Shown piece after piece: positions 1 through 64,000 of a DNA stretch of 64,000 nt. Within the stretch, counting starts at the first letter, position 1, and every line of letters begins with the position of its first letter. Location: the sequence record MH791400.1; one strand, written 5' to 3'. Source of the stretch: Escherichia phage EcSzw-2. A model generated the notes under the pieces. That model made no database searches. It was not told the DNA's origin and saw only the letters and a program-made list of their open reading frames with translations. The position numbers were made by a program, and so were the translations under genes.

Positions 1-50
1 AACATCCTCTTAAAAGCTCTGTATAGCTCTGTATAGCCTCTTTTAAGCCC
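1..50. repeat. ~50-bp direct repeat, copy 1 (copy 2 at ~3641-3690); contains internal tandem GCTCTGTATA x2
   Basis: aacatcctcttaaaagctctgtatagctctgtatagcctcttttaagcc recurs essentially identically at ~3641-3690. Confidence 0.8.
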
Positions 51-99
51 CTTGTAAGGTAACTATAGCCCAAGTAACTGTAAAGGGCTTTACAGGGCT

Positions 100-240
100 T
101 TATAGGGGCTTTAAAGGGTATGCCAAGTTGACTAACAAGGATTTAACAAGGTCTTAACAATGATTTAACATACCCCTAACAAGGGTAACTATGCAGGAGT
201 TGTTAAGAATTTGTTAAGAAAATGTTAAGGGGGCTAGCAT
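100..240. repeat. array of TAACAAG / CTTAACA heptamers in direct then inverted orientation (candidate protein-binding array)
   Basis: taacaag at ~134,147,175 plus ttaacaa/ttaacat variants; inverted copies tgttaag x3 at ~200-235; far above chance for a 7-mer. Confidence 0.6.
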
Positions 241-719
241 TTACGTAACTTTTAAGCCACTTTTAAGCAACTTTATAGCCCCTATAACATACTTTTANNN
301 AGACAATAACAAGCCCTTTTTAGTAGTTCACAAGGGACTAACGAGATGATAAAGCTTGATACCTTATAAGATTCTTTTAAGGCCATAGAAAGCTCTATAA
401 ATGGCTTTTAAGAGTGGGTTAATATGATTGCTTAAGTTAGGTTGATAAGCTGTTATAGGGCTTTATAGAGCGTTTTAGAGGGTTGCCCTCCCCTTTGGGT
501 TATGGGCTTATATTTAAGTTGATTTGATAAGATGATATAGAGTAAGCTATAGAGTTATTATTTTTAAGGTCTGGTAAGATTCTCTAAGAGTCTGCATAGG
601 GATTGCATAGACGTAAAAAAGCCCCTATGAGATAGATTCTATGAAGGTAATTCATTACCTGAATNAGAAAGGGGCTGTTAAGGTATCTGGGGCTATTTTA
701 GCCCCGTTGCGGCGTCTCG

Positions 720-968
720 TTAGTTATGACCGTCCTTGTCATAGTAAAGAGAAATGATTTTATCGTTCCAATAGTGCCAATGATTACCATCTTTCACCGC
801 CTCTTGGATAGCTGCAATCCAAAAATCCGATTCAGGGTTATAATCCTTGACAATCTGGCTAACAAGGCTTTTCACCATATCAAAAGCACTATCTGTACTG
901 ATAATGTCAAATTTAACATCCAGTGAGTAAAAACCATATTCGTTAACAGTTGCGCGGATAGTTGCCAT
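720..968 (-). CDS. hypothetical early protein (82 aa)
   Basis: ORF directly preceded by conserved promoter/leader cassette ending ...CCTAAACTGGAGAaTCAAAG-ATG. Confidence 0.65.
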   Translation of the reverse strand: MATIRATVNEYGFYSLDVKFDIISTDSAFDMVKSLVSQIVKDYNPESDFWIAAIQEAVKDGNHWHYWNDKIISLYYDKDGHN

Positions 969-1055
969 CTTTGATTCTCCAGTTTAGGATTGATTTGGTA
1001 AAGCTCTTTATCTGGGGCTTATACTATCGAACTATAAACCCCTTGTAAAGCACTT
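969..1055 (-). promoter_or_regulatory. early promoter + conserved leader/RBS cassette, type A (TTTACA-N17-TAGTAT, GGAG RBS)
   Basis: On minus strand: TTTACA (~1044-1049), 17-bp spacer, TAGTAT (~1021-1026), then leader aagccccagataaagag...cctaaactggag; inverted repeat ggggtttata/tataagcccc brackets the -10. Confidence 0.6.
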
Positions 1056-1253
1056 TTAATACATTTTATCGAATAACTGGTTTATTGCAGCAACTGCATG
1101 ATTTTTAAAGTTTAAGTTGTTAGTGTTATCAGAAAACACTACTTCAGTGTTGTAAGTGATTTCTAGTGATACAAACGAACCATTTACATTTAAAGAATAG
1201 GATACACCTTTTAAGCACCACAAGGTAGACAGCTTTTGCATTAAATCTTTCAT
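1056..1253 (-). CDS. hypothetical early protein (65 aa)
   Basis: ORF preceded by type B promoter/leader cassette with GGAG RBS. Confidence 0.6.
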   Translation of the reverse strand: MKDLMQKLSTLWCLKGVSYSLNVNGSFVSLEITYNTEVVFSDNTNNLNFKNHAVAAINQLFDKMY

Positions 1254-1330
1254 CTTGAATCTCCAGTTTAGGAAGTAAGCTTGATTGCTTGATAGATACT
1301 ATAGGGCTTTTAGAAAGTGATTGCAAGCCC
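1254..1330 (-). promoter_or_regulatory. early promoter + leader cassette, type B (TTGCAA-N17-TATAGT)
   Basis: Minus strand: TTGCAA (~1321-1326), 17 bp, TATAGT (~1298-1303), leader ...cttcctaaactggagattcaag-ATG; promoter spacer can form hairpin agggctt/aagccct. Confidence 0.55.
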
Positions 1331-1454
1331 TTTTTAGTCTTATCTATAAAGAATCTTTTAAGTGATTCCTTTTAGATAAAACCCCCTCGAACAAATGTAC
1401 TATTGTCAAGGGGTATCGTCAAGTAATTTTTGAAAGTTTTTTGTAAGTTGTTGA

Positions 1455-1796
1455 TTAACTTATAAAGATTTTTTCAGGCTTGACGTAGTTCATTTTTTGG
1501 CCTTTAAGTAAATCACTCCAGATTAAAGCGGCAATGTGACCATAACCGGATTCACGTAGCGCTTTCATCGTGTTGACTTTTGTTTCAAATCGTGTTGCGT
1601 AGTATTCACTGTTAAGGGTTGTTTTGTTCCCTTCATTGTCTGTATGAATGATTTGCATCACATGAAACGGGCTAACATCCTCTCCGAGATTCCATTGCTC
1701 AAAGTATTTTAAACACTGCATAGGCGACATATTATCACTGACTCGTGTAGACCATGATGAATTTTCTTTATCGGTAATTACGGTTACATGTGCCAT
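1455..1796 (-). CDS. hypothetical early protein (113 aa)
   Basis: ORF with upstream conserved cassette and GGAG RBS. Confidence 0.65.
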   Translation of the reverse strand: MAHVTVITDKENSSWSTRVSDNMSPMQCLKYFEQWNLGEDVSPFHVMQIIHTDNEGNKTTLNSEYYATRFETKVNTMKALRESGYGHIAALIWSDLLKGQKMNYVKPEKIFIS

Positions 1797-1870
1797 CTTT
1801 GAATCTCCAGTTTAGGAAAGCTCTTTATCTGGGGCTTATGGTATCAAGCTTTTAAGCCCCTTGTANTTGT
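1797..1870 (-). promoter_or_regulatory. early promoter + leader cassette, type A variant (ambiguous base at 1866 in the -35 region)
   Basis: Conserved leader aagccccagataaagagctttcctaaactggagattcaa; -10-like TACCAT; hairpin-capable ggggcttat...ataagcccc. Confidence 0.5.
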
Positions 1871-2099
1871 AAATCTCTAAAAATTCATCTTCATTAACAT
1901 TTTCGTAGTATTCTGCGTTTTCGTCTTCACCTTGTAAGACATAGCAGCCCATTCTAGACGATTTCGGGTATTCTTGTCTAGCAATATTGCAAGCTTCTAC
2001 CGCGTTTTGTTTAGTTCCTTCAAAGGATTCTAAAACCCCATAATGGCAATTATTAGCCCCAGAGCATACAGCAAGCATGAGATAGATTGTAGTTAACAT
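1836..2099 (-). CDS. hypothetical protein with N-terminal hydrophobic signal-like segment (87 aa; 3' end reads through the downstream promoter cassette and the ambiguous base)
   Basis: ORF; N-terminus MLTTIYLMLAVCSGANNC is signal-peptide-like; no own cassette, probably co-transcribed with the upstream 185-aa gene. Confidence 0.45.
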   Translation of the reverse strand: MLTTIYLMLAVCSGANNCHYGVLESFEGTKQNAVEACNIARQEYPKSSRMGCYVLQGEDENAEYYENVNEDEFLEIYXYKGLKSLIP

Positions 2100-2162
2100 G
2101 ATTTAAGCCCCTTGCAAGCCCCTATGCGGGGCTTTTTAATGTTGTTAGTGTGATTGTATGGT

Positions 2163-2720
2163 TTACGCTAAAACGTCGTTTACAGTGCTTTCTGTTAAGC
2201 TTTCCTGCATTGCGTCTAGCATGTTGCAATAGATAATTGAACTATCATCAGTATTTTGAATAAAGCTTGCAACTTCTTCAAGTTTTTCATCAACATAGCC
2301 TAAATTTGGATTTTTTAAGTTAGGTACAAAAAACGGTGAATACATAGAGTTAAATTCTGTGATGTAAACCTTTTTAATCCAATCTTTATCAAAAGATTCT
2401 GTAAAGCTTGCGATATCACTCATATTTTCACAAGACCAATCATCTTGCAATTCATATTCTGGAATGTCAAGTTCTAAGATAACAATATTTTGGGTTTTCA
2501 TCTGAAAAGCTGCTGTGATTGTAGCACTATCAAGAGCATTGCGTAAACCTTCATTAGTAATTTCTTCAGCATTCATAGAATCAAGGTCATAGAATTTATT
2601 AACAGGGTAAACGTAAAAACAACCATCACTATCAGAGCAATTCCAAGCGCCTGATGGTTTATCACCGCCATTGATGAGGTTTACAAAGTTTTCTTGAGTA
2701 GTACCGTGAAAGCATTTCAT
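2163..2720 (-). CDS. hypothetical early protein (185 aa)
   Basis: ORF preceded by conserved leader/RBS (promoter part diverged or truncated; n at 2773). Confidence 0.65.
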   Translation of the reverse strand: MKCFHGTTQENFVNLINGGDKPSGAWNCSDSDGCFYVYPVNKFYDLDSMNAEEITNEGLRNALDSATITAAFQMKTQNIVILELDIPEYELQDDWSCENMSDIASFTESFDKDWIKKVYITEFNSMYSPFFVPNLKNPNLGYVDEKLEEVASFIQNTDDSSIIYCNMLDAMQESLTESTVNDVLA

Positions 2721-2775
2721 TTTGAATCTCCAGTTTAGGATTGATTTGGTAAATCTCTTTATCTGGGGCTATNAA
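2721..2775 (-). promoter_or_regulatory. conserved leader/RBS cassette (type A, truncated promoter part)
   Basis: ttgaatctccagtttaggattgatttggtaaatctctttatctggggctat matches the other cassettes. Confidence 0.5.
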
Positions 2776-2849
2776 ATTTGGATTCACTCCGTTCATCTTG
2801 GGTCACCATATCATGTGATAAAATATCTACCCTTCTTAACAGCCTACTT

Positions 2850-3010
2850 AATCTTACTCTCTATATATATATAGTTATATAGTACTATATAGTATCTTAG
2901 TCCCTTAACAGTGAGTCTCTATAGCCCTCTGTATAACCCTTCTATAAAGCCCTATAAGCATCCCTCTTCCAAACCTATACAATCACCTTAACCATCTCTT
3001 CATAGCCCCT
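2850..3010. repeat. phased (~10-11 bp) CTATA(G/A) / TATATAG short repeats in noncoding AT-rich DNA
   Basis: ctatatatatatagttatatagtactatatagtatc...ctctatagccctctgtataacccttctataaagccctataagc; helical-period spacing suggests intrinsic bending. Confidence 0.5.
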
Positions 3011-3349
3011 TAGAAGCCCCTATACCCATCTTAATCTCTATGTCAGAGATAGTACCCTCTATAGGGTGTTCACTAGGTTCTACTAATCCTCTNGTTGTTC
3101 TTAAGAATCAACCTCTTAGGCTTATCCTACAAGGTCTAACACGTTATTAACAAGGTATCTTATAAGCCTGTATTTACCTGTTTTATACAGAATACTATAT
3201 AGATATTTATGCAATTCTTAAAATTTTTATAAAATAGAACTGTCAAGTCATTTTTTAGGGTCTTGAGAGCAACTCAAAAATATCTGTTTAGGATGTATAT
3301 CTGCTTGGTAGCCCTTAACAGCCTTGTAACATACCCTTTGCAAAATTTT

Positions 3350-3600
3350 AAAATATCATTAACAAATTCTTAACAACTCTATCAATCTCTTAACATCTCT
3401 TCAAAGGTCTTAACAGATTCTTAACAGGACTAACAAGGGTGTAACAGTTATTTAACAAGTGCTACATAGTCTTTACAGAATCTTAACAGATGACTAACAA
3501 GAGCTAACAAGTTAATTTTAAAGGGTTATTTTGTTAAGATAATTAACAAGTTCCTAACAAGTGTTTAATCCTTTTAACAAGCTGTTAACATGGTCACTAT
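3350..3600. repeat. dense array of (C)TTAACA(A/G)(G) repeats, ~15 copies, ~11-22 bp spacing
   Basis: tcttaacaactc, tcttaacatctc, gtcttaacagattcttaacaggactaacaagggtgtaacag...tttaacaagtg...gactaacaagagctaacaag...ttaacaagttcctaacaagtg...tttaacaagctgttaacatgg. Confidence 0.7.
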
Positions 3601-3640
3601 CTCTTCTCTTCTCGTTCCCTTAACTTCTCAGTGAATCTCT

Positions 3641-3690
3641 AAACATCCTCTTAAAAGCTCTGTATAGCTCTGTATAGCCTCTTTTAAGCC
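3641..3690. repeat. ~50-bp direct repeat, copy 2 (matches window positions 1-50)
   Basis: aaacatcctcttaaaagctctgtatagctctgtatagcctcttttaagcc. Confidence 0.8.
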
Positions 3691-3935
3691 NTAGTTTTCT
3701 TTGAGAAAATTAGTTTAACTGCAACCGTGGGAAGTTCTTCAATACTTGTAAAAAGCGTTACCTTTTGAGTAACAACCTTGTAACCATTTTTTGCAGCGTA
3801 TGCCGTGAAACGATTAACCGTATAACTATAAGTTTTTGATGTGTTGTCTGACATATGGTACAAATAGGGCTTGCCTAAATTTTGAGATTGTGTTAACAGT
3901 CGGCAAGTATCAGGAACGTTTAAATAATTAAGCAT
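3684..3935 (-). CDS. hypothetical early protein (83 aa; 3' end overlaps repeat copy 2 and ambiguous base 3691)
   Basis: ORF preceded by type B promoter/leader cassette. Confidence 0.55.
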   Translation of the reverse strand: MLNYLNVPDTCRLLTQSQNLGKPYLYHMSDNTSKTYSYTVNRFTAYAAKNGYKVVTQKVTLFTSIEELPTVAVKLIFSKKTXA

Positions 3936-4020
3936 TTAGATTCTCCAGTTTAGGAAGTGGGATTGCTTGCCCGTCTGATAAGTAATTTAAGCTATTTAAA
4001 AACCAGTGTCAATAGATTTT
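3936..4020 (-). promoter_or_regulatory. early promoter + leader cassette, type B (TTGACA-N17-TAAATT)
   Basis: Minus strand TTGACA (~4007-4012), 17 bp, TAAATT (~3984-3989), leader acttatcagacgggcaagcaatcccacttcctaaactggagaatctaa-ATG. Confidence 0.55.
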
Positions 4021-4425
4021 TTAAAGTTCTGCGTAAATTGCATCACAGATATCACGAAAATCATAGCTTGTCAAGTTACGTTGTAACCATGTTGCGAAAA
4101 AATCAGCTATTGCAAAATTTGCATCATACTCAACAGATAACCACACTTTTACAGCAAATCGAAACATTTTCAAGTCAAGTTCTTTATTCATTACTTTTGA
4201 TTTGCCTAACATGTCAACCATTTCATATTGTGCGCCGTCAAGTGTAACACCTGATGCAACATTTGCAAGTGAATTTTTTACGCTTTCAACGTCTAAGATT
4301 GCACCTTGAATCTTTCCGATAATGTTATGCAGTGTTTCGTCTGGTGCTGCTGATGTAATTACGTTGATGCGATTAACGGTCAAACGTGCTTTCAGGATTG
4401 CAGTGTCACGAGTATTCATAGCCAT
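4021..4425 (-). CDS. hypothetical early protein (134 aa)
   Basis: ORF with type A cassette and GGAG RBS upstream. Confidence 0.65.
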   Translation of the reverse strand: MAMNTRDTAILKARLTVNRINVITSAAPDETLHNIIGKIQGAILDVESVKNSLANVASGVTLDGAQYEMVDMLGKSKVMNKELDLKMFRFAVKVWLSVEYDANFAIADFFATWLQRNLTSYDFRDICDAIYAEL

Positions 4426-4510
4426 TTTTAAATCTCCAGTTTAGGGGTTATCGATAAAATCTCTTTATCTGGGGCTATACTAGCAAACTTTATAACCCCA
4501 TGTAANAGAC
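4426..4510 (-). promoter_or_regulatory. early promoter + leader cassette, type A (TTACAT/TTTACA-N17-TAGTAT; n at 4506)
   Basis: Conserved cassette sequence; the -35 lies inside the 3' end of the upstream ORF. Confidence 0.55.
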
Positions 4511-4777
4511 TAAATACAACTTTTTCCCGTTAACAATGATGTAACTTACACCGCTATTGCTGTAAACATCTTGATAGATTCTGCGTAACTTGCCTGAATA
4601 GCGCACTTTCCAAGATGTAGGAATCTTTTTACCGTATCCGGTGGATGTTTTTTGTAAACCTGCTAATTGCCAATCTAAAATGTGTTGTTCTGCTGTTAAC
4701 TCTTCAAAGTTTAATACGCCGTCTACATAGTGCTTTAAAGTAACGTTTAAGGTGTGACCATTATTTGTAGTATACAT
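4490..4777 (-). CDS. hypothetical early protein (95 aa)
   Basis: ORF preceded by type B cassette. Confidence 0.6.
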   Translation of the reverse strand: MYTTNNGHTLNVTLKHYVDGVLNFEELTAEQHILDWQLAGLQKTSTGYGKKIPTSWKVRYSGKLRRIYQDVYSNSGVSYIIVNGKKLYLVXYMGL

Positions 4778-4870
4778 TTTGAATCTCCAGTTTAGGAAGT
4801 GGGCTTGCTTGCCCGTCTGATAAGTAATTTACTTGTTTCCGTTACCAGTTGCAAGCCCTTTTTAGAAATT
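4778..4870 (-). promoter_or_regulatory. early promoter + leader cassette, type B (TTGCAA-N17-TAAATT)
   Basis: ctaaaaagggcttgcaactggtaacggaaacaagtaaattacttatcagacgggcaagcaagcccacttcctaaactggag on the minus strand. Confidence 0.55.
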
Positions 4871-5193
4871 TATTTCCGTTTGCTTATCTCGTGAACAATA
4901 ACAGCGTGATAATCTTTCAAATTACTAATATTTAAAGCATTTAGTAAAGCATTATAATCATCAACTAACTGAAAATCACCGCTTAGAATGTCACTAACCT
5001 GATATGTGTTAGCCTTGAATCTGAAGCCCATCTCTAAACGCTTTAATTGTTCTACGTTTAAACGCTCTAGAAAGGACGTCACAAGGTTATTATTGATTTG
5101 CCTTGTGATTGCATCACTTGCCGCCTGATGCGCTTTATAGGCTTTATACAGTGCTAAAATAGCAATAAATAAGGCAACTCCAGAAATTAGCAT
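4870..5193 (-). CDS. hypothetical membrane protein (107 aa, N-terminal TM helix)
   Basis: ORF; N-terminus MLISGVALFIAILALYKAY is hydrophobic; start overlaps stop of upstream ORF (ATGCTAA), so translationally coupled. Confidence 0.6.
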   Translation of the reverse strand: MLISGVALFIAILALYKAYKAHQAASDAITRQINNNLVTSFLERLNVEQLKRLEMGFRFKANTYQVSDILSGDFQLVDDYNALLNALNISNLKDYHAVIVHEISKRK

Positions 5194-5483
5194 GATGATT
5201 TACCTTTATGAAATAGTTTACCAGTGTGACTAATCTCAAAAGAATCTATCATATCTTTTGTTGATTTAACAGAACTTTTATTTGCATTGTCATAGATATC
5301 TACCTGAAGCAATGGCTTTTTGTATTCTTTACAAAAGTTCCAAATACAGACAACAACTTCTTTACCATTGATTTTTCCGTGATACCATTCTGTTACTTCA
5401 TGAGTACGGCGCATAGATTCTACAAATTTGATATCTTGTAAAAGTTTGCTCAACTTGGAACGTACATTTGCAGCAATAAACAT
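5187..5483 (-). CDS. hypothetical early protein (98 aa)
   Basis: ORF with type A cassette upstream. Confidence 0.65.
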   Translation of the reverse strand: MFIAANVRSKLSKLLQDIKFVESMRRTHEVTEWYHGKINGKEVVVCIWNFCKEYKKPLLQVDIYDNANKSSVKSTKDMIDSFEISHTGKLFHKGKSSC

Positions 5484-5573
5484 TTTAGAATCTCCAGTTT
5501 AGGATTGATTTGGTAAATCTCTTTATCTGGGGCTATNCTTATCAACCTGATAACCCCATGTAAAGCAATTTAT
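5484..5573 (-). promoter_or_regulatory. early promoter + leader cassette, type A (n at 5537)
   Basis: TTTACA-N17-TAAGnA plus conserved leader and GGAG RBS. Confidence 0.5.
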
Positions 5574-6086
5574 TTAGATATCAAAAATATTCATCATTAA
5601 ATCTTTCAAGGCTTCTAAACGTTCCATGACTTCAGATTCTGCGTCTGCGTTGCTTACTTCCTCTTTTAGTCTATCCTCTAAATCGTCGCCGTCGCTATAG
5701 CACCAATCAAAGGCATATCCAAGATAAAAACTATCTAAAACCGTGTTTCCGTTTGCAGCTACAACTTTTGCAGATAGGCTATATTCTGAAGCCTCTAAAT
5801 CCCTTTCTAGTTCTTTCTGTAAGCTGATGTAAGCCTCTCGTGATGGATTTTCCCGGCCTTGTTTTGCATAGTCGCTAGAAAGCTGTTTAAGGCTATAGCG
5901 TAAAGGGATTGCATATTCAAATTCATTACGTTGATAGTTAGGATTCTTAATAGTTACCCCGCCTTGATGGTTGTTTGTAAATTCCCAATCACTGATGTTA
6001 TGGCTTGCTTCATAGCAGTTAACAGCTTCATATATGATAGAGAATTTCTCTTTTACAACTTCAAAGGTAGCGTCTACAGTTTTCAT
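5574..6086 (-). CDS. hypothetical early protein (170 aa)
   Basis: ORF with type A cassette upstream. Confidence 0.65.
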   Translation of the reverse strand: MKTVDATFEVVKEKFSIIYEAVNCYEASHNISDWEFTNNHQGGVTIKNPNYQRNEFEYAIPLRYSLKQLSSDYAKQGRENPSREAYISLQKELERDLEASEYSLSAKVVAANGNTVLDSFYLGYAFDWCYSDGDDLEDRLKEEVSNADAESEVMERLEALKDLMMNIFDI

Positions 6087-6171
6087 TTTGAATCTCCAGT
6101 TTAGGATTGATTGTAAAGCTCTTTATCTGGGGCTTATATTAGCAACTCATAAACCCCATGTAAAGCACTTT
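6087..6171 (-). promoter_or_regulatory. early promoter + leader cassette, type A (TTTACA-N17-TAATAT)
   Basis: Minus strand TTTACA (~6159-6164), 17 bp, TAATAT (~6136-6141), then conserved leader and GGAG RBS. Confidence 0.6.
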
Positions 6172-6429
6172 TTAGATTAAATTTGCAGTTAATGCCAAGT
6201 GCATTTTATAACCTTGTATAGTGTAAACATTGGTTTTACCAATAGTCTTTACACCTTTGAAAAGGTTGTAAGAGTTATGCTTTAAGTTTAATTGCTTGTC
6301 ACACTTTACGCCCCATCTTACAGCAGAATCTTTCCCGTTGTCAATCACTTTTCCGTCTAAATCTTTTGCCAGTAAACGAGCGTTATCACGAGTTTTTGCA
6401 TTAACTACTACGTTTTTGATGATAGCCAT
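6172..6429 (-). CDS. hypothetical early protein (85 aa)
   Basis: ORF with type A cassette upstream. Confidence 0.65.
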   Translation of the reverse strand: MAIIKNVVVNAKTRDNARLLAKDLDGKVIDNGKDSAVRWGVKCDKQLNLKHNSYNLFKGVKTIGKTNVYTIQGYKMHLALTANLI

Positions 6430-6518
6430 TTTTGAATCTCCAGTTTAGGGGTTATTGATAAAATCTCTTTATCTGGGGCTTATACTATCGAACTATAAAC
6501 CCCCTGTAAAGCACTTTA
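6430..6518 (-). promoter_or_regulatory. early promoter + leader cassette, type A (TTTACA-N17-TAGTAT)
   Basis: Near-identical to the cassette at 969-1055. Confidence 0.6.
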
Positions 6519-6899
6519 TTAGCTAATTTTAAAGATAGTCACATAGCCATCACTACCAATCATCTGAGAAACACCAGCTTTCTCGACATTGTAACCCATT
6601 TTATCAAGATGGTAAATTGCATCTTCATAGCCGTAGGCATCACCTTGATAACGTCTCTTCTCACATTTTATCAAGGTTTTACCACGTCCAGCAAGTGCAT
6701 TAATGATAGCTTTATCACCTGATAAACTACCATCTAACATAGTTGCGCGATAATGGTTTATTTTGTTGCCATTTACATCATACTTAAAATTATATGCGTG
6801 AACAACAATTATTTTACCTTTGAATTTTTCATCAAGTGTTTTCTCCAGTACATCGCGGAAGTTTTCTTTATTGATGAATTTAGGCGCACGATATTTCAT
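6519..6899 (-). CDS. hypothetical early protein (126 aa)
   Basis: ORF with type A cassette upstream. Confidence 0.65.
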   Translation of the reverse strand: MKYRAPKFINKENFRDVLEKTLDEKFKGKIIVVHAYNFKYDVNGNKINHYRATMLDGSLSGDKAIINALAGRGKTLIKCEKRRYQGDAYGYEDAIYHLDKMGYNVEKAGVSQMIGSDGYVTIFKIS

Positions 6900-6980
6900 T
6901 TTGAATCTCCAGTTTAGGATTGATTATAAAGCTCTTTATCTGGGGCTTATGGTATCAAGCTTTTAAGCCCCTTGTANGCA
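6900..6980 (-). promoter_or_regulatory. early promoter + leader cassette, type A variant (n at 6977)
   Basis: Same variant as 1797-1870 (ggggcttatggtatcaagcttttaagcccc). Confidence 0.5.
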
Positions 6981-7135
6981 ATAATTTTTATAACTTCTTT
7001 TAGTGTGATGTTTTCGCCATTTGTCAAGGCTAAACATTTGTTACCAGTGCATGACAAGTAACTAAACGAGACTTTACCAGTTTTAGAAAATCCGTCAAGC
7101 CCTTTGTAAGTGATGATAGAGTTTTCTTTTATCAT
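6947..7135 (-). CDS. hypothetical small protein (62 aa; C-terminus reads through the downstream cassette)
   Basis: ORF directly follows the 84-aa ORF without its own cassette; probably co-transcribed. Confidence 0.4.
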   Translation of the reverse strand: MIKENSIITYKGLDGFSKTGKVSFSYLSCTGNKCLALTNGENITLKEVIKIIXYKGLKSLIP

Positions 7136-7146
7136 TCATCAAGCCC

Positions 7147-7401
7147 TTAAACGTCATAATAGTAAATTGCAGTATGTCTAATATGCTTTCTTGTGTGAGT
7201 TGTCAAGTAACAATCTGAATTAATTGACGTGTTTACATATGTATCATAATCTTTCTCTGATATACGTTGCCACACATCACAAATTAGCATATAAAAGCGA
7301 CGATGTTTAGTCTCAGTATTATCTACAATCATTAACTCACGTTGATATAACATTTTGAATCTCCAGTTTAGGAAGTGGTCTTGTTTGCCCGTCTGATGCA
7401 A
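7147..7401 (-). CDS. hypothetical early protein (84 aa), first gene of the early array
   Basis: ORF with type B promoter/leader upstream. Confidence 0.6.
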   Translation of the reverse strand: MHQTGKQDHFLNWRFKMLYQRELMIVDNTETKHRRFYMLICDVWQRISEKDYDTYVNTSINSDCYLTTHTRKHIRHTAIYYYDV

Positions 7402-7460
7402 ATACTAAATAACTTTGTTTTGCAGGTCAAGCAAATTTTTAAAAATATTTTCAGGAATTG
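7402..7460 (-). promoter_or_regulatory. early promoter + leader, type B (TTGACC-N17-TAGTAT)
   Basis: Minus strand: ttgacc tgcaaaacaaagttatt tagtat ttgcatcagacgggcaaacaag... Confidence 0.55.
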
Positions 7461-7550
7461 CCAGAGATGAACGGGCGCACGACTACCACAAAACATAGCA
7501 CAAATCAAGAATTATTTTTCAGTTCTCTACAGATTTTTCTCTTGACTTTT

Positions 7551-15759: not shown

Positions 15760-15942
15760 TCAATTGTTTTCGTTATGTTTCTTTCCAGTTCCACCACAAT
15801 AAGGGCAGCAACCATAACTTACCAGACCTGTACCGTCGCAATCTTCACACTCTTCTGCACCGAAGTAGTGTTTAGCCAGAAGGTATCCAATTACAATCAG
15901 GCCACCAAATGACAGGATTAACTCTAACCAATAACCTTGCAT
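15760..15942 (-). CDS. small membrane-anchored protein with two DnaJ-type CxxCxGxG zinc-finger repeats (60 aa)
   Basis: TM segment LELILSFGGLIVIGYLLA followed by CEDCDGTG and CPYCGGTG. Confidence 0.5.
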   Translation of the reverse strand: MQGYWLELILSFGGLIVIGYLLAKHYFGAEECEDCDGTGLVSYGCCPYCGGTGKKHNENN

Positions 15943-16259
15943 AACTTCTCTCCAACATGTTTGTACAGGATGAAACTACGGTCATGAACAATACTTGAGG
16001 CAACTGCAAAGTTCTCTTCCAGTATTGCTTTGTTCGGATTATAGAATCCGTCTAAGAATTGGTCAAGTGCTAATTGGTGATTTTGTGGAAGACCTTTAAC
16101 ATAAATCTTCATAGAAAGCGTGGCAACCACTTCACCTTGAAGTTCATCTCGTGCTGCTACCAAGATTTGGTTAATGAACTTGTGACCATCTTCAGGACGT
16201 TTAATGTCATCCCAATTCTCTTCCAAGACCATATTGATATTCATCTGTTTGATTTTCAT
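15924..16259 (-). CDS. hypothetical protein (111 aa)
   Basis: ORF in operon. Confidence 0.5.
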   Translation of the reverse strand: MKIKQMNINMVLEENWDDIKRPEDGHKFINQILVAARDELQGEVVATLSMKIYVKGLPQNHQLALDQFLDGFYNPNKAILEENFAVASSIVHDRSFILYKHVGEKLCKVIG

Positions 16260-16275
16260 AACATTCTCCAGAAAT

Positions 16276-16296
16276 TAAAAAGGCTCCCGTAGGAGC
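16276..16296 (-). terminator. rho-independent terminator
   Basis: minus strand ggctccTACGggagcc + ttttt downstream of NAMPT-like gene. Confidence 0.7.
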
Positions 16297-16312
16297 CTCT
16301 TATAATACTTAT

Positions 16313-18139
16313 TTAAAGCTGTCTGTCAATAACATTTCGTACATCACGAAGGTTAACGTAGCCATATGGCTGAGAGTCGCAGAATACCAGCTTCAGAGCA
16401 CACTGAGGGTTATCCAGTACACTTTCAAACTCTGCAAAACCAAAGCCATCCACAGCTTCCAGCTTATCACCATCCCACATAGGGACTACACCACCAAAAG
16501 CAGACTTCTTAAGACCACTGTCAGTTTTAGGGTCTTTTGCCAGCATGATTTCTTCACCATCCATCTGTGCAAGAGTTGCTTTAACAGCAAATGCAAAGGT
16601 ATCACGAGTCATGTACTGGTAAGTGTATGAACCAACACCGAAGACAACGTTAGAACTTGCAAAGCCCTTTTCAGCAAGACGGCTAAGAATCTCTTCAGCA
16701 CGTTCCAGAGTGATAGAATCACCGTAGATTAAACCAATGTGTTCATCAAGAACTTTGTAGCCTTTAGAGTTTACAGCGCCACCAAAAATGTTGTACAGAG
16801 TCTTGATAGCACCATCAATTTCTGCTGTCAGCATTGGTTTAACAACAACTTGACCAGTCTTGTAAGTATCTTTCAGGTTAACTGTATCAGCAACGTTAAA
16901 GTCTTCTGCATCAACAACCAACTCATAACCTTCAGAGATTAGCCAAGCAGAGAAGCCATAGCCCATATCTGACATGTTGCAATTAAGGATTGCATCAAGC
17001 AGATAAGTATTGTTAGGAGAAATGGTTGACATGTGTTTGTAATACATGCTCTTAGCATTTTCCCATTCAATTGCACGATAGCCAGTAACAATGTGTACAG
17101 GGTCACCGGAATCTGGACGGATTACCAGTTTACCATCACGTTTCAGGATTACTTCACGGAGTTCTGGAAGAATCTCTGTAACTGTACGCCAGAAGTTGTA
17201 AGTATCGGACACAACACTTGCAATACCAGTTGGGTAAACATCTACCAGCAGGTGTTCAAATGTTTTAACCTCACCACGCCAGCGTTTAGCATCCAGCAAA
17301 CTATCAGACTGCATGATGTACTGTGAGTGAATGTCATCTTCTGTCAGGTCTTTCATATTCCATGAAATGTTTGCACACATCACAGAGTGTTCAGTTGCTG
17401 GAACAGAGTTACCAATATCACTTACAGTCATGAACTGACCATATGCACGTTTAGCAGTATACACAGCAGGGAAGCTATCAGTACCTTTAAAGCTTGTCAG
17501 GTGACCTACAGCATTGAAAGCATCATCTGTGAATCCAGACATACCACGCATTGCAAAGTCGTGACACTGCCAAGGAAGATGGAAGTCATTGTCACAGGTC
17601 TTATCAGACCAAGATTTACAGATACGTTTGTAATGCAGTGCAATAGTTGCAATGGTACAAGCTTTCCAGATTTCAGCAGAGAAAGCATCTTCCAGATAAC
17701 CAGCTACCCAATGGAAGCCCTCAACGGTATTTTTGAAGATAATCATTGGAACACGCATAGGAACGATTGTGCCTTCTTCAACAGAGTACACTGCAACTGG
17801 CAGATAGCCTAAGTCGTGAAGTTCTTCCCAATGATGACGCTTGATAGCATCTGCACCGAGAACACCATTCATGATTTCCAAGATTTCATCAACAGCTTCT
17901 TTCTTATCACGTTCGAAGAAAGTTGCATTCCAATGGTCTACTAAGTAATCTTTAACGAAACGTTGGATACCAAAAGCAACTACACCGTCAGTCTCCAAAG
18001 GAGTGTTAAACCACTTATTACCACGAGGTGTAAGGTTCAGCATCAGGTGCTGAGTTGTACTTGGGTACTGGTAGATGTGACCAGCTTTGTAAGCATCTGC
18101 GTTAAGACCTGCTGGAACTGCATAGATTGATTTAGACAT
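16313..18139 (-). CDS. nadV: nicotinamide phosphoribosyltransferase family protein (NAMPT/NadV-like; candidate Namat-type NAD+ synthesis enzyme)
   Basis: 608 aa; N-terminal ...NADAYKAGH... (DxYK) and C-terminal ...FGVGSYTYQYMTRDTFAFAVKAT...LAKDPKTDSGLKKSAFGG... are NAMPT hallmarks. Confidence 0.75.
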   Translation of the reverse strand: MSKSIYAVPAGLNADAYKAGHIYQYPSTTQHLMLNLTPRGNKWFNTPLETDGVVAFGIQRFVKDYLVDHWNATFFERDKKEAVDEILEIMNGVLGADAIKRHHWEELHDLGYLPVAVYSVEEGTIVPMRVPMIIFKNTVEGFHWVAGYLEDAFSAEIWKACTIATIALHYKRICKSWSDKTCDNDFHLPWQCHDFAMRGMSGFTDDAFNAVGHLTSFKGTDSFPAVYTAKRAYGQFMTVSDIGNSVPATEHSVMCANISWNMKDLTEDDIHSQYIMQSDSLLDAKRWRGEVKTFEHLLVDVYPTGIASVVSDTYNFWRTVTEILPELREVILKRDGKLVIRPDSGDPVHIVTGYRAIEWENAKSMYYKHMSTISPNNTYLLDAILNCNMSDMGYGFSAWLISEGYELVVDAEDFNVADTVNLKDTYKTGQVVVKPMLTAEIDGAIKTLYNIFGGAVNSKGYKVLDEHIGLIYGDSITLERAEEILSRLAEKGFASSNVVFGVGSYTYQYMTRDTFAFAVKATLAQMDGEEIMLAKDPKTDSGLKKSAFGGVVPMWDGDKLEAVDGFGFAEFESVLDNPQCALKLVFCDSQPYGYVNLRDVRNVIDRQL

Positions 18140-18159
18140 GTTTTAATCTCTCTCAAAGT

Positions 18160-18180
18160 GGGGCTTTGCAGCCCCTGATT
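18160..18180 (-). other. GNRA-loop GC hairpin (ggggcu-GCAA-agcccc) between Prs-like and NAMPT-like genes; no strong U-run
   Basis: ggggctttgcagcccc on + strand; same element at ~26159; relatives at ~13302 and ~49775. Confidence 0.5.
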
Positions 18181-18184
18181 AATT

Positions 18185-19066
18185 TTAGTAAATGTTTGCT
18201 ACAGTTACTTGACCGAAATGAGTCAGACCACGGTCTTTTGCACTACCTAAAGAGTCTGTAGTGTAGATGTGTGAAATCCCATTGTCAAGCAGGTTTTCAA
18301 CACCTTTTGAGAAAATACCATGTGTTACATACAGTTCAACTTTAGCTGCTCCAGCTTCACGAAGATACTTGGCTGCTTCAATGAATGTACGACCACCATC
18401 ACAGATATCATCAATGATGAGTACAGTTTTACCAGTCAGGTCTACATCATCCAGTAGACGCATACCTGTAATCTCACCAGTCTTCAGGTCTCGAACCTTA
18501 GCCATTGTAACGTAAGGCTTATCAACCTCTTTAGCCGTCTCTGCAATCTTCTTAGCTGCTCCTGCATCTGGTGCTACCAAGAAATCAATGGTAGGCTCAC
18601 TGGCATAGTGTGCTGCAACATCTTTTTGATGGATGTTCTGGAAGCATTTGAACAGGTTATCTGCAACGTCACTGTGGGCGTCTAGAGCACATACTGCATC
18701 AAAACCCATTGCATTGACCAGATTAGCAAACACCTTTAGTGCTGCTGCATCACCTTTAAATATGTGACGGTCATAGCGAGCATTTGGCAGATAAGCAAAG
18801 ATGACAGTTTTCATAGTTGCTTGCTGAGGAATCATTTTGTCGATTGCCTCTTTTGCCAGAGCTAAAGCAAACAATGTGTCTTTGTCATAACCCTGTACAG
18901 TGAAGATGACGTTCTCAATCTGGGAAGCATTCTCTTCAGCATAGATTACTAAGTCTTCAGAGAAGTTACCACCAATTTCTCCAGACGGGAACTGGATAAT
19001 GTTGAACTCTTCTTGGTGAGCACCTTTTTTCTGTGAGTGCAACAGTACGCTAATAATAGTTTTCAT
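18185..19066 (-). CDS. prs: ribose-phosphate pyrophosphokinase (PRPP synthetase) family protein; could equally be an ADPR-pyrophosphate synthetase (Adps-like)
   Basis: 293 aa; PRPP-binding loop VLIIDDICDGGRT; directly upstream of NAMPT-like gene. Confidence 0.7.
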   Translation of the reverse strand: MKTIISVLLHSQKKGAHQEEFNIIQFPSGEIGGNFSEDLVIYAEENASQIENVIFTVQGYDKDTLFALALAKEAIDKMIPQQATMKTVIFAYLPNARYDRHIFKGDAAALKVFANLVNAMGFDAVCALDAHSDVADNLFKCFQNIHQKDVAAHYASEPTIDFLVAPDAGAAKKIAETAKEVDKPYVTMAKVRDLKTGEITGMRLLDDVDLTGKTVLIIDDICDGGRTFIEAAKYLREAGAAKVELYVTHGIFSKGVENLLDNGISHIYTTDSLGSAKDRGLTHFGQVTVANIY

Positions 19067-19078
19067 CTTTAATCTCTC

Positions 19079-19429
19079 TCAATCAAAAGTTACAAAGGTT
19101 ACAGCCATAGCTGTTTTGCATTTTTGTGGATTCACAATGTGATAGATTACTGAACAGTTATCTGTTCCATCTGGGACTGGTTTTGTCCAAGTGCGTTCAA
19201 CATTTGGTTCACCGAGTTCTTTGTAGAATCCATTTGTGTGATGGTCAATCATCTCAAGTGCTAATGAGTCTGGTACATGACCACGAATCATATACATCTC
19301 ACAACCATTGCCAGCATCACTTACAAGGTCTTTTATTTCCCAATCTGCTCTAGCCACGATAAGTTGCCTTATAAACAGTTTCGAATTTCGACAAGAGAGA
19401 TATTGCCAGAACTGCATATTCTCTGTCAA
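19079..19429 (-). CDS. hypothetical protein (116 aa; start uncertain, overlaps HNH ORF)
   Basis: ORF in operon. Confidence 0.4.
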   Translation of the reverse strand: MTENMQFWQYLSCRNSKLFIRQLIVARADWEIKDLVSDAGNGCEMYMIRGHVPDSLALEMIDHHTNGFYKELGEPNVERTWTKPVPDGTDNCSVIYHIVNPQKCKTAMAVTFVTFD

Positions 19430-19865
19430 GCATTGGTGGCATATTATTTTTTAGATACTCTTTTTGTTCTTCGTAAGTCATCTTTGGAGTATCTAAAACC
19501 TTCTCACCTTGCTTCTGGTTATCAATCTTAGTTTGGATAAACCAGTTTGCACAGTGGTGTTCACCACCTTTTGTGACTGGCTTGTGATGGCCTAATGTAA
19601 AGGCTTGCTTGCCAGAATAACGACAAAGCTTGTTAAGAGTTGCAATAGTGTTCTTGACAACACAGTATTCATAAAGGTTGTCAATTGTATAGTGAGGGTA
19701 GTATGCAAAGAGGGAACTGTCACGGAACTTCCCACGATTCCAGAGAACCATGTGATTAGAGTTGGAAGGGTCATACTGATGGGAATCAATAAACTCTTGA
19801 CGTTCATCAAAGTCAAGTCTAAGAACAGACATTGCAGCAGCACGTTTCAAGTTAGGTAAGTACAT
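19350..19865 (-). CDS. HNH endonuclease (probable free-standing homing endonuclease)
   Basis: Motif GHHKPVTKGGEHHCANW...N (HNH His/Asn core). Confidence 0.55.
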   Translation of the reverse strand: MYLPNLKRAAAMSVLRLDFDERQEFIDSHQYDPSNSNHMVLWNRGKFRDSSLFAYYPHYTIDNLYEYCVVKNTIATLNKLCRYSGKQAFTLGHHKPVTKGGEHHCANWFIQTKIDNQKQGEKVLDTPKMTYEEQKEYLKNNMPPMLDREYAVLAISLLSKFETVYKATYRG

Positions 19866-19879
19866 TTTCTCTCCAAAAT

Positions 19880-19904
19880 AAAAAGGGAACCTTTTACAGT
19901 TCCC
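19880..19904 (-). terminator. rho-independent terminator
   Basis: minus strand gggaac-tgtaaaag-gttccc + ttttt. Confidence 0.65.
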
Positions 19905-19917
19905 TAATCATAACGAA

Positions 19918-20229
19918 TTATTGAAGCTCTTTCAAGACTCTTACAAAATCTTCTTGGCTTACATCCGTCTTAAGTGATTCAGACGGTTTGACAAGGTTGT
20001 TTGTACACACAATCTTCTTGTGTTTTTTGTCATAAGTCAGCTTCAGTTGGTGCAATTCTTTATTGGATTCACTCTGTGAGTTATACATCTCAACAGCCTT
20101 TTTGAATGGTGTATACTCACCACCAAAAGCTAAAAATCCTGTACCACAATAATGTGCGTTATGTTTGTCATACATGAACTGGCAAAGCATTAAAATCTGA
20201 AGCTTACGAGTGTTATAAATCTTGCTCAT
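19918..20229 (-). CDS. hypothetical protein (103 aa)
   Basis: ORF followed by a terminator. Confidence 0.55.
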   Translation of the reverse strand: MSKIYNTRKLQILMLCQFMYDKHNAHYCGTGFLAFGGEYTPFKKAVEMYNSQSESNKELHQLKLTYDKKHKKIVCTNNLVKPSESLKTDVSQEDFVRVLKELQ

Positions 20230-20240
20230 GACAATTTTCC

Positions 20241-20498
20241 TTATTTGTTACGTTTACGGTTACGTGCTTTCTTAGCTGCACGTTTAATAGCTGCTGCACC
20301 AGTCTGACGATGGGCTTGTTTCTTACCACCTTTGCCACGACCTACATAGATGTATGGCTGTGCAAGAGTCTGTGCATTGATGCTGTCAGTGACAGTTTTG
20401 ATATCAATTCCTGCATCTTTACCAGTTGTTGCAATCACTGCTGCAACCTTTGCCAGAGCCGCTAACATACGGCTTTTCATTCCACTAAAAATTCCCAT
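20241..20498 (-). CDS. hypothetical protein with highly basic C-terminal tail (85 aa)
   Basis: C-terminus ...AAIKRAAKKARNRKRNK. Confidence 0.5.
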   Translation of the reverse strand: MGIFSGMKSRMLAALAKVAAVIATTGKDAGIDIKTVTDSINAQTLAQPYIYVGRGKGGKKQAHRQTGAAAIKRAAKKARNRKRNK

Positions 20499-20513
20499 TT
20501 TAATCTCTCTCTT

Positions 20514-20831
20514 TTAAAGTTTGATGCAGAACTGTGTAAGTTCTTCTTCTGTAATTCCGACAACAGAACCACCGACAACAAGGTTTGTAATGTAGAAATT
20601 GGAGTTGTGACCTTTGAATTTAACTTTAAAGGTTCCAGCTTTTTCAATTTCTGCCAGAGCACTAAGACCTGTACTACCAAACAGAGACTGAGTGTAGTCT
20701 TTCCAGTCTTCCAGTTTGTCTTGATTAACTTTATATTGACCAAGAACAGACATGTTGCAACCAATTACTAAAAACTCACCTCTGCGAAAGCCATTACTCA
20801 GCTCTCCATTGACAATCACCTTGCCACCCAT
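20514..20831 (-). CDS. hypothetical protein (probable start at ATG 20831 with GGAG RBS; track ORF extends to 20912 via TTG)
   Basis: ORF; overlaps 3' end of nrdG in a different frame. Confidence 0.45.
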   Translation of the reverse strand: MGGKVIVNGELSNGFRRGEFLVIGCNMSVLGQYKVNQDKLEDWKDYTQSLFGSTGLSALAEIEKAGTFKVKFKGHNSNFYITNLVVGGSVVGITEEELTQFCIKL

Positions 20832-21279
20832 ATTCTTTTCTCCAAAGGTTTTGGTTATCAGAACCACGATACGGTTTGTTCGTTGGTTTAGAAGCATCAT
20901 ACTTACCATCAATCACCACGTCAATATATTTCATCACTTCATGGTGAATTTTTTGGTGAAGCTGGAAACCTGTCCAAAGCCAGATAGATTTCTCTGGGTA
21001 ATGTTCTTTGACAGTTTTGCAGATATACGCTACAGTGTCAATGTTTCGTTCTTCTAAAGGTTCTCCACCTAACACTGACAAACCTTCTATACCTTCATCT
21101 TTCAACATAGCTAAGATATCAGCCATATCAAAATCAGTAAACTCTTTACCTGCATTGAATTTCCAAGATTCTTTGTTGAAGCAACCTTCACAGTGATGCT
21201 TGCAACCAGCCACAAAGATACTTACACGAGCACCTTCGCCATTAGCTGTATCAAATCCTCGAATTTCCATAAAATTCAT
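20794..21279 (-). CDS. nrdG: anaerobic ribonucleotide reductase activating protein NrdG (radical SAM)
   Basis: CxxxCxxC cluster motif ...VAGCKHHCEGCFN...; size 161 aa; near nrdD. Confidence 0.8.
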   Translation of the reverse strand: MNFMEIRGFDTANGEGARVSIFVAGCKHHCEGCFNKESWKFNAGKEFTDFDMADILAMLKDEGIEGLSVLGGEPLEERNIDTVAYICKTVKEHYPEKSIWLWTGFQLHQKIHHEVMKYIDVVIDGKYDASKPTNKPYRGSDNQNLWRKEYGWQGDCQWRAE

Positions 21280-21674
21280 TCTCCTACCTCCACTTCAATC
21301 TTCTCGTAAGACATAACATATTCTGGACAGTGTTTATAAATGAAATCTTGCAAGATTTTACTATCTTGTGCAGCAGTCATCAAGGCCACGTACTTAGGAT
21401 TCATCTTCTGGATGTAGCTGTAGAACGAGATATCACCAATCTCAGTTCCCCAATCATCAGTCCAAGTTCCTGTGATGATAATGATTTTATCAAGTAACCA
21501 ATCAGGGACTACTAAGTTTTCATCCTCTTTGATTGAGTCAATGAGTTCTTGAGTGATGGTTAACTCACTGGTGATGTAAAAGCTTGAACCACGACGATGC
21601 TCTTTCTCACACTTTCCATCATCTAACGTGCATTCTTTCAGCACTTCCATTAACGCTTTGGAGATTTTAAACAT
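21276..21674 (-). CDS. hypothetical protein (132 aa)
   Basis: ORF; 4-nt overlap with nrdG start. Confidence 0.5.
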   Translation of the reverse strand: MFKISKALMEVLKECTLDDGKCEKEHRRGSSFYITSELTITQELIDSIKEDENLVVPDWLLDKIIIITGTWTDDWGTEIGDISFYSYIQKMNPKYVALMTAAQDSKILQDFIYKHCPEYVMSYEKIEVEVGE

Positions 21675-21765
21675 TTTAACTTGCCTCTTAAGTCACAATA
21701 AAGGAGTCCTAGAAAGAACCCTAGTAAGACAGAACCAATGAACATACCTAGGATATTGATTAACA

Positions 21766-22119
21766 TCAGTTCCACCATATAGTTTTCTGATTATCACACT
21801 GATACAGATGTTCTGTACTTGTTTGTGGTACAAGAATTGTAGTATTCCCGCTTACCACGCTGATAAAGTACGTTACCTCACGAGTCTCCTGGGTCTTAAC
21901 ACAGTGATTCTCCTCCATCCATATAGATGTTTTATAAGAGAAGTACACAGCTAAAGATACTAACATAACTATAACGAAAGCACCGAATCTGATAAAGAAC
22001 TCAGGCCAGAAGTCATAGCTCCCAAAAGATGTATACAGGTGTGTAATGTAGAAGATAACAACTACTGCCAAAACGCAGACTAAAGCAAAAAGCCATATTG
22101 ACATTTTGGTTTGCTCCAA
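21766..22119 (-). CDS. hypothetical membrane protein (2 predicted TM helices)
   Basis: Hydrophobic stretches SIWLFALVCVLAVVVIFYI and FGAFVIVMLVSLAVYF. Confidence 0.5.
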   Translation of the reverse strand: MEQTKMSIWLFALVCVLAVVVIFYITHLYTSFGSYDFWPEFFIRFGAFVIVMLVSLAVYFSYKTSIWMEENHCVKTQETREVTYFISVVSGNTTILVPQTSTEHLYQCDNQKTIWWN

Positions 22120-22169
22120 TAAAAAAGGTGATGCAAGCCTATCAAGACCTACACCACCTTGTCAACTAT

Positions 22170-24311
22170 TTACATAGATTTTCTGTCACGAATTTCAGCA
22201 ATCTTCGCATCATTCATTCTTGAAGTTCCCTTGATTTTTGTCCACCCAAGGTAACCACAAACACGGTTAATGACTGAGATATCATGTGAATGGCACTTAG
22301 GACACTCTTCGACGTCTGCATTAGGACGATGACCACAATTCTCACAGATTGCTAAGTCAAAGTTAACACCTTGGTAGAATCCTTTCCCCATACCTCTTGA
22401 GACACAAGCCCTGATAGCTTTATGGTTCTCTGGGTTAGCCAGACGTACATACTGGATATGCCCACCATTACAGCTATGGAACAGAGGTTCTTCCAAGTCT
22501 TGCTTCTGATACGGAGTAATATCTGCTGCAACGTTCATATGGAAGCTGTTAGTGAAGTATTCTTTATCAGAAACATCTTTCACAACACCGAACATATTAC
22601 GGAACTGCTTCAATTGCGTACCACAAAGGCTCTCAGCAGGTGTACCGTAAAGGGCATACAAGAAGCCATCTTGCTCTTTAAAGTACGCCAGACGGTCATT
22701 CAGGTAGTCCAGAACTTGCTGTGCAATCACTTTCTGAGACTCATGCAGTCTACCTTCTCCAGCCAGCACAGAGAGTTCATCAAGTGCAGTTACACCGAAA
22801 GAAGCTGTGAAGGATTTCACGGTATCCCAACCAATCTTGTCAGTTGGCTTCTTATCTCCTTTGTACAGGCCACCTTGTGTAAAGGCCAGAGGGTTTGAAC
22901 TTGCTGGCATGTTAGCAATCATCTCATAGCGTTTTTTGTGGAAGCTACGAATCATTTCAAGGTATTTATCAAGCTCTTTCCAGAAGTCTAAACCGTTCTC
23001 TTTAGCATACTGGTAAATCATTGGCAAGTTCAAAGATACTGCACCAATATTTGCACGACCAACGTAGAACTCTTCCCCATTTTCATCATAGTATGGAGAT
23101 AGGAAAGCTCGACAACCCATCGGTGAAATCACCTTACCAGAACGTTCAAAAGCTTCTGCGACAGCACCATGACCGGATACACTCAAGAAGTCTGGGTACA
23201 TTGCTTTAGAGCAACACTCAATAGCTTTATTGTACAGTTGGCCTTGACAGATATCTTCGCTGTGTCTTGTATGGTCATGGATGTAAACCAGTTTAGGGAA
23301 CACAACAGGTTTCTTGTTCTTACCTTGACCATTCATACGAACATCAAGAATAGTGTTTGCAATCATATACTGAAGACGGTTATCTTCATCAGCCATATCT
23401 GAACCAAGTAAACCAAATGTTAGAGTTGTGAATGCAAAGTCACCACGGCTGCAAGGTACAGTATTCAGCTTCATCTCCAGTGACTGAAAACCTTGAGTTA
23501 GTTCAATCTGTAGCTGTTCCATTACATAATTGTAGTAATGTTCTTTTGGAATCCCATAAGAAGTTGCTTTCTCAGCATGGTAGCGTAAAGACTTCTTAGC
23601 ATACGGTACGAGAACCTTATCAATCTCTGGGATTGTGAAGCCACCAAATTGCTGTGCAGTTGCTGATAACACAACATCACCAATAACCTGTAAAGCTGAC
23701 AGAACAGACTTAGGTTCACAGTATTCAATACCGGACATTTCAAAGCCACCTTTCAGGACTTTACCAATGTCAAATAGGCAACAGTTAATACCACCAAATA
23801 CCAAATCTCTCAGGTCGTGAATGTAGATGAAACCTGCTTCAATAGCTTCAAGTTCTTCTGGTGTCAAGTGATACTGCTTAAAGATTTCTTTAGTCAGGTA
23901 TCCACGAATGATAGAACCTTTTGTAGAGATTAAGCTACTGTCAAAGTTAGCATTCTCACGGTCACCTAAGAAGAGGGTATCTTTGGTCTTCTGATAGAGT
24001 TCATCCCAATTCTGTGCAACCTCTTTACGATAGTTACGATAGGTTGAATAAGATTCATAAATCTCGTGATTAACTTCTGCTAAAGCCCCTTCAACAATGC
24101 TGTGAATGTCATCTACAGAAATCAGCAAAGCATTCTGGTTAGAAGCCTTTACAAGAATCCGCATAAAAGCTGACTCAAGAGCATGAACAACTTCTAATGG
24201 GAGTTCTTTATAGCCAACTCGGTTAGCTGACTTTGTAACTGCTGCTAGGACTTTCTTAATATCTGGTTCTTCAAGTGAGCCATTCTTTTTAATAATTTGT
24301 ACTTTGACCAT
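22170..24311 (-). CDS. nrdD: anaerobic ribonucleoside-triphosphate reductase NrdD (class III), start revised to ATG at 24311
   Basis: ~713 aa; ATP-cone-like N-terminus MVKVQIIKKNGSLEEPDIKKV; AAGGAG RBS 7 nt upstream; the track's longer ORF would read through the upstream terminator. Confidence 0.85.
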   Translation of the reverse strand: MVKVQIIKKNGSLEEPDIKKVLAAVTKSANRVGYKELPLEVVHALESAFMRILVKASNQNALLISVDDIHSIVEGALAEVNHEIYESYSTYRNYRKEVAQNWDELYQKTKDTLFLGDRENANFDSSLISTKGSIIRGYLTKEIFKQYHLTPEELEAIEAGFIYIHDLRDLVFGGINCCLFDIGKVLKGGFEMSGIEYCEPKSVLSALQVIGDVVLSATAQQFGGFTIPEIDKVLVPYAKKSLRYHAEKATSYGIPKEHYYNYVMEQLQIELTQGFQSLEMKLNTVPCSRGDFAFTTLTFGLLGSDMADEDNRLQYMIANTILDVRMNGQGKNKKPVVFPKLVYIHDHTRHSEDICQGQLYNKAIECCSKAMYPDFLSVSGHGAVAEAFERSGKVISPMGCRAFLSPYYDENGEEFYVGRANIGAVSLNLPMIYQYAKENGLDFWKELDKYLEMIRSFHKKRYEMIANMPASSNPLAFTQGGLYKGDKKPTDKIGWDTVKSFTASFGVTALDELSVLAGEGRLHESQKVIAQQVLDYLNDRLAYFKEQDGFLYALYGTPAESLCGTQLKQFRNMFGVVKDVSDKEYFTNSFHMNVAADITPYQKQDLEEPLFHSCNGGHIQYVRLANPENHKAIRACVSRGMGKGFYQGVNFDLAICENCGHRPNADVEECPKCHSHDISVINRVCGYLGWTKIKGTSRMNDAKIAEIRDRKSM

Positions 24312-24330
24312 TTGTGCTCCTTTATATACG

Positions 24331-24352
24331 AAAAAGGTCTCCGAAGAGACCC
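24331..24352 (-). terminator. rho-independent terminator (UUCG loop)
   Basis: minus strand gggtctcTTCGgagacc + ttttt. Confidence 0.75.
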
Positions 24353-24357
24353 TTATA

Positions 24358-24564
24358 TTAATTCTTTTTGAAAATCTTCTCAACAAACTTTTTGAGTTTG
24401 CTGCTAATGTCAAGATGGATTTCTAGAATCTCAAAGATTACCCATACTAGCATAGCACCAAACAAAGCACCTTGTTTGATATCAATAAACAGGTTCACAA
24501 AGAAGAAACCTAAGACAATCATCGGTGCATCAACTGTGAAACCTTCCCACAAACGCTTAAGCAT
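24358..24564 (-). CDS. small hydrophobic membrane protein (68 aa)
   Basis: Two hydrophobic segments; followed by a terminator. Confidence 0.45.
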   Translation of the reverse strand: MLKRLWEGFTVDAPMIVLGFFFVNLFIDIKQGALFGAMLVWVIFEILEIHLDISSKLKKFVEKIFKKN

Positions 24565-24799
24565 TGTTCACCTCTGCCATAAAGTTTTGTAGTGTTCCAA
24601 CCGGAGTCAGAACATTGCCATCAGTCTTCATGATGAATGGCATCTGACGAACTGGCATCTGTGCAATATCCATCAGTCCTGTCAGTTCATAGTCCTGTCC
24701 TAACATTCTTACAACGTGGTCAATACCACGAGCCTTTGCAAAGTTCTTTGCAGTTTCACACTGAGGGCAACCAGTTTTGGAGTAAATTACGTAAGTCAT
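24557..24799 (-). CDS. glutaredoxin/NrdH-like redoxin (CPQC active site)
   Basis: 80 aa; YSKTGCPQCETAK thioredoxin-fold motif; adjacent to nrdB. Confidence 0.75.
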   Translation of the reverse strand: MTYVIYSKTGCPQCETAKNFAKARGIDHVVRMLGQDYELTGLMDIAQMPVRQMPFIMKTDGNVLTPVGTLQNFMAEVNNA

Positions 24800-25872
24800 T
24801 AAGGAACCTCTAAATATCCTGAGTTTAAATCATCTACAACGGTATTCAACAAGTACGCACCGTTTTGCTGTTCTTGGTTAGCATTCTGCTCTTTATCAAT
24901 TTCCATCTTCTTAATCATGTATTTCAAAGGTGGTTCTTTAGGAGCTACGAAGTCTCTTGGAATACCAAACATATCATACAATGGTGCAGCGTTATAGTAA
25001 ACCCACTCATGCAGAAGTTTTGTATTCAAACCAACTACGGCACGACCTTCAGAGAAAATATAATAAGACCATTTCTCTTCACTTTCAACCACTTCATCAA
25101 GAATTACTTTGATTTCTGGAAGAACCTGACGGAAAGCTTCTTGCCACTCTTCATCTTTCAAAGTTTCTTTCAGTGCTTCAATGTCAATCTTCGTGTGAAG
25201 GATTTCATCAAGCATAATTTTCTGTACTGCCTGAGCAATACCTTGGAACTTATCTTGTGCATCAAGTGCAAAGGTACATGCAAAGGATGCCATAAAGGAT
25301 ACGCCTTCCAAGGCTGTTACTGCAAAGAGACCTTTCAAAATCACTTTGTGGAAGTGTAAAGGGTCTTTCTCAAGCAGTGAATCACGAACATAGCCTAAGC
25401 GATAGTTGATACCTTCGTCAAGTAGTTCTTCCAGTGCTCTGTTCACAGTCTTCAGACGGTCTTGCACAGCAGCATTCTGGTTAATCTCATCAAGGATTGT
25501 TTCAGGATTCTTAATACACTGACGAACAATCTCTGAATAAGTCAAGGCATGAAGGTTCTCAATTTCAGATTGCTTCATAATTGCCGTTGCGTAGATATCA
25601 TCAGAGATGAATGGTGCAAAAGCAAATGCCAAGCTCTTAGCAACCTGTGTATCAGCTTCCCACTGCCACTTAAGAATCTCAAGCATTACACCAGACATGG
25701 ATTCTGGAACACTTTCAAAGTCTAATCGTGACTGCTCAAATGGGAACTCATCTTCAGACCAGTCTTGTGCTTTCTGCTGTTTGTACAGTTCAAAGATTTT
25801 TGGATAGTGTTTGTTGAGTGAGTCAAAAGTTTTTCGCTCACCACCTAAAAAGATTGGATGTTGGTTAATCAT
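24799..25872 (-). CDS. nrdB: ribonucleotide reductase small subunit NrdB (class Ia beta)
   Basis: 357 aa; position next to nrdA; ferritin-like Glu/His-rich helices. Confidence 0.8.
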   Translation of the reverse strand: MINQHPIFLGGERKTFDSLNKHYPKIFELYKQQKAQDWSEDEFPFEQSRLDFESVPESMSGVMLEILKWQWEADTQVAKSLAFAFAPFISDDIYATAIMKQSEIENLHALTYSEIVRQCIKNPETILDEINQNAAVQDRLKTVNRALEELLDEGINYRLGYVRDSLLEKDPLHFHKVILKGLFAVTALEGVSFMASFACTFALDAQDKFQGIAQAVQKIMLDEILHTKIDIEALKETLKDEEWQEAFRQVLPEIKVILDEVVESEEKWSYYIFSEGRAVVGLNTKLLHEWVYYNAAPLYDMFGIPRDFVAPKEPPLKYMIKKMEIDKEQNANQEQQNGAYLLNTVVDDLNSGYLEVP

Positions 25873-26144
25873 AATGGTAGGTTTCCTGTTTCATAAAATT
25901 CTCTGGCTTCTGATGCTGTTAAAACTTGCCAACGGTCAACTTTAAACATATCAAGAGACCTTGCATAAGTGTTGCTTGGGTTAAAGCAATCAATGTAACG
26001 AAGATGCTCTTTCCAAGAACCATCTGGCATTTTAACTTTCAAGTGATGGTCTGCAATATAATATAAAGACTCTCTTGGTATATAATACAGATACAAAGCA
26101 CAGTTTGGTTCTCTGTTTCTTGCATCTTGAATGAGTTCTAACAT
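25869..26144 (-). CDS. hypothetical protein between nrdA and nrdB (91 aa)
   Basis: ORF; 4-nt overlap with nrdB start. Confidence 0.5.
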   Translation of the reverse strand: MLELIQDARNREPNCALYLYYIPRESLYYIADHHLKVKMPDGSWKEHLRYIDCFNPSNTYARSLDMFKVDRWQVLTASEAREFYETGNLPL

Positions 26145-26181
26145 GGTTTCTCCAAAAGGGGCTTTGCAGCCCCCTGTTTAG

Positions 26182-28416
26182 TTAAACTCCACAACCTTCA
26201 CAGTAAGCATCTTGAAGTGCTGACTTACCAACACCAATACGACTGTTAAGGTAGTACATAGTTTTCATACCAACTGAGTTAGCATAAATCATGTACTTCA
26301 AAGCTTGCTCTAATGATACCTTTTTCGATTTTGAATAGTCAACATAGAAATCTGAAGAGATAGCTTGACCAGTGAATTTTTGAACAATTGCATAGCAATC
26401 AATCATGTCAAAGGTGTCAATATCCCAAGCAATTTCATAGACATACTTCAATTCTTCGTAATCTGGAACGATGAACAGGACGTTACCAGTAGCTGACTTC
26501 TTGGTTAAGATGAAGTCACGAATTGGGTACAATCCGTTTGTCGTATTAGTTGCCAGTGAAGAACTCTCGTTAGGCATGTAAGCCTCAAGTACAGAGTTTC
26601 TAATACCACTGTTTGCTTTAATACGGTCTGCTAAGTCATCCCAATCATAACGAAGTTTTGCATCGTGTTTTGTATCAATCTTCCTGTTAGCTGTCTTCGG
26701 AGGAACCCAACCTTCAGGATACTTGGTGAACTTCATATATTCAGGTACACCACGTTCTTTTGCAAGTCTTAATGAAGCCTCATGCAGATAGTAAGAGTGC
26801 ATCTCTGCGAGTTCATGTAGCTTCGTTTTACCTGCTCTTGAAGAGTAGTTCACGTAGTTCTTCGCAAGGTAATGAGCCACATTCGTAAGACCAATCCCAA
26901 CAGAACGACGTTTCTGAACGTGGTTACGCATTGACGGATACGGATAGTCCATAAGGTCAATAACGGAGTCAACCATTGCAAGAGCATAATAAGCAACGTC
27001 AGCGTATTCATCTTCTGTGATTCTCCCTGCTACCAGACTAGCCAAGAAGCAAAGAGCAACTTCACCATCTTCTTTAGGTGCTGTGTAACTGTAAAGGTCA
27101 CGTTCATCTTCGAATCCGTGAACTGGCAATACAATTTCCATACACAAGTTAGACATTTTCAAAGGTTCTTTAAACGGCGTGTGAGTGTTAGCATTGTTCG
27201 TAAAGAACGGGTACACACGGCCTGTAGCATAACGTTGCTGGATGAACAGCTTGGCAACTTCACGAGCCTTAACACGTTTATGCTTAACACCTGAATGAAC
27301 TGCGTGACCAACTGCCATAGCAAACTCATCAGCAGATGCTGTGTAGAACATGTCATAAAGTTTTGGAGCGTCCTTGTAAGAGAACAGCAACCAATCTGTA
27401 TCGTACTGCACACACTGCCAGAAATAGTCATTTGCACCAAATGAATAATCCATCTCATTAATACGCTTAGAAGGAACCGTTGTAGGGTGCTTCAAACGCA
27501 GTAAATCTTCAATCTGCGGGTCTATGGCAGTGTAGAAGTTGTTAGCTGAACCACCACGACTCTTCTGCTTATTGGCCTCTACAGCAGCACGTACAAGCTT
27601 GTAATAAGGTAGTTTACCCATGTGTTCAATGGTGTTTTGACGAATACCATCACCAATTGTACGGGTCTCCATCAGCATACCAATGCCAGCTTGCTTCGTG
27701 GTCATATCATAAGCTACCTTAGTAGCAATGCCAAGAGACTCAGCAGTATCATTAGCTTTGATTAAGCAGCATGACGCATAACCTGACTTAGTAGCACGTA
27801 AACCATTCAGATAAGGCGTAGGAGCGTTAATCTTCAGGTCAGACAGGTAAGTGTACAGTTTGATAACATCTTCCAGTCTACGGTGCTTAGGTTGTCTCTC
27901 AAAGGCTTTCATAGCCATACCCATAAACATAAATTGTGGAGACTCAAACAGACGACCTGACTTGATATCTCGGATACCGTATTTGTCACGGAACTGTTTC
28001 AGTACTGCATAACCGTAAGAGATATCTTTTGAGTGAACAATGTGACCTTGTAAATAGTCAATCTCTTGTTCAGTGTAATCCATGTGTTCCCACAAACCCA
28101 TCTGCTCCATTTTCATAACGAAGTTAAACAGTTGAGGAACTTTTGTGAAACCACCAAAGGCTTCTTTGTAGATGATGCCAAGAAGTAATCGACCAGCCAT
28201 ATCAGAGTATTCTTGAGTCTGCTTATCAATACAAACGTCAATCATAGCTTGGTGCATCTCTTTGGTAGAGCAACCTTCATAGACACGCTTCATAGCTTCC
28301 ATAGTTACTTCTGACCAAATGATTCCTCGTTTGTCAGCCCATGAAGCCCATTTGTTTAAACGTTCTGGTTCGAATGGTACGATTGTACCGTCAGATTTGC
28401 GAATGGTCTTAATCAT
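26182..28416 (-). CDS. nrdA: ribonucleotide reductase large subunit NrdA (class Ia alpha)
   Basis: 744 aa; N-terminal ATP-cone-like region; length and synteny with nrdB typical of class I RNR. Confidence 0.85.
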   Translation of the reverse strand: MIKTIRKSDGTIVPFEPERLNKWASWADKRGIIWSEVTMEAMKRVYEGCSTKEMHQAMIDVCIDKQTQEYSDMAGRLLLGIIYKEAFGGFTKVPQLFNFVMKMEQMGLWEHMDYTEQEIDYLQGHIVHSKDISYGYAVLKQFRDKYGIRDIKSGRLFESPQFMFMGMAMKAFERQPKHRRLEDVIKLYTYLSDLKINAPTPYLNGLRATKSGYASCCLIKANDTAESLGIATKVAYDMTTKQAGIGMLMETRTIGDGIRQNTIEHMGKLPYYKLVRAAVEANKQKSRGGSANNFYTAIDPQIEDLLRLKHPTTVPSKRINEMDYSFGANDYFWQCVQYDTDWLLFSYKDAPKLYDMFYTASADEFAMAVGHAVHSGVKHKRVKAREVAKLFIQQRYATGRVYPFFTNNANTHTPFKEPLKMSNLCMEIVLPVHGFEDERDLYSYTAPKEDGEVALCFLASLVAGRITEDEYADVAYYALAMVDSVIDLMDYPYPSMRNHVQKRRSVGIGLTNVAHYLAKNYVNYSSRAGKTKLHELAEMHSYYLHEASLRLAKERGVPEYMKFTKYPEGWVPPKTANRKIDTKHDAKLRYDWDDLADRIKANSGIRNSVLEAYMPNESSSLATNTTNGLYPIRDFILTKKSATGNVLFIVPDYEELKYVYEIAWDIDTFDMIDCYAIVQKFTGQAISSDFYVDYSKSKKVSLEQALKYMIYANSVGMKTMYYLNSRIGVGKSALQDAYCEGCGV

Positions 28417-28436
28417 TATTTTAGAGTCCTACAGGT

Positions 28437-28461
28437 GAAAAAGGGTCTCCGAAGAGACCCC
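28437..28461 (-). terminator. rho-independent terminator (UUCG loop)
   Basis: minus strand ggggtctcTTCGgagaccc + ttttt. Confidence 0.75.
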
Positions 28462-28468
28462 TTAGAGA

Positions 28469-28804
28469 TTAAATGCTAAAGATTTGTTTATTTTGCCAAA
28501 GTTCATAGAACTTGTTAGAAACCTTAGTCAGTGAAGCTTTTGACATTGCGTTGCAGTACCACCAACGTTTAGTTTCATCAAACAGTTTTTCAAGGTCTTC
28601 GTGCAGGTTGTCTTCCATTCGTGAAATAACAAAGTTACCACGCTTCTTACCAGTAACACGACCAAACTTGATATCACTTCGTCCTTTACAATCTTCTGTG
28701 TACATCACTATGTCACCGAACCGTAAAGGTTTGCCAAACTTATCTACTCCAAGTTCAACGCCAGCTTTTACATCTTCAATTGTAAGCTTGTTTGCTTTAG
28801 ACAT
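28469..28804 (-). CDS. hypothetical protein (111 aa)
   Basis: ORF followed by a terminator. Confidence 0.55.
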   Translation of the reverse strand: MSKANKLTIEDVKAGVELGVDKFGKPLRFGDIVMYTEDCKGRSDIKFGRVTGKKRGNFVISRMEDNLHEDLEKLFDETKRWWYCNAMSKASLTKVSNKFYELWQNKQIFSI

Positions 28805-29129
28805 GATATTTATCCAAGTTTCGTTTCAGGTAAAGCCACCCATCATCAGTGCGTTCAACACCCATGAACAGTGGAGCCGTTACAACCTTTCCAAACGTAT
28901 TACGATGCTGACAAATCTCATAAGAATACGTTTTCTCAATGTCCAGGCCATATTTGAAAAGAACTGCTTTCAAGACCTGTTCATTATCCAGTAAAGTTTC
29001 TGGTGTCTCTCCATATTTTGCTAACAGTGAATCACTCATAAACACTGTCATAGAGAGATTATAGTTTGAGAAATGGCTCTTTGGAGCCACCTCTTCAGTA
29101 TTAATGTTCTGTGAATCCATTATAACCAA
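28797..29129 (-). CDS. hypothetical protein (110 aa)
   Basis: ORF in operon. Confidence 0.5.
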   Translation of the reverse strand: MVIMDSQNINTEEVAPKSHFSNYNLSMTVFMSDSLLAKYGETPETLLDNEQVLKAVLFKYGLDIEKTYSYEICQHRNTFGKVVTAPLFMGVERTDDGWLYLKRNLDKYHV

Positions 29130-29856
29130 CCCCTTTTAACCAATTCTTCAGGTTATTTGCATCATAGTTCAGTTTCGGGTATGAGGTCACATGGAACTTC
29201 TCACCGTCATAGTAAACAATATCTGCAAGCCATAATCCGTTTTCTCGGCAGAAGTCTTTGTCTGCTTTTGAACTGATTGGTCGAACTTCTGTGAAGTCAC
29301 TCAATCCAAGGTCTTTCAAACTTCCTACAAGACCTTTACAGATAACGCATGTGTCAGATGTTACCACGAATAATTCTTTGCTTTCAAGTTCCGCAATGAA
29401 CTCTGCAAGCTGTACTTTAGGAAGATTAGACTGCTTCATAACCTTCTTATCAGACTCACGGATAATGGCGTACCATTCTTTTCCATCAATCATTGAGGCA
29501 CGTACATGACATTCATCACCAGTATACTTCTCGATATCTGCAAGACGCTTCAAAGCTTCTTCGTAGTTATCGGTATACTTCAGGTTGTTATTCTCACAGA
29601 CTGCTTTCATAGCTCCGTCATGGTCATGCTGTGAAAGGTAAATCAGTCCATCAAGAACATACTGTAAATCCGCCTGAGCATCAAGAGCCTCAATAGGGTC
29701 TTTTTCATCAACAGCTTTTAAAAGCTCTTTGGCCTCTTCTAACATACAAAGTGCTTGGCTACGCATTGAAGACCAGTACTCAGGTGTATAAGGAGTCAAC
29801 GGGGTTTTACCACAACGCTGATTCCAAGTTAAAACGGATTCTCTGGAATTAAACAT
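29101..29856 (-). CDS. hypothetical protein; N-terminal half weakly MazG-like (nucleotide pyrophosphohydrolase)
   Basis: Acidic helical motif LEEAKELLKAVDEKDPIEALDAQADLQYVLDG; weak. Confidence 0.3.
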   Translation of the reverse strand: MFNSRESVLTWNQRCGKTPLTPYTPEYWSSMRSQALCMLEEAKELLKAVDEKDPIEALDAQADLQYVLDGLIYLSQHDHDGAMKAVCENNNLKYTDNYEEALKRLADIEKYTGDECHVRASMIDGKEWYAIIRESDKKVMKQSNLPKVQLAEFIAELESKELFVVTSDTCVICKGLVGSLKDLGLSDFTEVRPISSKADKDFCRENGLWLADIVYYDGEKFHVTSYPKLNYDANNLKNWLKGVGYNGFTEH

Positions 29857-30083
29857 TAAACCTCCTGAAACAGTTTCTGCTGAGACTCAATATAATCCAG
29901 TCGGCCTTTCAGTTCAACACGTTTGTTAATCAGGTGCTGAATCTGGGACTCAAGAGCCTCCATTTCGGACTCCGTAGCTTCTTTAGCTTTGACAATTGCA
30001 TCTTTCAGTGCTGCAATGTGACTGTCAATCTTAGCTACGTGGTCATTATTAATTTTGTTAAATATCATCTTATTCTCTCTCAT
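29856..30083 (-). CDS. small coiled-coil protein (75 aa)
   Basis: Heptad-like helical sequence. Confidence 0.45.
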   Translation of the reverse strand: MRENKMIFNKINNDHVAKIDSHIAALKDAIVKAKEATESEMEALESQIQHLINKRVELKGRLDYIESQQKLFQEV

Positions 30084-30570
30084 TAAGTTTCATGATTTTA
30101 TGGATTCTCTTCTCAGCATCTTCATAAGTCTCTTTAGTCAGAAACTTGATTGCTGCAATGTTTGCATTGTAGAAGAGTCGAAGCTTGGAGTCAATCCTTT
30201 TTGTCATGACGTCAAACTTATGTTGAAGGTTAGCTTCTCCGTAGACCAACCCACCTCGCGTATAATAAGTTTGCACAATATAGAAGTCAAACTCTTTTTC
30301 ACCGAAAGTTTCAATATCTTTCTTAATGTACTCAGAAGAGGTCTGGTAAACCTTCCAGTCACTCTCTTTTGTCACAATCTTACGTCTGGTCTTTCCAGCT
30401 ACTTTCTTCTTGGTGACATTGTTAAACTGCTTCTTACCCAAATAGTACTGTCCAGTCTTTTTGCAGTACACTAAGTAGACAAACCCAAAGTATTTAGTTG
30501 GGTCAATTTCTCCACAAAGTGAAATCCAATGTCCATATTCAGGGCAATTACCAAAACCTTTAATCTTCAT
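30070..30570 (-). CDS. GIY-YIG homing endonuclease (putative)
   Basis: FGFVYLVYCKKTGQYYLGKK resembles the GIY-(x10)-YIG motif. Confidence 0.5.
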   Translation of the reverse strand: MKIKGFGNCPEYGHWISLCGEIDPTKYFGFVYLVYCKKTGQYYLGKKQFNNVTKKKVAGKTRRKIVTKESDWKVYQTSSEYIKKDIETFGEKEFDFYIVQTYYTRGGLVYGEANLQHKFDVMTKRIDSKLRLFYNANIAAIKFLTKETYEDAEKRIHKIMKLNERE

Positions 30571-31091
30571 TCATAAGTTTCTCCATGATTTGTGAACTCT
30601 CTATGAAGTTCTTCTCTTTTCTTTCTGACTGCTTCTGCTGCATCAGTAATATTTTCAAAGACCCCTAAATGATAGCACACCTTTAGGTGTTTGACTTGAG
30701 CAACCCACTTTCCAGTATGCTTGTGGAAATAGACACCCTTAATCCCAGATTTATTATCTTTCCTTTTTGCAGCATTACAATTATTTTGTGACCTGCTGCA
30801 AGCCCTGAGATTGCCAAACCAGTTTTCATCCCTTACACCATTACGATGGTCAACATATTTAGGGATGTAACCAAGCATATACAAGAAAGCAAGCCTGTGT
30901 GCTGCATAACACTTACTAAATAACTTTATGTACACATATCCAGAGTGGTGTTTTACCCCAGCTACAGAGCCAGCCTTTACTTTGCTTGACCTATCCACAA
31001 TCCAAGTAAAGACCCCTGTTTCGGGGTCATAGTTTAGATATTCTTTAAGAGTTTGCTGAGTCAACATTTGGAGTCCACCCATACTTCTCAA
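30567..31091 (-). CDS. HNH homing endonuclease with AP2-like DNA-binding domain
   Basis: ...YIPKYVDHRNGVRDENWFGNLRAC... (HNH) and SGIKGVYFHKHTGKWVAQV (AP2-like). Confidence 0.65.
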   Translation of the reverse strand: MRSMGGLQMLTQQTLKEYLNYDPETGVFTWIVDRSSKVKAGSVAGVKHHSGYVYIKLFSKCYAAHRLAFLYMLGYIPKYVDHRNGVRDENWFGNLRACSRSQNNCNAAKRKDNKSGIKGVYFHKHTGKWVAQVKHLKVCYHLGVFENITDAAEAVRKKREELHREFTNHGETYE

Positions 31092-32103
31092 ACGTAAAGT
31101 CGTCTTTCTTATTTCTTTCTTGATAAGCTAAGAAGAAATGCTGCTTCATCAACTCTAAAGGTGTTCTGGTGATTGTTTGACCATCCCATGATACATATGT
31201 ATATGAATCTTTCTTAGCATACAACTCGTATATTGCATCAAGACACTCTTTGTATGTTGTCTTACCCTCTAAGGCTTTCATGACAGCAACTTTGCCAACA
31301 CCCTTTAGTCCAAAGTAGTTGTCTGCTACATCACCTGCTACAGCTTGATAGCAGAGAAATTTAAAACCTACTCCAACAGTCTTTTTAGCTTTCGGCTTAG
31401 ACTTGATAGGGCAATCCCAAATATCACCTACGTTACCGTCTGCAATGAAAATCAGAGGGGCTTTCTCGTAAGTCATATCAATACAGTAAGTTCCTTCCGC
31501 TTGGCGAAGGTCTTTATCAATGCTCATAAGAGCAGCCTTCTTACCCATCTTCTCAGCTTTTGCAATAACGATTGAGTCAGCTTCAAACCCATTAAGTAAG
31601 AGCTTAAACTCAGGTCGTGACAGAAGATACTCACGACAAGCAACTAAATGTGTAGGGGTTACTGATTCTTTACGGTTACCTTGATACTGGTGTTCAAGAC
31701 CTTTAATGTCTTTGTGTTTGTGTACACCTTTCTCTGTGAGGTATCCCATCCAAGTTCGTTCTTTACCAACAACCTTCAACCATTCCTGAAGAACTTGTTG
31801 AGTTGCCATAATAGCTTCTTTTTCACTCTTGGCTTCTTTCCAAGATTGTCTTTCCCATTCATCTTCATCGAATGCAAGGCCAAGTTCCTCTGTCAGAACT
31901 CTCTGGTCAGATAACCATTGATTAGCATCTTTAGCACTCTCAAAAGCATCAGACTCTTCAGCAGTGAGTTTATTCACATACTTGTACTTTGCTTTCTCAA
32001 CGACACAGGCTCCCTTGTAAGCGATACTGTCAGAGTCAATAAAGACATGTGTCACAGTATCTGGGAGTTTTGTTAATGTGTACTTTTCCATTTGTATCTC
32101 CAA
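31045..32103 (-). CDS. 5'-3' exonuclease / flap endonuclease (RNase H-like, PIN + H3TH)
   Basis: Acidic PIN-like VFIDSDSIAYKG, DGNVGDIWD, and helix-hairpin-helix GLKGVGKVAVMKALEG. Confidence 0.6.
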   Translation of the reverse strand: MEIQMEKYTLTKLPDTVTHVFIDSDSIAYKGACVVEKAKYKYVNKLTAEESDAFESAKDANQWLSDQRVLTEELGLAFDEDEWERQSWKEAKSEKEAIMATQQVLQEWLKVVGKERTWMGYLTEKGVHKHKDIKGLEHQYQGNRKESVTPTHLVACREYLLSRPEFKLLLNGFEADSIVIAKAEKMGKKAALMSIDKDLRQAEGTYCIDMTYEKAPLIFIADGNVGDIWDCPIKSKPKAKKTVGVGFKFLCYQAVAGDVADNYFGLKGVGKVAVMKALEGKTTYKECLDAIYELYAKKDSYTYVSWDGQTITRTPLELMKQHFFLAYQERNKKDDFTFEKYGWTPNVDSANS

Positions 32104-32105
32104 TA

Positions 32106-32137
32106 CGAAAAAGCCCCATACTAAGTACAGGGCTTTG
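32106..32137 (-). terminator. probable rho-independent terminator downstream of SSB gene
   Basis: minus strand aagccc-loop-gggctt + tttt. Confidence 0.5.
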
Positions 32138-32153
32138 TAGTAACTACTGAGAA

Positions 32154-33005
32154 TTAATCTTCAGTATCGAAATCTTCTTCGTCGTCGTCATCTGGGTCTG
32201 GCATATCATCGTCGTCATCGTCAGAGTTTGTATCTTCAGAATCCTTCGCATCTTCTTCGGTGATTTCACCGTTATCTTCAACGCCATCCAGACCAAGCAG
32301 AGCCAGTTCATCTTCATCAAGTTCAGGCTCACCGTTACCACCTGTACCACCAGTGTACGGAACCAGAGTATCAATGATAAACTGTTCCTGAATCGGCTTA
32401 GTCAGAACGTTGCTTTCAAAAGTGTAGAAGTGAGTTGCAAGAATCACACTACCAAATGAACCGTTACCGACTGCGATATCTGGGTGAATAACATCATAAG
32501 TTTTGTCGTCATCGTGTTTGTCAGAATGTTGAGCCTTGATTTTCTTCATCGGCTGTTTAACTGCAACACGCTTACCGTTAACTTCTTCAATCAGCATAAC
32601 AGGGAATGACTGTTTCGCTGTCCAGACTGCACCATCTTTATAAGCAGCAGCACGACTTACTTTCAGAATGTGATAAGTGTCTGCTTCGAATGGTGGTTTG
32701 CAACCAAACTTCTCTTCGAAGTCATCTGCATCAACTGCTTCAGTTGTAACCTTATCCCAACCGTCAGGATTCTTTTTAGACTTGGTGAACTCTTTGAAGA
32801 GTTTGTTACCGTCTTTTGCCAGAATCGAAACGCTGTAGTTGCAGTCCTTGCCTGGGAATTTCTTATCAACTGACTTACCTTTTCCCGGACGTGGGATAGT
32901 ATTCAGGTAGTAGAACCAAACATCTTTCAGCAAATAACGCAGAGTCTGACGTTCAGTACCGTTGTATTTTTCTACCGGAGATTTCATTTTAACAACTTTA
33001 GACAT
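32154..33005 (-). CDS. single-stranded DNA-binding protein with acidic C-terminal tail (start revised to ATG 33005)
   Basis: C-terminus DSEDTNSDDDDDDMPDPDDDDEEDFDTED; AAGAGGA RBS before the internal ATG. Confidence 0.5.
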   Translation of the reverse strand: MSKVVKMKSPVEKYNGTERQTLRYLLKDVWFYYLNTIPRPGKGKSVDKKFPGKDCNYSVSILAKDGNKLFKEFTKSKKNPDGWDKVTTEAVDADDFEEKFGCKPPFEADTYHILKVSRAAAYKDGAVWTAKQSFPVMLIEEVNGKRVAVKQPMKKIKAQHSDKHDDDKTYDVIHPDIAVGNGSFGSVILATHFYTFESNVLTKPIQEQFIIDTLVPYTGGTGGNGEPELDEDELALLGLDGVEDNGEITEEDAKDSEDTNSDDDDDDMPDPDDDDEEDFDTED

Positions 33006-33090
33006 TCTTAAATCCTCTTTCTCAAAATTATTTCTTTCAAACTTGAAGGAGTACAATCTTACAGACTTCATACTCCCTTGTCAAACACTT

Positions 33091-33228
33091 TTAAGCAGAT
33101 TTTTTAGCTGCTTTACGTGCTGTCTTACCAGTGCGAACACGTTTTGCTTCGTAGTGTGCAGCAGATTTACCAGCAGTTGCTTTCAGTGAATCGCCAAATA
33201 CTTTTTCAAACGCTTTAGAATGTTTCAT
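33091..33228 (-). CDS. small highly basic protein (~45 aa, below ORF-track cutoff)
   Basis: ATG overlaps upstream stop (ATGA); GGAGAG RBS; translates MKHSKAFEKVFGDSLKATAGKSAAHYEAKRVRTGKTARKAAKKSA. Confidence 0.4.
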   Translation of the reverse strand: MKHSKAFEKVFGDSLKATAGKSAAHYEAKRVRTGKTARKAAKKSA

Positions 33229-33506
33229 ACAACTCTCCGATAAATTTCGTATTCAAATGTTTTGTCAGTCAACTTAAACATATATCCAGTATCATTGTCA
33301 ACAGAAACTAAGATTCCATCAAGGCCAATCTCAAGCTCTCTGTGCTCTAACTCAACCGTATGCCCTTCGTTGATGAGTACTTTACAGAAATCGTCTATAC
33401 GAGTCAAGCACTCTTTTTTAAATTCTACTGAATTTGTTTCTTCATAGAAGGGCGTAAAGCCCTCCTTAAGATACGCATCAGTCAGTTTCAAAAGGGCAGT
33501 CATCAT
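33225..33506 (-). CDS. hypothetical protein (93 aa; start may be internal)
   Basis: ORF overlapping 3' end of primase-helicase gene. Confidence 0.45.
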   Translation of the reverse strand: MMTALLKLTDAYLKEGFTPFYEETNSVEFKKECLTRIDDFCKVLINEGHTVELEHRELEIGLDGILVSVDNDTGYMFKLTDKTFEYEIYRRVV

Positions 33507-35469
33507 CTTCTCCGTCTTCGTTTAATACTGGTGGAATAGTAGAACTTTGACGTTGCTCTTGAGTGTAAATCTCTCCAGTATCACGGTCAAAGACTTCATC
33601 ATCATAATGCGGCATAGAGTCATCGTAGTGGTCATCGGCTTCACCAATACCAAACTGCTGACGAATATTCTCTGCTGCACCATCAATATCAACACCACTG
33701 CCAGCAGCCTTGATAAGACGGCCTGTATCTGGATTATACCAAGTGTGACCAGCAATACCAGTTGACTTACCATGACGACGACATTTCGTTAACTTGATTT
33801 TGGTCAAGTTTTTCTTAACAGGGTCTGGGTCAACCTTGTTACGCATTAACAGAATGTTGTTCATGGAAATCTGGAAGTATGCACCAGAACCCTTGATATC
33901 CTCTTCAGAAATATCACCACCTTCAGAGTTAGCTTTCTGACCACCTGCACTCTTACGAACGTGACAGACGTTTACCTGTGCATATTGGTAACGCTTGCAA
34001 CGACGCAACAGTTCAGACAATACTTCTTCTTCATCCGTATCAGAACGTGACAGAGCCAGTGTGATAGGGTCAAGAATAATAATCTTACAGTCTAAGCTGT
34101 TAACCAGATAGTCAACAAACTCTAACAGGTTATCTTGGTCGATTGCCCCTTGGTGGTCAACGATATGAATACGACGACCAGCAGACAACTCAGCATGTGC
34201 AACCTTGATTTCATCCCAATTACGTTCATCGTAAGGAATCTCTGAAATCTGTTTGCTAAGGTGAATTGCACAGAGCATCTCCATTAACTCTTCATAAGTA
34301 TCTTCTACAGGAATTACACCGATATTGTAATCAGTTTCCTTCCAAGCAGTATAAATCATTTCACGAGTGTAAGCTGATTTACCTACTGAAGATGGTGCTG
34401 CCAGAGTTGTAATCTCACCTAAACCATAACCGCCATAAGTTAGTCTATTCAAGTCTCCGAAGGATTCTGGGAATGGAATCAGTGGAATCTGACCACGATT
34501 CTTCATTGCCTCAAAACCATCTGCGAAGTTCTTGATACCAGCAGGGCAGTAACGAGGTGCATTATAGATACGCTGTTTAAATCCTTCCAGCACTGTATCT
34601 TTCTCTTTATAAAACTTAGTCCACCATTCGTTAAGGTCTTTGACACCTTCTGGATACTGGAATAAGCGAACCTTCTCAATCGGAAGGATACCAGCAGCCT
34701 CTTTAGTGGCTTTTGCACCTGCTTCATCATTATCAAAGCACAGGTAAATCTCATCAAACGATGTGATGTACTGGTAGTTATCCTTGATAGACTTAATGTT
34801 TGCACCTGATGGAACAGATACGTGACAGTAATTCTTACGGCGAGACTTGTCTTTAATTGCAAGAGAAGTCATGTAGATTGCTGTAGCACATTCCATCTCA
34901 CCTTCCCAGATGAATAGACGGTTACCACCTTCTGGAGCAATCCATGAACCGAACATTGCCAGTTCACCTTTGATATCACCTACGCCACCAGAGAAGTCTT
35001 TCAGCTTGCCACGAAGATGTTCTTTCGGATGGTCTTCTGGGTAACGGTGACGAACACGGTAGCCTACATGCTCAAGCTTTCCATTTTCATCTTTCTTGTA
35101 AGTTGGGTAAAAGTGCGCATCAATCTCACCTTCACCATCTACATCAACCTTAATACCAAGACGGTCAAGCACCTTTGCAGGAATCTTACGGTCTTTCAAA
35201 TCCATTGCTTCAAGGTTGTCTTTTACATCGTCTAAATCCATACCACGGAAGGTACGATTTTTGTTGTCTGAACCTGTAGAATAAGTACTCACAATTTGCC
35301 CTTTATCAAAATCCCACTCTGGAAAACCTTTGTTGCAACTAAAGCAAGTCATCGAATAAGAATCATCGTCATGATGATAGATTGAACCAGCATCTGATGA
35401 ACCACACTTAGGGCAAGCACAATGACCAACAAACTGACCAGCTTCCTTCAATTTACGACCTTTAGACAT
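33478..35469 (-). CDS. bifunctional primase-helicase (T7 gp4-like: Zn-finger, TOPRIM, DnaB-type helicase)
   Basis: Zn ribbon CACPKCGSSD...CFSC; TOPRIM IYLCFDNDEAGAKAT; Walker A AAPSSVGKSAYT; probable start ATG 35469. Confidence 0.85.
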   Translation of the reverse strand: MSKGRKLKEAGQFVGHCACPKCGSSDAGSIYHHDDDSYSMTCFSCNKGFPEWDFDKGQIVSTYSTGSDNKNRTFRGMDLDDVKDNLEAMDLKDRKIPAKVLDRLGIKVDVDGEGEIDAHFYPTYKKDENGKLEHVGYRVRHRYPEDHPKEHLRGKLKDFSGGVGDIKGELAMFGSWIAPEGGNRLFIWEGEMECATAIYMTSLAIKDKSRRKNYCHVSVPSGANIKSIKDNYQYITSFDEIYLCFDNDEAGAKATKEAAGILPIEKVRLFQYPEGVKDLNEWWTKFYKEKDTVLEGFKQRIYNAPRYCPAGIKNFADGFEAMKNRGQIPLIPFPESFGDLNRLTYGGYGLGEITTLAAPSSVGKSAYTREMIYTAWKETDYNIGVIPVEDTYEELMEMLCAIHLSKQISEIPYDERNWDEIKVAHAELSAGRRIHIVDHQGAIDQDNLLEFVDYLVNSLDCKIIILDPITLALSRSDTDEEEVLSELLRRCKRYQYAQVNVCHVRKSAGGQKANSEGGDISEEDIKGSGAYFQISMNNILLMRNKVDPDPVKKNLTKIKLTKCRRHGKSTGIAGHTWYNPDTGRLIKAAGSGVDIDGAAENIRQQFGIGEADDHYDDSMPHYDDEVFDRDTGEIYTQEQRQSSTIPPVLNEDGEDDDCPFETD

Positions 35470-35659
35470 TAGCACCTCTGCGTTTTAGTTCTGCTTTCAA
35501 GCCATTTTCAATCTTGTCTAGCTCGTGAATCTCTTCTGCAATCTCTTTCCGTCTTGAAGCGACCCTTTCAAGTCGCTCCATCATAACTTCTTTGGAAAGA
35601 GATGAGAGTTCCACCGAACGATGGTCAACGACTTCTAAATTATTTACTCTCATCTTCAT
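35462..35659 (-). CDS. small coiled-coil protein (65 aa)
   Basis: ORF in operon. Confidence 0.45.
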   Translation of the reverse strand: MKMRVNNLEVVDHRSVELSSLSKEVMMERLERVASRRKEIAEEIHELDKIENGLKAELKRRGANV

Positions 35660-35664
35660 CTCTC

Positions 35665-36408
35665 TTATTTAATGATAATAGCTTTCAGCTTATTTTCGAG
35701 GTCTTCAAGACTACCATTGTTTTGAATAATGTCACGTTCAAATTTGGTAGAAATCCCATTTTCTGATTTATGTGATGAAACCTTAACCAGATTGTCTCTT
35801 TTTACCTCAATGATTTGGCTGTCAAAAGACTTTAAGAACTCTGCTTCGTGGTCAAATCGCAAGTCACTAATCAGTGCAATACCATACTGGTTAGCTTTTG
35901 AGCATGATTCAAAGAACCTTTCCATTCTCTCTGCAAGGTCACGAATCCAGAACTTCTCTCCAAGAACCTTCCTGACAACTTCAGTTCCCCAGATTTGTTG
36001 AATCTGACGTGAAGAGAACTTATAGGTTTTACTAAGCCCCATTCTGGTTAGCAGAGTAGGTTTAGCAACCTTCTTTAGTTCCATGATTAATCGTCCAGTT
36101 AGTTCACCACATAACTTAACGTCAAGGTGTAAGTTTTTGTGTGGGAATACCTGTTCAAGTGACCATTGAACTGCAAAGTACAGGTCAGAGAATCTTAAGT
36201 TGAACTTTTGAGGTGTCTCTTTAGTTTCACCATACAAATCATTCCAGTCAAGCCCAAAAATGTATGCAGCAGATTCTTTTAAACTATCTGCAAAAGCAAA
36301 GATGTGAACGTTGTAACCTTCCTCTTCTTGAAGGAAGTTCTTTGTCAACATGCAGGAAGTGTCCTTACCAGAACGAGCCTTTCCAGTAAATGCAATAATA
36401 CTTTTCAT
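35665..36408 (-). CDS. deoxynucleoside monophosphate kinase (T4 gp1-like)
   Basis: P-loop AFTGKARSGKDT (T4 gp1 has SGVKRSGKDT) and C-terminal NNGSLEDLENKLK (T4 gp1 NDGSLEELFSKIK), from memory of T4 gp1. Confidence 0.7.
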   Translation of the reverse strand: MKSIIAFTGKARSGKDTSCMLTKNFLQEEEGYNVHIFAFADSLKESAAYIFGLDWNDLYGETKETPQKFNLRFSDLYFAVQWSLEQVFPHKNLHLDVKLCGELTGRLIMELKKVAKPTLLTRMGLSKTYKFSSRQIQQIWGTEVVRKVLGEKFWIRDLAERMERFFESCSKANQYGIALISDLRFDHEAEFLKSFDSQIIEVKRDNLVKVSSHKSENGISTKFERDIIQNNGSLEDLENKLKAIIIK

Positions 36409-36423
36409 ATAACATTATCTCCA

Positions 36424-36450
36424 TACGAAAAAGCCCCCAATTAAGGAGGC
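36424..36450 (-). terminator. probable rho-independent terminator
   Basis: minus strand agcctcc-ttaatt-gggggct + ttttt. Confidence 0.55.
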
Positions 36451-36468
36451 TTTGGGAAAACAATTCTA

Positions 36469-37272
36469 TTAGTGAATCTGCGTAGAATCAAGCTTTTCTT
36501 TATCAGACAGAGCCTGAATAGTTGCTACAAACTCATCACCGAAGTGGATAGCAATCTTATCTTGAAGAACTGCTGCACCAGTTTGCATAATCACTTCACG
36601 AAGTGCTTCACCACTTACGTTACCAGCAATCTGCTCTACAAACTCAATAGGTGCATCAATCAAACCTGCAACTTCAAACAGAGCGTGAATGCTCATAACA
36701 GTGATGATTGAAGGAACCAGAGCAGTCAGTTTGACCTGAATCTCATCAAGGCCACGTTCAGCTTCGTTGTCAACAACCTCTTGGAGTTGCTCTTTAGTCA
36801 GCTTCACCATTTCCTGTGAACGTTCAAAGATATCTGCAAAGCCCCAATCCAGTTTTTCATAACGTGGAAGTTTCTCTTGAATACGCTTCTCAAGTACAGC
36901 CATCACACTAGCAATGGAGTTGATAATCAGGTTGAACGTATCATCTTCAGTGAAGTCAAGCAGTGATTCTTTCTCTTCTTCAGAGAGAACCTTGTAGTCA
37001 CCAGTTTGCATCTTATCAAAGATGTAGCCTGTAAAGGCATCTACACCAACAGCTACTGAAGCCAGAGCCAGTTGACGGTTATTCAGAAGCAGTTCAACCT
37101 GTGAGCGAAATGCTGTCTCATCAGAGATTTCTGCATTAGCCTGATAGGATTCAGGAGTTGCTTGTGAACTGAAGGTATTACTACGCATAACAATAGCAAG
37201 GCTTTCAACAGTGTTCAGCATAAAGTTGCTATCAATACCTTTAGCTGCCAGCATTTCATTTACAGTAGTCAT
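36469..37272 (-). CDS. hypothetical protein (267 aa)
   Basis: ORF. Confidence 0.55.
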   Translation of the reverse strand: MTTVNEMLAAKGIDSNFMLNTVESLAIVMRSNTFSSQATPESYQANAEISDETAFRSQVELLLNNRQLALASVAVGVDAFTGYIFDKMQTGDYKVLSEEEKESLLDFTEDDTFNLIINSIASVMAVLEKRIQEKLPRYEKLDWGFADIFERSQEMVKLTKEQLQEVVDNEAERGLDEIQVKLTALVPSIITVMSIHALFEVAGLIDAPIEFVEQIAGNVSGEALREVIMQTGAAVLQDKIAIHFGDEFVATIQALSDKEKLDSTQIH

Positions 37273-37273
37273 A

Positions 37274-37696
37274 TTAATTCTCTCTCATTTTGTTAAGTGT
37301 TTGTCGTGATAACTTTAAGCTTTCTGTAGAGGAAAAGTCAAGAACTTTTTCAGACCTTGGGAAGTAATGTCTATCCCATGAACTTTCTACATCGCTAATC
37401 AGTGTTGCTAGGTTATCTAAGTCTGTTCCGTTTTGCAACTTCTTTTTTAAAGAATCTATCAAGAAGAGTGTATCTTTAGCTTTACGCCTCTCAGCCGATA
37501 TCTCCTTCATATGCTCAAAGACTGAACATTTCATTCTTTCGTCGTAACCTTCGGAGAGTTCAATCTCATGTTGAACATCAACCATTCGACGATGATGGTA
37601 AGCGTATTCTTTTTGAGCAGCAATGTCAAGTTCTTCCAACTTTTTTAAAGCTCTCATGAAGTCAGCTATGTCTGGGTGAACAAACATTCTCTGCAT
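37274..37696 (-). CDS. hypothetical protein (140 aa), first gene of the minus-strand block
   Basis: ORF, start abuts downstream gene. Confidence 0.55.
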   Translation of the reverse strand: MQRMFVHPDIADFMRALKKLEELDIAAQKEYAYHHRRMVDVQHEIELSEGYDERMKCSVFEHMKEISAERRKAKDTLFLIDSLKKKLQNGTDLDNLATLISDVESSWDRHYFPRSEKVLDFSSTESLKLSRQTLNKMREN

Positions 37697-37953
37697 AATG
37701 CCCTCTTTTAAGTACCTATTAAACTTAATCTGTTTTCTTTACGTATTCTATACGTATAACTTTAAAGCTTCTTAAAAGCTATTAAAAATCTTTTAAGGGT
37801 TTTAAAGAAACTGTATAGTTAATCTGTAAAGGGAGTCTTTTAAGTTAAAACCCACTTCGCAAAGATTAACACCTTGTCAAGTGAATTGTCAACTTGCTTT
37901 TTGAAACTTTTTGCAGTAATGTATTGAGTCAATGATTTTGAGAGGGAGTAAAA
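37697..37953. promoter_or_regulatory. divergent intergenic control region (CTTTTAAG motifs, TTGTCAA direct repeat)
   Basis: Strand switch between the minus block and the DNA polymerase gene; ttgtcaagtgaattgtcaacttg; GGAG RBS before polymerase ATG. Confidence 0.5.
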
Positions 37954-40653
37954 ATGGAAAACGTAGATTTTGAAAACTTGCACTTGGTAGGTGATACCGA
38001 AACTGATGGGTTACTCCTTGAGTTCACAAAAGCACACGTAATGGCATTTGCAGATTACAAAGATGACAGTGACGAACCTGCTGTGTGGGTCTTCACCGAT
38101 GAACCTATTCTTGGTCACAAATGCACTAAGTATATTAAAGGTGGTCTTCGTGAAGGTGTAGAGTTTGCTCTTAAGGCAAAGCGTCTCTGCATTCATAACG
38201 GTCTTGGCTATGACTGGTGGGTGTTCAATCACATTGCACCGGACTTATGGAACTTTGACAATCCAAAGTGTAAACCTTGGGGAGACTTCTTTCAGGATTC
38301 TCTTATCCAGTCTCGTGTTCAGTGGATGGATAGACCTACACCGAAAGGTTATAAAGGTGCTCATGGTTTGGCTGCGTGGGGTGCTCGTGTTGGTGTTCGT
38401 AAACCAGAGATTGAAGAATGGGGTGTTTGGAATGCTGATATTCTGAACCGTGTTGTTGAGGATATTCGAATCAACGCCAAAACTAAACGTGCTCTTGATA
38501 ACGAATACCTGAAGTTGAAGAAGTGTGGTGTAGATACTTACGAAACCTACATGCGAGCTAAAGAAACATCTTTCTGGATGAGTCAGCAAGCTATCAACGG
38601 TTGGAAAGCTGATATTGAACTTATGCAGTTCCATGTCAAAGAACTTGACAGAATGACTGATGAGTTAGCTGCTGAAGTTGAGCCTCATCTGCCACCGACT
38701 ATCAAGACGAAAGGTAAAGTCACTGGTGAAGAGTTTGCAAAAGCTTGGAACGAGTATGTTGAGACATTTGGTAAAGCAGATGGTCTGAAGCGCATCACTA
38801 AGTATCCAAAAACTAAGTTCCGTCAGCAGGTTCGTAATGGTGAGATGCAGACTTACGCTATCAAACCTTTTGGTAAACCAACTACCAAGATTTTCAACAT
38901 TGAGAAGCGTAACTGCTACACTCCAACTAACACGGTTACTGGAGAAGAGTACAAAGAAGGCTTCGTGGCAATGAAAGATGCTCGTGCAGTTTGTAACAAG
39001 TTGAATGCTGCGATTGATAAGAAGTGCAAAGACTGGAAACCAGTTAAGACCGTGAAGACTGTGAAGTACTACAATAATCACGTAGTAAATCACTTTGAAC
39101 TTGAGTCAAGTCGTTACACAGGTTTGATTGATGCACCTTATACACCAATTGAGTTCGAAGTTTCACGCATGACTCAGGTTGCGGTTGTGAAGGATTATCT
39201 GAAAACTCTTGGCTGGATTCCTGATGACTGGAACTACAAGAAAGATTCTGATGGTCGTCCGGTGAAGGTTTGTCGCTTCAAAGATAACAAGAAGATGATT
39301 CGTAAACATCCGAAATGGCAAGAGATGGTAGACCGTTGCGGATTGAATTACGTTGAGCATGAAGGTGTACAGTACATCGAACACAACTGGTCTGTGAAGA
39401 AGTACACAGATTTGCTTGAACCTTGCTTGATTCGTACTTCACCGAAACTGACTGAATCTTCTTACGATACGATTGAAGGTGAACTTGGACAGAAGATTGC
39501 GAAGTACTATACTTTGATGCACCGACGCAGAACTATCGAGAACTCAAAGGATGATGAAAAGGGTTGGTTAAACCAGATTCGTCCAGATGGTCGTTTGAGT
39601 GCTGGTGCAATGGTGTTTGGTACTTCAACTGGACGTATGACACAATACGGAATTGTGAACGTACCTTCTGGGGCTGCTGTTTACGGTGAACCAATGAGGG
39701 CAGTCTGGATTTGTGAAGAAGGAGCCAACGTAGTCTCCGTTGATATGAACTCTGCACAGCTTGTTCTACTGTGTAACTTTATGGGTGATAAAGAGTTCAC
39801 AAAAGCGGTAACTCAGGGTAAAGAAGAGATTGAGTTTATCCGTCAGGAAGATGGCAGATACTACTGCAAACACTTTGACGAATACCTGAATCCAGAAGTT
39901 GATAAGTATCTGCGTTATGACTCTGAAAACGACTTGTACGTAGTTTACTCAGGTACTGATGCGCATACACTGAACAGTATCTACTTCAGCTTGAACGAAG
40001 AACAAGATATCCTGACTTGTCGTATGACTCAGGATGAGAATCTTCTTCACGAAATCAGTAAAGGCCGTAAGAAAGCTAAGAACGGTATCTATGCGTTACT
40101 GTTCGGTGCTGGCGATGAGAAGTTTGCTAAGACGATTAAAGCTGCGACTACTCAGGAAGGTGCATTGACTAAACAGACTTACTTTGTTCGCTTGCCGAAG
40201 ATTAAGAAACTGTTAGATGACTTGGAAGCTGACTTTAAAGCGACTAAGAAAGCACTTGAAGAGGTGTTTGGTAAGACTGCTGCAATTGCTAAAGGTGGTT
40301 TTGTCAAGGTTGCTGGAGCATGGTTGTGGTGTAAGTCTCCACACAAACTGTTGAACTACTTGCTGATGGGTTCAGAAGCACAAGTTCAGAATGAAGCAAT
40401 CAACCTTGCATGTCGTCGTATGATTGATGAAGGTTTGATGAAGTTGAATGGTCGTAAGCCAGCTATCGGTGCTCGTTTACTTTGTGCATATCACGATGAA
40501 ACAAGTTGGGAATGTCCAGAGAGCATGACAGCAGAAGTTAAGGCTGTAACTGACTGGTACTACGGACAAGCTTCTAAGAACTTAGGGCTTCGTAAAGAAA
40601 CTCTGGTAACAGGGACTGGTAAAGTTGGTAAGTCTTGGTTGGAAGTTCACTAA
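37954..40653 (+). CDS. DNA polymerase, family A, with 3'-5' exonuclease domain
   Basis: 899 aa; Exo I VGDTETDGLL; motif A VVSVDMNSAQL; motif B RKKAKNGIYALLFGAG; motif C AYHDETSWE. Confidence 0.9.
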   Translation: MENVDFENLHLVGDTETDGLLLEFTKAHVMAFADYKDDSDEPAVWVFTDEPILGHKCTKYIKGGLREGVEFALKAKRLCIHNGLGYDWWVFNHIAPDLWNFDNPKCKPWGDFFQDSLIQSRVQWMDRPTPKGYKGAHGLAAWGARVGVRKPEIEEWGVWNADILNRVVEDIRINAKTKRALDNEYLKLKKCGVDTYETYMRAKETSFWMSQQAINGWKADIELMQFHVKELDRMTDELAAEVEPHLPPTIKTKGKVTGEEFAKAWNEYVETFGKADGLKRITKYPKTKFRQQVRNGEMQTYAIKPFGKPTTKIFNIEKRNCYTPTNTVTGEEYKEGFVAMKDARAVCNKLNAAIDKKCKDWKPVKTVKTVKYYNNHVVNHFELESSRYTGLIDAPYTPIEFEVSRMTQVAVVKDYLKTLGWIPDDWNYKKDSDGRPVKVCRFKDNKKMIRKHPKWQEMVDRCGLNYVEHEGVQYIEHNWSVKKYTDLLEPCLIRTSPKLTESSYDTIEGELGQKIAKYYTLMHRRRTIENSKDDEKGWLNQIRPDGRLSAGAMVFGTSTGRMTQYGIVNVPSGAAVYGEPMRAVWICEEGANVVSVDMNSAQLVLLCNFMGDKEFTKAVTQGKEEIEFIRQEDGRYYCKHFDEYLNPEVDKYLRYDSENDLYVVYSGTDAHTLNSIYFSLNEEQDILTCRMTQDENLLHEISKGRKKAKNGIYALLFGAGDEKFAKTIKAATTQEGALTKQTYFVRLPKIKKLLDDLEADFKATKKALEEVFGKTAAIAKGGFVKVAGAWLWCKSPHKLLNYLLMGSEAQVQNEAINLACRRMIDEGLMKLNGRKPAIGARLLCAYHDETSWECPESMTAEVKAVTDWYYGQASKNLGLRKETLVTGTGKVGKSWLEVH

Positions 40654-40715
40654 TTAATGTTGACAGGGTGCTCATGGAAGAGTACCTTATGCAACATATC
40701 GTATAGGAGAACTCT

Positions 40716-40925
40716 ATGAGCCATCGTGGTCGGACTCACCTTGCAATGATGAAAGGTGCTTCAAAGGAGACTATCAAGAACCGTAAGCAGAAGTTGTTTG
40801 AGAGAATGAACAGACTCATTGACAACACTTCTCTTTCTGGTAGTGAGAAGGTTTTCTTGAAAGGAAATCTGAAGAGTATTGCACAGGAACTTATGGATAT
40901 TGAATTTTGGAGAAACCAAAAATGA
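40716..40925 (+). CDS. hypothetical protein (69 aa)
   Basis: AGGAG RBS; possible TTGACA -35 upstream. Confidence 0.5.
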   Translation: MSHRGRTHLAMMKGASKETIKNRKQKLFERMNRLIDNTSLSGSEKVFLKGNLKSIAQELMDIEFWRNQK

Positions 40926-41134
40926 CTTATGAAGAAGCTGTTGAAGCAATGAAGCAAGGTAAGAAAGTTCGTAACGAGAACTTCACATCTGATGAGTTCT
41001 TTGAAATGAAAGATGGAAAGATTGTCTGTGAAATGGGTTACCCGATGGCTTCATGGTATCGTGGCCTTGATTGGCAGAAATCTGGGTGGAGTATTGTGCA
41101 AGATTCTCCAAAAGCATCTGACTTATTCTTTTAA
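40922..41134 (+). CDS. hypothetical protein (70 aa, start at ATGA overlap)
   Basis: ORF; start chosen at the ATG overlapping the upstream stop. Confidence 0.45.
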   Translation: MTYEEAVEAMKQGKKVRNENFTSDEFFEMKDGKIVCEMGYPMASWYRGLDWQKSGWSIVQDSPKASDLFF

Positions 41135-41144
41135 GGAAAACCCT

Positions 41145-41351
41145 ATGCAAGTTTTAGTAAACTATATCTACCGTTATGATGTTGTTCACTCCACTACAAC
41201 GGTAGCTCAACGTAATCCAATTGTGCCACGAGAAGGTGAATGGGTTCGTATTGAAGGTTGGACTTACACTGTAGAGAACATCATTCACAAGTTTGATGTT
41301 GCTGGTGATGTTCAGGTTATTGATGTAGAAATTGGTGGGAAGAGAAAATGA
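41145..41351 (+). CDS. hypothetical protein (68 aa)
   Basis: Internal ATG with AGGAAA RBS; track ORF from 41013 probably over-extended. Confidence 0.45.
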   Translation: MQVLVNYIYRYDVVHSTTTVAQRNPIVPREGEWVRIEGWTYTVENIIHKFDVAGDVQVIDVEIGGKRK

Positions 41352-41539
41352 GTAAAGAAGATAAATTCAAGAATGCTGTAAGAACTGAAGATGGAAAAGT
41401 TGAGTCTTTCACTCTTAAAGTTGGTGGCAAACCATTCCATTGCCGTTGTGGAGCAAACTGTTTCCATAAACCTAACAAAGATGATTTAGAACTTTACACA
41501 TGTAACTCATGTGACACTTGGTATCATTCTGGAGATTGA
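41348..41539 (+). CDS. small zinc-ribbon protein (63 aa)
   Basis: CRCGANC...CNSCD. Confidence 0.5.
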   Translation: MSKEDKFKNAVRTEDGKVESFTLKVGGKPFHCRCGANCFHKPNKDDLELYTCNSCDTWYHSGD

Positions 41540-41541
41540 GG

Positions 41542-42642
41542 ATGACAATTCTGTACAAACAAAACAAAGATGGCTCTTTTAACGTCTGGTCATGCGTTGC
41601 CGTAGGTGACAAAGTTGTTACCACGTATGGTAAAGAAAATGGCAAGATGATGTTTGAAGAGTACACAGCAGAACCGAAAAACATCGGTAAAAAGAATGAG
41701 CGTAATGCTGAACAGCAAGCTCTCTTTGAAGTTGCTGCTAAGTATAAGAAGCAGGTTGACCGTAAAGGTTATGCTTACACAAAATCTGAAGCAGAGAACA
41801 CTGAAAAGGTTGGTGTACAACTCGCACAAGATGCTGCAAAGGTAAGTCATGCAAAGTATTTGAAGTTCCCTGCTGATGCTCAACCTAAGCTTGATGGTGT
41901 TCGTTGCCGTATATCAAGAGACACGGACTCAGTGAACTTCACAGCTTATTCCCGTGAAAATACTGTGTACAACGTACCTGAAGAGTTGATTCCAGACTTG
42001 CTGCTGATGATTAAATGCCACCCACAAGTTCAAGATTTTGATGGTGAAATCTATGCTCACGGATGGGATTTAGAAGATATTGTATCTATGATTAAGAATG
42101 CTGACAATCCAGACCGTCACCTACTTAAATTCTACTGGTATGATATCTGCGACAAAACTAAAACTTGGCCTGAGCGTCGTGAAATCATTGATAACTCGCC
42201 AATTGTTGAACTCGGTGATGCTTGCAGGGTTGTACCTGTTCAAACTATCCGTGTTAACTCTTGGGAAGAGTTTGACAAAGCCCATGATAATTGGGTTAAG
42301 CTGAAGTTTGAAGGGGCAATGTACCGTTCCATCTCAGCAGATTCTTTCTATGAGTGTGGTCACCGTTCATACTTCCTGATTAAGCATAAGAAGATGCACA
42401 CGGAAGAATTTAAAGTAACTGGTGTGAAAACTGATAAGCGTGGTCATGGTAAATTCGTTGTAGAGACACTCCCTAACGTCTTTGTGGATGTTTCATGGAA
42501 AACTACCCATGAGAAGAAACAGTATCTTGCTGAACACCCTGAAGAGTTTATCGGGAAACCTTTGACGGTTCAGTTCCAGAAGATGACTCGTAAGGGGTCT
42601 TTGCAGTTCCCTGTTGGTCTCGTTATACGAGATTATGAATAA
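41542..42642 (+). CDS. ATP-dependent DNA ligase
   Basis: Adenylation motif I PKLDGVRC (KxDG); ~366 aa; GAGG RBS before ATG 41542. Confidence 0.8.
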   Translation: MTILYKQNKDGSFNVWSCVAVGDKVVTTYGKENGKMMFEEYTAEPKNIGKKNERNAEQQALFEVAAKYKKQVDRKGYAYTKSEAENTEKVGVQLAQDAAKVSHAKYLKFPADAQPKLDGVRCRISRDTDSVNFTAYSRENTVYNVPEELIPDLLLMIKCHPQVQDFDGEIYAHGWDLEDIVSMIKNADNPDRHLLKFYWYDICDKTKTWPERREIIDNSPIVELGDACRVVPVQTIRVNSWEEFDKAHDNWVKLKFEGAMYRSISADSFYECGHRSYFLIKHKKMHTEEFKVTGVKTDKRGHGKFVVETLPNVFVDVSWKTTHEKKQYLAEHPEEFIGKPLTVQFQKMTRKGSLQFPVGLVIRDYE

Positions 42643-42648
42643 AAGTTG

Positions 42649-42708
42649 TTGACATACACTCTCCGGTAGTTATACTAGCAATATAAAATTTGATATAGGA
42701 ACTACCGG
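42649..42708 (+). promoter_or_regulatory. sigma70-like promoter (TTGACA-N16-TATACT) with 9-bp perfect inverted repeat CCGGTAGTT/AACTACCGG bracketing the -10 and start site (candidate operator)
   Basis: ttgacatacactctccggtagttatactagcaatataaaatttgatataggaactaccgg, then AGGAG RBS and ATG at 42727. Confidence 0.6.
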
Positions 42709-42726
42709 ATGAGTTAGGAGAAGAAA

Positions 42727-43107
42727 ATGAAAAAGGTTATGGTAAGTGTCATTCTGGCAACTCTGAGTTTTGGTGCATCAGCTATGACGATGCCTGAAGC
42801 AGACTTTAGTAAGGTCTCTATAGAGGCTTGTCAGATTGTTCGTAAAGTCGTAACAGATGCTGGAGAGTTGACTAAACCGTTATCTTCTCCAACCGTCATG
42901 GAAATGTCTGACCGTATCACTGACTACAATTATCGTGTGATGGCAGATTACTACGAAGCTGTTTCTGATGCTATGGTCACTCAAGACATTGACTTGCTTG
43001 ATGACAAAGACATTGAGAAGGTTGAAGATACCAAACGTGGAATGATGGATGAAACTTTCAAAGGTGTTCATTATTTTGTTGAAAAGCGTACTTGTGTAGG
43101 TCTATGA
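42727..43107 (+). CDS. secreted/periplasmic protein (126 aa, cleavable signal peptide)
   Basis: MKKVMVSVILATLSFGASAMT signal peptide. Confidence 0.6.
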   Translation: MKKVMVSVILATLSFGASAMTMPEADFSKVSIEACQIVRKVVTDAGELTKPLSSPTVMEMSDRITDYNYRVMADYYEAVSDAMVTQDIDLLDDKDIEKVEDTKRGMMDETFKGVHYFVEKRTCVGL

Positions 43108-43108
43108 T

Positions 43109-43312
43109 ATGAAGAAGAATCATTGCAAGAAGAACTATGGAGAAGTGCTTGACGACGAAGGTCATGTCATCTTCCGAGTTTACTGTGCAGATGACTCTGA
43201 AGTAGGTAAAGCACTTGATGACTATATCAATGGTACTCGTGAAAACGTCAGAGCAACAAACATAGATTCATTGATTGACACTTCCAGAAAACGGAGGAAG
43301 AAGGATGAATGA
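43109..43312 (+). CDS. hypothetical protein (67 aa)
   Basis: ORF. Confidence 0.45.
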   Translation: MKKNHCKKNYGEVLDDEGHVIFRVYCADDSEVGKALDDYINGTRENVRATNIDSLIDTSRKRRKKDE

Positions 43313-43604
43313 AGTCTTTGACCCTTACGCCCCACAAGATAAGTGGGAAGCTGATAGAGAGTATGAGATGGAAAGTTATATCTGTCCAATGGATGTAGAC
43401 GAAATGAGAGAGTTCGTTGCATTCCGTTTTGAAAAAGAAATTGAGAAAAGAAAACTTTCTCAGGCACAAGTTGCAAAAATTTGTGATATCTCTCAAAGTC
43501 GTGTTTCCAACATTGTCAATGGTACTGGAAAGATTACCCTTGAATACATGTTGAAAGCTTGTGAAAAACTTGGTGTTAACTTCAACTTAAGGCTGTCAGA
43601 TTAA
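43305..43604 (+). CDS. HTH (XRE-like) DNA-binding regulator
   Basis: KLSQAQVAKICDISQSRVSNIVNG helix-turn-helix; GGAGGAAG RBS before internal ATG. Confidence 0.6.
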   Translation: MNEVFDPYAPQDKWEADREYEMESYICPMDVDEMREFVAFRFEKEIEKRKLSQAQVAKICDISQSRVSNIVNGTGKITLEYMLKACEKLGVNFNLRLSD

Positions 43605-43605
43605 T

Positions 43606-43965
43606 ATGAAACGTGAAAATGCAATCATCAAAGGTAACTTCGCAATTGGCTTCTATGGTAAACCTACTGAAGCTGAAAAGGTGTGGGGTCATGAGATTCT
43701 TGAAGAGATGATTCCAAAACTCCAAAAAGGAGAAATTAAGCATTCTGAAAAGAATCGTGTGAAAGGCTATATGGCAATTGGTTCAGCTATATCCAACATC
43801 AAACTTGAGACGACATGTGCAAAAGATGTTCGTAACTCGTTTATCAAGGAACTCTTCAACAACCTTGATGGTGTAGATGCTACCGCTATCTGGCTTGATG
43901 TTGATGGTGCTAAGTATACAACTTTCGTATTTAAAAATGAGGATATCAAATGTCTCTTCCCGTAA
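43606..43965 (+). CDS. hypothetical protein (119 aa)
   Basis: ORF. Confidence 0.5.
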   Translation: MKRENAIIKGNFAIGFYGKPTEAEKVWGHEILEEMIPKLQKGEIKHSEKNRVKGYMAIGSAISNIKLETTCAKDVRNSFIKELFNNLDGVDATAIWLDVDGAKYTTFVFKNEDIKCLFP

Positions 43966-44450
43966 AAATTGACTTGTTCTTTGGATACAATCTGATGACA
44001 GGGTGTATGCTTAGTCTTCCAAAGTCTCCTTATCGTACTGAGAAGGGTGCTGTGAAACGTGCTGCACACTACAATAATGACTTAGGTCGTTTGCAGACGA
44101 TTTACAAGTGGCTTGAAGAAGATGGTCGAGTAAATGAGTACTTCCATCAGCTTCGTATGGCTAACGAAGAAAATAAGATGGGCTATGAACTGTTCCCACG
44201 TCTTTACAAAGTGACTTCACCAACTTCTCAAACTTGGAATGAGAAATCTATTGAGGGTTACAAAAAGGTCACAATGTCTCCGTTTAGTAGTGGTGCAGAG
44301 TTTGAGAAGCTACGTGAGATAATTTATCAGACTGTTGCAAAGCGTGTTGCAAAGGGTCTTTCTTATAATGAAAAGATTGACTGGAACACTCAAAAGGTTA
44401 TACAATTCTTTGCATACGATAATGACAAACAAACTTTTGTAGAGGTTTAA
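43950..44450 (+). CDS. hypothetical protein (166 aa)
   Basis: ORF. Confidence 0.5.
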   Translation: MSLPVKIDLFFGYNLMTGCMLSLPKSPYRTEKGAVKRAAHYNNDLGRLQTIYKWLEEDGRVNEYFHQLRMANEENKMGYELFPRLYKVTSPTSQTWNEKSIEGYKKVTMSPFSSGAEFEKLREIIYQTVAKRVAKGLSYNEKIDWNTQKVIQFFAYDNDKQTFVEV

Positions 44451-44451
44451 C

Positions 44452-44970
44452 ATGAAGATTGGAAACAGCTTAACAGAGCCAGAAGCAATTCTGCTTAAGG
44501 GTGTTATCAAAGAACATCTTAAAAATCGTAGACTTCAAGAGGGCACAATCCTTATTGAGACAAACTACGAAGCTGGAACGATTGAGTTTCTTGACGAAGA
44601 TACTGGTGATGCACTTTGCCTTTTGCCAACTCACCTCTTCACTACTGAGTTTCGAGATTCTAAATCAATCTCTGTGAAGCTGGTTCCAAGCATTGAGTTG
44701 TATGAAGGTATGCAATACCCACGTAGCTTCAAAGCTTTACTTAACATCTTCATAGATGATATTGTAGATTTAGTAAGGCCAGAAGCTGGTGAGTATGTAA
44801 TCACTGCTGAGTGTCAGAATAGCAGCTACATCACTCTTGCTGGCAATCTTTCAACGATGAACTTCTTAGATTTCATTCCGAAACACTTTGAAGACTTCCT
44901 TTCATCGTGTGGTGATGACCTTGATTTCATTGTAAAATTGGAACAAGAATATAAGGTGAATAAGAAATGA
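44452..44970 (+). CDS. hypothetical protein (172 aa)
   Basis: ORF. Confidence 0.5.
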   Translation: MKIGNSLTEPEAILLKGVIKEHLKNRRLQEGTILIETNYEAGTIEFLDEDTGDALCLLPTHLFTTEFRDSKSISVKLVPSIELYEGMQYPRSFKALLNIFIDDIVDLVRPEAGEYVITAECQNSSYITLAGNLSTMNFLDFIPKHFEDFLSSCGDDLDFIVKLEQEYKVNKK

Positions 44971-45236
44971 AAATCTTTAAAGTTGAACACTGTTACATGC
45001 AGAGTGGTGAGCCAATTCGTTGTCCTCATTGTGGTTGTACAGATTTTCAAGGTGAGGTTACAGATATCGTCTCTGGTCATGTAGCAGAAGAGTATACTCG
45101 TTGCCGTGGATGTATGAAGATTGTTTCATTTTGGGCTTACGGAAGTTATGAGCCACATCCACATGTTATTTATCATCCAGTAAAAGTTGTTAAGAATATC
45201 ATCAACTGGCTTATTATTAAAGGGTTTTTCAAATGA
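44967..45236 (+). CDS. small zinc-ribbon protein (89 aa)
   Basis: CPHCGC...CRGC. Confidence 0.5.
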   Translation: MKIFKVEHCYMQSGEPIRCPHCGCTDFQGEVTDIVSGHVAEEYTRCRGCMKIVSFWAYGSYEPHPHVIYHPVKVVKNIINWLIIKGFFK

Positions 45237-45778
45237 TTCGTTTAGTGTTTGCAAGTGGTCGTAAAGGTGAGTTTGGCACTCCTGATGGGATGCCTTGGGA
45301 ACGTAACCGTGAAGACATGAAAGAGTTTAAAAAGCTGACTCAAAACCAGCTTGTAATCATGGGTAATGAGACTTTCAAGACTCTTGGACGTAAACCTTTA
45401 CCAAATCGTGAGAACATGATTCTGTCAAACAACCTCCCATATTACGGGATAGACTTTGATAATGACGGTTTTGTTATTGCGAAAGCTGACCCAGATTCTT
45501 TCGGTGCATTCTTGAAGAAAATTGACAGCCAGATTGATGAAAATGTCTGTGTGATTGGTGGTGCAAACATCTTAAAAGCAGCTTTACCATTTGCTGATGA
45601 AGTTTACCACACAGTTATCTATGAAATTACTAAAGAGCCAACTGTGTATCTTCCTGAAGAGGGTTTCTTTGAGTATTTACATGAGCCTGAACTCTTTGCT
45701 AGAATACAAGCTAAACCTCTGGATGATAAATCTGGAGTGGTAAACTTCTATGTTCCACAAGTAAGAGGACGATTCTGA
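45233..45778 (+). CDS. frd: dihydrofolate reductase
   Basis: MIRLVFASGRKGEFGTPDGMPW... and downstream VIGGANI; immediately upstream of thyA. Confidence 0.8.
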   Translation: MIRLVFASGRKGEFGTPDGMPWERNREDMKEFKKLTQNQLVIMGNETFKTLGRKPLPNRENMILSNNLPYYGIDFDNDGFVIAKADPDSFGAFLKKIDSQIDENVCVIGGANILKAALPFADEVYHTVIYEITKEPTVYLPEEGFFEYLHEPELFARIQAKPLDDKSGVVNFYVPQVRGRF

Positions 45779-45779
45779 T

Positions 45780-46676
45780 ATGTCACAAGCAGATGTAAGT
45801 TATAAAAATATCCTGAACCACGTTTTGACAGTTGGTGAGCAGCGTAAAACCCGAACTGGTTCTGTAATTTCAACGTTCTCGCCTCCAGAGTTTCGTTTTG
45901 ATATGCGTACTGGTTTCCCTTTACTGACGTCTAAACAGGTTCTGACCAGACAAGTTATAGGGGAAGCTTTATGGTTCTTGAATGGTGAGAATAAACTTGG
46001 TCATCTTCGCTATCGTACTTGGGGAGAAAACGATGGGGAGCGTTGGACAATCTGGACAAATGATTTTGAACGTTGGCTTAAAACAACATATGCAAGCGAG
46101 CAAGATTGGCTAGATGATGCAGGTGGACGTATCTACGGTGTACAGTGGAGAGCCTCAGAAGGTCATGGTGGCGTTACAGTTGACCAGCTAGACAATCTGA
46201 TTACCAAGATGAAAAAGTCTCCTACAGACCGTTACATGCTGGTTAATGCTTGGAATGCTGCTGATATCTCAGCTAATGCAATGGCTTTACCACCTTGTCA
46301 TGTGCTTTTCCAGATTTACATCTCAAATACTGGTGAAGTTGATTTAAAATGGTATCAACGTTCTGTAGACAGCTTCTTAGGTTTACCGTTTAACATTGCG
46401 TCTTATGGTTTTATCTTGGAAGTGCTTTGTAAGATGACTGGATACACGCCTCGTTATCTGATTGGTACTTTGGGTGATACTCAGATTTATCAGAACCATA
46501 TGAATCAGGTATTCCAGCTTTTAGGTAATGAAGAGTTTCCTGCACCAAAGTTTGAGATTGTTCAAGATTTGAAATGTCTGGATGACCTCAAACATATGAC
46601 TGCAAGTGACTTTATCGGCGGTTTCAAAGACTATCGACATGCAGGGAAGATTGAAGCTCCCTTGTCAGTAGGTTGA
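45780..46676 (+). CDS. thyA: thymidylate synthase (ThyA type)
   Basis: ...RTGFPLLTSKQV... and active-site ...MALPPCHVLFQIY... Confidence 0.9.
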   Translation: MSQADVSYKNILNHVLTVGEQRKTRTGSVISTFSPPEFRFDMRTGFPLLTSKQVLTRQVIGEALWFLNGENKLGHLRYRTWGENDGERWTIWTNDFERWLKTTYASEQDWLDDAGGRIYGVQWRASEGHGGVTVDQLDNLITKMKKSPTDRYMLVNAWNAADISANAMALPPCHVLFQIYISNTGEVDLKWYQRSVDSFLGLPFNIASYGFILEVLCKMTGYTPRYLIGTLGDTQIYQNHMNQVFQLLGNEEFPAPKFEIVQDLKCLDDLKHMTASDFIGGFKDYRHAGKIEAPLSVG

Positions 46677-46683
46677 TAGATAC

Positions 46684-46710
46684 AAAAAAGGCTCCTTTTT
46701 ACGGGAGCCT
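46684..46710. terminator. bidirectional rho-independent terminator at convergent junction
   Basis: aaaaaaggctcc-tttttac-gggagcc between thyA (+) and the minus-strand structural block. Confidence 0.7.
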
Positions 46711-46715
46711 TAAAC

Positions 46716-47090
46716 TTATTTCTTCTTAGCATTTTGAGTGTTCTGTTCAGTGATTGCTTGCAAAGCCGATACAGACTGTGCTAGGTTATTAACACTGTCA
46801 GAGAATTTATCAAGGGTCTTGGTCAACTTGGCGTTTTCACCCTTTACGTTCTCTAGCTGAACCTTCTGGTTCTCCATGCCTAATTGCAGGAGTTTCATGT
46901 CAGACTGTAAGTCACGAATAGCTGAGTAGTTGCTTTTGTTGTAACTATCAAGCTGTTGTAACTTTGTCGAAACGGAAACTTCCTGCTTCCCATCAGACAC
47001 CTGCATTGTAGTGTACATACCAATTACACTGAAGATACCCACAACAATTGCACCAATGTTATTTTTGAAAGCATCCTCTAACCACTTCAT
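46716..47090 (-). CDS. membrane-anchored coiled-coil protein (124 aa)
   Basis: N-terminal TM IGAIVVGIFSVIGMYTT followed by coiled-coil-like region. Confidence 0.45.
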   Translation of the reverse strand: MKWLEDAFKNNIGAIVVGIFSVIGMYTTMQVSDGKQEVSVSTKLQQLDSYNKSNYSAIRDLQSDMKLLQLGMENQKVQLENVKGENAKLTKTLDKFSDSVNNLAQSVSALQAITEQNTQNAKKK

Positions 47091-47284
47091 TCTTTCTCCC
47101 CTTTAAAGGCTTTTTCCAAGTTATTAACAAATTCATCATCAATAGGCGTATCTGTCTTGCTCGCAAGGTATCTTGCAAGTCTGAAGAAGGCTTTCTCAAT
47201 CATGTATTCACTCAGAAGGGAAAGTAAGAGTTTCCAGAGGAAGCTACCCAAGTTTTTTAAGAGGATTGCTAGGATAGTCGGCAT
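47087..47284 (-). CDS. small hydrophobic protein (65 aa)
   Basis: Hydrophobic N-terminus ILAILLKNLGSFLWKLLLSLL. Confidence 0.4.
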   Translation of the reverse strand: MPTILAILLKNLGSFLWKLLLSLLSEYMIEKAFFRLARYLASKTDTPIDDEFVNNLEKAFKGEKE

Positions 47285-47363
47285 TATATCACCTCATCAG
47301 CCAAGATGGTGAGAATACCTATGAAAATATTAACACCATCTTAACAATTAGTCAACAAATTGA

Positions 47364-49748
47364 TTACGCCGTTCTAACCCATGCCATCAATCTAATAAAC
47401 AGGTTTACAACACTGAATGCTGAACCAGAACCTGTACCACCAGTGTTACCACTAACTGTGTGGGTGTGAGCACCGATACCTACTGTGTGGGCATGGTTAC
47501 CAGCAGAGGCAGCAGTACCAGAGATTGTGTGGGTGTGAGCACCACCTGCATCAGTATAACCTGGCCCTGTACCAATCTTACCACCACCACCACCAGAATA
47601 GTGTGTAGAGTTCTGACCAATCCACGAGATTGCATGGTTATGGCTACCAGCAGATGCAGCAGAACCACTCACAGAGTGAGTATGAGCACCCGTTGTGTTA
47701 GATGTTTTAGTACCGTAGTCAAAGCTTGATGTTGTAGCTGAGAAGCTGTGAGTGTGTGAAGGGATATGCCCTACAGATAACGTCACAGTATCCGCACCAC
47801 CAACTGATTTAACATCTGAACCGTTTGCTGCACCAATCCTAACTGTTCTTCCAACACCCTCATTCAGATACGTCCAAGTCATACCTGCAAGAGTCGTGTT
47901 AGGGTTCTGGTTAGTTGCAAACCATGTTACAATCCCCACTGGATAGACTTTCTTAAGGTCTGTTGAGTCAGTTACAGCAGATGCAATTTTCTGGTCAACT
48001 TCAGCTTTAGTGTACGCACCAAGTTCTGAAGGGGTTGGCTTAGTACCGTCTGTGTAAATCTTCTCAAAAGTTACTGTGTCAGTTTCTGTCAAGTTTCTTG
48101 CAAGCCAGATACCTTTTGCTGAGTAGTTAGCTAAGAAAGCCAACTGACCAACACCTGTATCTCTCTTCGCAAAAACATGAAGATATGCTGCTGAATCTGC
48201 TGGATAGCTTGGGATAACACTTGCAGCAGGTGTCTGTAGCATTGCTGAGTAGCCTTGAGGCTTGTTCCAGTCTGCTCTTGTAGCAATAGAGATAATTCTA
48301 CCAACTGTTGCACCATGACCTGTAGAACTAATCACCAAGTCTGTCGCTGTGCTTCCACTCACTTTCAAGAATCTTGCATCTAAGTTGCCCCAATCAGAAG
48401 GTTTTACCTGTCCAGTAATCTGTAGAGATTTAGACAAAAGGACTTCATCAGACAAATCAATTCTTGCACCAGTCAAGTAGTTGTGGAAAGATGCAACACC
48501 AGAACCATTTGTACCACAACCAATATACCACTTGTTAGAGTTATCAGTATTCTTCCCAACGATGTAAGAAGCATTATTCTGAACTTTGCTGTAGATTCTT
48601 AGTGCTTCGCCATCTGATTGAATGTTTTGTTGAAGAGTGAACGTGTTAGCTTCATTCTTCTTAGCAAGATTAGCATATGTACCAATCAAAACATAGCGAG
48701 AGTCAATATTAGTCCAATCGGTAGGCTGAACCTGTCCAGTGATTGCAAGACTCTTGTTCACCCTAACCATGTTGTCAAGCAACACATAGGTATCATTTGA
48801 GATGTTTGTCAAGACAACTGAGCTACTACCATCTGCATAGTTACCTACAGCCCACTTCATAGAAGCATCTGTGTTCTGACCTTCGATGTAAAGTGCCTTA
48901 CCACTTGTCAAGTTCTTCAGAGTTAATCTTGCACCATCACCAAGTAACGTTGTAGTACCTCTGAAGGTGTTGTTTCCAGTAATCGTGTTAGCCGCTGCCA
49001 ACTGAACAAATCTTTGGTCTGCTGCATCACGAGTGTAGAATCTTGCATCAAAGTTACCAAAATCTGAAGGAACAACCTGTCCAGTTACCTGAAGAGACTT
49101 GTTAATACCTACAGCACCAGCACCAAGAACGATATTAGTGTTCTGCCTTGTATTAGCCAAAGTCACATCTGTTCCAGCACCAAGGTTACCAAGGGTGAAT
49201 CTGACGTTATTTGCTACATCTCTTCCCTCATAATACAACGCAGACTCTGTAGTGTTTTTTAAAGTTAAACCTGCGTTATTGGTCTGGAAAATTTGACTTG
49301 CCGTGAAGGTGTTTTGAGTACCTTTGATAGCAAATCTTGCATCATTCTCATCATTAGTTCTCATCCCAAGTTCGTTAGGAGATGGCTTATTCAGAGTGTG
49401 ATAAACTGTTGCACTTCTCGAAGCATCTGCAATAGTTAGTTTAAGACCATTTGCATTAAGTTTGAAAGTTTTTGCAGTGTCGCCAAAGACAATTTCAGAA
49501 TTACCTGTTGGGTCAAGTAAGTCTTTTCCTCCATAGGTAAGTTTAACAATTCCTAAATTACCTGTCATGGTTCCACCAACTAATTGCAGAAATCTTTCCA
49601 ATCTAAATGATGCAAGGAAATCTGCATAAGTCATTCTACGGTCTTCATCACCTAGCATCTCAGTTCTTTTCTTTACTCTGACATGCAATAGGTCATCAGA
49701 ACGAATCTCACTAATCGAGTTTAATTCACTCAATTTAAATTCTGCCAT
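47364..49748 (-). CDS. long tail fibre protein with C-terminal His-rich HxH repeat tip
   Basis: 794 aa; C-terminus GAHTHSVSGSAASAGSHNHAISW...GGAHTHTISGTAASAGNHAHTVGIGAHTHTVSG. Confidence 0.7.
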   Translation of the reverse strand: MAEFKLSELNSISEIRSDDLLHVRVKKRTEMLGDEDRRMTYADFLASFRLERFLQLVGGTMTGNLGIVKLTYGGKDLLDPTGNSEIVFGDTAKTFKLNANGLKLTIADASRSATVYHTLNKPSPNELGMRTNDENDARFAIKGTQNTFTASQIFQTNNAGLTLKNTTESALYYEGRDVANNVRFTLGNLGAGTDVTLANTRQNTNIVLGAGAVGINKSLQVTGQVVPSDFGNFDARFYTRDAADQRFVQLAAANTITGNNTFRGTTTLLGDGARLTLKNLTSGKALYIEGQNTDASMKWAVGNYADGSSSVVLTNISNDTYVLLDNMVRVNKSLAITGQVQPTDWTNIDSRYVLIGTYANLAKKNEANTFTLQQNIQSDGEALRIYSKVQNNASYIVGKNTDNSNKWYIGCGTNGSGVASFHNYLTGARIDLSDEVLLSKSLQITGQVKPSDWGNLDARFLKVSGSTATDLVISSTGHGATVGRIISIATRADWNKPQGYSAMLQTPAASVIPSYPADSAAYLHVFAKRDTGVGQLAFLANYSAKGIWLARNLTETDTVTFEKIYTDGTKPTPSELGAYTKAEVDQKIASAVTDSTDLKKVYPVGIVTWFATNQNPNTTLAGMTWTYLNEGVGRTVRIGAANGSDVKSVGGADTVTLSVGHIPSHTHSFSATTSSFDYGTKTSNTTGAHTHSVSGSAASAGSHNHAISWIGQNSTHYSGGGGGKIGTGPGYTDAGGAHTHTISGTAASAGNHAHTVGIGAHTHTVSGNTGGTGSGSAFSVVNLFIRLMAWVRTA

Positions 49749-49771
49749 TATACAATCCTCTTAAAAGGGGC

Positions 49772-49790
49772 TACAAAGCCCCTATTATAA
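49772..49790 (-). other. intergenic GC hairpin (ggggcu-loop-agcccc) between the two fibre genes
   Basis: ggggctacaaagcccc. Confidence 0.45.
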
Positions 49791-50939
49791 TTAAGCAGTT
49801 CTCTGCCATACATATAGAACAAATGATGGCTGTTCAATGTTAAATGCCTGACCAGAACCAGTTGAGCCAGTTGTACCAGAGTGGGAATGCTCACCTGCAC
49901 CAGTAACCGTCACCGTAGCCGTATGTGAGTGACTACCAATAGCAACGGAGTGGCTGTGAGCACCAATACCAACTGTGTGGCTGTGAGCACCAATTGCTAC
50001 AGTGTGAGTATGGTTGTTAGCAGTTGTCAGAGTGGCTCTTGGGTCATAGTCTGCACCAACTACTGAAAGTCCCGGCAAACTACCGTTATCATAACCACGG
50101 TTAATCCACGTTGTCTGGGTGAATCCAGCAGAACTCGTAGTTTTATTACCATAATTGAATGATGATGTTGTCTTAGTACCATAATCAAATGTGGTAGTTC
50201 CTTTAGTACCATAATCAAATGAACTAACTGAAGCAGTTGCACCGTGTGAGTGACCGCCACCAGTTACATACACTGAGTGGGTGTGTGCAGGAATATTATT
50301 AGCAGATAGTGAAGCAGTTTGAGAACCAAACGTTGAACCCGCTGGTCTGGATGTGCTATCAAAACCTACTAAAGCTCTACCTCTGGATACTAACACCCAA
50401 GTACCACCACAAATTAGATATGTAGATGGGTTAGCAGCATTCATAGACAGATGGATAGTACCTACTGGATAAGAAGCCTGTACAGCCCTATACAAGCTGT
50501 TTACTGCCCTTGCTGTAGCATACTTATCAGCGTCTTCATTATATGCGTTGGAAGCTAACCAGTTCTGAACATTCCCCAAACCAACTTGTGATTTAGTTGT
50601 ATTGTGAGGGTTATTCTTGTCATTAATGTGGTTCTGGATAAGTTGATTAACTTCATCAGAAGACATAATCTGTAAGTTTGCTCTTGCTTCAGCTACGTCA
50701 ACGATATCTGATAAGTTGTTTGCAGCGACAAGCTGTAAAGCATTTAACACGTTGCCTAGCTCAACCTGAACTTTTGTAACACCGTGAGGGTTATTCCTCA
50801 AGGATGCGTGAGGGTCAAGTAATTGTTCAAGTGTACATCTCTTATCCTCAATACCTTGTTTAAGGTGGAAGATATCACTTAACTCAATTGGTAACGACGC
50901 TTGAGGCAAGGCACTAATTTGAATTTCACCTACTGCCAT
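49791..50939 (-). CDS. second tail fibre protein with HxH repeats and internal duplication
   Basis: 382 aa; C-terminus NNHTHTVAIGAHSHTVGIGAHSHSVAIGSHSHTATV...; duplicated NNPHGVTKVQVELGNV / NNPHNTTKSQVGLGNV; both fibres end ...RTA. Confidence 0.65.
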   Translation of the reverse strand: MAVGEIQISALPQASLPIELSDIFHLKQGIEDKRCTLEQLLDPHASLRNNPHGVTKVQVELGNVLNALQLVAANNLSDIVDVAEARANLQIMSSDEVNQLIQNHINDKNNPHNTTKSQVGLGNVQNWLASNAYNEDADKYATARAVNSLYRAVQASYPVGTIHLSMNAANPSTYLICGGTWVLVSRGRALVGFDSTSRPAGSTFGSQTASLSANNIPAHTHSVYVTGGGHSHGATASVSSFDYGTKGTTTFDYGTKTTSSFNYGNKTTSSAGFTQTTWINRGYDNGSLPGLSVVGADYDPRATLTTANNHTHTVAIGAHSHTVGIGAHSHSVAIGSHSHTATVTVTGAGEHSHSGTTGSTGSGQAFNIEQPSFVLYVWQRTA

Positions 50940-50941
50940 TA

Positions 50942-51256
50942 TTAGCCTCCGATAAATTCATAAGTGTACTGATTAGTTGTGCTTGTTGGAGCAGTACCTG
51001 TCACGGTATTAATAAGGTTCCATCCAGCCGATACTAAATCAGGTTGCTCGGTAGCAAAGCTTCTGACTTCACCAACAATAGCTGTTGTCCCATTTGCTCT
51101 TTCCAGCAAATAGTTTAAAATATAGTTATACCACTGACGACCCATTGGTTCGCCACGAAGTAACCCTGTTGCCTGAATCTCAGGAGGTGGTAACACTTTT
51201 AACTGGTTACCATCAGCGTCTACATCATCTGTAGCCCATCTTACTGCATCTGCCAT
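50942..51256 (-). CDS. tail fibre/baseplate-associated protein (104 aa)
   Basis: Position between baseplate and fibre genes. Confidence 0.4.
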
Positions 51257-52113
51257 TATGAACTTCCTTCCTGTTGAGATTTATCTTTTCTGCCTTTGAT
51301 GATTTGTGCAACTTCAGCCATTACACCATATTCACCACCTGCAACCGTTTCTTTACCGACAATAAAGTTGTCGTTACTGTTATTCGTTCTGCTCACATTC
51401 ATATAATCTTTTGAAGTGCTTCCAGCAGTTCTATCAATTCTGAAATATCCGTCTCTTACACCTGCATCTGCTAAACTACCCAACAAGTTAGCCTCAAGAG
51501 AACCACCTGTGTTATTCGTTACAAGACCTCTGTTATTATCTGTTACAAACCAGTTGTCTTTGTCGTCAACGATGGCTAAGGCTGAGTCAGCAACCTCTAC
51601 AGGTGTCCAAGCAGTACCATTCAAAGTCACATCCCTTAAGATGACTGCTGAACCAATTGTTGTTGCAGCAATCTTTGAAAGTGTGTATGCTGTATCTAGA
51701 ACGTTATTTCTCGTATTAACACGAATAACAATACCACCAGTCATCGGTGTAATATGCTCAAACACCTGTGAAAATGTAGCATTGTAAAGTGTCATTACAG
51801 CATTTTGAAGAAACGCTGGAGTTGTGTCAGAACGTCTTAGGAAAATTTGGATATACAGCATTGCACGATATGAATCGTCATCAGCACCAAGAGGTCTAGG
51901 GACTTTAATCAAAGCCCCGATATTATCTAGTTGCTGACCAATAGCTGTACGGATATTACGTTCTGTGTGCATCTGCCAAGTAATATCCTCTAACAATTGT
52001 AACTCATCTGTAATAGATTTCAATAGACTAGTGTAAATAAACTTTTCTTTGAATTGAGTTACAGTTCTTTCATCCAATGTTTTGTAATAGACGTCTTCAA
52101 TCTTTTCAAACAT
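51256..52113 (-). CDS. baseplate protein (285 aa)
   Basis: Follows the J-like baseplate gene, abutting stops/starts. Confidence 0.45.
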
Positions 52114-52115
52114 TG

Positions 52116-53584
52116 TTACTCCTTAGTGATAGTGTACTGGCTGCTTTCCCATACCGTATACTGGTCACCATCAACTGTGATTCTTGAAGTAGTGTACTGG
52201 TCATCCGAAGGTGGAACTGCTTGGTTATTTGAAAGAGCAACTTTAATTTCGTTGATTTCAATACCCTGAATAACGTCATAGATGTATCCATAGATTCTGT
52301 TAGGAATCACGTCATTACCAACTTTCAGAGTTCTACCATAATCGTTAATACCCTGTACAATACTGTCATGGATATCTTCTTCAGGAATTGTCAAGCTTTC
52401 TTCATCATACAACTCGTAAGTTACCTTAACAAAGACATACTTAGGTGTTGGTCTGCTGAAGTAAACGTTATGAGCCAAACCTCCAAGGTCGTATGCAGTA
52501 CCAAAGATGGAACCATAAGCCCTGATACCAGCAGGTTTAGTATCCCAAATAGCTTGAGCAACGTTATCGTTCTGACCACCTACAACGACAATCTTGAAAG
52601 ATTTCGGAGGAATACCGTCAGGGGTTGTTGTCTCAGTATCATTCTCCACACCTGAAGCATCTGACACACCCTGAACCCTCTTGACAGCAGCAACGATAGC
52701 ATCTAAAGTACCTACACCGGTAACGGTTAAAGACTCTAGGTAACGCTGGCGAAGTTCTGTATCAGTTTCTTCATCACGTCCTGTTGTCAGGTCGTATCTG
52801 TTGAATACACTATCAAGGCCGTCTACAGTTGTTTCAATTTCAATCAGTGTTCCTGCCAAAGCTGGAATAGCACCAACCTGTTCAGCAACCACATCGTGAA
52901 TTGTAGTAATCTTCGTAAAGCTTAAGAAGGTCGTTGCAGTAACAACCATAGGGTTTGTTCTGGCAATGATATCTCCTTCATCTTTGTAGATTCTTAGAGA
53001 TGAGCCATCGTTAATAACTTCAGCTTTAGCAACAATACCACCATTGATAGCATCTGCAAGTTCGTTTAGCAGAGTTGTGATAGTGTCTGAAGAAGTTGGC
53101 TGATAAGAGAAAACAACGTTATCAATAATGATAACATAGTTTGCATCAGTACGTAAAGAGTTAACTTCTAAAACTGCTTCAACACAATAAGATGGTGTCA
53201 ATGTGAATGTAGAAACTGGATAGAAAATATTACCAGCAGTACTTCTCAGTCTTGTTGTTGCAGGAATTGAAGCACCAGTTGTACCAGTAAATTCAGCCTG
53301 TCCTCTTGTAGCCTGAGCAACATATCTGTAGATTGCGTTTAAGGCTGTGATATCATCTAGGTTGAATCCTTCAGCTTTATCAATGGTGTTGCCATCATAA
53401 ATCTCAGACAGAACTTCATGGGTATCTGCCAAGGCTCTTGCTACTGATGCTAAGAACAGACCTAACTGGCTGTCTTCAGATACGTCAAGGTTTGGGGAGA
53501 TATCTCTTAAAAGTCTTGCTTTGATATTATCAAAGATTTCTTGATATCTCAGTGTTTGTAATCCTGTTGCGGTTAATCCAGCCA

Positions 53585-53585
<1 letters not shown>
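52116..53585 (-). CDS. baseplate J-like protein
   Basis: 489 aa; position and size typical of the J/gp6-like baseplate wedge subunit. Confidence 0.5.
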
Positions 53586-56741
<3,156 letters not shown>

Positions 56742-56742
<1 letters not shown>

Positions 56743-58982
56743 TATTCTTCCTCTGGGTAACTTGAGTTAAGAAGGATATCTTCTTGGTTCTTGTCCATGA
56801 TATCAACCGTCTTATTAGCAATCTGCTTACCATCCAGATTGAATGAAACATTCAGGGTCTGTCTAGTCTGCATAGGGAAACCAGAAGGTGTCATCATCAT
56901 TGGGGTTTGGTTGAACTTAGTTGCAAAGTTATTTAAAGACTCTGACAAGTTGTTCATGATAATATCCCAATTGGACATTCCATTATCAACAAAGCTACGA
57001 TTACCTTGAGCATCTACAGAATATTGTGCAAACTGTAGCTGTCCATTCTGGTCAAAGAACATTGGACGTTTTGGGTTGGTAATGCTTGATACGGCATCTT
57101 CGAAAGGTTTTGGAAGATTTACTTCACTATATCTTCCGTTATTCTTTCTGTCTGTAGAACCGGATAACATCAATGATGAACCAACTGTACCAAGAGCCAT
57201 TCTTGTTGCTGTGACTCCTGCAACACCTGCTGCTTCAGATGCGGCTGCTGCACCACCTAAACCAAATCTCTGCATGATTTTTGCAAAGATACCTTCTTCA
57301 AAGATACTCTTAACGAATGCTACAGTCCCACCAAAGATTTTTGCAACCTTCGTGATAGCGGCAATTGCAACACCAATCATAGCAAAGGTTGAGACCAGTT
57401 CAGCAGAATCCTTGATAAGTTTCTGTTGACTTGCATCCAAATCCTTGTACCATGCCATTGCAGAGTAGTACAGTGAAGATGTTCTATACATGATATCTGT
57501 TACGAAGTCAAGTAAGTTACCAGCACCTTTTAACAGGTAACCAATCACTGTACCGAGTGCTTCAGCAGTACCCATAGAACCTTGTAAGAACATTGCAATG
57601 GATTGTGAAAGCTGTGAAATACCGTCGCTAGAGTTGTTAAACAATGCAACTAACATGTTATCCCACATAGACTTTGCTTGACCCATTGAGGTAGCTGTCT
57701 GCTTAGATACGGCATTCATACCACCTGCTGCCTGTACCAACTCAGCCATCTTTTCAGATACCTTTGGAAGTACATCTTCAGCAAGGAGTTTACCGTCCTT
57801 CATCATCTTATCAAGTTCTTGTGGTGTCTTACCGATAGCGTCAGCAAACAGCTGTACAGCACCTGCCAAACGGTCACCTAACTGACCACGGAGTTCTTCA
57901 GCCTGAATCTTACCCTTAGAAGCCATCTGCTGGAAAGCAACCATGATACCTTTCAGGTCTTCGTCTGTTGCACCCCTGATACGGGAGAACATCGCAGCGT
58001 TCTTATAGAACTCCTGAGTTCCTTGGAATCCAAGAGCAGGTTGAGCACCAGCAGCAAAGTTTGCGTATTGCTTCATGGTCGCTGTGTAGTTCTGTCCAAT
58101 CTGATGAGCGAACGATGCAGCGAACATTCTGGCTTGCTGTGTATCTGCTCCGAAGATAGCTGTTGAGGCTAACTGTGCAGATTGTCTTTTAACACCTGCA
58201 TCAATTGTTTTCTGAGCCAATTCTAAGGCTGCATAAGCTGAAACAAAACCACCAATCATCTGACGTAGAGATGAGTTAGCTCTTTCCTGAAGCCAAGCTG
58301 ATTCTCTGACTGACTTGAGTCTAGCATTTTCTGCAATAACCCAACGCTTGGTAACGTCAATGAGCTTTTTGACTTCCATCTCATATTCACCGACTTTACC
58401 AGTTCCCTTATATTTGTTATAAAGACTTTGCAAGTTCCCTCTGAAGGAAGCTGCCATTTGATTACCTTGTCCACCAATAGTTTCAAGGCGACGTGTCAGA
58501 CCAGAATAGAAGTTGTTGTTAAACATTCTTTCCATCTGTCTCTGAGCAATATCGGGTCTTGGAGGTCTTGGGTTGCCACTTCCACCAGTAGGAGGGAAGC
58601 CAGTACCACCTTTTCTACCACCACGAACAGTGACTTTTCCATCAACTTTCATAGCGTCTCTTAAAGCCTTGTTAATTTCCTTGGCAGTTTTTCTACCTTG
58701 CGTCTCCAGTCTTTTAAGAGATTTAACACCTTGTGAATCAAGGTTAAGGGAGTTGTTGAGTGCTTTATTGATTCTGCCCGAAGCAGTCTGAGCGTTTTTT
58801 ACAATTCTGTTTAATGCTTCCTGTGAAGACTTATTAGGTTTCACGTCAAAGGCTTTGTTAATATTACGTTCAATTCGTTGAGCAGACTGCATAGCCATCT
58901 TTTCAACTCTCTGCAAACCTTTAACAACCTTTTCACTGAAACCCAACTCCACAATAAAGCTATCAACTGTATATTGTGCCAT
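56742..58982 (-). CDS. tail tape measure protein
   Basis: 746 aa, largely alpha-helical low-complexity with Gly/Ala-rich hydrophobic segment; preceded by two small chaperone-like ORFs. Confidence 0.7.
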
Positions 58983-59221
58983 TAAATTTTACCTGCCCTT
59001 CTAAGTTCGTTATAAGCAATTTCTTCTTTGTATGACCTCTGGATTTCTAAATACTGTCGCAGAGATAATAAATCAGAGAAAGTCATTGAGAAGAGTTGGT
59101 CGAGTGTTTCTTTACACCCTTCCATACCGTAAATAGCAAGCACAAATTTCATCTCATCTGCTTCTTCATAAGTTGCTGCTACAGCCCCATCAGTCAATGG
59201 GGTCTGCATAGCACTACTCAT
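58982..59221 (-). CDS. tail assembly chaperone, distal ORF (possible frameshift extension)
   Basis: 79 aa; starts 2 nt after the stop of the upstream 136-aa ORF in the -1 frame. Confidence 0.45.
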   Translation of the reverse strand: MSSAMQTPLTDGAVAATYEEADEMKFVLAIYGMEGCKETLDQLFSMTFSDLLSLRQYLEIQRSYKEEIAYNELRRAGKI

Positions 59222-59223
59222 GC

Positions 59224-59634
59224 TTACTGAGAAGTTAGGCTTTTGAAAATGCTTGCTTCGAAAAAACTTCCGAAATTAGCCTCCAGAGCAAATGCCAAGA
59301 AGTCAATAAATTCACCGTAGTTTGCTTGGAAGTATTTATCTACGTTTAGAGGGAAGTCATCTACAGTTGCACCTTGGAATAACAGAGCAGCCATTGAGTC
59401 AATATCGAGTTCATCAATACGGTCAAAGCAAGCTTCAACTAATTCTTTGAAAGGTACTGCTGTTACACTTTCTTCACCTTCTTTCTGCTCTTTCCCAGAT
59501 AAACTTGAAAACATCTGAGCAATTGTCGGTACAACAACTTTACCAAGTTTCATCGACATTTTAATACCATCTCTTGCACCTAGCAGGACAATATTCACTT
59601 TCTTACCATTAATAATTTTAGATTCTGTCTTCAT
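59224..59634 (-). CDS. tail assembly chaperone (136 aa)
   Basis: Position between tube and tape measure genes. Confidence 0.5.
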   Translation of the reverse strand: MKTESKIINGKKVNIVLLGARDGIKMSMKLGKVVVPTIAQMFSSLSGKEQKEGEESVTAVPFKELVEACFDRIDELDIDSMAALLFQGATVDDFPLNVDKYFQANYGEFIDFLAFALEANFGSFFEASIFKSLTSQ

Positions 59635-59664
59635 TGTGATTCCTTAAATTTCTTAGGTTCTATA

Positions 59665-59700
59665 AACGAAAAAAGGGAAGACCTTTTACAGTCTCCCCCT
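59665..59700 (-). terminator. probable rho-independent terminator after tube gene
   Basis: imperfect GC hairpin followed by tttttt on minus strand. Confidence 0.5.
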
Positions 59701-59713
59701 TATTAGGATGTTC

Positions 59714-60160
59714 TTAAACACTTGACGCAGGAATCGTAGAAGTGTAGTCTAGCTTCTCACAACCAAAAATCCAAGTTTTAGAGTTCTGGTCACGACCAAG
59801 TTCAATCTGTGGCAGTTCCTGCAACCATGCGTTAATACCAGTTGCCAGAACAGAACCAGATGGGTCGTAGATTACGAAGTTAGAAGAGATATCTACTTCA
59901 AGTTCCATGTCATCTTGTTTAGCTTGAATCGCAGAAAGCATCTGATTAGAGAGTGAAGTCTGCATTAACTCAATCTCAATAGTACCTGTCTTATCTGCGT
60001 TTCTTGTCAGAGCTACCTGACCACCTGCACCAACAACTGGTGTAACAAGTGGAGAAGTTCTCTGTAGACGTAAGAATGAATCTGGAGCAAAGCCTTCAAT
60101 GGCAATACCATTCCAGCTACATACAACGTCTTTAGGGGAATATTGCTGATACATAGCCAT
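59714..60160 (-). CDS. tail tube protein
   Basis: 148 aa; immediately downstream of sheath gene. Confidence 0.6.
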   Translation of the reverse strand: MAMYQQYSPKDVVCSWNGIAIEGFAPDSFLRLQRTSPLVTPVVGAGGQVALTRNADKTGTIEIELMQTSLSNQMLSAIQAKQDDMELEVDISSNFVIYDPSGSVLATGINAWLQELPQIELGRDQNSKTWIFGCEKLDYTSTIPASSV

Positions 60161-60175
60161 TCCAATTTACCTCTA

Positions 60176-61528
60176 TTATTCGTAAGCCACTGTACCTTTC
60201 AAGTCAACATCCAAGATAGCACCTGCTAAGATACCTGCGAAGGTAACATCTTTCAGGATACGAGCTTTCTTGTCTGCTAAAGCAACTTGAGAGGCTTTAG
60301 GAACATTAACTGTGTAAGATGACAGGAAGTTTCTGTTAACTGCTCTTTGCAGAGAGGTTTCAATGACCTGACGAATACGGGTAATACCAGTATCATCATA
60401 AGTAATCTTACCACCCTTCTGATTAATTAGCAAGTCTCTAAGAGAAGTTTTCAAGTCAGATTCTAACCAGTCAACACCACGGATGATATCAATCCATTCA
60501 CCACCAGAAGTGATACCTCTACGTACAACTGGAACACCGCCATCAAGGTCGATGAAGTTGCAGTGACGTACATCCAAAGCGGATTTCTGAATGCTTGTCA
60601 GAGGTCTCTGGTTAGCTGGCTGAAGAGATGCTTCAACACCAGTCAACTGAGCGTTACCCCAAGCAATGGAACCTGCGTCATATGGAGCACCATAAGCGAT
60701 GTAAGCCATTTCTGGGTAGTCATAACTTGCAGTGTGATGCCATAGGCAAACAGTACGTGTGTACATGCTCTTAGCAAGTTGTGCAGGAACATCAGAAGCT
60801 GATGCCAATTCAGTACCTTGCAGGGCAGCTACATCAGAGTTAGCTGTGAAGAAAATCTTCTTACGAGCCTGAATCTCAGAAGCCATTGCCAAGACGAACT
60901 GTGTAGTTCTGTCTTCAGCAGAAATGAAGTACCAGTCAGTTGAGTACGTTTCAATTGCAGCCAGAGCACTTGCAGCAGTATCAGCAGTTGTACCAGCGAT
61001 TGACACAGAACTTGTTGTTGATGTAACTTTTACGAAGTCATTGTCACCAGCTTTTGTAACAATCATGGTTGCAGAGCTACCAGTACCTGTTACGTTGATA
61101 GTAACATCATCTTTGATTGTTGGGTCAGCTTCAATCTGCTCTTTAAACTGCGTCAGTACAATCAGAGCGGTGTCATCAGCTTGAGCAGTGTATTGGTATG
61201 GCTGAGAAACCCCACCACCTACAGCAACCGTCAGAGAGTAATCTGTGCTTTCAGTTACTTCATCGGGGATTGAAACTGTATACTGCATAGCACGTCTACC
61301 AATATATAGCTGAGTTACTTTTGGAGTCTGACTCCATAGTTGTTTTGCAGCTTTATAAGCAGCAGTACTTTCACCGAAATCTTCAGCAACTTCAGTCAGA
61401 GAAGTATAGCCACGAACCCTTTCTTCAAAGTTGTCTGTTGACGCTAAGAATAATGGTAGACCAAAACCTTCTCTCGTAGTTCCTGCGGTGTTCAATGTAA
61501 TATCTACATTAACAATTGGATTCCACAT
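60176..61528 (-). CDS. contractile tail sheath protein
   Basis: 450 aa; sheath-tube-chaperone-tape measure gene order. Confidence 0.65.
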   Translation of the reverse strand: MWNPIVNVDITLNTAGTTREGFGLPLFLASTDNFEERVRGYTSLTEVAEDFGESTAAYKAAKQLWSQTPKVTQLYIGRRAMQYTVSIPDEVTESTDYSLTVAVGGGVSQPYQYTAQADDTALIVLTQFKEQIEADPTIKDDVTINVTGTGSSATMIVTKAGDNDFVKVTSTTSSVSIAGTTADTAASALAAIETYSTDWYFISAEDRTTQFVLAMASEIQARKKIFFTANSDVAALQGTELASASDVPAQLAKSMYTRTVCLWHHTASYDYPEMAYIAYGAPYDAGSIAWGNAQLTGVEASLQPANQRPLTSIQKSALDVRHCNFIDLDGGVPVVRRGITSGGEWIDIIRGVDWLESDLKTSLRDLLINQKGGKITYDDTGITRIRQVIETSLQRAVNRNFLSSYTVNVPKASQVALADKKARILKDVTFAGILAGAILDVDLKGTVAYE

Positions 61529-62128
61529 TTATTTTACCCCTTTGGAGTCTACATCTAGATGGATAGTATATTCTGGTGGCTCCTGTCCTTCCTCATAAAC
61601 CAACTCACCATCAACGATAACGCACTCAATAATACCGCCACGTTCATCTTTCAAGACTGAGTTCATTACAAGGGTTACAACAAGAGGTGCAGAATTTTCG
61701 AAATCTGTATTAAGATAAGTGTAATCATTCGGGATAGCTCCAGTATCAAGTACCGTAGCACCTGTCTGTTCAAGCAAGAAATCCCTTGTGGAACTCATCT
61801 CTAACCTTTGTTTTAGCTCCAGCATAATACTGTGAGCACCTTTACCATTTACAGTAATTAGTACGGGAATCTGAAAAGCAATTCGATAACAAACTACATC
61901 ATCTTCCACGAATTTATCAAGTAGCCAACCATAAGGTGTTGTAGCATCTTGGCAGTATACTGTAATGAATGGCTGGTCAGGTTTTAAACCTTTATCGTTA
62001 GAGTTGTCAGAGGGGTAAGCCCTAATAACGTTTGGTCTGTTATTCTTATCACGCGCTAATCGGTGACCAATAACATCTACCAAAGTTCTGACAATCCCTT
62101 TCTCAAGTTCTGCTGTTTCTAACTGCAT
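61529..62128 (-). CDS. head-tail joining / tail completion protein (199 aa)
   Basis: Position between capsid and sheath genes. Confidence 0.4.
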   Translation of the reverse strand: MQLETAELEKGIVRTLVDVIGHRLARDKNNRPNVIRAYPSDNSNDKGLKPDQPFITVYCQDATTPYGWLLDKFVEDDVVCYRIAFQIPVLITVNGKGAHSIMLELKQRLEMSSTRDFLLEQTGATVLDTGAIPNDYTYLNTDFENSAPLVVTLVMNSVLKDERGGIIECVIVDGELVYEEGQEPPEYTIHLDVDSKGVK

Positions 62129-62504
62129 TCATTTTATCCCTTCTAATAATGATATATTCATAATGGGATGTGTAAGCTAATTGATTTGACCAGTCCATTG
62201 TCATAAATACTTCGTACTCGTGACCATCAATCATCACAATATCAGATTCAGTCCAATCAACATCATCAGATGTTCTCAACTTAGCTACAGTATAAAGGAT
62301 TCTGGTATCAGTCAGTCGAATACCTTCAGGTAAAACAATCTGTGTACCATTCTTCACAGAACCCTTAATATATGGCTGGATATTACCTTTGCAGTTAATC
62401 TCTACAATATCTTCTGAAGCTACCCAATCACCATCGTTATTGTAATAACCATCTTCAGATACTTTGCGCTTAACTACAAAGCGGTGTCTGTTTAAGAGTC
62501 TCAT
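62103..62504 (-). CDS. head-tail joining protein (133 aa)
   Basis: ORF in structural operon. Confidence 0.4.
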   Translation of the reverse strand: MRLLNRHRFVVKRKVSEDGYYNNDGDWVASEDIVEINCKGNIQPYIKGSVKNGTQIVLPEGIRLTDTRILYTVAKLRTSDDVDWTESDIVMIDGHEYEVFMTMDWSNQLAYTSHYEYIIIRRDKMNAVRNSRT

Positions 62505-62983
62505 TTCTTAATACCTTTTTTAGTAGAAATTTTATAAGCAAGCTTGTCTCTCAAATCACCTGTCTCTACAAGAGGTGCGTTAAAACCTTTTTTCTTGACT
62601 GTGGAAGGTGCGTTAGGAGGAAGGATAGCAGTATTACCGAAGCCTCTTTTAATTGACTTTTGAGCACTCTTTGCAAATGCTTCCAAAGTGTTTGTAGGGT
62701 CTACGTTAAGACTGTTAAGTTGCTTATAGAGATTCTTCTTAGTCTGCTCTAACAAGGTCTGTCTGTTTAGCATCATAGTGATTTCAAACAACCTACGATA
62801 TACTTTACCAGAAGCTGAGGGAACCCCAATAACTTCGTGTAAATACATTAAAGCAGGATAAGAAAAACCAGAGCTATGTTGACCTTGTTCTTGAAAATAC
62901 CCAACTTGAGCATTAGCCGTATGCAAGTTCTTCATAGCCCCGACTAATTTAGCTCTCGCGGGGTGAATAACCCTTTTAACCAT
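62501..62983 (-). CDS. head-tail joining protein (160 aa)
   Basis: ORF in structural operon. Confidence 0.4.
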   Translation of the reverse strand: MVKRVIHPARAKLVGAMKNLHTANAQVGYFQEQGQHSSGFSYPALMYLHEVIGVPSASGKVYRRLFEITMMLNRQTLLEQTKKNLYKQLNSLNVDPTNTLEAFAKSAQKSIKRGFGNTAILPPNAPSTVKKKGFNAPLVETGDLRDKLAYKISTKKGIKK

Positions 62984-63435
62984 TATTCATCTCGCTCGAT
63001 AATAAATACGCCATTGACATTAGGGCAGAAGTCTCTACCATGATATCTAGCAGCATCGCCATATTCAGTATATTTCTTGACAGAGCAAGGATTCTGTTGA
63101 CGCCTGATATCAATATCACACTGACTAATCCCACCCGCATAAGGTAGACCAGACACTGAACTTTTAATCAGGTCGTCGTAGACAGCTTTTAGAGACTTGA
63201 ATCTGGAAGAGTTACGTAAGTAAACACCACCAACTTTCTCATCTCCCATCTTGGCTACTTGAAAGAGTAAATATTTAAGAGCTTTGATGGCTGCTTTCTT
63301 TTCGTCTTTACCAGATTCCACATAGAACCACTCTAGCACCGACTGCTCAATAAGAATTTCATCATTATTAGTGTCGGTGCAGAGGATTCTAACTCTATCA
63401 AGAGGGTTATTGGCTGGGTCGCCTGTATAACACAT
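62983..63435 (-). CDS. head-tail adaptor/head completion protein (150 aa)
   Basis: ORF in structural operon. Confidence 0.4.
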   Translation of the reverse strand: MCYTGDPANNPLDRVRILCTDTNNDEILIEQSVLEWFYVESGKDEKKAAIKALKYLLFQVAKMGDEKVGGVYLRNSSRFKSLKAVYDDLIKSSVSGLPYAGGISQCDIDIRRQQNPCSVKKYTEYGDAARYHGRDFCPNVNGVFIIERDE

Positions 63436-63456
63436 TTATAACCCTCCTTTCAAGTA

Positions 63457-64000
63457 TTAGCCTTGTGGTGCAGCGTCAGAACGTACATCTACCAGCAACT
63501 GAGGACGTGTGCAGTATGGCAGCATGTAAGAGTGAGCTTCGAAGTCAATACCTTCGTCACGGTCTTTTTCGTATTCGAATACGTACAGTTCCTGACCAAG
63601 AGTATTCGCGTAACCCATCTTAGGACATGGGCCATATGCAACTTCGAAGATGTTGTTAGCTTCACCTAACATAGCGACGTTAGGGAACGCATGACCAACA
63701 CCTACAGTGTTTGCTACGCCGTCGATGCTTACCAGAACGTGAGTCTTACCACGCTTATCTTGGAACTTACCATTGTACTGAACAAACTTCACACCACCGT
63801 AGTAGAATGTGTTCATGTGAGCCTGAACTCCATCAGTACCACCAGTTCTCAGAGAGCCAGTAATCTGCTGCCAAGCCAGCGGAGTCTGCTGTGCAAGGTA
63901 TGCGTCACGAATCTTCGGATGCTTGATAAGCTTGCTGAAGAACAGACGGTCAACAACAATGTGAATTTCTTCACCGTTGATTACAGTACCAACTTTAGCT
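63457..64000 (-). CDS. 3' portion of a larger gene running off the window end (probable major capsid protein); the 119-aa track ORF is only its C-terminus
   Basis: Frame stays open from 63816 to the window end (…AKVGTVINGEEIHIVVDRLFFSKLIKHPKIRDAYLAQQTPLAWQQITGSLRTGGTDGVQAHMNTF…). Confidence 0.5.
   Translation of the reverse strand, partial: AKVGTVINGEEIHIVVDRLFFSKLIKHPKIRDAYLAQQTPLAWQQITGSLRTGGTDGVQAHMNTFYYGGVKFVQYNGKFQDKRGKTHVLVSIDGVANTVGVGHAFPNVAMLGEANNIFEVAYGPCPKMGYANTLGQELYVFEYEKDRDEGIDFEAHSYMLPYCTRPQLLVDVRSDAAPQG

Follow-up and report, generated by a model that had tools for sequence, protein, structure and literature searches.

A predicted membrane-anchored zinc-knuckle mini-protein encoded upstream of rIIA in Felix O1-like phages

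The window, i.e. the whole 64-kb stretch of DNA that was analysed, carries on its minus strand a small ORF, EcSzw1_30, which is a genuine conserved phage gene and is labelled in GenBank as hypothetical protein. Its 60-aa product can be described with high confidence as a mini-protein consisting of a transmembrane (TM) helix and a zinc knuckle of the DnaJ/Anti-TRAP type. The best overall explanation of its function, put forward tentatively and at a little under an even chance, is an accessory zinc-knuckle protein of the inner membrane that binds another protein. A preliminary description of the window had placed a 60-aa ORF at 15760-15942 without giving the strand, and these coordinates and the length are exact. 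The features of the gene and its product are:

15760..15942, minus strand: mini-ORF CDS (EcSzw1_30; PHROG 3931), 60 aa, stop codon included
15948..15953, minus strand: Shine-Dalgarno sequence GGAGAG, 5 nt 5' of the ATG and within the 3' end of the upstream 111-aa ORF (read directly)
15874..15930, minus strand: predicted single TM helix, codons 5-23, WLELILSFGGLIVIGYLLA (Kyte-Doolittle, AlphaFold2)
15826..15849, minus strand: first CxxCxGxG half-site, CEDCDGTG, C32-G39 (C32, C35 and G37 invariant, G39 in at least 90%)
15784..15807, minus strand: second CxxCxGxG half-site, CPYCGGTG, C46-G53 (C46, C49, G51 and G53 invariant, P47 in at least 90%)

The 2-kb region around the mini-ORF is 100% identical to Escherichia phage EcSzw_1 (MH791413.1), a Suspvirus of the Ounavirinae, the Felix O1-like myoviruses; a position in the window equals the position in that record plus 567. 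The start codon ATG lies at 15942-15940, the stop codon TGA at 15762-15760, and the translation is MQGYWLELILSFGGLIVIGYLLAKHYFGAEECEDCDGTGLVSYGCCPYCGGTGKKHNENN. At the site equivalent to the Shine-Dalgarno sequence a ribosome-binding site is annotated in the phages Mijalis and Maleficent. Pairwise dN/dS values of unsaturated pairs range from 0.06 to 0.3, also when the codons shared with the upstream ORF are left out, and therefore EcSzw1_30 is under purifying selection. The ribosome-binding site, the low dN/dS, about 256 homologues and the invariant Cys and Gly residues of the motifs together identify it as a genuine gene. An ORF of only 60 aa that shares its first 19 nt with another ORF and is known from sequence alone could have arisen by chance. 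However, the dN/dS is well below 1 even without the overlap, Cys and Gly are invariant across 31-97% identity, a Shine-Dalgarno sequence is present, and the ORF is conserved in more than 350 phage genomes of two families. The dN/dS and the Cys/Gly conservation effectively refute a chance ORF, for which we see a negligible probability.

The N-terminal TM helix is supported by a Kyte-Doolittle mean of 1.97 over residues 5-23, which rises to 2.15 in the 17-residue core (6-22). The AlphaFold2 model, calculated from an alignment of nine sequences, shows a helix from residue 4 to 27 followed by short hairpins and no helix after the knuckle; the model confidence is moderate, with a pLDDT of 64.5 overall and 58-62 over the finger. 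In six frames of the window only two matches to CxxCxGxG were found, both in EcSzw1_30 and 14 residues apart. In an alignment of 14 sequences, reaching down to 43% identity, C32, C35, G37, C46, P47, C49, G51 and G53 are invariant, and in the whole family including the distant relatives (down to 31% identity) C32, C35, G37, C46, C49, G51, G53 and M1 remain so. An extra cysteine, C45, adjoins C46 and is nearly invariant in the homologues.

When the family profile was compared with the PDB, the Cys and Gly residues were aligned with those of the DnaJ Cys-rich domain (1exk, E 1.4e-6), of DNAJA3 (2ctt, E 1.1e-5) and, marginally, of Anti-TRAP (2bx9, E 0.043). The Cys offsets of EcSzw1_30 (0, 3, 14, 17; C-x2-C-x10-C-x2-C) are those of Anti-TRAP and of DnaJ repeats 3-4. 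Anti-TRAP and the DnaJ Cys-rich domain were also the top Foldseek matches, with E values above 1, i.e. not significant, because the knuckle domain is tiny. The single sequence scored below the curated cut-offs of Pfam DnaJ_CXXCXGXG (PF00684; 14.1 bits, gathering cut-off 32.7) and of DnaJ and RtpA, which were its best sub-threshold NCBIfam matches (TIGR02349, 19.9 bits against a cut-off of 377; NF058604, 14.1 bits against 65). A match to Pfam DUF5351 (E 0.013, 12 residues) was set aside, as it is confined to the motif.

The preliminary description had ascribed to the ORF an N-terminal TM helix and two CxxCxGxG repeats, CEDCDGTG and CPYCGGTG, taken as the zinc-finger unit of DnaJ. All of this was borne out: helix and repeats are present, the repeats are the sole such pair in the window, and the profile matches to 1exk, 2ctt and 2bx9 have identical Cys spacing. 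It had also named in advance a lack of conservation of the Cys motifs in homologues as the finding that would speak against it; the motifs proved invariant down to 31% identity. The protein is nevertheless not a DnaJ, since it has no J domain, G/F region or C-terminal domains; for the 60-aa protein no Pfam match to the J domain (DnaJ) was obtained at E values up to 1. A DnaJ/Hsp40 co-chaperone was therefore rejected: the N-terminus forms a TM helix, two repeats are present and not four, and the scores lie under the curated thresholds.

Anti-TRAP (RtpA; Bacillus subtilis/licheniformis; PDB 2bx9, 3ld0; NF058604) ranked first in Foldseek and was also matched by the profile of the phage family. 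Like EcSzw1_30 it is a free-standing protein without J domain (53 aa), and it shares the two DnaJ-type half-sites with the spacing C-x2-C-x10-C-x2-C. In the Anti-TRAP structure the two half-sites lie in one hairpin and form a single Zn(Cys)4 centre. Two half-sites and an Anti-TRAP-like pairing make EcSzw1_30 a half Cys-rich domain, i.e. one zinc knuckle, on a membrane anchor. From the four invariant Cys residues and the Anti-TRAP-like spacing we infer that it binds one Zn2+ via C32, C35, C46 and C49. In difference to the phage protein, Anti-TRAP is soluble, without a TM helix, and carries a C-terminal helix for assembly into trimers and dodecamers; it is cellular and regulatory, whereas EcSzw1_30 is phage-encoded. 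Anti-TRAP acts purely by binding and blocking TRAP, as its name and structure indicate.

The DnaJ Cys-rich domain (PF00684; 1exk, 2ctt), with the best sequence matches to the family profile, has the CxxCxGxG unit in common with EcSzw1_30. However, its repeats number four and build two interleaved zinc centres, and it lies between the J domain with the G/F region and the C-terminal substrate-binding domains, whereas the phage protein has only two repeats, lacks a J domain and carries a TM helix. Architectural counterparts are found in plants. Arabidopsis FIP (At5g02160) consists of a TM helix and two CXXCXGXG motifs forming a C4 finger, and it binds the membrane protease FtsH5 (PMC5915565). FIP and the J-less thylakoid proteins LQY1 and SCO2/CYO1 have a membrane anchor followed by a two-repeat finger, as EcSzw1_30 has, a likeness of architecture only. 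FIP-type proteins are eukaryotic and plastid-targeted, have a transit peptide and are longer than the phage protein. Since membrane-tethered DnaJ-like fingers are known in plants, the architecture is less unusual than assumed. The preliminary description had called a free-standing, membrane-tethered form unusual, which is overstated: Anti-TRAP is free-standing, FIP is membrane-tethered and more than 350 phage records encode a TM helix plus knuckle.

To judge on which side of the membrane the knuckle lies, the distribution of charges was compared in ten representatives from all lineages. K/R residues are absent from the N-flank in all ten, and this flank usually has one acidic residue. The C-domain contains 2-8 K/R residues in all ten, in nine of them with at least one within 12 residues after the helix. 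According to the positive-inside rule the flank of a TM helix that carries K/R is favoured on the cytoplasmic side, so that a K/R-free N-flank and a K/R-bearing C-domain argue for N-out/C-in, the topology of Pf3 coat-type proteins. In addition, exported domains that are oxidised by DsbA are biased to even Cys counts, and odd counts are typical of cytoplasmic zinc sites. The C-domain of EcSzw1_30 has five Cys residues, and this odd count favours a cytoplasmic C-domain. The charge argument is not uniform, because the membrane-proximal C-flank is net acidic in the Susp- and Moogle-type proteins and the mini-protein of Pectobacterium phage Arno162 has one Lys in its N-tail. Furthermore, many unrelated metagenomic CxxCxGxG-repeat proteins carry classical signal peptides, which indicates that fingers of this type can also function extracytoplasmically. 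On balance the most likely topology is N-out/C-in, with the knuckle predicted at the cytoplasmic face of the membrane.

EcSzw1_30 matches the HMM of PHROG 3931 (function unknown) over its full length (E 2.4e-27), its residues 1-57 aligning with positions 1-58 of the 59-position profile. With tblastn full-length homologues were found in about 256 phage records, all of the Felixouna-, Moogle- or Suspvirus type. Felix O1 gp131 (Felix01p243), SUSP1 gp080 and Bas63 g83 (QXV81774.1) are orthologues with 43-90% identity and equal length and synteny, annotated as 'hypothetical' or 'putative membrane protein'. A word-indexed homology search returned Ounavirinae proteins only, and a scan of IMG/VR essentially the Ounavirinae loci already found. 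An exhaustive profile search gave 412 hits. Nearly all of them matched multi-repeat CxxCxGxG proteins in the finger only. The two distant relatives matched in full length are mini-proteins of metagenomic origin (P0139 and P0112) that have the layout of EcSzw1_30 and match PHROG 3931 at about 1e-8.

Further distant relatives were obtained by inspecting the slot upstream of rIIA in phages missed by BLAST. In Erwinia phage phiEa21-4 (Kolesnikvirus) this slot holds gp117, 54 aa with a TM helix, CKHCDGTG and CPFCQGTG, which hhalign relates to the family with a probability of 96.7% (E 3.7e-10) and which is present in 36 further records. Some Kolesnikvirus versions carry the over-annotation 'dnaJ: chaperone protein'. 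Arno162, also a member of the Ounavirinae, encodes a 52-aa version (orf146) directly after NAMPT. The annotation of phiEa21-4 also led to RB49p046 of the T4-like Krischvirus RB49, a protein of 52 aa with the TM and finger architecture of EcSzw1_30. It gives reciprocal tblastn matches with Felixounavirus proteins across TM helix and finger (42% identity) and occurs in about 59 Krischvirus records, where its start overlaps the end of the glutaredoxin gene nrdH; in a metagenomic contig (L015) the start of the homologue likewise overlaps the end of a glutaredoxin/thioredoxin-like gene.

In total the family of TM-plus-knuckle mini-proteins comprises more than 350 phage records of at least two virus families, and within the Ounavirinae it is near-universal. 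In one genome each of 185,579 cellular species no full-length homologue was found, only one finger-only match in a Bacteroidetes MAG, and on current evidence the family appears to be phage-restricted. Some matches were discarded. The weak ones to PHROG families labelled 'antitermination protein Q-like' and the one to Xylella phage Xfas53 concern a different protein that shares the Cys knuckle alone; the Xfas53 protein has 240 aa and no TM helix and lies upstream of lysis genes. The small ORF that precedes rIIA in T4, rIIA.1, has neither TM helix nor Cys and is unrelated. PADLOC gave no match for the mini-protein or the 111-aa protein, and a literature search on CXXCXGXG or DnaJ-like TM finger phage proteins found no study on this family.

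The gene has a fixed neighbourhood. In the examined Felixouna-, Moogle- and Suspvirus loci the order is Prs, NAMPT, an optional small ORF, the 111-aa ORF, the mini-ORF, rIIA and rIIB. In the window the surroundings are as follows:

18185-19066, minus strand: ribose-phosphate pyrophosphokinase (Prs), part of the upstream NAD+-reconstitution module (16313..19066)
16313-18139, minus strand: NAMPT, part of the same module
16278..16329, minus strand: promoter-like site 16329-16302 (11/12 consensus) abutting a terminator-like hairpin 16301-16278 (consensus scan)
15924..16259, minus strand: 111-aa ORF (EcSzw1_31, PHROG 4262, function unknown), the last 19 nt overlapping the start of the mini-ORF
15735..15763, minus strand: promoter-like TTGACA-N17-TAAAGT overlapping the stop of the mini-ORF, with a 9-bp hairpin (consensus scan)
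13335..15701, minus strand: rIIA, the downstream neighbour, with counter-defence orthologues in SUSP1 and Bas63
12146-13255, minus strand: rIIB, following rIIA (annotation)

The 19-nt overlap between the 111-aa ORF and the mini-ORF was seen in all Felixouna-, Moogle- and Suspvirus loci examined and suggests that the two are probably translationally coupled. The 111-aa protein and the mini-protein co-occur near-perfectly (257 and 256 records), and in phage ESCO56 NAMPT is lost but both small ORFs are kept. However, the 111-aa gene is missing in Arno162 and not recognisable in Kolesnikvirus, hence it is not an obligate partner of the mini-protein. The 111-aa protein has no Pfam, NCBIfam or PADLOC match and no similarity to RB49 NrdH or phiEa21-4 gp116. 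Its AlphaFold2 model is poor (pLDDT 58, beta-alpha-beta-alpha-beta-beta) and gave only weak IF3-C/SepF-like Foldseek matches in the PDB, with E above 0.009, and its own family alone in BFVD.

The promoter-like/terminator-like pair at 16278..16329 lies directly after the NAMPT stop and is a possible start of a transcription unit of the 111-aa ORF, the mini-ORF and rIIA; the annotations of Mijalis and phiEa21-4 have a terminator at the corresponding site. The spacer between mini-ORF and rIIA is 58 nt long. It contains an insert found in Susp- and Mooglevirus but lacking in Felixounavirus, where the spacer has 28 nt. Compared with shuffled sequence, the 9-bp hairpin ahead of rIIA shows no significant extra stability (z -1.18).

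Functional data have been published for the neighbours. In Bas63 (JohannRWettstein) g79 (Prs) and g80 (NAMPT) counter Sir2-HerA, and g84 (rIIA) and g85 (rIIB), reported as co-essential in the PhageMaP screen, counter QatABCD (PMC11482910). RIIA and RIIB of SUSP1 counter lambda RexAB (PMC11879866). The mini-gene (Bas63 g83, SUSP1 gp080) thus sits between the NAMPT and Prs module and the RIIA/RIIB module, both acting in counter-defence. In the article text on the PhageMaP defence screen Bas63 g83 is not mentioned (PMC11482910). For SUSP1 gp080 a CRISPRi-ART screen gave a score of 1.05 (7 guides, K-S P 0.11), which was classified as 'Not Fit' at a threshold of 1.2; the score of 1.05 could reflect a mild polar effect on rIIA, which is Semi-Fit. 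Frameshifted or truncated alleles of the mini-gene are present in phiWec172/174/177, NJ12 and GE_vB_B3. The Not Fit result and the natural frameshift alleles show that the mini-gene is accessory and dispensable for growth on laboratory hosts. In Felix O1 the genes on either side of gp131, namely gp130 and gp1, reach their RT-PCR maximum at 25 min, gp131 itself being outside the table (PMC3185647). The same genome paper lists gp131 among five holin candidates, on TM criteria alone (PMC3185647).

Apart from a protein binder, several roles were considered. The position directly upstream of rIIA in all Ounavirinae lineages examined (Felixouna-, Moogle-, Susp- and Kolesnikvirus and Arno162) could mean that EcSzw1_30 is an accessory subunit or membrane anchor of RIIA/RIIB or of the 111-aa protein, its TM helix supplying the attachment that the soluble partner lacks. 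The distance of only 28 nt to rIIA in Felixounavirus would fit, as would the 19-nt overlap and the co-occurrence with the 111-aa ORF (257 and 256 records) and the retention of both small ORFs in ESCO56 without NAMPT. We nevertheless consider it unlikely. The RB49-type homologue lies behind nrdH, distant from the rII genes, Arno162 has the mini-protein without any 111-aa gene, and the Kolesnikvirus neighbour gp116 has no detectable similarity to the 111-aa protein. For RII in particular, PhageMaP, which stresses the detection of co-essential partners, names g84 and g85 and leaves g83 unmentioned, and SUSP1 gp080 is Not Fit whereas rIIA is Semi-Fit. A holin, antiholin or other lysis-timing component would likewise be a small membrane protein with a charged C-terminus beside the rII 'lysis inhibition' genes, and gp131 was listed as a candidate on TM criteria (PMC3185647). 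However, a single TM helix with a conserved zinc knuckle is not holin-like, SUSP1 gp080 scored Not Fit, phages with natural frameshift alleles are viable, and the flanking genes peak in the middle stage and not late. Moreover, the RB49 homologue lies within the nrd cluster, EcSzw1_30 is flanked by rIIA and the 111-aa ORF and not by a lysin gene, and the CPT annotators, who are lysis-gene specialists, wrote only 'membrane protein'. A role in lysis is thus highly improbable.

The remaining two readings depend on the knuckle itself. If the domain faced the periplasm (N-in/C-out), the CxxC pairs could be redox-active dithiols of a thiol-disulfide oxidoreductase or redox relay, possibly together with a phage redoxin; in the plant membrane proteins LQY1 and SCO2/CYO1 CxxC pairs serve as redox-active dithiols. 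The overlap with the end of a redoxin-like gene in about 59 Krischvirus records and contig L015, the extra conserved C45 beside C46, and the acidic, translocation-friendly membrane-proximal C-flank of the Susp- and Moogle-type proteins are in line with this, as are the many metagenomic CxxCxGxG-repeat proteins with cleavable signal peptides or lipoboxes, which point to extracytoplasmic fingers. Yet NrdH is a cytoplasmic redoxin, so that the coupling to nrdH is no argument for a periplasmic domain, and the Ounavirinae have no redoxin neighbour. The N-tail without positive charge in all ten representatives with K/R after the helix, the odd Cys count of the C-domain and the invariant xGxG glycines, a zinc-knuckle signature common to Anti-TRAP and DnaJ, also speak against a redox function in the periplasm, which is rather improbable. 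A decoy of the DnaJ zinc centre, interfering with the host DnaK/DnaJ cycle at the membrane, is suggested by the DnaJ Cys-rich domains being the closest sequence relatives and by the contribution of the second DnaJ zinc centre to DnaK-dependent substrate locking. It is very unlikely, as the protein has only half a Cys-rich domain and no J domain, the similarity is confined to the generic knuckle, SUSP1 gp080 has neither a growth nor a fitness phenotype on E. coli laboratory hosts, and the literature searched ties no Felix O1-like phage to DnaK dependence.

For the favoured reading as a protein binder we propose the following mode of action. EcSzw1_30 would be a bitopic inner-membrane protein with an acidic/uncharged N-tail of 5 residues, one TM helix (residues ~5-23) and a C-terminal part of 36 residues, in which the two CxxCxGxG half-sites would fold back on each other to form a single Cys4 zinc knuckle. 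With the N-out/C-in topology this knuckle would be kept close to the membrane on its cytoplasmic face. The protein would probably be made in the early-to-middle phase, its translation probably being coupled to that of the upstream ORF. The tethered knuckle could then bind a membrane-proximal, cytoplasm-facing target stoichiometrically, either as a blocker in the style of Anti-TRAP or as an adaptor in the style of FIP, and thereby give conditional help in host takeover or counter-defence. To our knowledge every characterised J-less relative of the DnaJ-type knuckle acts by binding another protein. Because of the flanking genes a conditional role in takeover or counter-defence is the most economical guess, but the position beside anti-defence genes is only circumstantial support for counter-defence, and a role of EcSzw1_30 as a protein binder in counter-defence may be regarded as possible but doubtful. 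The preliminary description had suggested interference with a host chaperone or a membrane-associated defence protein, which is possible by inference from the context. A long shot is that EcSzw1_30 would be the founding member of a group of phage-specific membrane-tethered zinc-knuckle inhibitors, a counterpart of plant FIP and Anti-TRAP that neutralises a host inner-membrane machine. Candidate targets would then be the protease FtsH or a RexB/QatB-like defence effector that depolarises the membrane, with cooperation with the RII and NAD+-reconstitution genes.

The family is already catalogued as PHROG 3931, and the kind of domain and the plant precedent for TM plus knuckle are known. What is new is best called a viral, minimal variant of the J-less DnaJ-like zinc-finger proteins. 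We propose the annotation 'membrane-anchored DnaJ/Anti-TRAP-type zinc-knuckle protein' instead of 'DnaJ chaperone' or 'holin candidate'. If the protein has no role as a host-protein binder, it is one more conserved accessory gene and the gain is a better annotation. The small membrane proteins of phages form a largely untapped source of factors that manipulate the host, and the Ounavirinae include therapy and typing phages (the relatives of Felix O1) as well as the model phages Bas63 and SUSP1. The modules flanking the mini-gene defeat NAD+-depleting (NAMPT and Prs) and membrane-depolarising (RIIA/RIIB) defences. If EcSzw1_30 does bind a host protein, a TM helix with one zinc knuckle would be a new minimal scaffold in the anti-defence and host-takeover repertoire of these phages, and it might help to explain how the RII region acts at the membrane.

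The preliminary description of the mini-protein EcSzw1_30 concerned a single small ORF, and its neighborhood suggests how this ORF may be transcribed. Directly 3' of the NAMPT stop codon lies a 10-bp terminator-like hairpin with a T run behind it, and a sigma-70-like promoter with 11 of 12 matches adjoins its 5' side. The hairpin together with the abutting promoter-like site suggests, as far as can be read from the DNA, that the small ORFs and rIIA form their own transcription unit apart from the NAD+ module. The features of this region are as follows.

Window 16278-16329, minus strand: terminator-like hairpin and sigma-70-like promoter
Window 15924-16259, minus strand: 111-aa ORF EcSzw1_31 (PHROG 4262)
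Window 15735-15763, minus strand: promoter-like TTGACA-N17-TAAAGT, within the insert before rIIA
Window 15702-15759, minus strand: mini-ORF/rIIA spacer, 58 nt
Window about 19079-19354 (record 18512-18787), minus strand: EcSzw1_34, GenBank misc_feature 'similar to hypothetical protein'

About 35 nt are inserted into the spacer of Susp- and Mooglevirus genomes, after the mini-ORF stop and before the ribosome-binding site of rIIA; this insert contains the promoter-like element and a hairpin. The SUSP1/Moogle version of the insert differs in sequence from that of EcSzw_1/SUSP2, and both are palindromic; in Felixounavirus the spacer measures 28 nt and lacks the insert. The hairpin in the spacer before rIIA was not more stable than shuffled sequence (z -1.18).

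The start of the mini-ORF and EcSzw1_31 overlap by 19 nt, and the two genes co-occur (111-aa ORF in 257 phage records, mini-ORF in 256). Searches of Pfam, NCBIfam and PADLOC with the 111-aa protein returned no match. Its AF2 model has a beta-alpha-beta-alpha-beta-beta order at low confidence, and the Foldseek matches to it were all weak and IF3-C/SepF-like. MG065664.1 ('Campylobacter phage A132') and one 'Staphylococcus phage' record carry the Felixounavirus-type mini-protein and 111-aa ORF despite their unrelated host names, and are probably mislabelled or contaminated entries.

Escherichia phage vB_EcoM_ESCO56 (OM386665.1; locus L006, 2463-3177) has lost the Prs gene and almost all of NAMPT, of which the annotated remnant is 168 nt; both small ORFs are retained, the 111-aa one and the mini-ORF, which is intact but unannotated. 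Frameshifts or truncations affect the mini-gene in LC739530-LC739532 (phiWec172/174/177), OQ845959 (NJ12) and MG969406 (GE_vB_B3), as judged from the proteins P0009, P0011 and P0012 and from tblastn matches in two pieces; these alleles are either natural viable knock-outs or sequencing errors. EcSzw1_34, just upstream of the Prs gene, is apparently a disrupted small gene.

The 54-aa Kolesnikvirus homologue is labelled 'dnaJ: chaperone protein' or 'chaperone protein', e.g., in OQ818707.1 (Rouille), OQ818703.1 (Panisse) and PP278848.1 (Omen). These labels over-annotate the protein, which lacks a J domain and has just half of a Cys-rich domain. In RB49-like T4-type phages and one metagenomic contig, the TM+knuckle mini-gene has its start within the final 11 nt of a glutaredoxin/thioredoxin-like gene (nrdH).

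RB49 locus (L020) 384-801 (NC_005066.1 29883-30300): nrdH/mini-gene overlap
Metagenomic contig (L015) 255-699: nrdH/mini-gene overlap

A redox link is one possible meaning of this arrangement, and mere local gene packing is another.

Follow-up and report, generated by a model that had tools for sequence, protein, structure and literature searches.

The adjacent Prs-like and NAMPT-like genes of Escherichia phage EcSzw_1 very probably form a NARP1 operon for NAD+ reconstitution

Introduction

Two neighbouring genes in a 64,000-nucleotide stretch of DNA from Escherichia phage EcSzw-2 (MH791400.1; the whole stretch is called the window below) encode a Prs-like and a NAMPT-like protein. Does this pair serve classical nicotinamide salvage, as its annotation implies, or does it rebuild NAD+ from ADP-ribose? 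A preliminary description favoured the latter, NARP1-type route if no NMN adenylyltransferase (NMNAT) is encoded by the phage. We conclude that the pair is very probably a NARP1 (NAD+ reconstitution pathway 1) operon. NARP1 (Adps + Namat) was first found in genes 79-80 of phage Bas63 (Osterman et al., bioRxiv 10.1101/2024.02.11.579819). Bas63 lacking these genes is sensitised to SIR2-HerA, the pair keeps its protective effect in a pncC nadR double-deletion host, and ADPR-PP appears in Bas63-infected cells (bioRxiv 10.1101/2024.02.11.579819).

In the mechanism proposed for the present pair, SIR2-HerA, DSR1/2, type I Thoeris or SEFIR would convert NAD+ to ADP-ribose and nicotinamide. Adps would then attach the beta,gamma-pyrophosphate of ATP to the terminal ribose of ADP-ribose, at its 1'' hydroxyl, to form ADPR-pyrophosphate, and Namat would regenerate NAD+ directly as nicotinamide displaces the pyrophosphate of this product. 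Neither an NMN intermediate nor an adenylyltransferase would be required. We infer both reactions, and the counter-defence phenotype too, from published work on orthologues rather than on EcSzw_1 itself.

Results

The gene pair

The pair consists of the following genes, both confirmed as open reading frames and supported by Pfam and by identity to the Bas63 proteins gp79 and gp80, respectively.

18185-19066, minus strand: adps, predicted ADP-ribose pyrophosphokinase (PRPP-synthetase-like), 293 aa
16313-18139, minus strand: namat, predicted nicotinamide ADP-ribose transferase (NAMPT-like), 608 aa

Their adjacency, lengths and positions are thus as first described. The motifs quoted at that time were also found, VLIIDDICDGGRT in the Prs-like protein and DAYK close to the N-terminus of the NAMPT-like protein, and the assignment to the Prs and NAMPT families is borne out by Pfam domains: Pribosyltran and Pribosyl_synth in the 293-aa protein, NAPRTase (E 4.7e-31) and NAMPT_N in the 608-aa protein. 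Both proteins match a PHROG family of fused Adps-Namat proteins. The adps gene lies 45 nt upstream of namat, counted from the adps stop codon to the namat start codon. Between 16000 and 19500 the window and Escherichia phage EcSzw_1 (Ounavirinae, Suspvirus) show 100% identity. The Adps and Namat proteins share 78% and 75% identity over their length with Bas63 (Escherichia phage JohannRWettstein) gp79 and gp80, respectively, the Adps alignment being free of gaps. Both are also catalogued: EcSzw_1 MH791413_00033 is listed in the supplementary Adps table of the NARP1 discovery paper, and MH791413_00032 stands in its Namat table as 'Adps-associated', the label of the NARP1 clade (bioRxiv 10.1101/2024.02.11.579819). 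With regard to the gene-content criterion for NARP1, a PRPP-synthetase-like protein is encoded within 10 genes of the Namat homologue.

The transcription unit

Three hairpins lie in or around the unit.

19884-19905, minus strand: upstream terminator-like hairpin bounding the transcription unit; 8-bp stem, then TTTTTATTTT
18160-18175, minus strand: intergenic RNA hairpin GGGGCU-GCAA-AGCCCC in the 45-nt spacer, identified from fold energy and shuffles
16278-16301, minus strand: intrinsic terminator-like hairpin, 11 nt past the namat stop codon; 10-bp stem, then TTTTTAATTT

Four genes lie between the outer hairpins: a 171-aa ORF, a 91-aa ORF, adps and namat. RyR-domain (RyDEP) and Macro accessory genes were sought among the operon neighbours, but the Pfam searches of 19350-19865, 19079-19429 and 15924-16259 gave no match, and PHROGs searches of four ORFs (19350-19865, 19079-19354, 15924-16259 and 15760-15942) returned only families of unknown function besides a weak HNH similarity of the 171-aa ORF. 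Sigma-70-like hexamers around the operon number 19, compared to 12.2 +/- 3.4 expected; several fall within coding sequence, and most are probably due to chance.

The GC hairpin reported to separate the two genes is indeed present (-14.7 kcal/mol, z = -2.46 against shuffles). The coding strand carries no U-tract after it, so that it is not a convincing terminator; a terminator-like listing exists for the opposite strand only. Bas63 and Citrobacter phage Maleficent share an identical stem with a variable loop, the same site in Erwinia and Yersinia relatives has no hairpin, and in Felix O1 the site is occupied by an HNH endonuclease gene. The stem shows no variation among the three genera with the hairpin, so it offers no covariation argument for a conserved RNA element.

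The Prs-like protein carries Adps signatures

We compared the 293-aa protein with ICP1 Adps and E. coli Prs, a comparison proposed in the preliminary description, and found Adps signatures. Two features are located as follows.

18383-18412, minus strand: Adps PP (donor) loop DDICDGGRTF, residues 219-228, aligned with ICP1 Adps D212-F221
18497-18499, minus strand: Adps catalytic lysine K190, aligned with ICP1 Adps K185

The donor loop, whose role in Adps has been described (PMC13586617), reads DDICDGGRTF here, DDICDGAASF in ICP1 Adps and DDMIDTGGTL in E. coli Prs; the canonical DTGGT ribose-5-phosphate loop of Prs is thus replaced by DGGRT within DDICDGGRT. The lysine of the catalytic beta-hairpin (ICP1 K185, SpbetaL1 K162) is kept as K190, and in ICP1 Adps the K185A mutation abolishes ADPR-PP formation (PMC13586617). 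The ICP1 acceptor residues R87, H121, D161, D212, D213 and D216 correspond to R97, H131, D167, D219, D220 and D223. The adenine-contacting aromatics of ICP1 Adps are F18', F92 and the lid residues F221/F223 (PMC13586617). Lid F221 is retained as F228. The other three have no conserved counterpart in the alignment, which counts against the assignment: F18 falls on A16 (F16 in Bas63) in a weak N-terminal stretch, F92 on I102, next to F103, and F223 on E230, also a glutamate in Bas63.

The protein is shorter than E. coli Prs (293 compared to 315 aa), with C-terminal alignment gaps common to Bas63 and ICP1 Adps, and has lost the C-terminal alpha11-alpha12 regulatory/filament module of Prs. It is 25% identical to E. 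coli Prs and 33% to ICP1 Adps. Every Prs equivalog model listed by NCBIfam falls short of its cut-off (for example 114.5 bits against 296), the PRK-type subfamily models listed score far under theirs, and the sole pass is the broad TIGR01251 subfamily. On these sequence grounds, together with the identity to Bas63 Adps and the entry in the published Adps table, we assign the protein to the phage Adps clade, not to cellular Prs. Formation of ADPR-pyrophosphate from ADP-ribose and ATP has been shown for the SpbetaL1 and ICP1 enzymes only (bioRxiv 10.1101/2024.02.11.579819; PMC13586617), and the in vitro-assayed enzymes of these two phages are 33-44% identical to the EcSzw_1 pair.

The NAMPT-like protein has the selectivity clamp and fold of Namat

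The corresponding comparison of the 608-aa protein with NAMPT and Namat points to Namat in clamp helix, clamp loop and closest solved fold.

18005-18028, minus strand: Namat selectivity-clamp loop PRGNKWFN (K42, W43), arranged as in Bas63 Namat
16601-16633, minus strand: Namat selectivity-clamp helix motif GSYTYQYMTRD, residues 503-513, matched to the published consensus
17267-17374, minus strand: Namat insertion 1, residues 256-291, beginning 5 residues past catalytic His251 (alignment, model)
16814-17086, minus strand: Namat insertion 2, residues 352-442, ordered alpha/beta subdomain

The Namat clamp helix has the consensus GSX-phi-X-phi-X-phi-TRD with aromatics at the X positions (PMC12774641). 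The motif GSYTYQYMTRD fits it, with all X positions aromatic; its counterparts in SpbetaL1 Namat, H. ducreyi NadV and Xcc Nampt are GSFTYQYNTRD, GAQTYQRNTRD and GGALLQKVDRD, respectively. In the clamp loop the third residue is Arg, Lys or Tyr, and a Lys or Tyr is followed by a stacking fourth residue (PMC12774641); here, as in Bas63 Namat, the third is Lys (K42) and the fourth aromatic (W43). The Nampt-like catalytic core is kept (D15, Y17, F195, R198, D221, H251, R341 and D343). The best PDB sequence match is 9w5w/9w5x (E 7e-123). With the predicted model (pLDDT 92.5) as the Foldseek query, ranks 1-7 in the PDB are taken by the Namat entries 9w5x/9w5w (E 2e-54, target TM-score 0.94), the best of which, 9w5x, is titled 'Crystal structure of Namat'; NadV and mammalian NAMPT rank behind them. 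In vitro, SpbetaL1 Namat prefers ADPR-PP over PRPP and makes NAD+ directly (bioRxiv 10.1101/2024.02.11.579819).

The extra length of about 110 aa pointed out earlier is real and resides mainly in two insertions, at residues ~256-291 and ~352-442, relative to solved Namat structures of 491-496 aa. The segment of insertion 1 has 36 aa in EcSzw_1, compared to 22 aa in the Bas63 protein and 8 aa in 495-aa homologues, and is helical in the predicted model, with pLDDT of 79 to 95 in the blocks that cover it. Insertion 2 is a subdomain of ~90 aa without a solved structural relative. Both insertions are lineage-specific and ordered, and Bas63 Namat has both.

No NMNAT is detected in the window or the EcSzw_1 genome

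The statement that the window holds no recognisable NMNAT stands. Pfam found no cytidylyltransferase or Nudix domain in the concatenated early/middle ORFs of the window, and when E. coli NadR and NadD served as tblastn and phmmer queries, no match below E = 2 turned up, either in the window or across the complete EcSzw_1 genome, an extension that had been called for. One GenBank annotation suggested otherwise: a 'putative NAD synthetase' (30070-30570 of the window), considered as an NMNAT or NAD synthase, is actually a SegE-type GIY-YIG homing endonuclease.

Discussion

The assignment to NARP1 is based on orthology with the Bas63 pair, on family-specific signatures, on the Namat fold and on the absence of a detectable NMNAT. 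Together with the listing in the discovery-paper tables, the same orthology, signatures and lack of an NMNAT support the earlier preference for a NARP1-type route. That reading has gained; the status of candidate is lost, because the EcSzw_1 proteins in those tables make the pair an already catalogued instance.

In classical nicotinamide salvage, the Prs-like enzyme would make PRPP from ribose-5-phosphate and the NAMPT-like enzyme NMN, which host NadR or PncC/NadD would finish to NAD+, boosting supply. This seems very improbable to us. Although Pfam, PHROG and NCBIfam all call the proteins Prs and NAMPT/NAPRT, the donor loop is remodelled as in Adps and all Prs equivalog cut-offs were failed; and although the 608-aa protein keeps the core catalytic residues of Nampt, it carries an adenine clamp that is missing from Nampt enzymes. 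E. coli can supply NadR and NadD, but the Bas63 orthologues are protective even where pncC and nadR are both deleted, and the phage itself has no detectable NMNAT, unlike NARP2 phages. Namat offered both substrates yielded NAD+ as the sole product (bioRxiv 10.1101/2024.02.11.579819). Namat enzymes do retain residual NMN-forming activity with PRPP (bioRxiv 10.1101/2024.02.11.579819; PMC12774641), so some classical salvage via host NadR or PncC is possible. Reconstitution by NARP2 (Nampt + phage NMNAT) or NARP3 (PnuC + NadR-like) has next to no likelihood, the gene content having already refuted it. In its favour are a NAMPT-family gene and the 'putative NAD synthetase' of GenBank, but the latter is the SegE GIY-YIG endonuclease, no NMNAT/NadR homologue was found in the window and full genome (E >= 2), Pfam detected no cytidylyltransferase or Nudix domain in the early/middle ORFs, and the NAMPT-like protein is tabled as 'Adps-associated'. 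NARP1 remains the preferred reading of the pair.

A further gene of the window may bear on the supply of ADP-ribose.

7854-8636, minus strand: Macro-domain protein (Pfam Macro), 260 aa, unlinked, possible ADPR-1''-phosphate phosphatase (Adpp-like)

In an extended, unlinked form of NARP1-AP, this protein would dephosphorylate ADPR-1''-phosphate arising from aRES and feed ADP-ribose to the pair; the extension adds to the NARP1 core and does not replace it. We consider it possible, though unlikely. The closest solved relative, by best PDB sequence match, is the yeast ADPR-1''-P phosphatase Poa1p, and identity to the assayed Adpp of Vibrio phage Gary is 30% (E 2e-17) over the full Adpp length, but the best NCBIfam match is the macro domain of the DNA de-ADP-ribosylase DarG, under that model's cut-off, and a C-terminal extension of ~105 aa has no Adpp counterpart. 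Bas63 keeps the protein at the same position with 69% identity; against this, homologues occur in 2843 phage records, including T4 (H165) and T4-like phages, counted irrespective of adps. About 8 kb and some 20 genes separate the Macro gene from the pair. NARP1-AP is defined by a Macro phosphatase within two genes, and no Macro domain was found in the operon neighbours with Pfam and PHROGs. The published survey, in which Bas63 and EcSzw_1 are unlisted, went no further than two genes from NARP1, so an unlinked Adpp would escape it. It is slightly more doubtful still that Ounavirinae possess an unlinked extended pathway giving aRES resistance, and/or that the insertions give this Namat a function which the crystallised enzyme lacks.

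The pair brings the field nothing new: at least 859 NARP1 operons have been catalogued, this one included, and the operon of the original discovery belongs to the same phage subfamily. Its value lies in annotation: GenBank, PHROGs, Pfam and NCBIfam still say Prs and nicotinate/nicotinamide phosphoribosyltransferase, and the same GenBank record bears the false 'NAD synthetase'. A pipeline could recognise Namat by a GS-aromatic-x-aromatic-x-aromatic-x-TRD motif and Adps by the DDICDG loop and a short C-terminus, with adjacency of the two genes and no NMNAT in the genome as further rules. In a phage for therapy or typing, NARP1 predicts plating on hosts with SIR2-HerA, DSR, type I Thoeris or SEFIR; on aRES hosts such a phage should not plate unless the Macro protein helps.

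Comparison with known systems

NARP3 consists of PnuC and a NadR-like enzyme (PMC13464706); no NadR homologue was found in the window or the EcSzw_1 genome, and the early-region ORFs gave no such Pfam match. The NARP2 system of Vibrio phage KVP40 (NadV Nampt + NatV Nmnat) and cellular Nampt (human, Xanthomonas, H. ducreyi NadV) have the same fold as the 608-aa protein and share the nicotinamide/ribose-phosphate catalytic residues, the phosphorylatable histidine included. They prefer PRPP, however; H. ducreyi NadV and Xcc Nampt are without the aromatic clamp motif present here, and phage NARP2 Nampt pairs with an NMNAT, none of which was detected here. NARP1-AP of Vibrio phage Gary (Adps-Adpp-Namat; bioRxiv 10.64898/2026.01.28.702374) shares the Adps and Namat core, but has Adpp within the operon, whereas the Macro homologue here lies ~8 kb off and has an extra C-terminal region.

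ICP1 Adps (PMC13586617) shares the catalytic lysine, the acceptor residues and the DDICDG loop with the 293-aa protein, while its F18, F92 and F223 have no one-to-one match. SpbetaL1 Namat (9w5w/9w5x; PMC12774641) is the closest solved structure, with about 36% structure-based identity to the 608-aa protein; core and clamp helix are conserved, but the SpbetaL1 enzyme has about 490 aa without either insertion and Arg40 in the clamp loop instead of Lys-Trp. The closest system is that of Bas63, a Felixounavirus, compared to Suspvirus here. Its Namat has 593 aa rather than 608, insertion 1 being 14-15 aa longer here, and its Adps N-terminus reads FFH instead of GAH. The two phages have in common the subfamily Ounavirinae, gene order, 45-nt spacer and hairpin stem, the flanking genes from nrdG through rIIA/rIIB, and the K-W clamp loop, the GSYTYQYMTRD clamp helix and both Namat insertions.

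Gene pair and transcription unit

The preliminary description had reported adjacent genes of the Prs (PRPP synthetase) and NAMPT families, and had weighed classical salvage against NAD+ reconstitution pathway 1 (NARP1), in which the enzymes Adps and Namat rebuild NAD+ from ADP-ribose (ADPR) and nicotinamide. Both open reading frames lie on the minus strand where it had placed them, and the two motifs it had named, VLIIDDICDGGRT and DxYK (here DAYK), are found in the sequence. The features discussed here are the following.

Features of the gene pair, its surroundings and the Macro-domain gene
7854-8636, minus strand: Macro-domain protein, annotated "putative phosphatase", 260 aa; same strand as the pair, ~8 kb away
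16301-16278, coding strand (minus): terminator-like hairpin, 11 nt past the namat stop codon
16313-18139, minus strand: namat, NAMPT-like, 608 aa, downstream gene of the pair; Pfam NAPRTase and NAMPT_N
18185-19066, minus strand: adps, Prs-like, 293 aa, upstream gene of the pair; Pfam Pribosyltran and Pribosyl_synth
19079-19354, minus strand: 91-aa ORF, in the same terminator-bounded unit as adps and namat
19350-19865, minus strand: 171-aa ORF with an HNH-like stretch, HHKPVTKGGEHHCANW; weak match to an HNH PHROG (E = 1e-4)
19905-19884, coding strand (minus): terminator-like hairpin, upstream bound of the four-gene unit

The two terminator-like hairpins enclose four genes, the 171-aa ORF, the 91-aa ORF, adps and namat, and the two small ORFs are kept as gp77 and gp78 in Bas63 (Escherichia phage JohannRWettstein). 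At both 16278-16329 and 19884-19935 (minus strand) a near-consensus sigma-70-like promoter (TTGACA-16-TATTAT and TTGAAA-17-TATGAT, respectively) is followed 0-1 nt on by a strong terminator-like hairpin, so that a transcript from either promoter would start within the hairpin. These promoter–hairpin pairs may be cassette boundaries in the early region.

The GC hairpin described between the two genes is indeed present in the 45-nt adps–namat spacer (18160-18175; 6-bp GC stem, GCAA loop, –14.7 kcal/mol, z = –2.46) and has no U-tract on the coding strand. Bas63 and Citrobacter phage Maleficent keep the stem unchanged but have other loops; the Erwinia and Yersinia relatives have spacers of 13-20 nt and no hairpin. 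The invariant stem thus provides no covariation evidence. In the type phage, Salmonella phage Felix O1 (L015:1191-1476), an HNH endonuclease gene, ORF128, directly follows adps in place of the 45-nt hairpin spacer.

Between 16000 and 19500 the sequence matches Escherichia phage EcSzw_1 (MH791413.1; a Suspvirus of the Ounavirinae) at 100% identity, and phages mistaenkt and SUSP2 at 94-96%. In total, 249 phage records match this segment; most are from Felix O1-like phages that infect Escherichia, Salmonella, Shigella and Citrobacter. Relative to MH791413.1, a record flagged UNVERIFIED, the window carries indels in the first kilobase, and it has Ns at 298-300, 665, 1866, 2773, 3093, 3691, 4506, 5537 and 6977, which makes ORF calls less reliable in the first 7 kb of the window.

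Namat and Adps signatures

Namat is distinguished from Nampt by an adenine "selectivity clamp" composed of a helix motif, GSX-phi-X-phi-X-phi-TRD, where X is aromatic, and a loop with Arg, Lys or Tyr at its third residue (PMC12774641). Residues 503-513 of the window Namat, GSYTYQYMTRD, match the helix motif and closely resemble the characterised SpbetaL1 Namat (GSFTYQYNTRD), whereas the PRPP-using enzymes have GAQTYQRNTRD (H. ducreyi NadV) or GGALLQKVDRD (Xanthomonas Nampt) at these positions. The clamp loop is PRGNKWF, in which Lys42 is followed by Trp43, the arrangement reported for the Bas63 Namat (PMC12774641). The full set of core residues is found (D15, Y17, F195, R198, D221, the catalytic H251, R341 and D343). 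The top PDB sequence matches are 9w5w/9w5x (E = 7e-123), and the closest structure to the AlphaFold2 model (pLDDT 92.5, pTM 0.91) is "Crystal structure of Namat", with a target TM-score of 0.94; NadV and mammalian NAMPT rank lower. The structure comparison proposed in the preliminary description places the protein closest to Namat and not to NAMPT. The name it would receive from NCBIfam is "nicotinate phosphoribosyltransferase".

The ~110-aa excess in length noted earlier is real and, compared to Namat and Nampt of ~490 aa, lies mostly in two insertions. Insertion 1 (residues ~256-291) begins five residues past the catalytic histidine, and this segment measures 36 aa in the window, against 22 in the Bas63 protein and 8 in short homologues. 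The second insertion (residues ~352-442) follows the RPDSGDP strand; its length is 91 aa in the window, 90 in the Bas63 protein, between 35 and 98 among other phage Namats and 18 in short homologues. Since the Bas63 Namat has both insertions and is active in vivo, they are a feature of the lineage and compatible with NARP1 activity. Five homologues of ~495 aa (P0064, P0067, P0072, P0090 and P0091) share 43-45% identity with the window Namat; source names on the last four are Klebsiella, Erwinia and Kosakonia, and Cronobacter and Phytobacter homologues are also listed. All five lack both insertions and carry the clamp motif GSF/YTYQYNTRD, and judged by sequence they would fit the bacterial NARP1 homologues described in earlier work (PMC12774641). 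A 40-aa stretch with 77.5% identity to Namat residues 39-78 is located at the extreme end of a lambda-like record (LR597651.1, 47405-47524; Escherichia phage Lambda_ev058), and may stem from chimeric assembly or be left over from recombination.

The window Adps was aligned with the ICP1 and Bas63 Adps and E. coli Prs, the ICP1 enzyme being that of the Adps structure paper (PMC13586617). R97, H131, D167, the catalytic lysine K190, D219, D220, I221, C222, D223 and F228 are conserved. The donor loop, DDICDGGRTF, resembles that of ICP1 Adps (DDICDGAASF) and differs from that of E. coli Prs (DDMIDTGGTL), and the C-terminal module of Prs is absent (293 compared to 315 aa). Of the residues by which ICP1 Adps contacts adenine, three have no one-to-one match: F18 pairs with A16, in the poorly aligned N-terminus, F92 with I102, next to which lies F103, and F223 with E230, a position at which Bas63 Adps also has E. 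In NCBIfam the protein fits just the broad TIGR01251 subfamily and falls far under every Prs equivalog cut-off. The proposed comparison of Prs with Adps likewise favors Adps. The profile phrog_12872 ("nicotinamide phosphoribosyl transferase", 547 positions) is matched by Adps at positions 37-224 and by Namat at 373-533, which implies fused Adps–Namat proteins in some phages.

Search for an adenylyltransferase

The preference for NARP1 had been tied to the lack of an NMNAT. This holds in the window and, likewise, in the complete EcSzw_1 genome: E. coli NadR and NadD queries (tblastn, phmmer) gave nothing under E = 2 in either, and 62 ORFs of the early/middle region, concatenated and scanned with Pfam, yielded no domain of the cytidylyltransferase, Nudix or NAD-synthase type. 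EcSzw1_52 (30070-30570, minus strand), annotated in GenBank as "putative NAD synthetase", is a homing endonuclease of the SegE GIY-YIG type (Pfam E = 3e-27). The absence of an NMNAT or NadR match, together with this reassignment, excludes NARP2 (Nampt and Nmnat) and NARP3, which consists of PnuC and a NadR-like protein (PMC13464706). An HNH endonuclease gene (30567-31091) adjoins the SegE-type gene. A 251-aa MazG-like pyrophosphatase (29101-29856, minus strand; phrog_2144) matches Pfam PRA-PH at residues 12-86, and no family is assigned to its long C-terminal part.

Unlinked Macro-domain protein

The closest solved relative by sequence of the Macro-domain protein is yeast Poa1p, an ADPR-1''-phosphate phosphatase. 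It also aligns at 30% identity (E = 2e-17) with the whole of Adpp from Vibrio phage Gary. Adpp, an assayed phosphatase, belongs to NARP1-AP, a three-gene operon that overcomes aRES, a defence producing ADPR-1''-phosphate (bioRxiv 10.64898/2026.01.28.702374). The NARP1-AP survey covered genes within two of NARP1, and its list does not include Bas63 or EcSzw_1 (bioRxiv 10.64898/2026.01.28.702374); Bas63 has an orthologue with 69% identity. The Macro-domain protein may be an unlinked Adpp. Against a role dedicated to NARP1, members of the family are found in 2843 phage records, phage T4 and T4-like phages among them, the top NCBIfam match is the DarG macro domain (under its cut-off), and the likeness to Poa1p and Adpp is in the N-terminal ~155 aa, leaving a C-terminal extension of ~105 aa that matches no family. 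The protein may be an unlinked NARP1 helper against aRES or an anti-DarT enzyme.

Relation to known NARP1 systems

NARP1 was discovered in genes 79-80 of the BASEL phage Bas63, a Felixounavirus. Deletion of these genes renders Bas63 sensitive to SIR2-HerA, protection by the pair is retained in a pncC nadR double-deletion host, and ADPR-pyrophosphate (ADPR-PP) builds up in Bas63-infected cells; purified SpbetaL1 Adps converts ADPR and ATP to ADPR-PP, from which purified SpbetaL1 Namat makes NAD+ with nicotinamide (bioRxiv 10.1101/2024.02.11.579819). The window Adps is 78% identical, without gaps, to gp79 of Bas63 (MZ501086.1; 293 aa), and the window Namat 75% identical to gp80 (593 aa). The two phages share the gene order nrdG, small ORFs, 171-aa ORF, ~92-aa ORF, adps, namat, small ORFs, rIIA and rIIB.

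Orthology to Bas63, the Namat and Adps signatures, the lack of a detectable NMNAT and a listing in the discovery paper all support the NARP1 reading preferred in the preliminary description. The supplementary tables of that paper name MH791413_00033 of EcSzw_1 as an Adps homologue encoded close to a Namat and MH791413_00032 as an "Adps-associated" Namat homologue (bioRxiv 10.1101/2024.02.11.579819). The EcSzw-2 Adps is the same as the EcSzw_1 protein in these tables, and its Namat is the same over the N-terminal excerpt. The pair is therefore already known, as a catalogued instance of the NARP1 system.

Follow-up and report, generated by a model that had tools for sequence, protein, structure and literature searches.

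The inverted repeat that encloses the promoter downstream of the DNA ligase gene of Escherichia phage EcSzw-2 (MH791400.1) is, as judged by comparison with related phages, a stem selected for base pairing and not for sequence. In the reading that we prefer, and to which we give an even chance of being correct, the promoter is an internal sigma-70-type promoter of a replication and nucleotide-metabolism transcription unit, and it is nested within a stem that would act on read-through RNA from the ligase gene. The window analysed is a stretch of 64,000 nucleotides, of which positions 42000-44000 are 100% identical to Escherichia phage EcSzw_1 (Ounavirinae, Suspvirus). The features of the locus are as follows.

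41542-42642, plus strand: DNA ligase gene (annotation), upstream origin of read-through transcripts
42649-42654, plus strand: -35 hexamer TTGACA (sequence), invariant in 15 related promoters
42658-42671, plus strand: 5' arm of the stem, with core TCCGGTAGTT at 42662-42671 and extension ACTC at 42658-42661
42671-42676, plus strand: -10 hexamer TATACT after a 16-nt spacer, invariant in 15 related promoters
42679-42700, plus strand: AT-rich loop element CAATATAAAATTTGATATAGGA, with a near-palindrome at 42681-42696, conserved among relatives
42700-42714, plus strand: 3' arm of the stem, with core AACTACCGGA at 42700-42709, bulged T at 42710 and extension GAGT at 42711-42714
42716-42720, plus strand: Shine-Dalgarno sequence AGGAG of the 126-aa gene (sequence)
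42727-43107, plus strand: 126-aa protein, predicted to be exported (ORF; PHROG 4332, no assigned function)
43109-43312, plus strand: 67-aa protein (ORF; PHROG 4473, no assigned function)
43305-43604, plus strand: 99-aa XRE/Cro-type HTH protein (Pfam HTH_3, PF01381, E = 6.5e-12)
43606-46676, plus strand: remainder of the operon, four ORFs without assigned function followed by DHFR and thymidylate synthase, in abutting or overlapping genes
46688-46711, both directions: bidirectional intrinsic terminator that ends the plus-strand unit (terminator scan)

The promoter lies in the 84-bp intergenic gap that follows the ligase gene. As the initial annotation proposed, TTGACA-N16-TATACT is close to consensus, matching it at 11 of 12 positions, and it is the top promoter match within 36-50 kb. 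Its hexamer distance within 16-18 bp, its intergenic site and the retention of both hexamers while the spacer varies across the 15 related promoters are those of a sigma-70-type promoter, and the homologous site in AYO145A carries a promoter annotation. Transcription probably starts at about 42683, a position predicted from the hexamers only; a literature search returned no transcript-start or transcript-end data for Ounavirinae. The terminator scan detected no terminator between the ligase gene and the promoter, and no terminator-like site on the plus strand from 37155 to 46688. The genes for a signal-peptide protein of 126 aa, a 67-aa protein and an XRE-type HTH protein that had been recognized downstream were all recovered, but they do not stand apart as a module of three; they are the first genes of a compact operon of nine, which runs from the 126-aa gene through thymidylate synthase to the terminator.

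A perfect inverted repeat of 9 bp had been described as spanning the -10 and the start site. The repeat and its span were confirmed, whereas its perfect length is 10 bp, with 28 nt between TCCGGTAGTT and AACTACCGGA, and folding lengthens the stem to 14 bp with a 1-nt bulge. The 5' arm falls within the promoter spacer and precedes the predicted start site, occupying -22 to -12 in each of the lineages; its innermost base is the first T of the -10 hexamer. The 3' arm is located at about +18 to +32 and ends one base short of the Shine-Dalgarno sequence, this distance being 1-8 nt across lineages. The predicted start and the first ~17 transcribed nucleotides fall within the loop, which is 24-31 nt long across lineages. 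The minimum free energy of the EcSzw_1 RNA is -21.9 kcal/mol (z = -5.9), and none of 200 shuffled sequences folds as well; z-scores range from -5.9 to -7.3 for EcSzw_1, Sf13, HP1 and Mordin and are about -2.7 for L108 and the related promoter P1. The stem consists of an outer helix of 10-15 bp and a variable, AU-only inner helix of 3-8 bp, the two parts being 10 bp and 8 bp in Mooglevirus; L153 and L108 have short stems, of 7 bp and 8 bp respectively. An Rfam scan of 42300-43000 at E <= 5 matched no family. The 64 kb contain 19 perfect inverted repeats that reach 9 bp or more with a loop no longer than 60 nt, against about 14 expected, and 4 promoter matches of at least 11/12, against 2.0 +/- 1.7 in shuffles. 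Neither the repeat nor the promoter is thus significant singly, and the case for their reality rests on their position in the 84-bp gap together with the comparative data.

Among relatives, the locus is a hotspot of gene-cassette gain and loss with at least four architectures, in which two promoter-bearing ends, P1 and P2, flank the inserted cassette and the junctions fall at the promoters, as expected from recombination between promoter cassettes. In these phages, five or more unrelated arm sequences occupy the same position and register and are always complementary. The lineages with distinct arms are EcSzw_1/mistaenkt/PC79-13/CHB7, Mooglevirus (HP1, Sf16, Mordin, Henu12), L108/ESh21, Sf13 and L152/L154, and the different arm sequences are TCCGGTAGTT, CTGACGGGT, TAGTGGGT, CATAGCAAGT and CCTAGTAGGT; a sixth arm pair, with TGGTGAGTA, is found at promoter P1 of Felixounavirus. 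The palindrome, whose lack of conservation in relatives had been named at the outset as a point of refutation, keeps its pairing in them while its arm sequence is replaced.

In nine distinct sequences, 93.3% of cells are paired, compared with 26-42% when the partners are slid; compensatory changes on both sides are seen in 7 of 10 pairs, the observed score was reached by none of 500 shuffles, and RNAalifold independently recovers the stem. Between Sf13 and L152 there are two double compensatory changes and an internal G.U with the G in the 5' arm, and this internal G.U of L152 pairs on the plus strand only. A strand test tied at 3 G.U against 3 C.A cells, which leaves the evidence for the strand thin, although only the G.U is internal to the stem. 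The control was a set of unrelated promoters of the form TTGTTGACAT-N15-TATACT, an estimated 95 or so among the matches listed; a nearby repeat of 8 bp or more occurred in only three of them, and none had one of 9 bp or more in this register. Pattern scans of IMG/VR and metagenomes for more arm variants returned mostly unrelated promoters, which supplied this control, or known lineages. The arms have no covarying partner among the local proteins: the recognition helix of the HTH protein is near-constant and the basic C-terminal half of the 67-aa protein is invariant.

Since the predicted start comes after the 5' arm, the stem can form only in read-through RNA. We infer that the folding molecule is RNA and that the hairpin handles read-through mRNA at the level of processing, stability or translation. 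Transcripts from the nested promoter would have their 5' ends within the loop and an AU-rich leader free of the hairpin, and read-through transcripts would carry both arms and form a hairpin of 10-15 bp, which could process the upstream message or protect its 3' end in the manner of RNase III sites. Alternatively, the fold-back would lower the accessibility of the ribosome-landing region of the downstream gene. In six lineages, opening the region from -35 to +12 takes 16-24 kcal/mol in the read-through RNA and 5-11 kcal/mol in the promoter's own RNA, although this higher opening energy is a near-automatic result of adding a hairpin. Fold-back inhibition would be weak at best, as the 3' arm leaves the Shine-Dalgarno sequence uncovered and occludes only the ribosome-landing region upstream of it. 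The presence of the stem appears to correlate with read-through: promoter P1, immediately after the ligase gene, has the stem, and promoter P2, which is preceded by a canonical terminator (AYO145A; L005, 4070-4085), lacks it.

Two known systems resemble parts of this arrangement. IS10/Tn10 is said to use fold-back inhibition of externally initiated transposase transcripts, and it likewise has a promoter between inverted-repeat arms, so that transcripts from outside alone carry both arms and fold. The 3' arm of IS10 sequesters the ribosome-binding site, however, whereas in EcSzw_1 and its relatives a gap of 1-8 nt separates the arm from the Shine-Dalgarno sequence that follows it, and the setting is a transposase gene in the one case and a lytic-phage operon in the other. 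T7-type early mRNAs have intercistronic hairpins that are processed by RNase III. Like these, the stem is stable, has no U-run, lies between cistrons of a long phage transcript and is built of two helices separated by an internal loop, a feature clearest in Mooglevirus; unlike the T7 sites, it is shorter in total helix length, its inner helix varies and contains AU pairs only, and a host-type promoter overlaps it. With its weak inner AU helix, the stem resembles only loosely the substrates of RNase III, which have about two turns of double-stranded RNA, with or without interruptions.

By sequence, the 126-aa protein has the N-terminus of a Sec-type signal peptide (MKK, a hydrophobic core and ASA/M), with cleavage predicted between ASA and M after residue 19. 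The part beyond the signal peptide is a three-helix bundle in an AlphaFold2 model (pLDDT 87.8), and Cys35 and Cys123 are invariant. A search for related loci with this protein found SUSP1 and SUSP2 only. The protein had no matches in Pfam, PHROGs of known function, PADLOC or PDB sequences, a Foldseek search with its model gave nothing significant in the PDB and only its own orthologue in BFVD, and no sequence or fold similarity was found to characterised phage proteins that act in superinfection exclusion or in the periplasm, such as T4 Sp/Imm and T5 Llp. The superinfection-exclusion role suggested in the initial annotation is neither favoured nor disfavoured by these results. A Spackle-like identity was considered and was unsupported by the PDB and BFVD fold searches. 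The HTH protein, 99 aa as counted from the annotated ATG, has the ribosome-binding site GGAGG and a conserved acidic N-terminal extension of ~34 aa, and PADLOC gave generic HTH matches only. The SUSP1 orthologues of the 126-aa, 67-aa and HTH genes were each scored 'Not Fit' on knockdown (PMC11879866).

The HTH protein may regulate its own promoter through the AT-rich near-palindrome in the loop, which is a candidate operator compatible with a separate RNA role of the stem; we regard this autoregulation as possible but on the doubtful side. The element spans the predicted +1 to about +18/+20, overlapping the start site, and the motif ATATAcAAAATaTkATATAGGA recurs in every lineage, P2 promoters without a stem included, and the arms on either side of it diverge. 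Its constancy suits that of the recognition helix SQ(S/A)RVSNI, which is invariant among relatives except for one Ser/Ala position, so that half-sites conserved together with the recognition helix are found in the inner element and not in the outer arms. Against such an operator, the dyad symmetry is weak and shifts in register between lineages, conservation of the AT-rich stretch from +1 to +20 may instead reflect promoter escape or a role in the translational leader, the element is single in the window, and the HTH knockdown in SUSP1 was 'Not Fit'. No further copy of the half-site, the inner motif or ATATAGGA was found within the 64-kb window, which gives no regulon signal. Cro/CI-type (XRE) switches likewise have an HTH_3 protein downstream of a promoter with dyad symmetry, but the large dyad here lacks the conservation and spacing of an operator, and only the small inner element could serve as one. 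By sequence conservation, the AT-rich element is the better operator candidate.

It is improbable, though not negligibly so, that the stem acts as DNA, as a single-stranded hairpin or cruciform that modulates the promoter or promotes recombination at the cassette hotspot. Such a role would fit the indel history of the locus, and the Watson-Crick-perfect arms fold equally as single-stranded DNA or minus-strand RNA. Extrusion of a cruciform from duplex DNA is unlikely with a loop of 28-31 nt, which counts against this role. In addition, the internal G.T of L152/L154 becomes an A.C mismatch on the opposite strand that a cruciform must tolerate, and homologous recombination would favour conserved arms, whereas the arms here are variable. 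Precedent comes from the promoter-early stem-loop (PeSL) cassettes of T4-like phages (Arbiol et al. 2010, PMC2839356; Comeau et al. 2014, PMC4122927), whose stem-loops beside promoters have been proposed as recombination sites (PMC2839356). 

Whatever the role of the stem, the element shares with PeSLs a strong sigma-70-type promoter, a stem-loop, a compact intergenic unit and a site of accessory-gene gain and loss. However, PeSL stem-loops are G/C-rich terminators placed ahead of the -35, whereas the EcSzw_1 stem encloses the -10 and the start, has a loop of 24-31 nt and usually lacks a U-run; moreover, PeSLs are multicopy with conserved sequence, and the element here is single-copy in the window with arms that are not conserved. 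The locus is a variant on known promoter/stem-loop cassettes.

A PeSL-like function in the stricter sense, in which the hairpin overlaps a restart promoter and serves ligase transcripts as an intrinsic terminator or as an attenuator, is distinctly improbable. The site does lie directly 3' of a gene, and the 3' arm runs into T4-T6 in Sf13, L152 and L154, but no U-run follows the stem in EcSzw_1, Mooglevirus or P1, the loop is long for such a function, and the site is absent from the terminator scan.

The initial annotation took the dyad as an operator at which the HTH protein represses its own promoter, presumably as a dimer bound to TCCGGTAGTT / AACTACCGGA. An HTH_3 protein is indeed encoded in the operon, and the dyad spans the -10 and +1, a classical repressor position. 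Unrelated sequences nonetheless replace the arms across five or more lineages, and the recognition helix shows no variation other than that at the Ser/Ala position, which makes the outer dyad very unlikely to be an HTH binding site. The arm centres are 38 bp apart, whereas operators of XRE dimers are expected to have half-sites separated by roughly one to two turns of the helix. Furthermore, SUSP1 has a P2 promoter without the stem despite an HTH protein that is 99% identical, and the half-site is single in the window. That the repeat is a functionless chance feature of an AT-rich intergenic region, as the near-chance frequency of such repeats would allow, has almost no probability left, being contradicted by the covariation data, in which complementarity survives complete sequence turnover in several lineages, and by the control promoters without such repeats. 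A replication origin of T4 oriF type was also considered and dropped; the GC skew merely tracks gene orientation.

A second promoter of the same layout is present in the window, between the tail-fibre gene and a small ORF plus holin.

47303-47355, minus strand: promoter TTGACT-N17-TAATAT, whose -10 and +1 are flanked by the 9-bp repeat AAGATGGTG/CACCATCTT

Its arms are invariant in relatives and are uninformative on covariation, since they never vary, and the other hairpin-associated promoters in the window are unrelated in sequence. Together with the hairpins inside other promoter spacers, this promoter hints at a genome-wide design principle.

Felix O1-like phages encode neither an RNA polymerase nor any recognised sigma or anti-sigma factor, as the genome paper of Felix O1 states outright (PMC3185647). 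In this group, which finds wide use in typing, biocontrol and therapy, the stem around an internal promoter, conserved in structure and variable in sequence, is a concrete and testable post-transcriptional candidate element. The cassette junctions at promoters extend the PeSL idea beyond T4-like phages. The comparison also cautions that a dyad at a promoter need not be a repressor operator, as it separates a helix selected for pairing from a candidate operator conserved in sequence. Tentatively, Ounavirinae may use promoter-in-a-stem elements to make two mRNA classes per gene, one with open and one with hairpinned leaders; if so, early and read-through messages would be handled differently without a protein operator.

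Over positions 42000-44000, the window matches Escherichia phage EcSzw_1 (MH791413.1; genus Suspvirus of the Ounavirinae) with 100% identity. The element belongs to a + strand block that starts with the DNA polymerase gene (37954) and has thymidylate synthase (46676) as its last gene. The Felix O1 equivalent of this block is the presumed early "transcripton 96-80", and the timing of transcription in these phages is described as unknown (PMC3185647). The promoter TTGACA-N16-TATACT was confirmed; it lies in the 84 bp that separate the ligase stop codon (42642) from the following ATG (42727). The inverted repeat is also present, although it measures 10 bp and not the 9 bp given in the initial annotation.

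Features of the element and its block
42649-42654, + strand: -35 hexamer, TTGACA
42671-42676, + strand: -10 hexamer, TATACT, after a 16-nt spacer
42662-42671 / 42700-42709: inverted repeat of 10 bp with a 28-nt loop
42679-42700: AT-rich loop element, consensus ATATAcAAAATaTkATATAGGA, spanning the predicted start site
46688-46711: bidirectional terminator closing the + strand block

Folded as a single strand, the repeat lengthens to 14 bp, interrupted by a single bulged base (42658-42671 / 42700-42714), with an energy of -21.9 kcal/mol (z = -5.9). Promoter matches of at least 11/12 number 4 in the window versus 2.0 ± 1.7 in shuffles, and perfect repeats of at least 9 bp number 19 versus about 14 expected. 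Neither is significant alone, which leaves position and the comparison with relatives as the basis of the case.

The gene order is the same in about 260 Ounavirinae genomes. In genomes with a single promoter immediately before the 126-aa gene, the two hexamers and the AT-rich block that follows the -10 vary little or not at all. A repeat of 8-10 bp always occurs in the same register: the last base of the 5' arm is the first T of the -10, and 28-31 nt later the 3' arm starts. The arm sequences themselves are unrelated from lineage to lineage.

Arm pairs (5' arm/3' arm) among relatives
TCCGGTAGTT/AACTACCGGA: Suspvirus EcSzw_1, mistaenkt, PC79-13, CHB7
(T/C)CTGACGGGT/ACCCGTCAG(A/G): Mooglevirus HP1, Sf16, Mordin, Henu12, Michonne
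TAGTGGGT/ACCCACTA: L108, ESh21
CATAGCAAGT/ACTTGCTATG: Sf13
CCTAGTAGGT/ACTTACTAGG: two Logan contigs (L152, L154)
TGGTGAGTA/TACTCACCA: promoter P1, after the ligase gene, in Felixounavirus, SUSP1, Moogle, KPS64

Scored on nine distinct sequences, the helix of 10 pairs reaches 93.3% pairing, and 7 of the 10 pairs have changed on both sides. Sf13 and L152 differ by two double compensatory substitutions and one internal G.U pair. None of 500 shuffles attained the observed score, pairing reached only 26-42% when the partners were slid by 1-3 columns, and RNAalifold, unprompted, found the same helix. About 95 unrelated viral promoters match TTGTTGACAT-N15-TATACT (a number estimated from the printed list of matches), and none of them has a repeat that reaches 9 bp in this register. 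The covariation, the RNAalifold recovery and the absence from control promoters together indicate that the stem is under selection for pairing. A covarying stem enclosing a promoter is well supported, and no description of one was found in the literature searched; no Rfam family matches the element.

Relative to the predicted +1 (near 42683), the 5' arm covers about -22 to -12 and so cannot be part of RNA begun at the nested promoter. A terminator scan found no terminator-like site on the + strand from 37155 to 46688, and transcripts from upstream promoters should therefore cross both the ligase gene and the element. The helix would form only in such read-through RNA, which carries both arms. 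The arrangement in relatives with two promoters agrees with this: P2, the promoter before the 126-aa gene, follows a canonical terminator in AYO145A (L005 4070-4085) and has no enclosing stem, whereas P1, directly 3' of the ligase gene, does have one. A DNA cruciform is unlikely, since the internal G.U of L152 and L154 can pair on the + strand only and a 28-nt loop disfavours extrusion from duplex DNA. An intrinsic terminator in EcSzw_1 was ruled out, as the element has a long loop and no U-run.

The favoured reading, which we rate at about even odds, is that the stem is an RNA element specific to read-through transcripts, with a presumed function in their handling. One possibility is a hairpin between cistrons that would serve in processing or protect 3' ends; another is a mild fold-back that would lower translation of the 126-aa gene from read-through mRNA. 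The end of the 3' arm adjoins the Shine-Dalgarno sequence in every lineage, and opening the ribosome-landing region (-35 to +12) costs 16-24 kcal/mol in read-through RNA versus 5-11 kcal/mol in the promoter's own RNA, a gap that is the expected effect of adding a hairpin and not independent proof.

The proposal that the large dyad is an autoregulatory operator of the XRE-type HTH protein is not supported. The arms are unrelated between lineages, yet the recognition helix, SQ(S/A)RVSNI, is constant in all those compared except at one Ser/Ala position. A distance of 38 bp separates the arm centres, the HTH protein of SUSP1 is 99% identical although the promoter before its operon is stem-less, and the half-site is not repeated elsewhere within the 64-kb window. 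The basic half of the 67-aa protein is also invariant across lineages, and none of the local proteins covaries with the arms. Should the HTH protein autoregulate, the AT-rich loop element would be a better candidate site than the arms; it is conserved in sequence and is also kept at stem-less P2 promoters, but it has no second copy in the 64-kb window.

The three downstream genes are as annotated. The first product, of 126 aa, begins with a Sec-type signal peptide (MKK, then a hydrophobic core and ASA|M); the second has 67 aa; and the third, of 99 aa, contains the HTH domain (Pfam HTH_3, E = 6.5e-12). The genes do not constitute a three-gene module, since the promoter heads nine abutting or overlapping genes. 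An AlphaFold2 model of the 126-aa protein (pLDDT 87.8) has a three-helix bundle, containing two invariant cysteines, after the signal peptide; the model has no informative match in PDB or BFVD, and the sequence no relative in Pfam, PADLOC or PDB. A transcriptome-wide CRISPRi-ART screen of SUSP1 (PMC11879866, supplementary file 16) scored each of the three orthologues, gp037, gp036 and gp035 (the last being the HTH protein), as "Not Fit", whereas gp038 (L004 1529-1969), a 147-aa cassette gene absent from the window, was "Semi-Fit". We read "Not Fit" as dispensability under the screen conditions, which fits accessory roles and argues against the HTH protein as an essential master regulator; on superinfection exclusion, one suggested role of the module, the scores are neutral, neither for nor against. 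Residues 1-34 of the HTH protein (43305-43410) form an acidic N-terminal extension, MNEVFDPYAPQD.WEADRE.EME.Y..MD..EM, conserved more strongly than the HTH scaffold, which together with a weak HigA2-antitoxin-like match suggests a possible protein-protein interaction role besides DNA binding.

Other promoters of the window also carry repeats or hairpins, the last three listed being strong and sigma-70-like.

47355-47303, - strand: TTGACT-N17-TAATAT, same layout, with a 9-bp repeat AAGATGGTG/CACCATCTT around the -10 and +1
about 13327, - strand: TTGACA-GGGGCTgaaaAGCCCC-T-TAGAAT, hairpin within the spacer
about 16329, - strand: TTGACA-N16-TATTAT, then terminator GGCTCCtacGGGAGCC-TTTTT at about +5
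40660-40690, + strand: TTGACA-GGTGCTCatggaGAGTACC-TT after the DNA polymerase gene, imperfect hairpin in the spacer

The first lies between the tail-fibre gene and a small ORF plus holin; its arms are invariant over three genera (including Felixounavirus and Mooglevirus) and only the loop varies, so it affords no covariation test. The promoter-in-stem layout is possibly part of a wider pattern. Separately, window positions 1-3700, which may be a regulatory or terminal-repeat region, are rich in short repeats, among them TAACAAG, TTGTTAAGA and AGCTCTGTAT (the last at both 15-37 and 3656-3678), and contain several inverted repeats (152-219, 392-471, 3480-3540) and an N base near 3093.

The interval from the ligase stop codon to the 126-aa ATG is a recombination hotspot that takes at least four forms among relatives.

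Form 1: 84-bp gap, as in the window
Form 2: same promoter, preceded by a small membrane ORF or other small ORF
Form 3: P1, GGT-rich repeat units, P2
Form 4: P1, repeats, two genes (196 and 147 aa), terminator, repeats, P2

In some relatives (L004 490-670; L152 and L153 130-320), a small Cys-rich ORF of about 60 aa (...NPGRCCPGHDKY...) separates the ligase gene from the promoter; Mooglevirus and L108 have small hydrophobic ORFs in its place, and all of these are further variants of this hotspot. One to four copies of a unit of about 200 bp, absent from the window, also occur between the ligase and 126-aa genes (L005 2640-3000, 4090-4340; L004 760-860, 2030-2390; L145 830-1060; L146, L148, L150, L151, L155). 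Each unit contains two hairpins (CACTTAAGAGTCTTCTAAGAGGGTTTTTAAGTG and GGGTAGTTAGTCTCAGCTACATTAAAATGAGACT) as well as GGTNN(N)-type repeats (ggtaaggtgcggtggtgtaaggtg...) over about 100 bp; iterons, a small RNA or a mobile repeat are conceivable identities. At P2 of AYO145A (L005 4373-4404), TATTTT stands at the proper spacing (N17) from TTGACA, with the conserved TATACT 5 nt further downstream, and the "TATACT + AT-rich" block there may be a retained leader or operator and not a -10; the -35 is enclosed by a 13-bp repeat, AAATAAGCTATAA/TTATAGCTTATTT.

The "-35 side" (AAAGTTGTTGACATA) is common to P1 and the single promoter, and the "TATACT + AT-rich" side to P2 and the single promoter, which is what recombination between promoter cassettes would be expected to leave. 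Such recombination has been proposed for the PeSL elements of T4-like phages (PMC2839356, PMC4122927), which the element resembles in this respect; the anatomy differs, however, since in PeSLs a terminator stem-loop precedes the promoter. The element is best classed among composite promoter/stem-loop regulatory cassettes.
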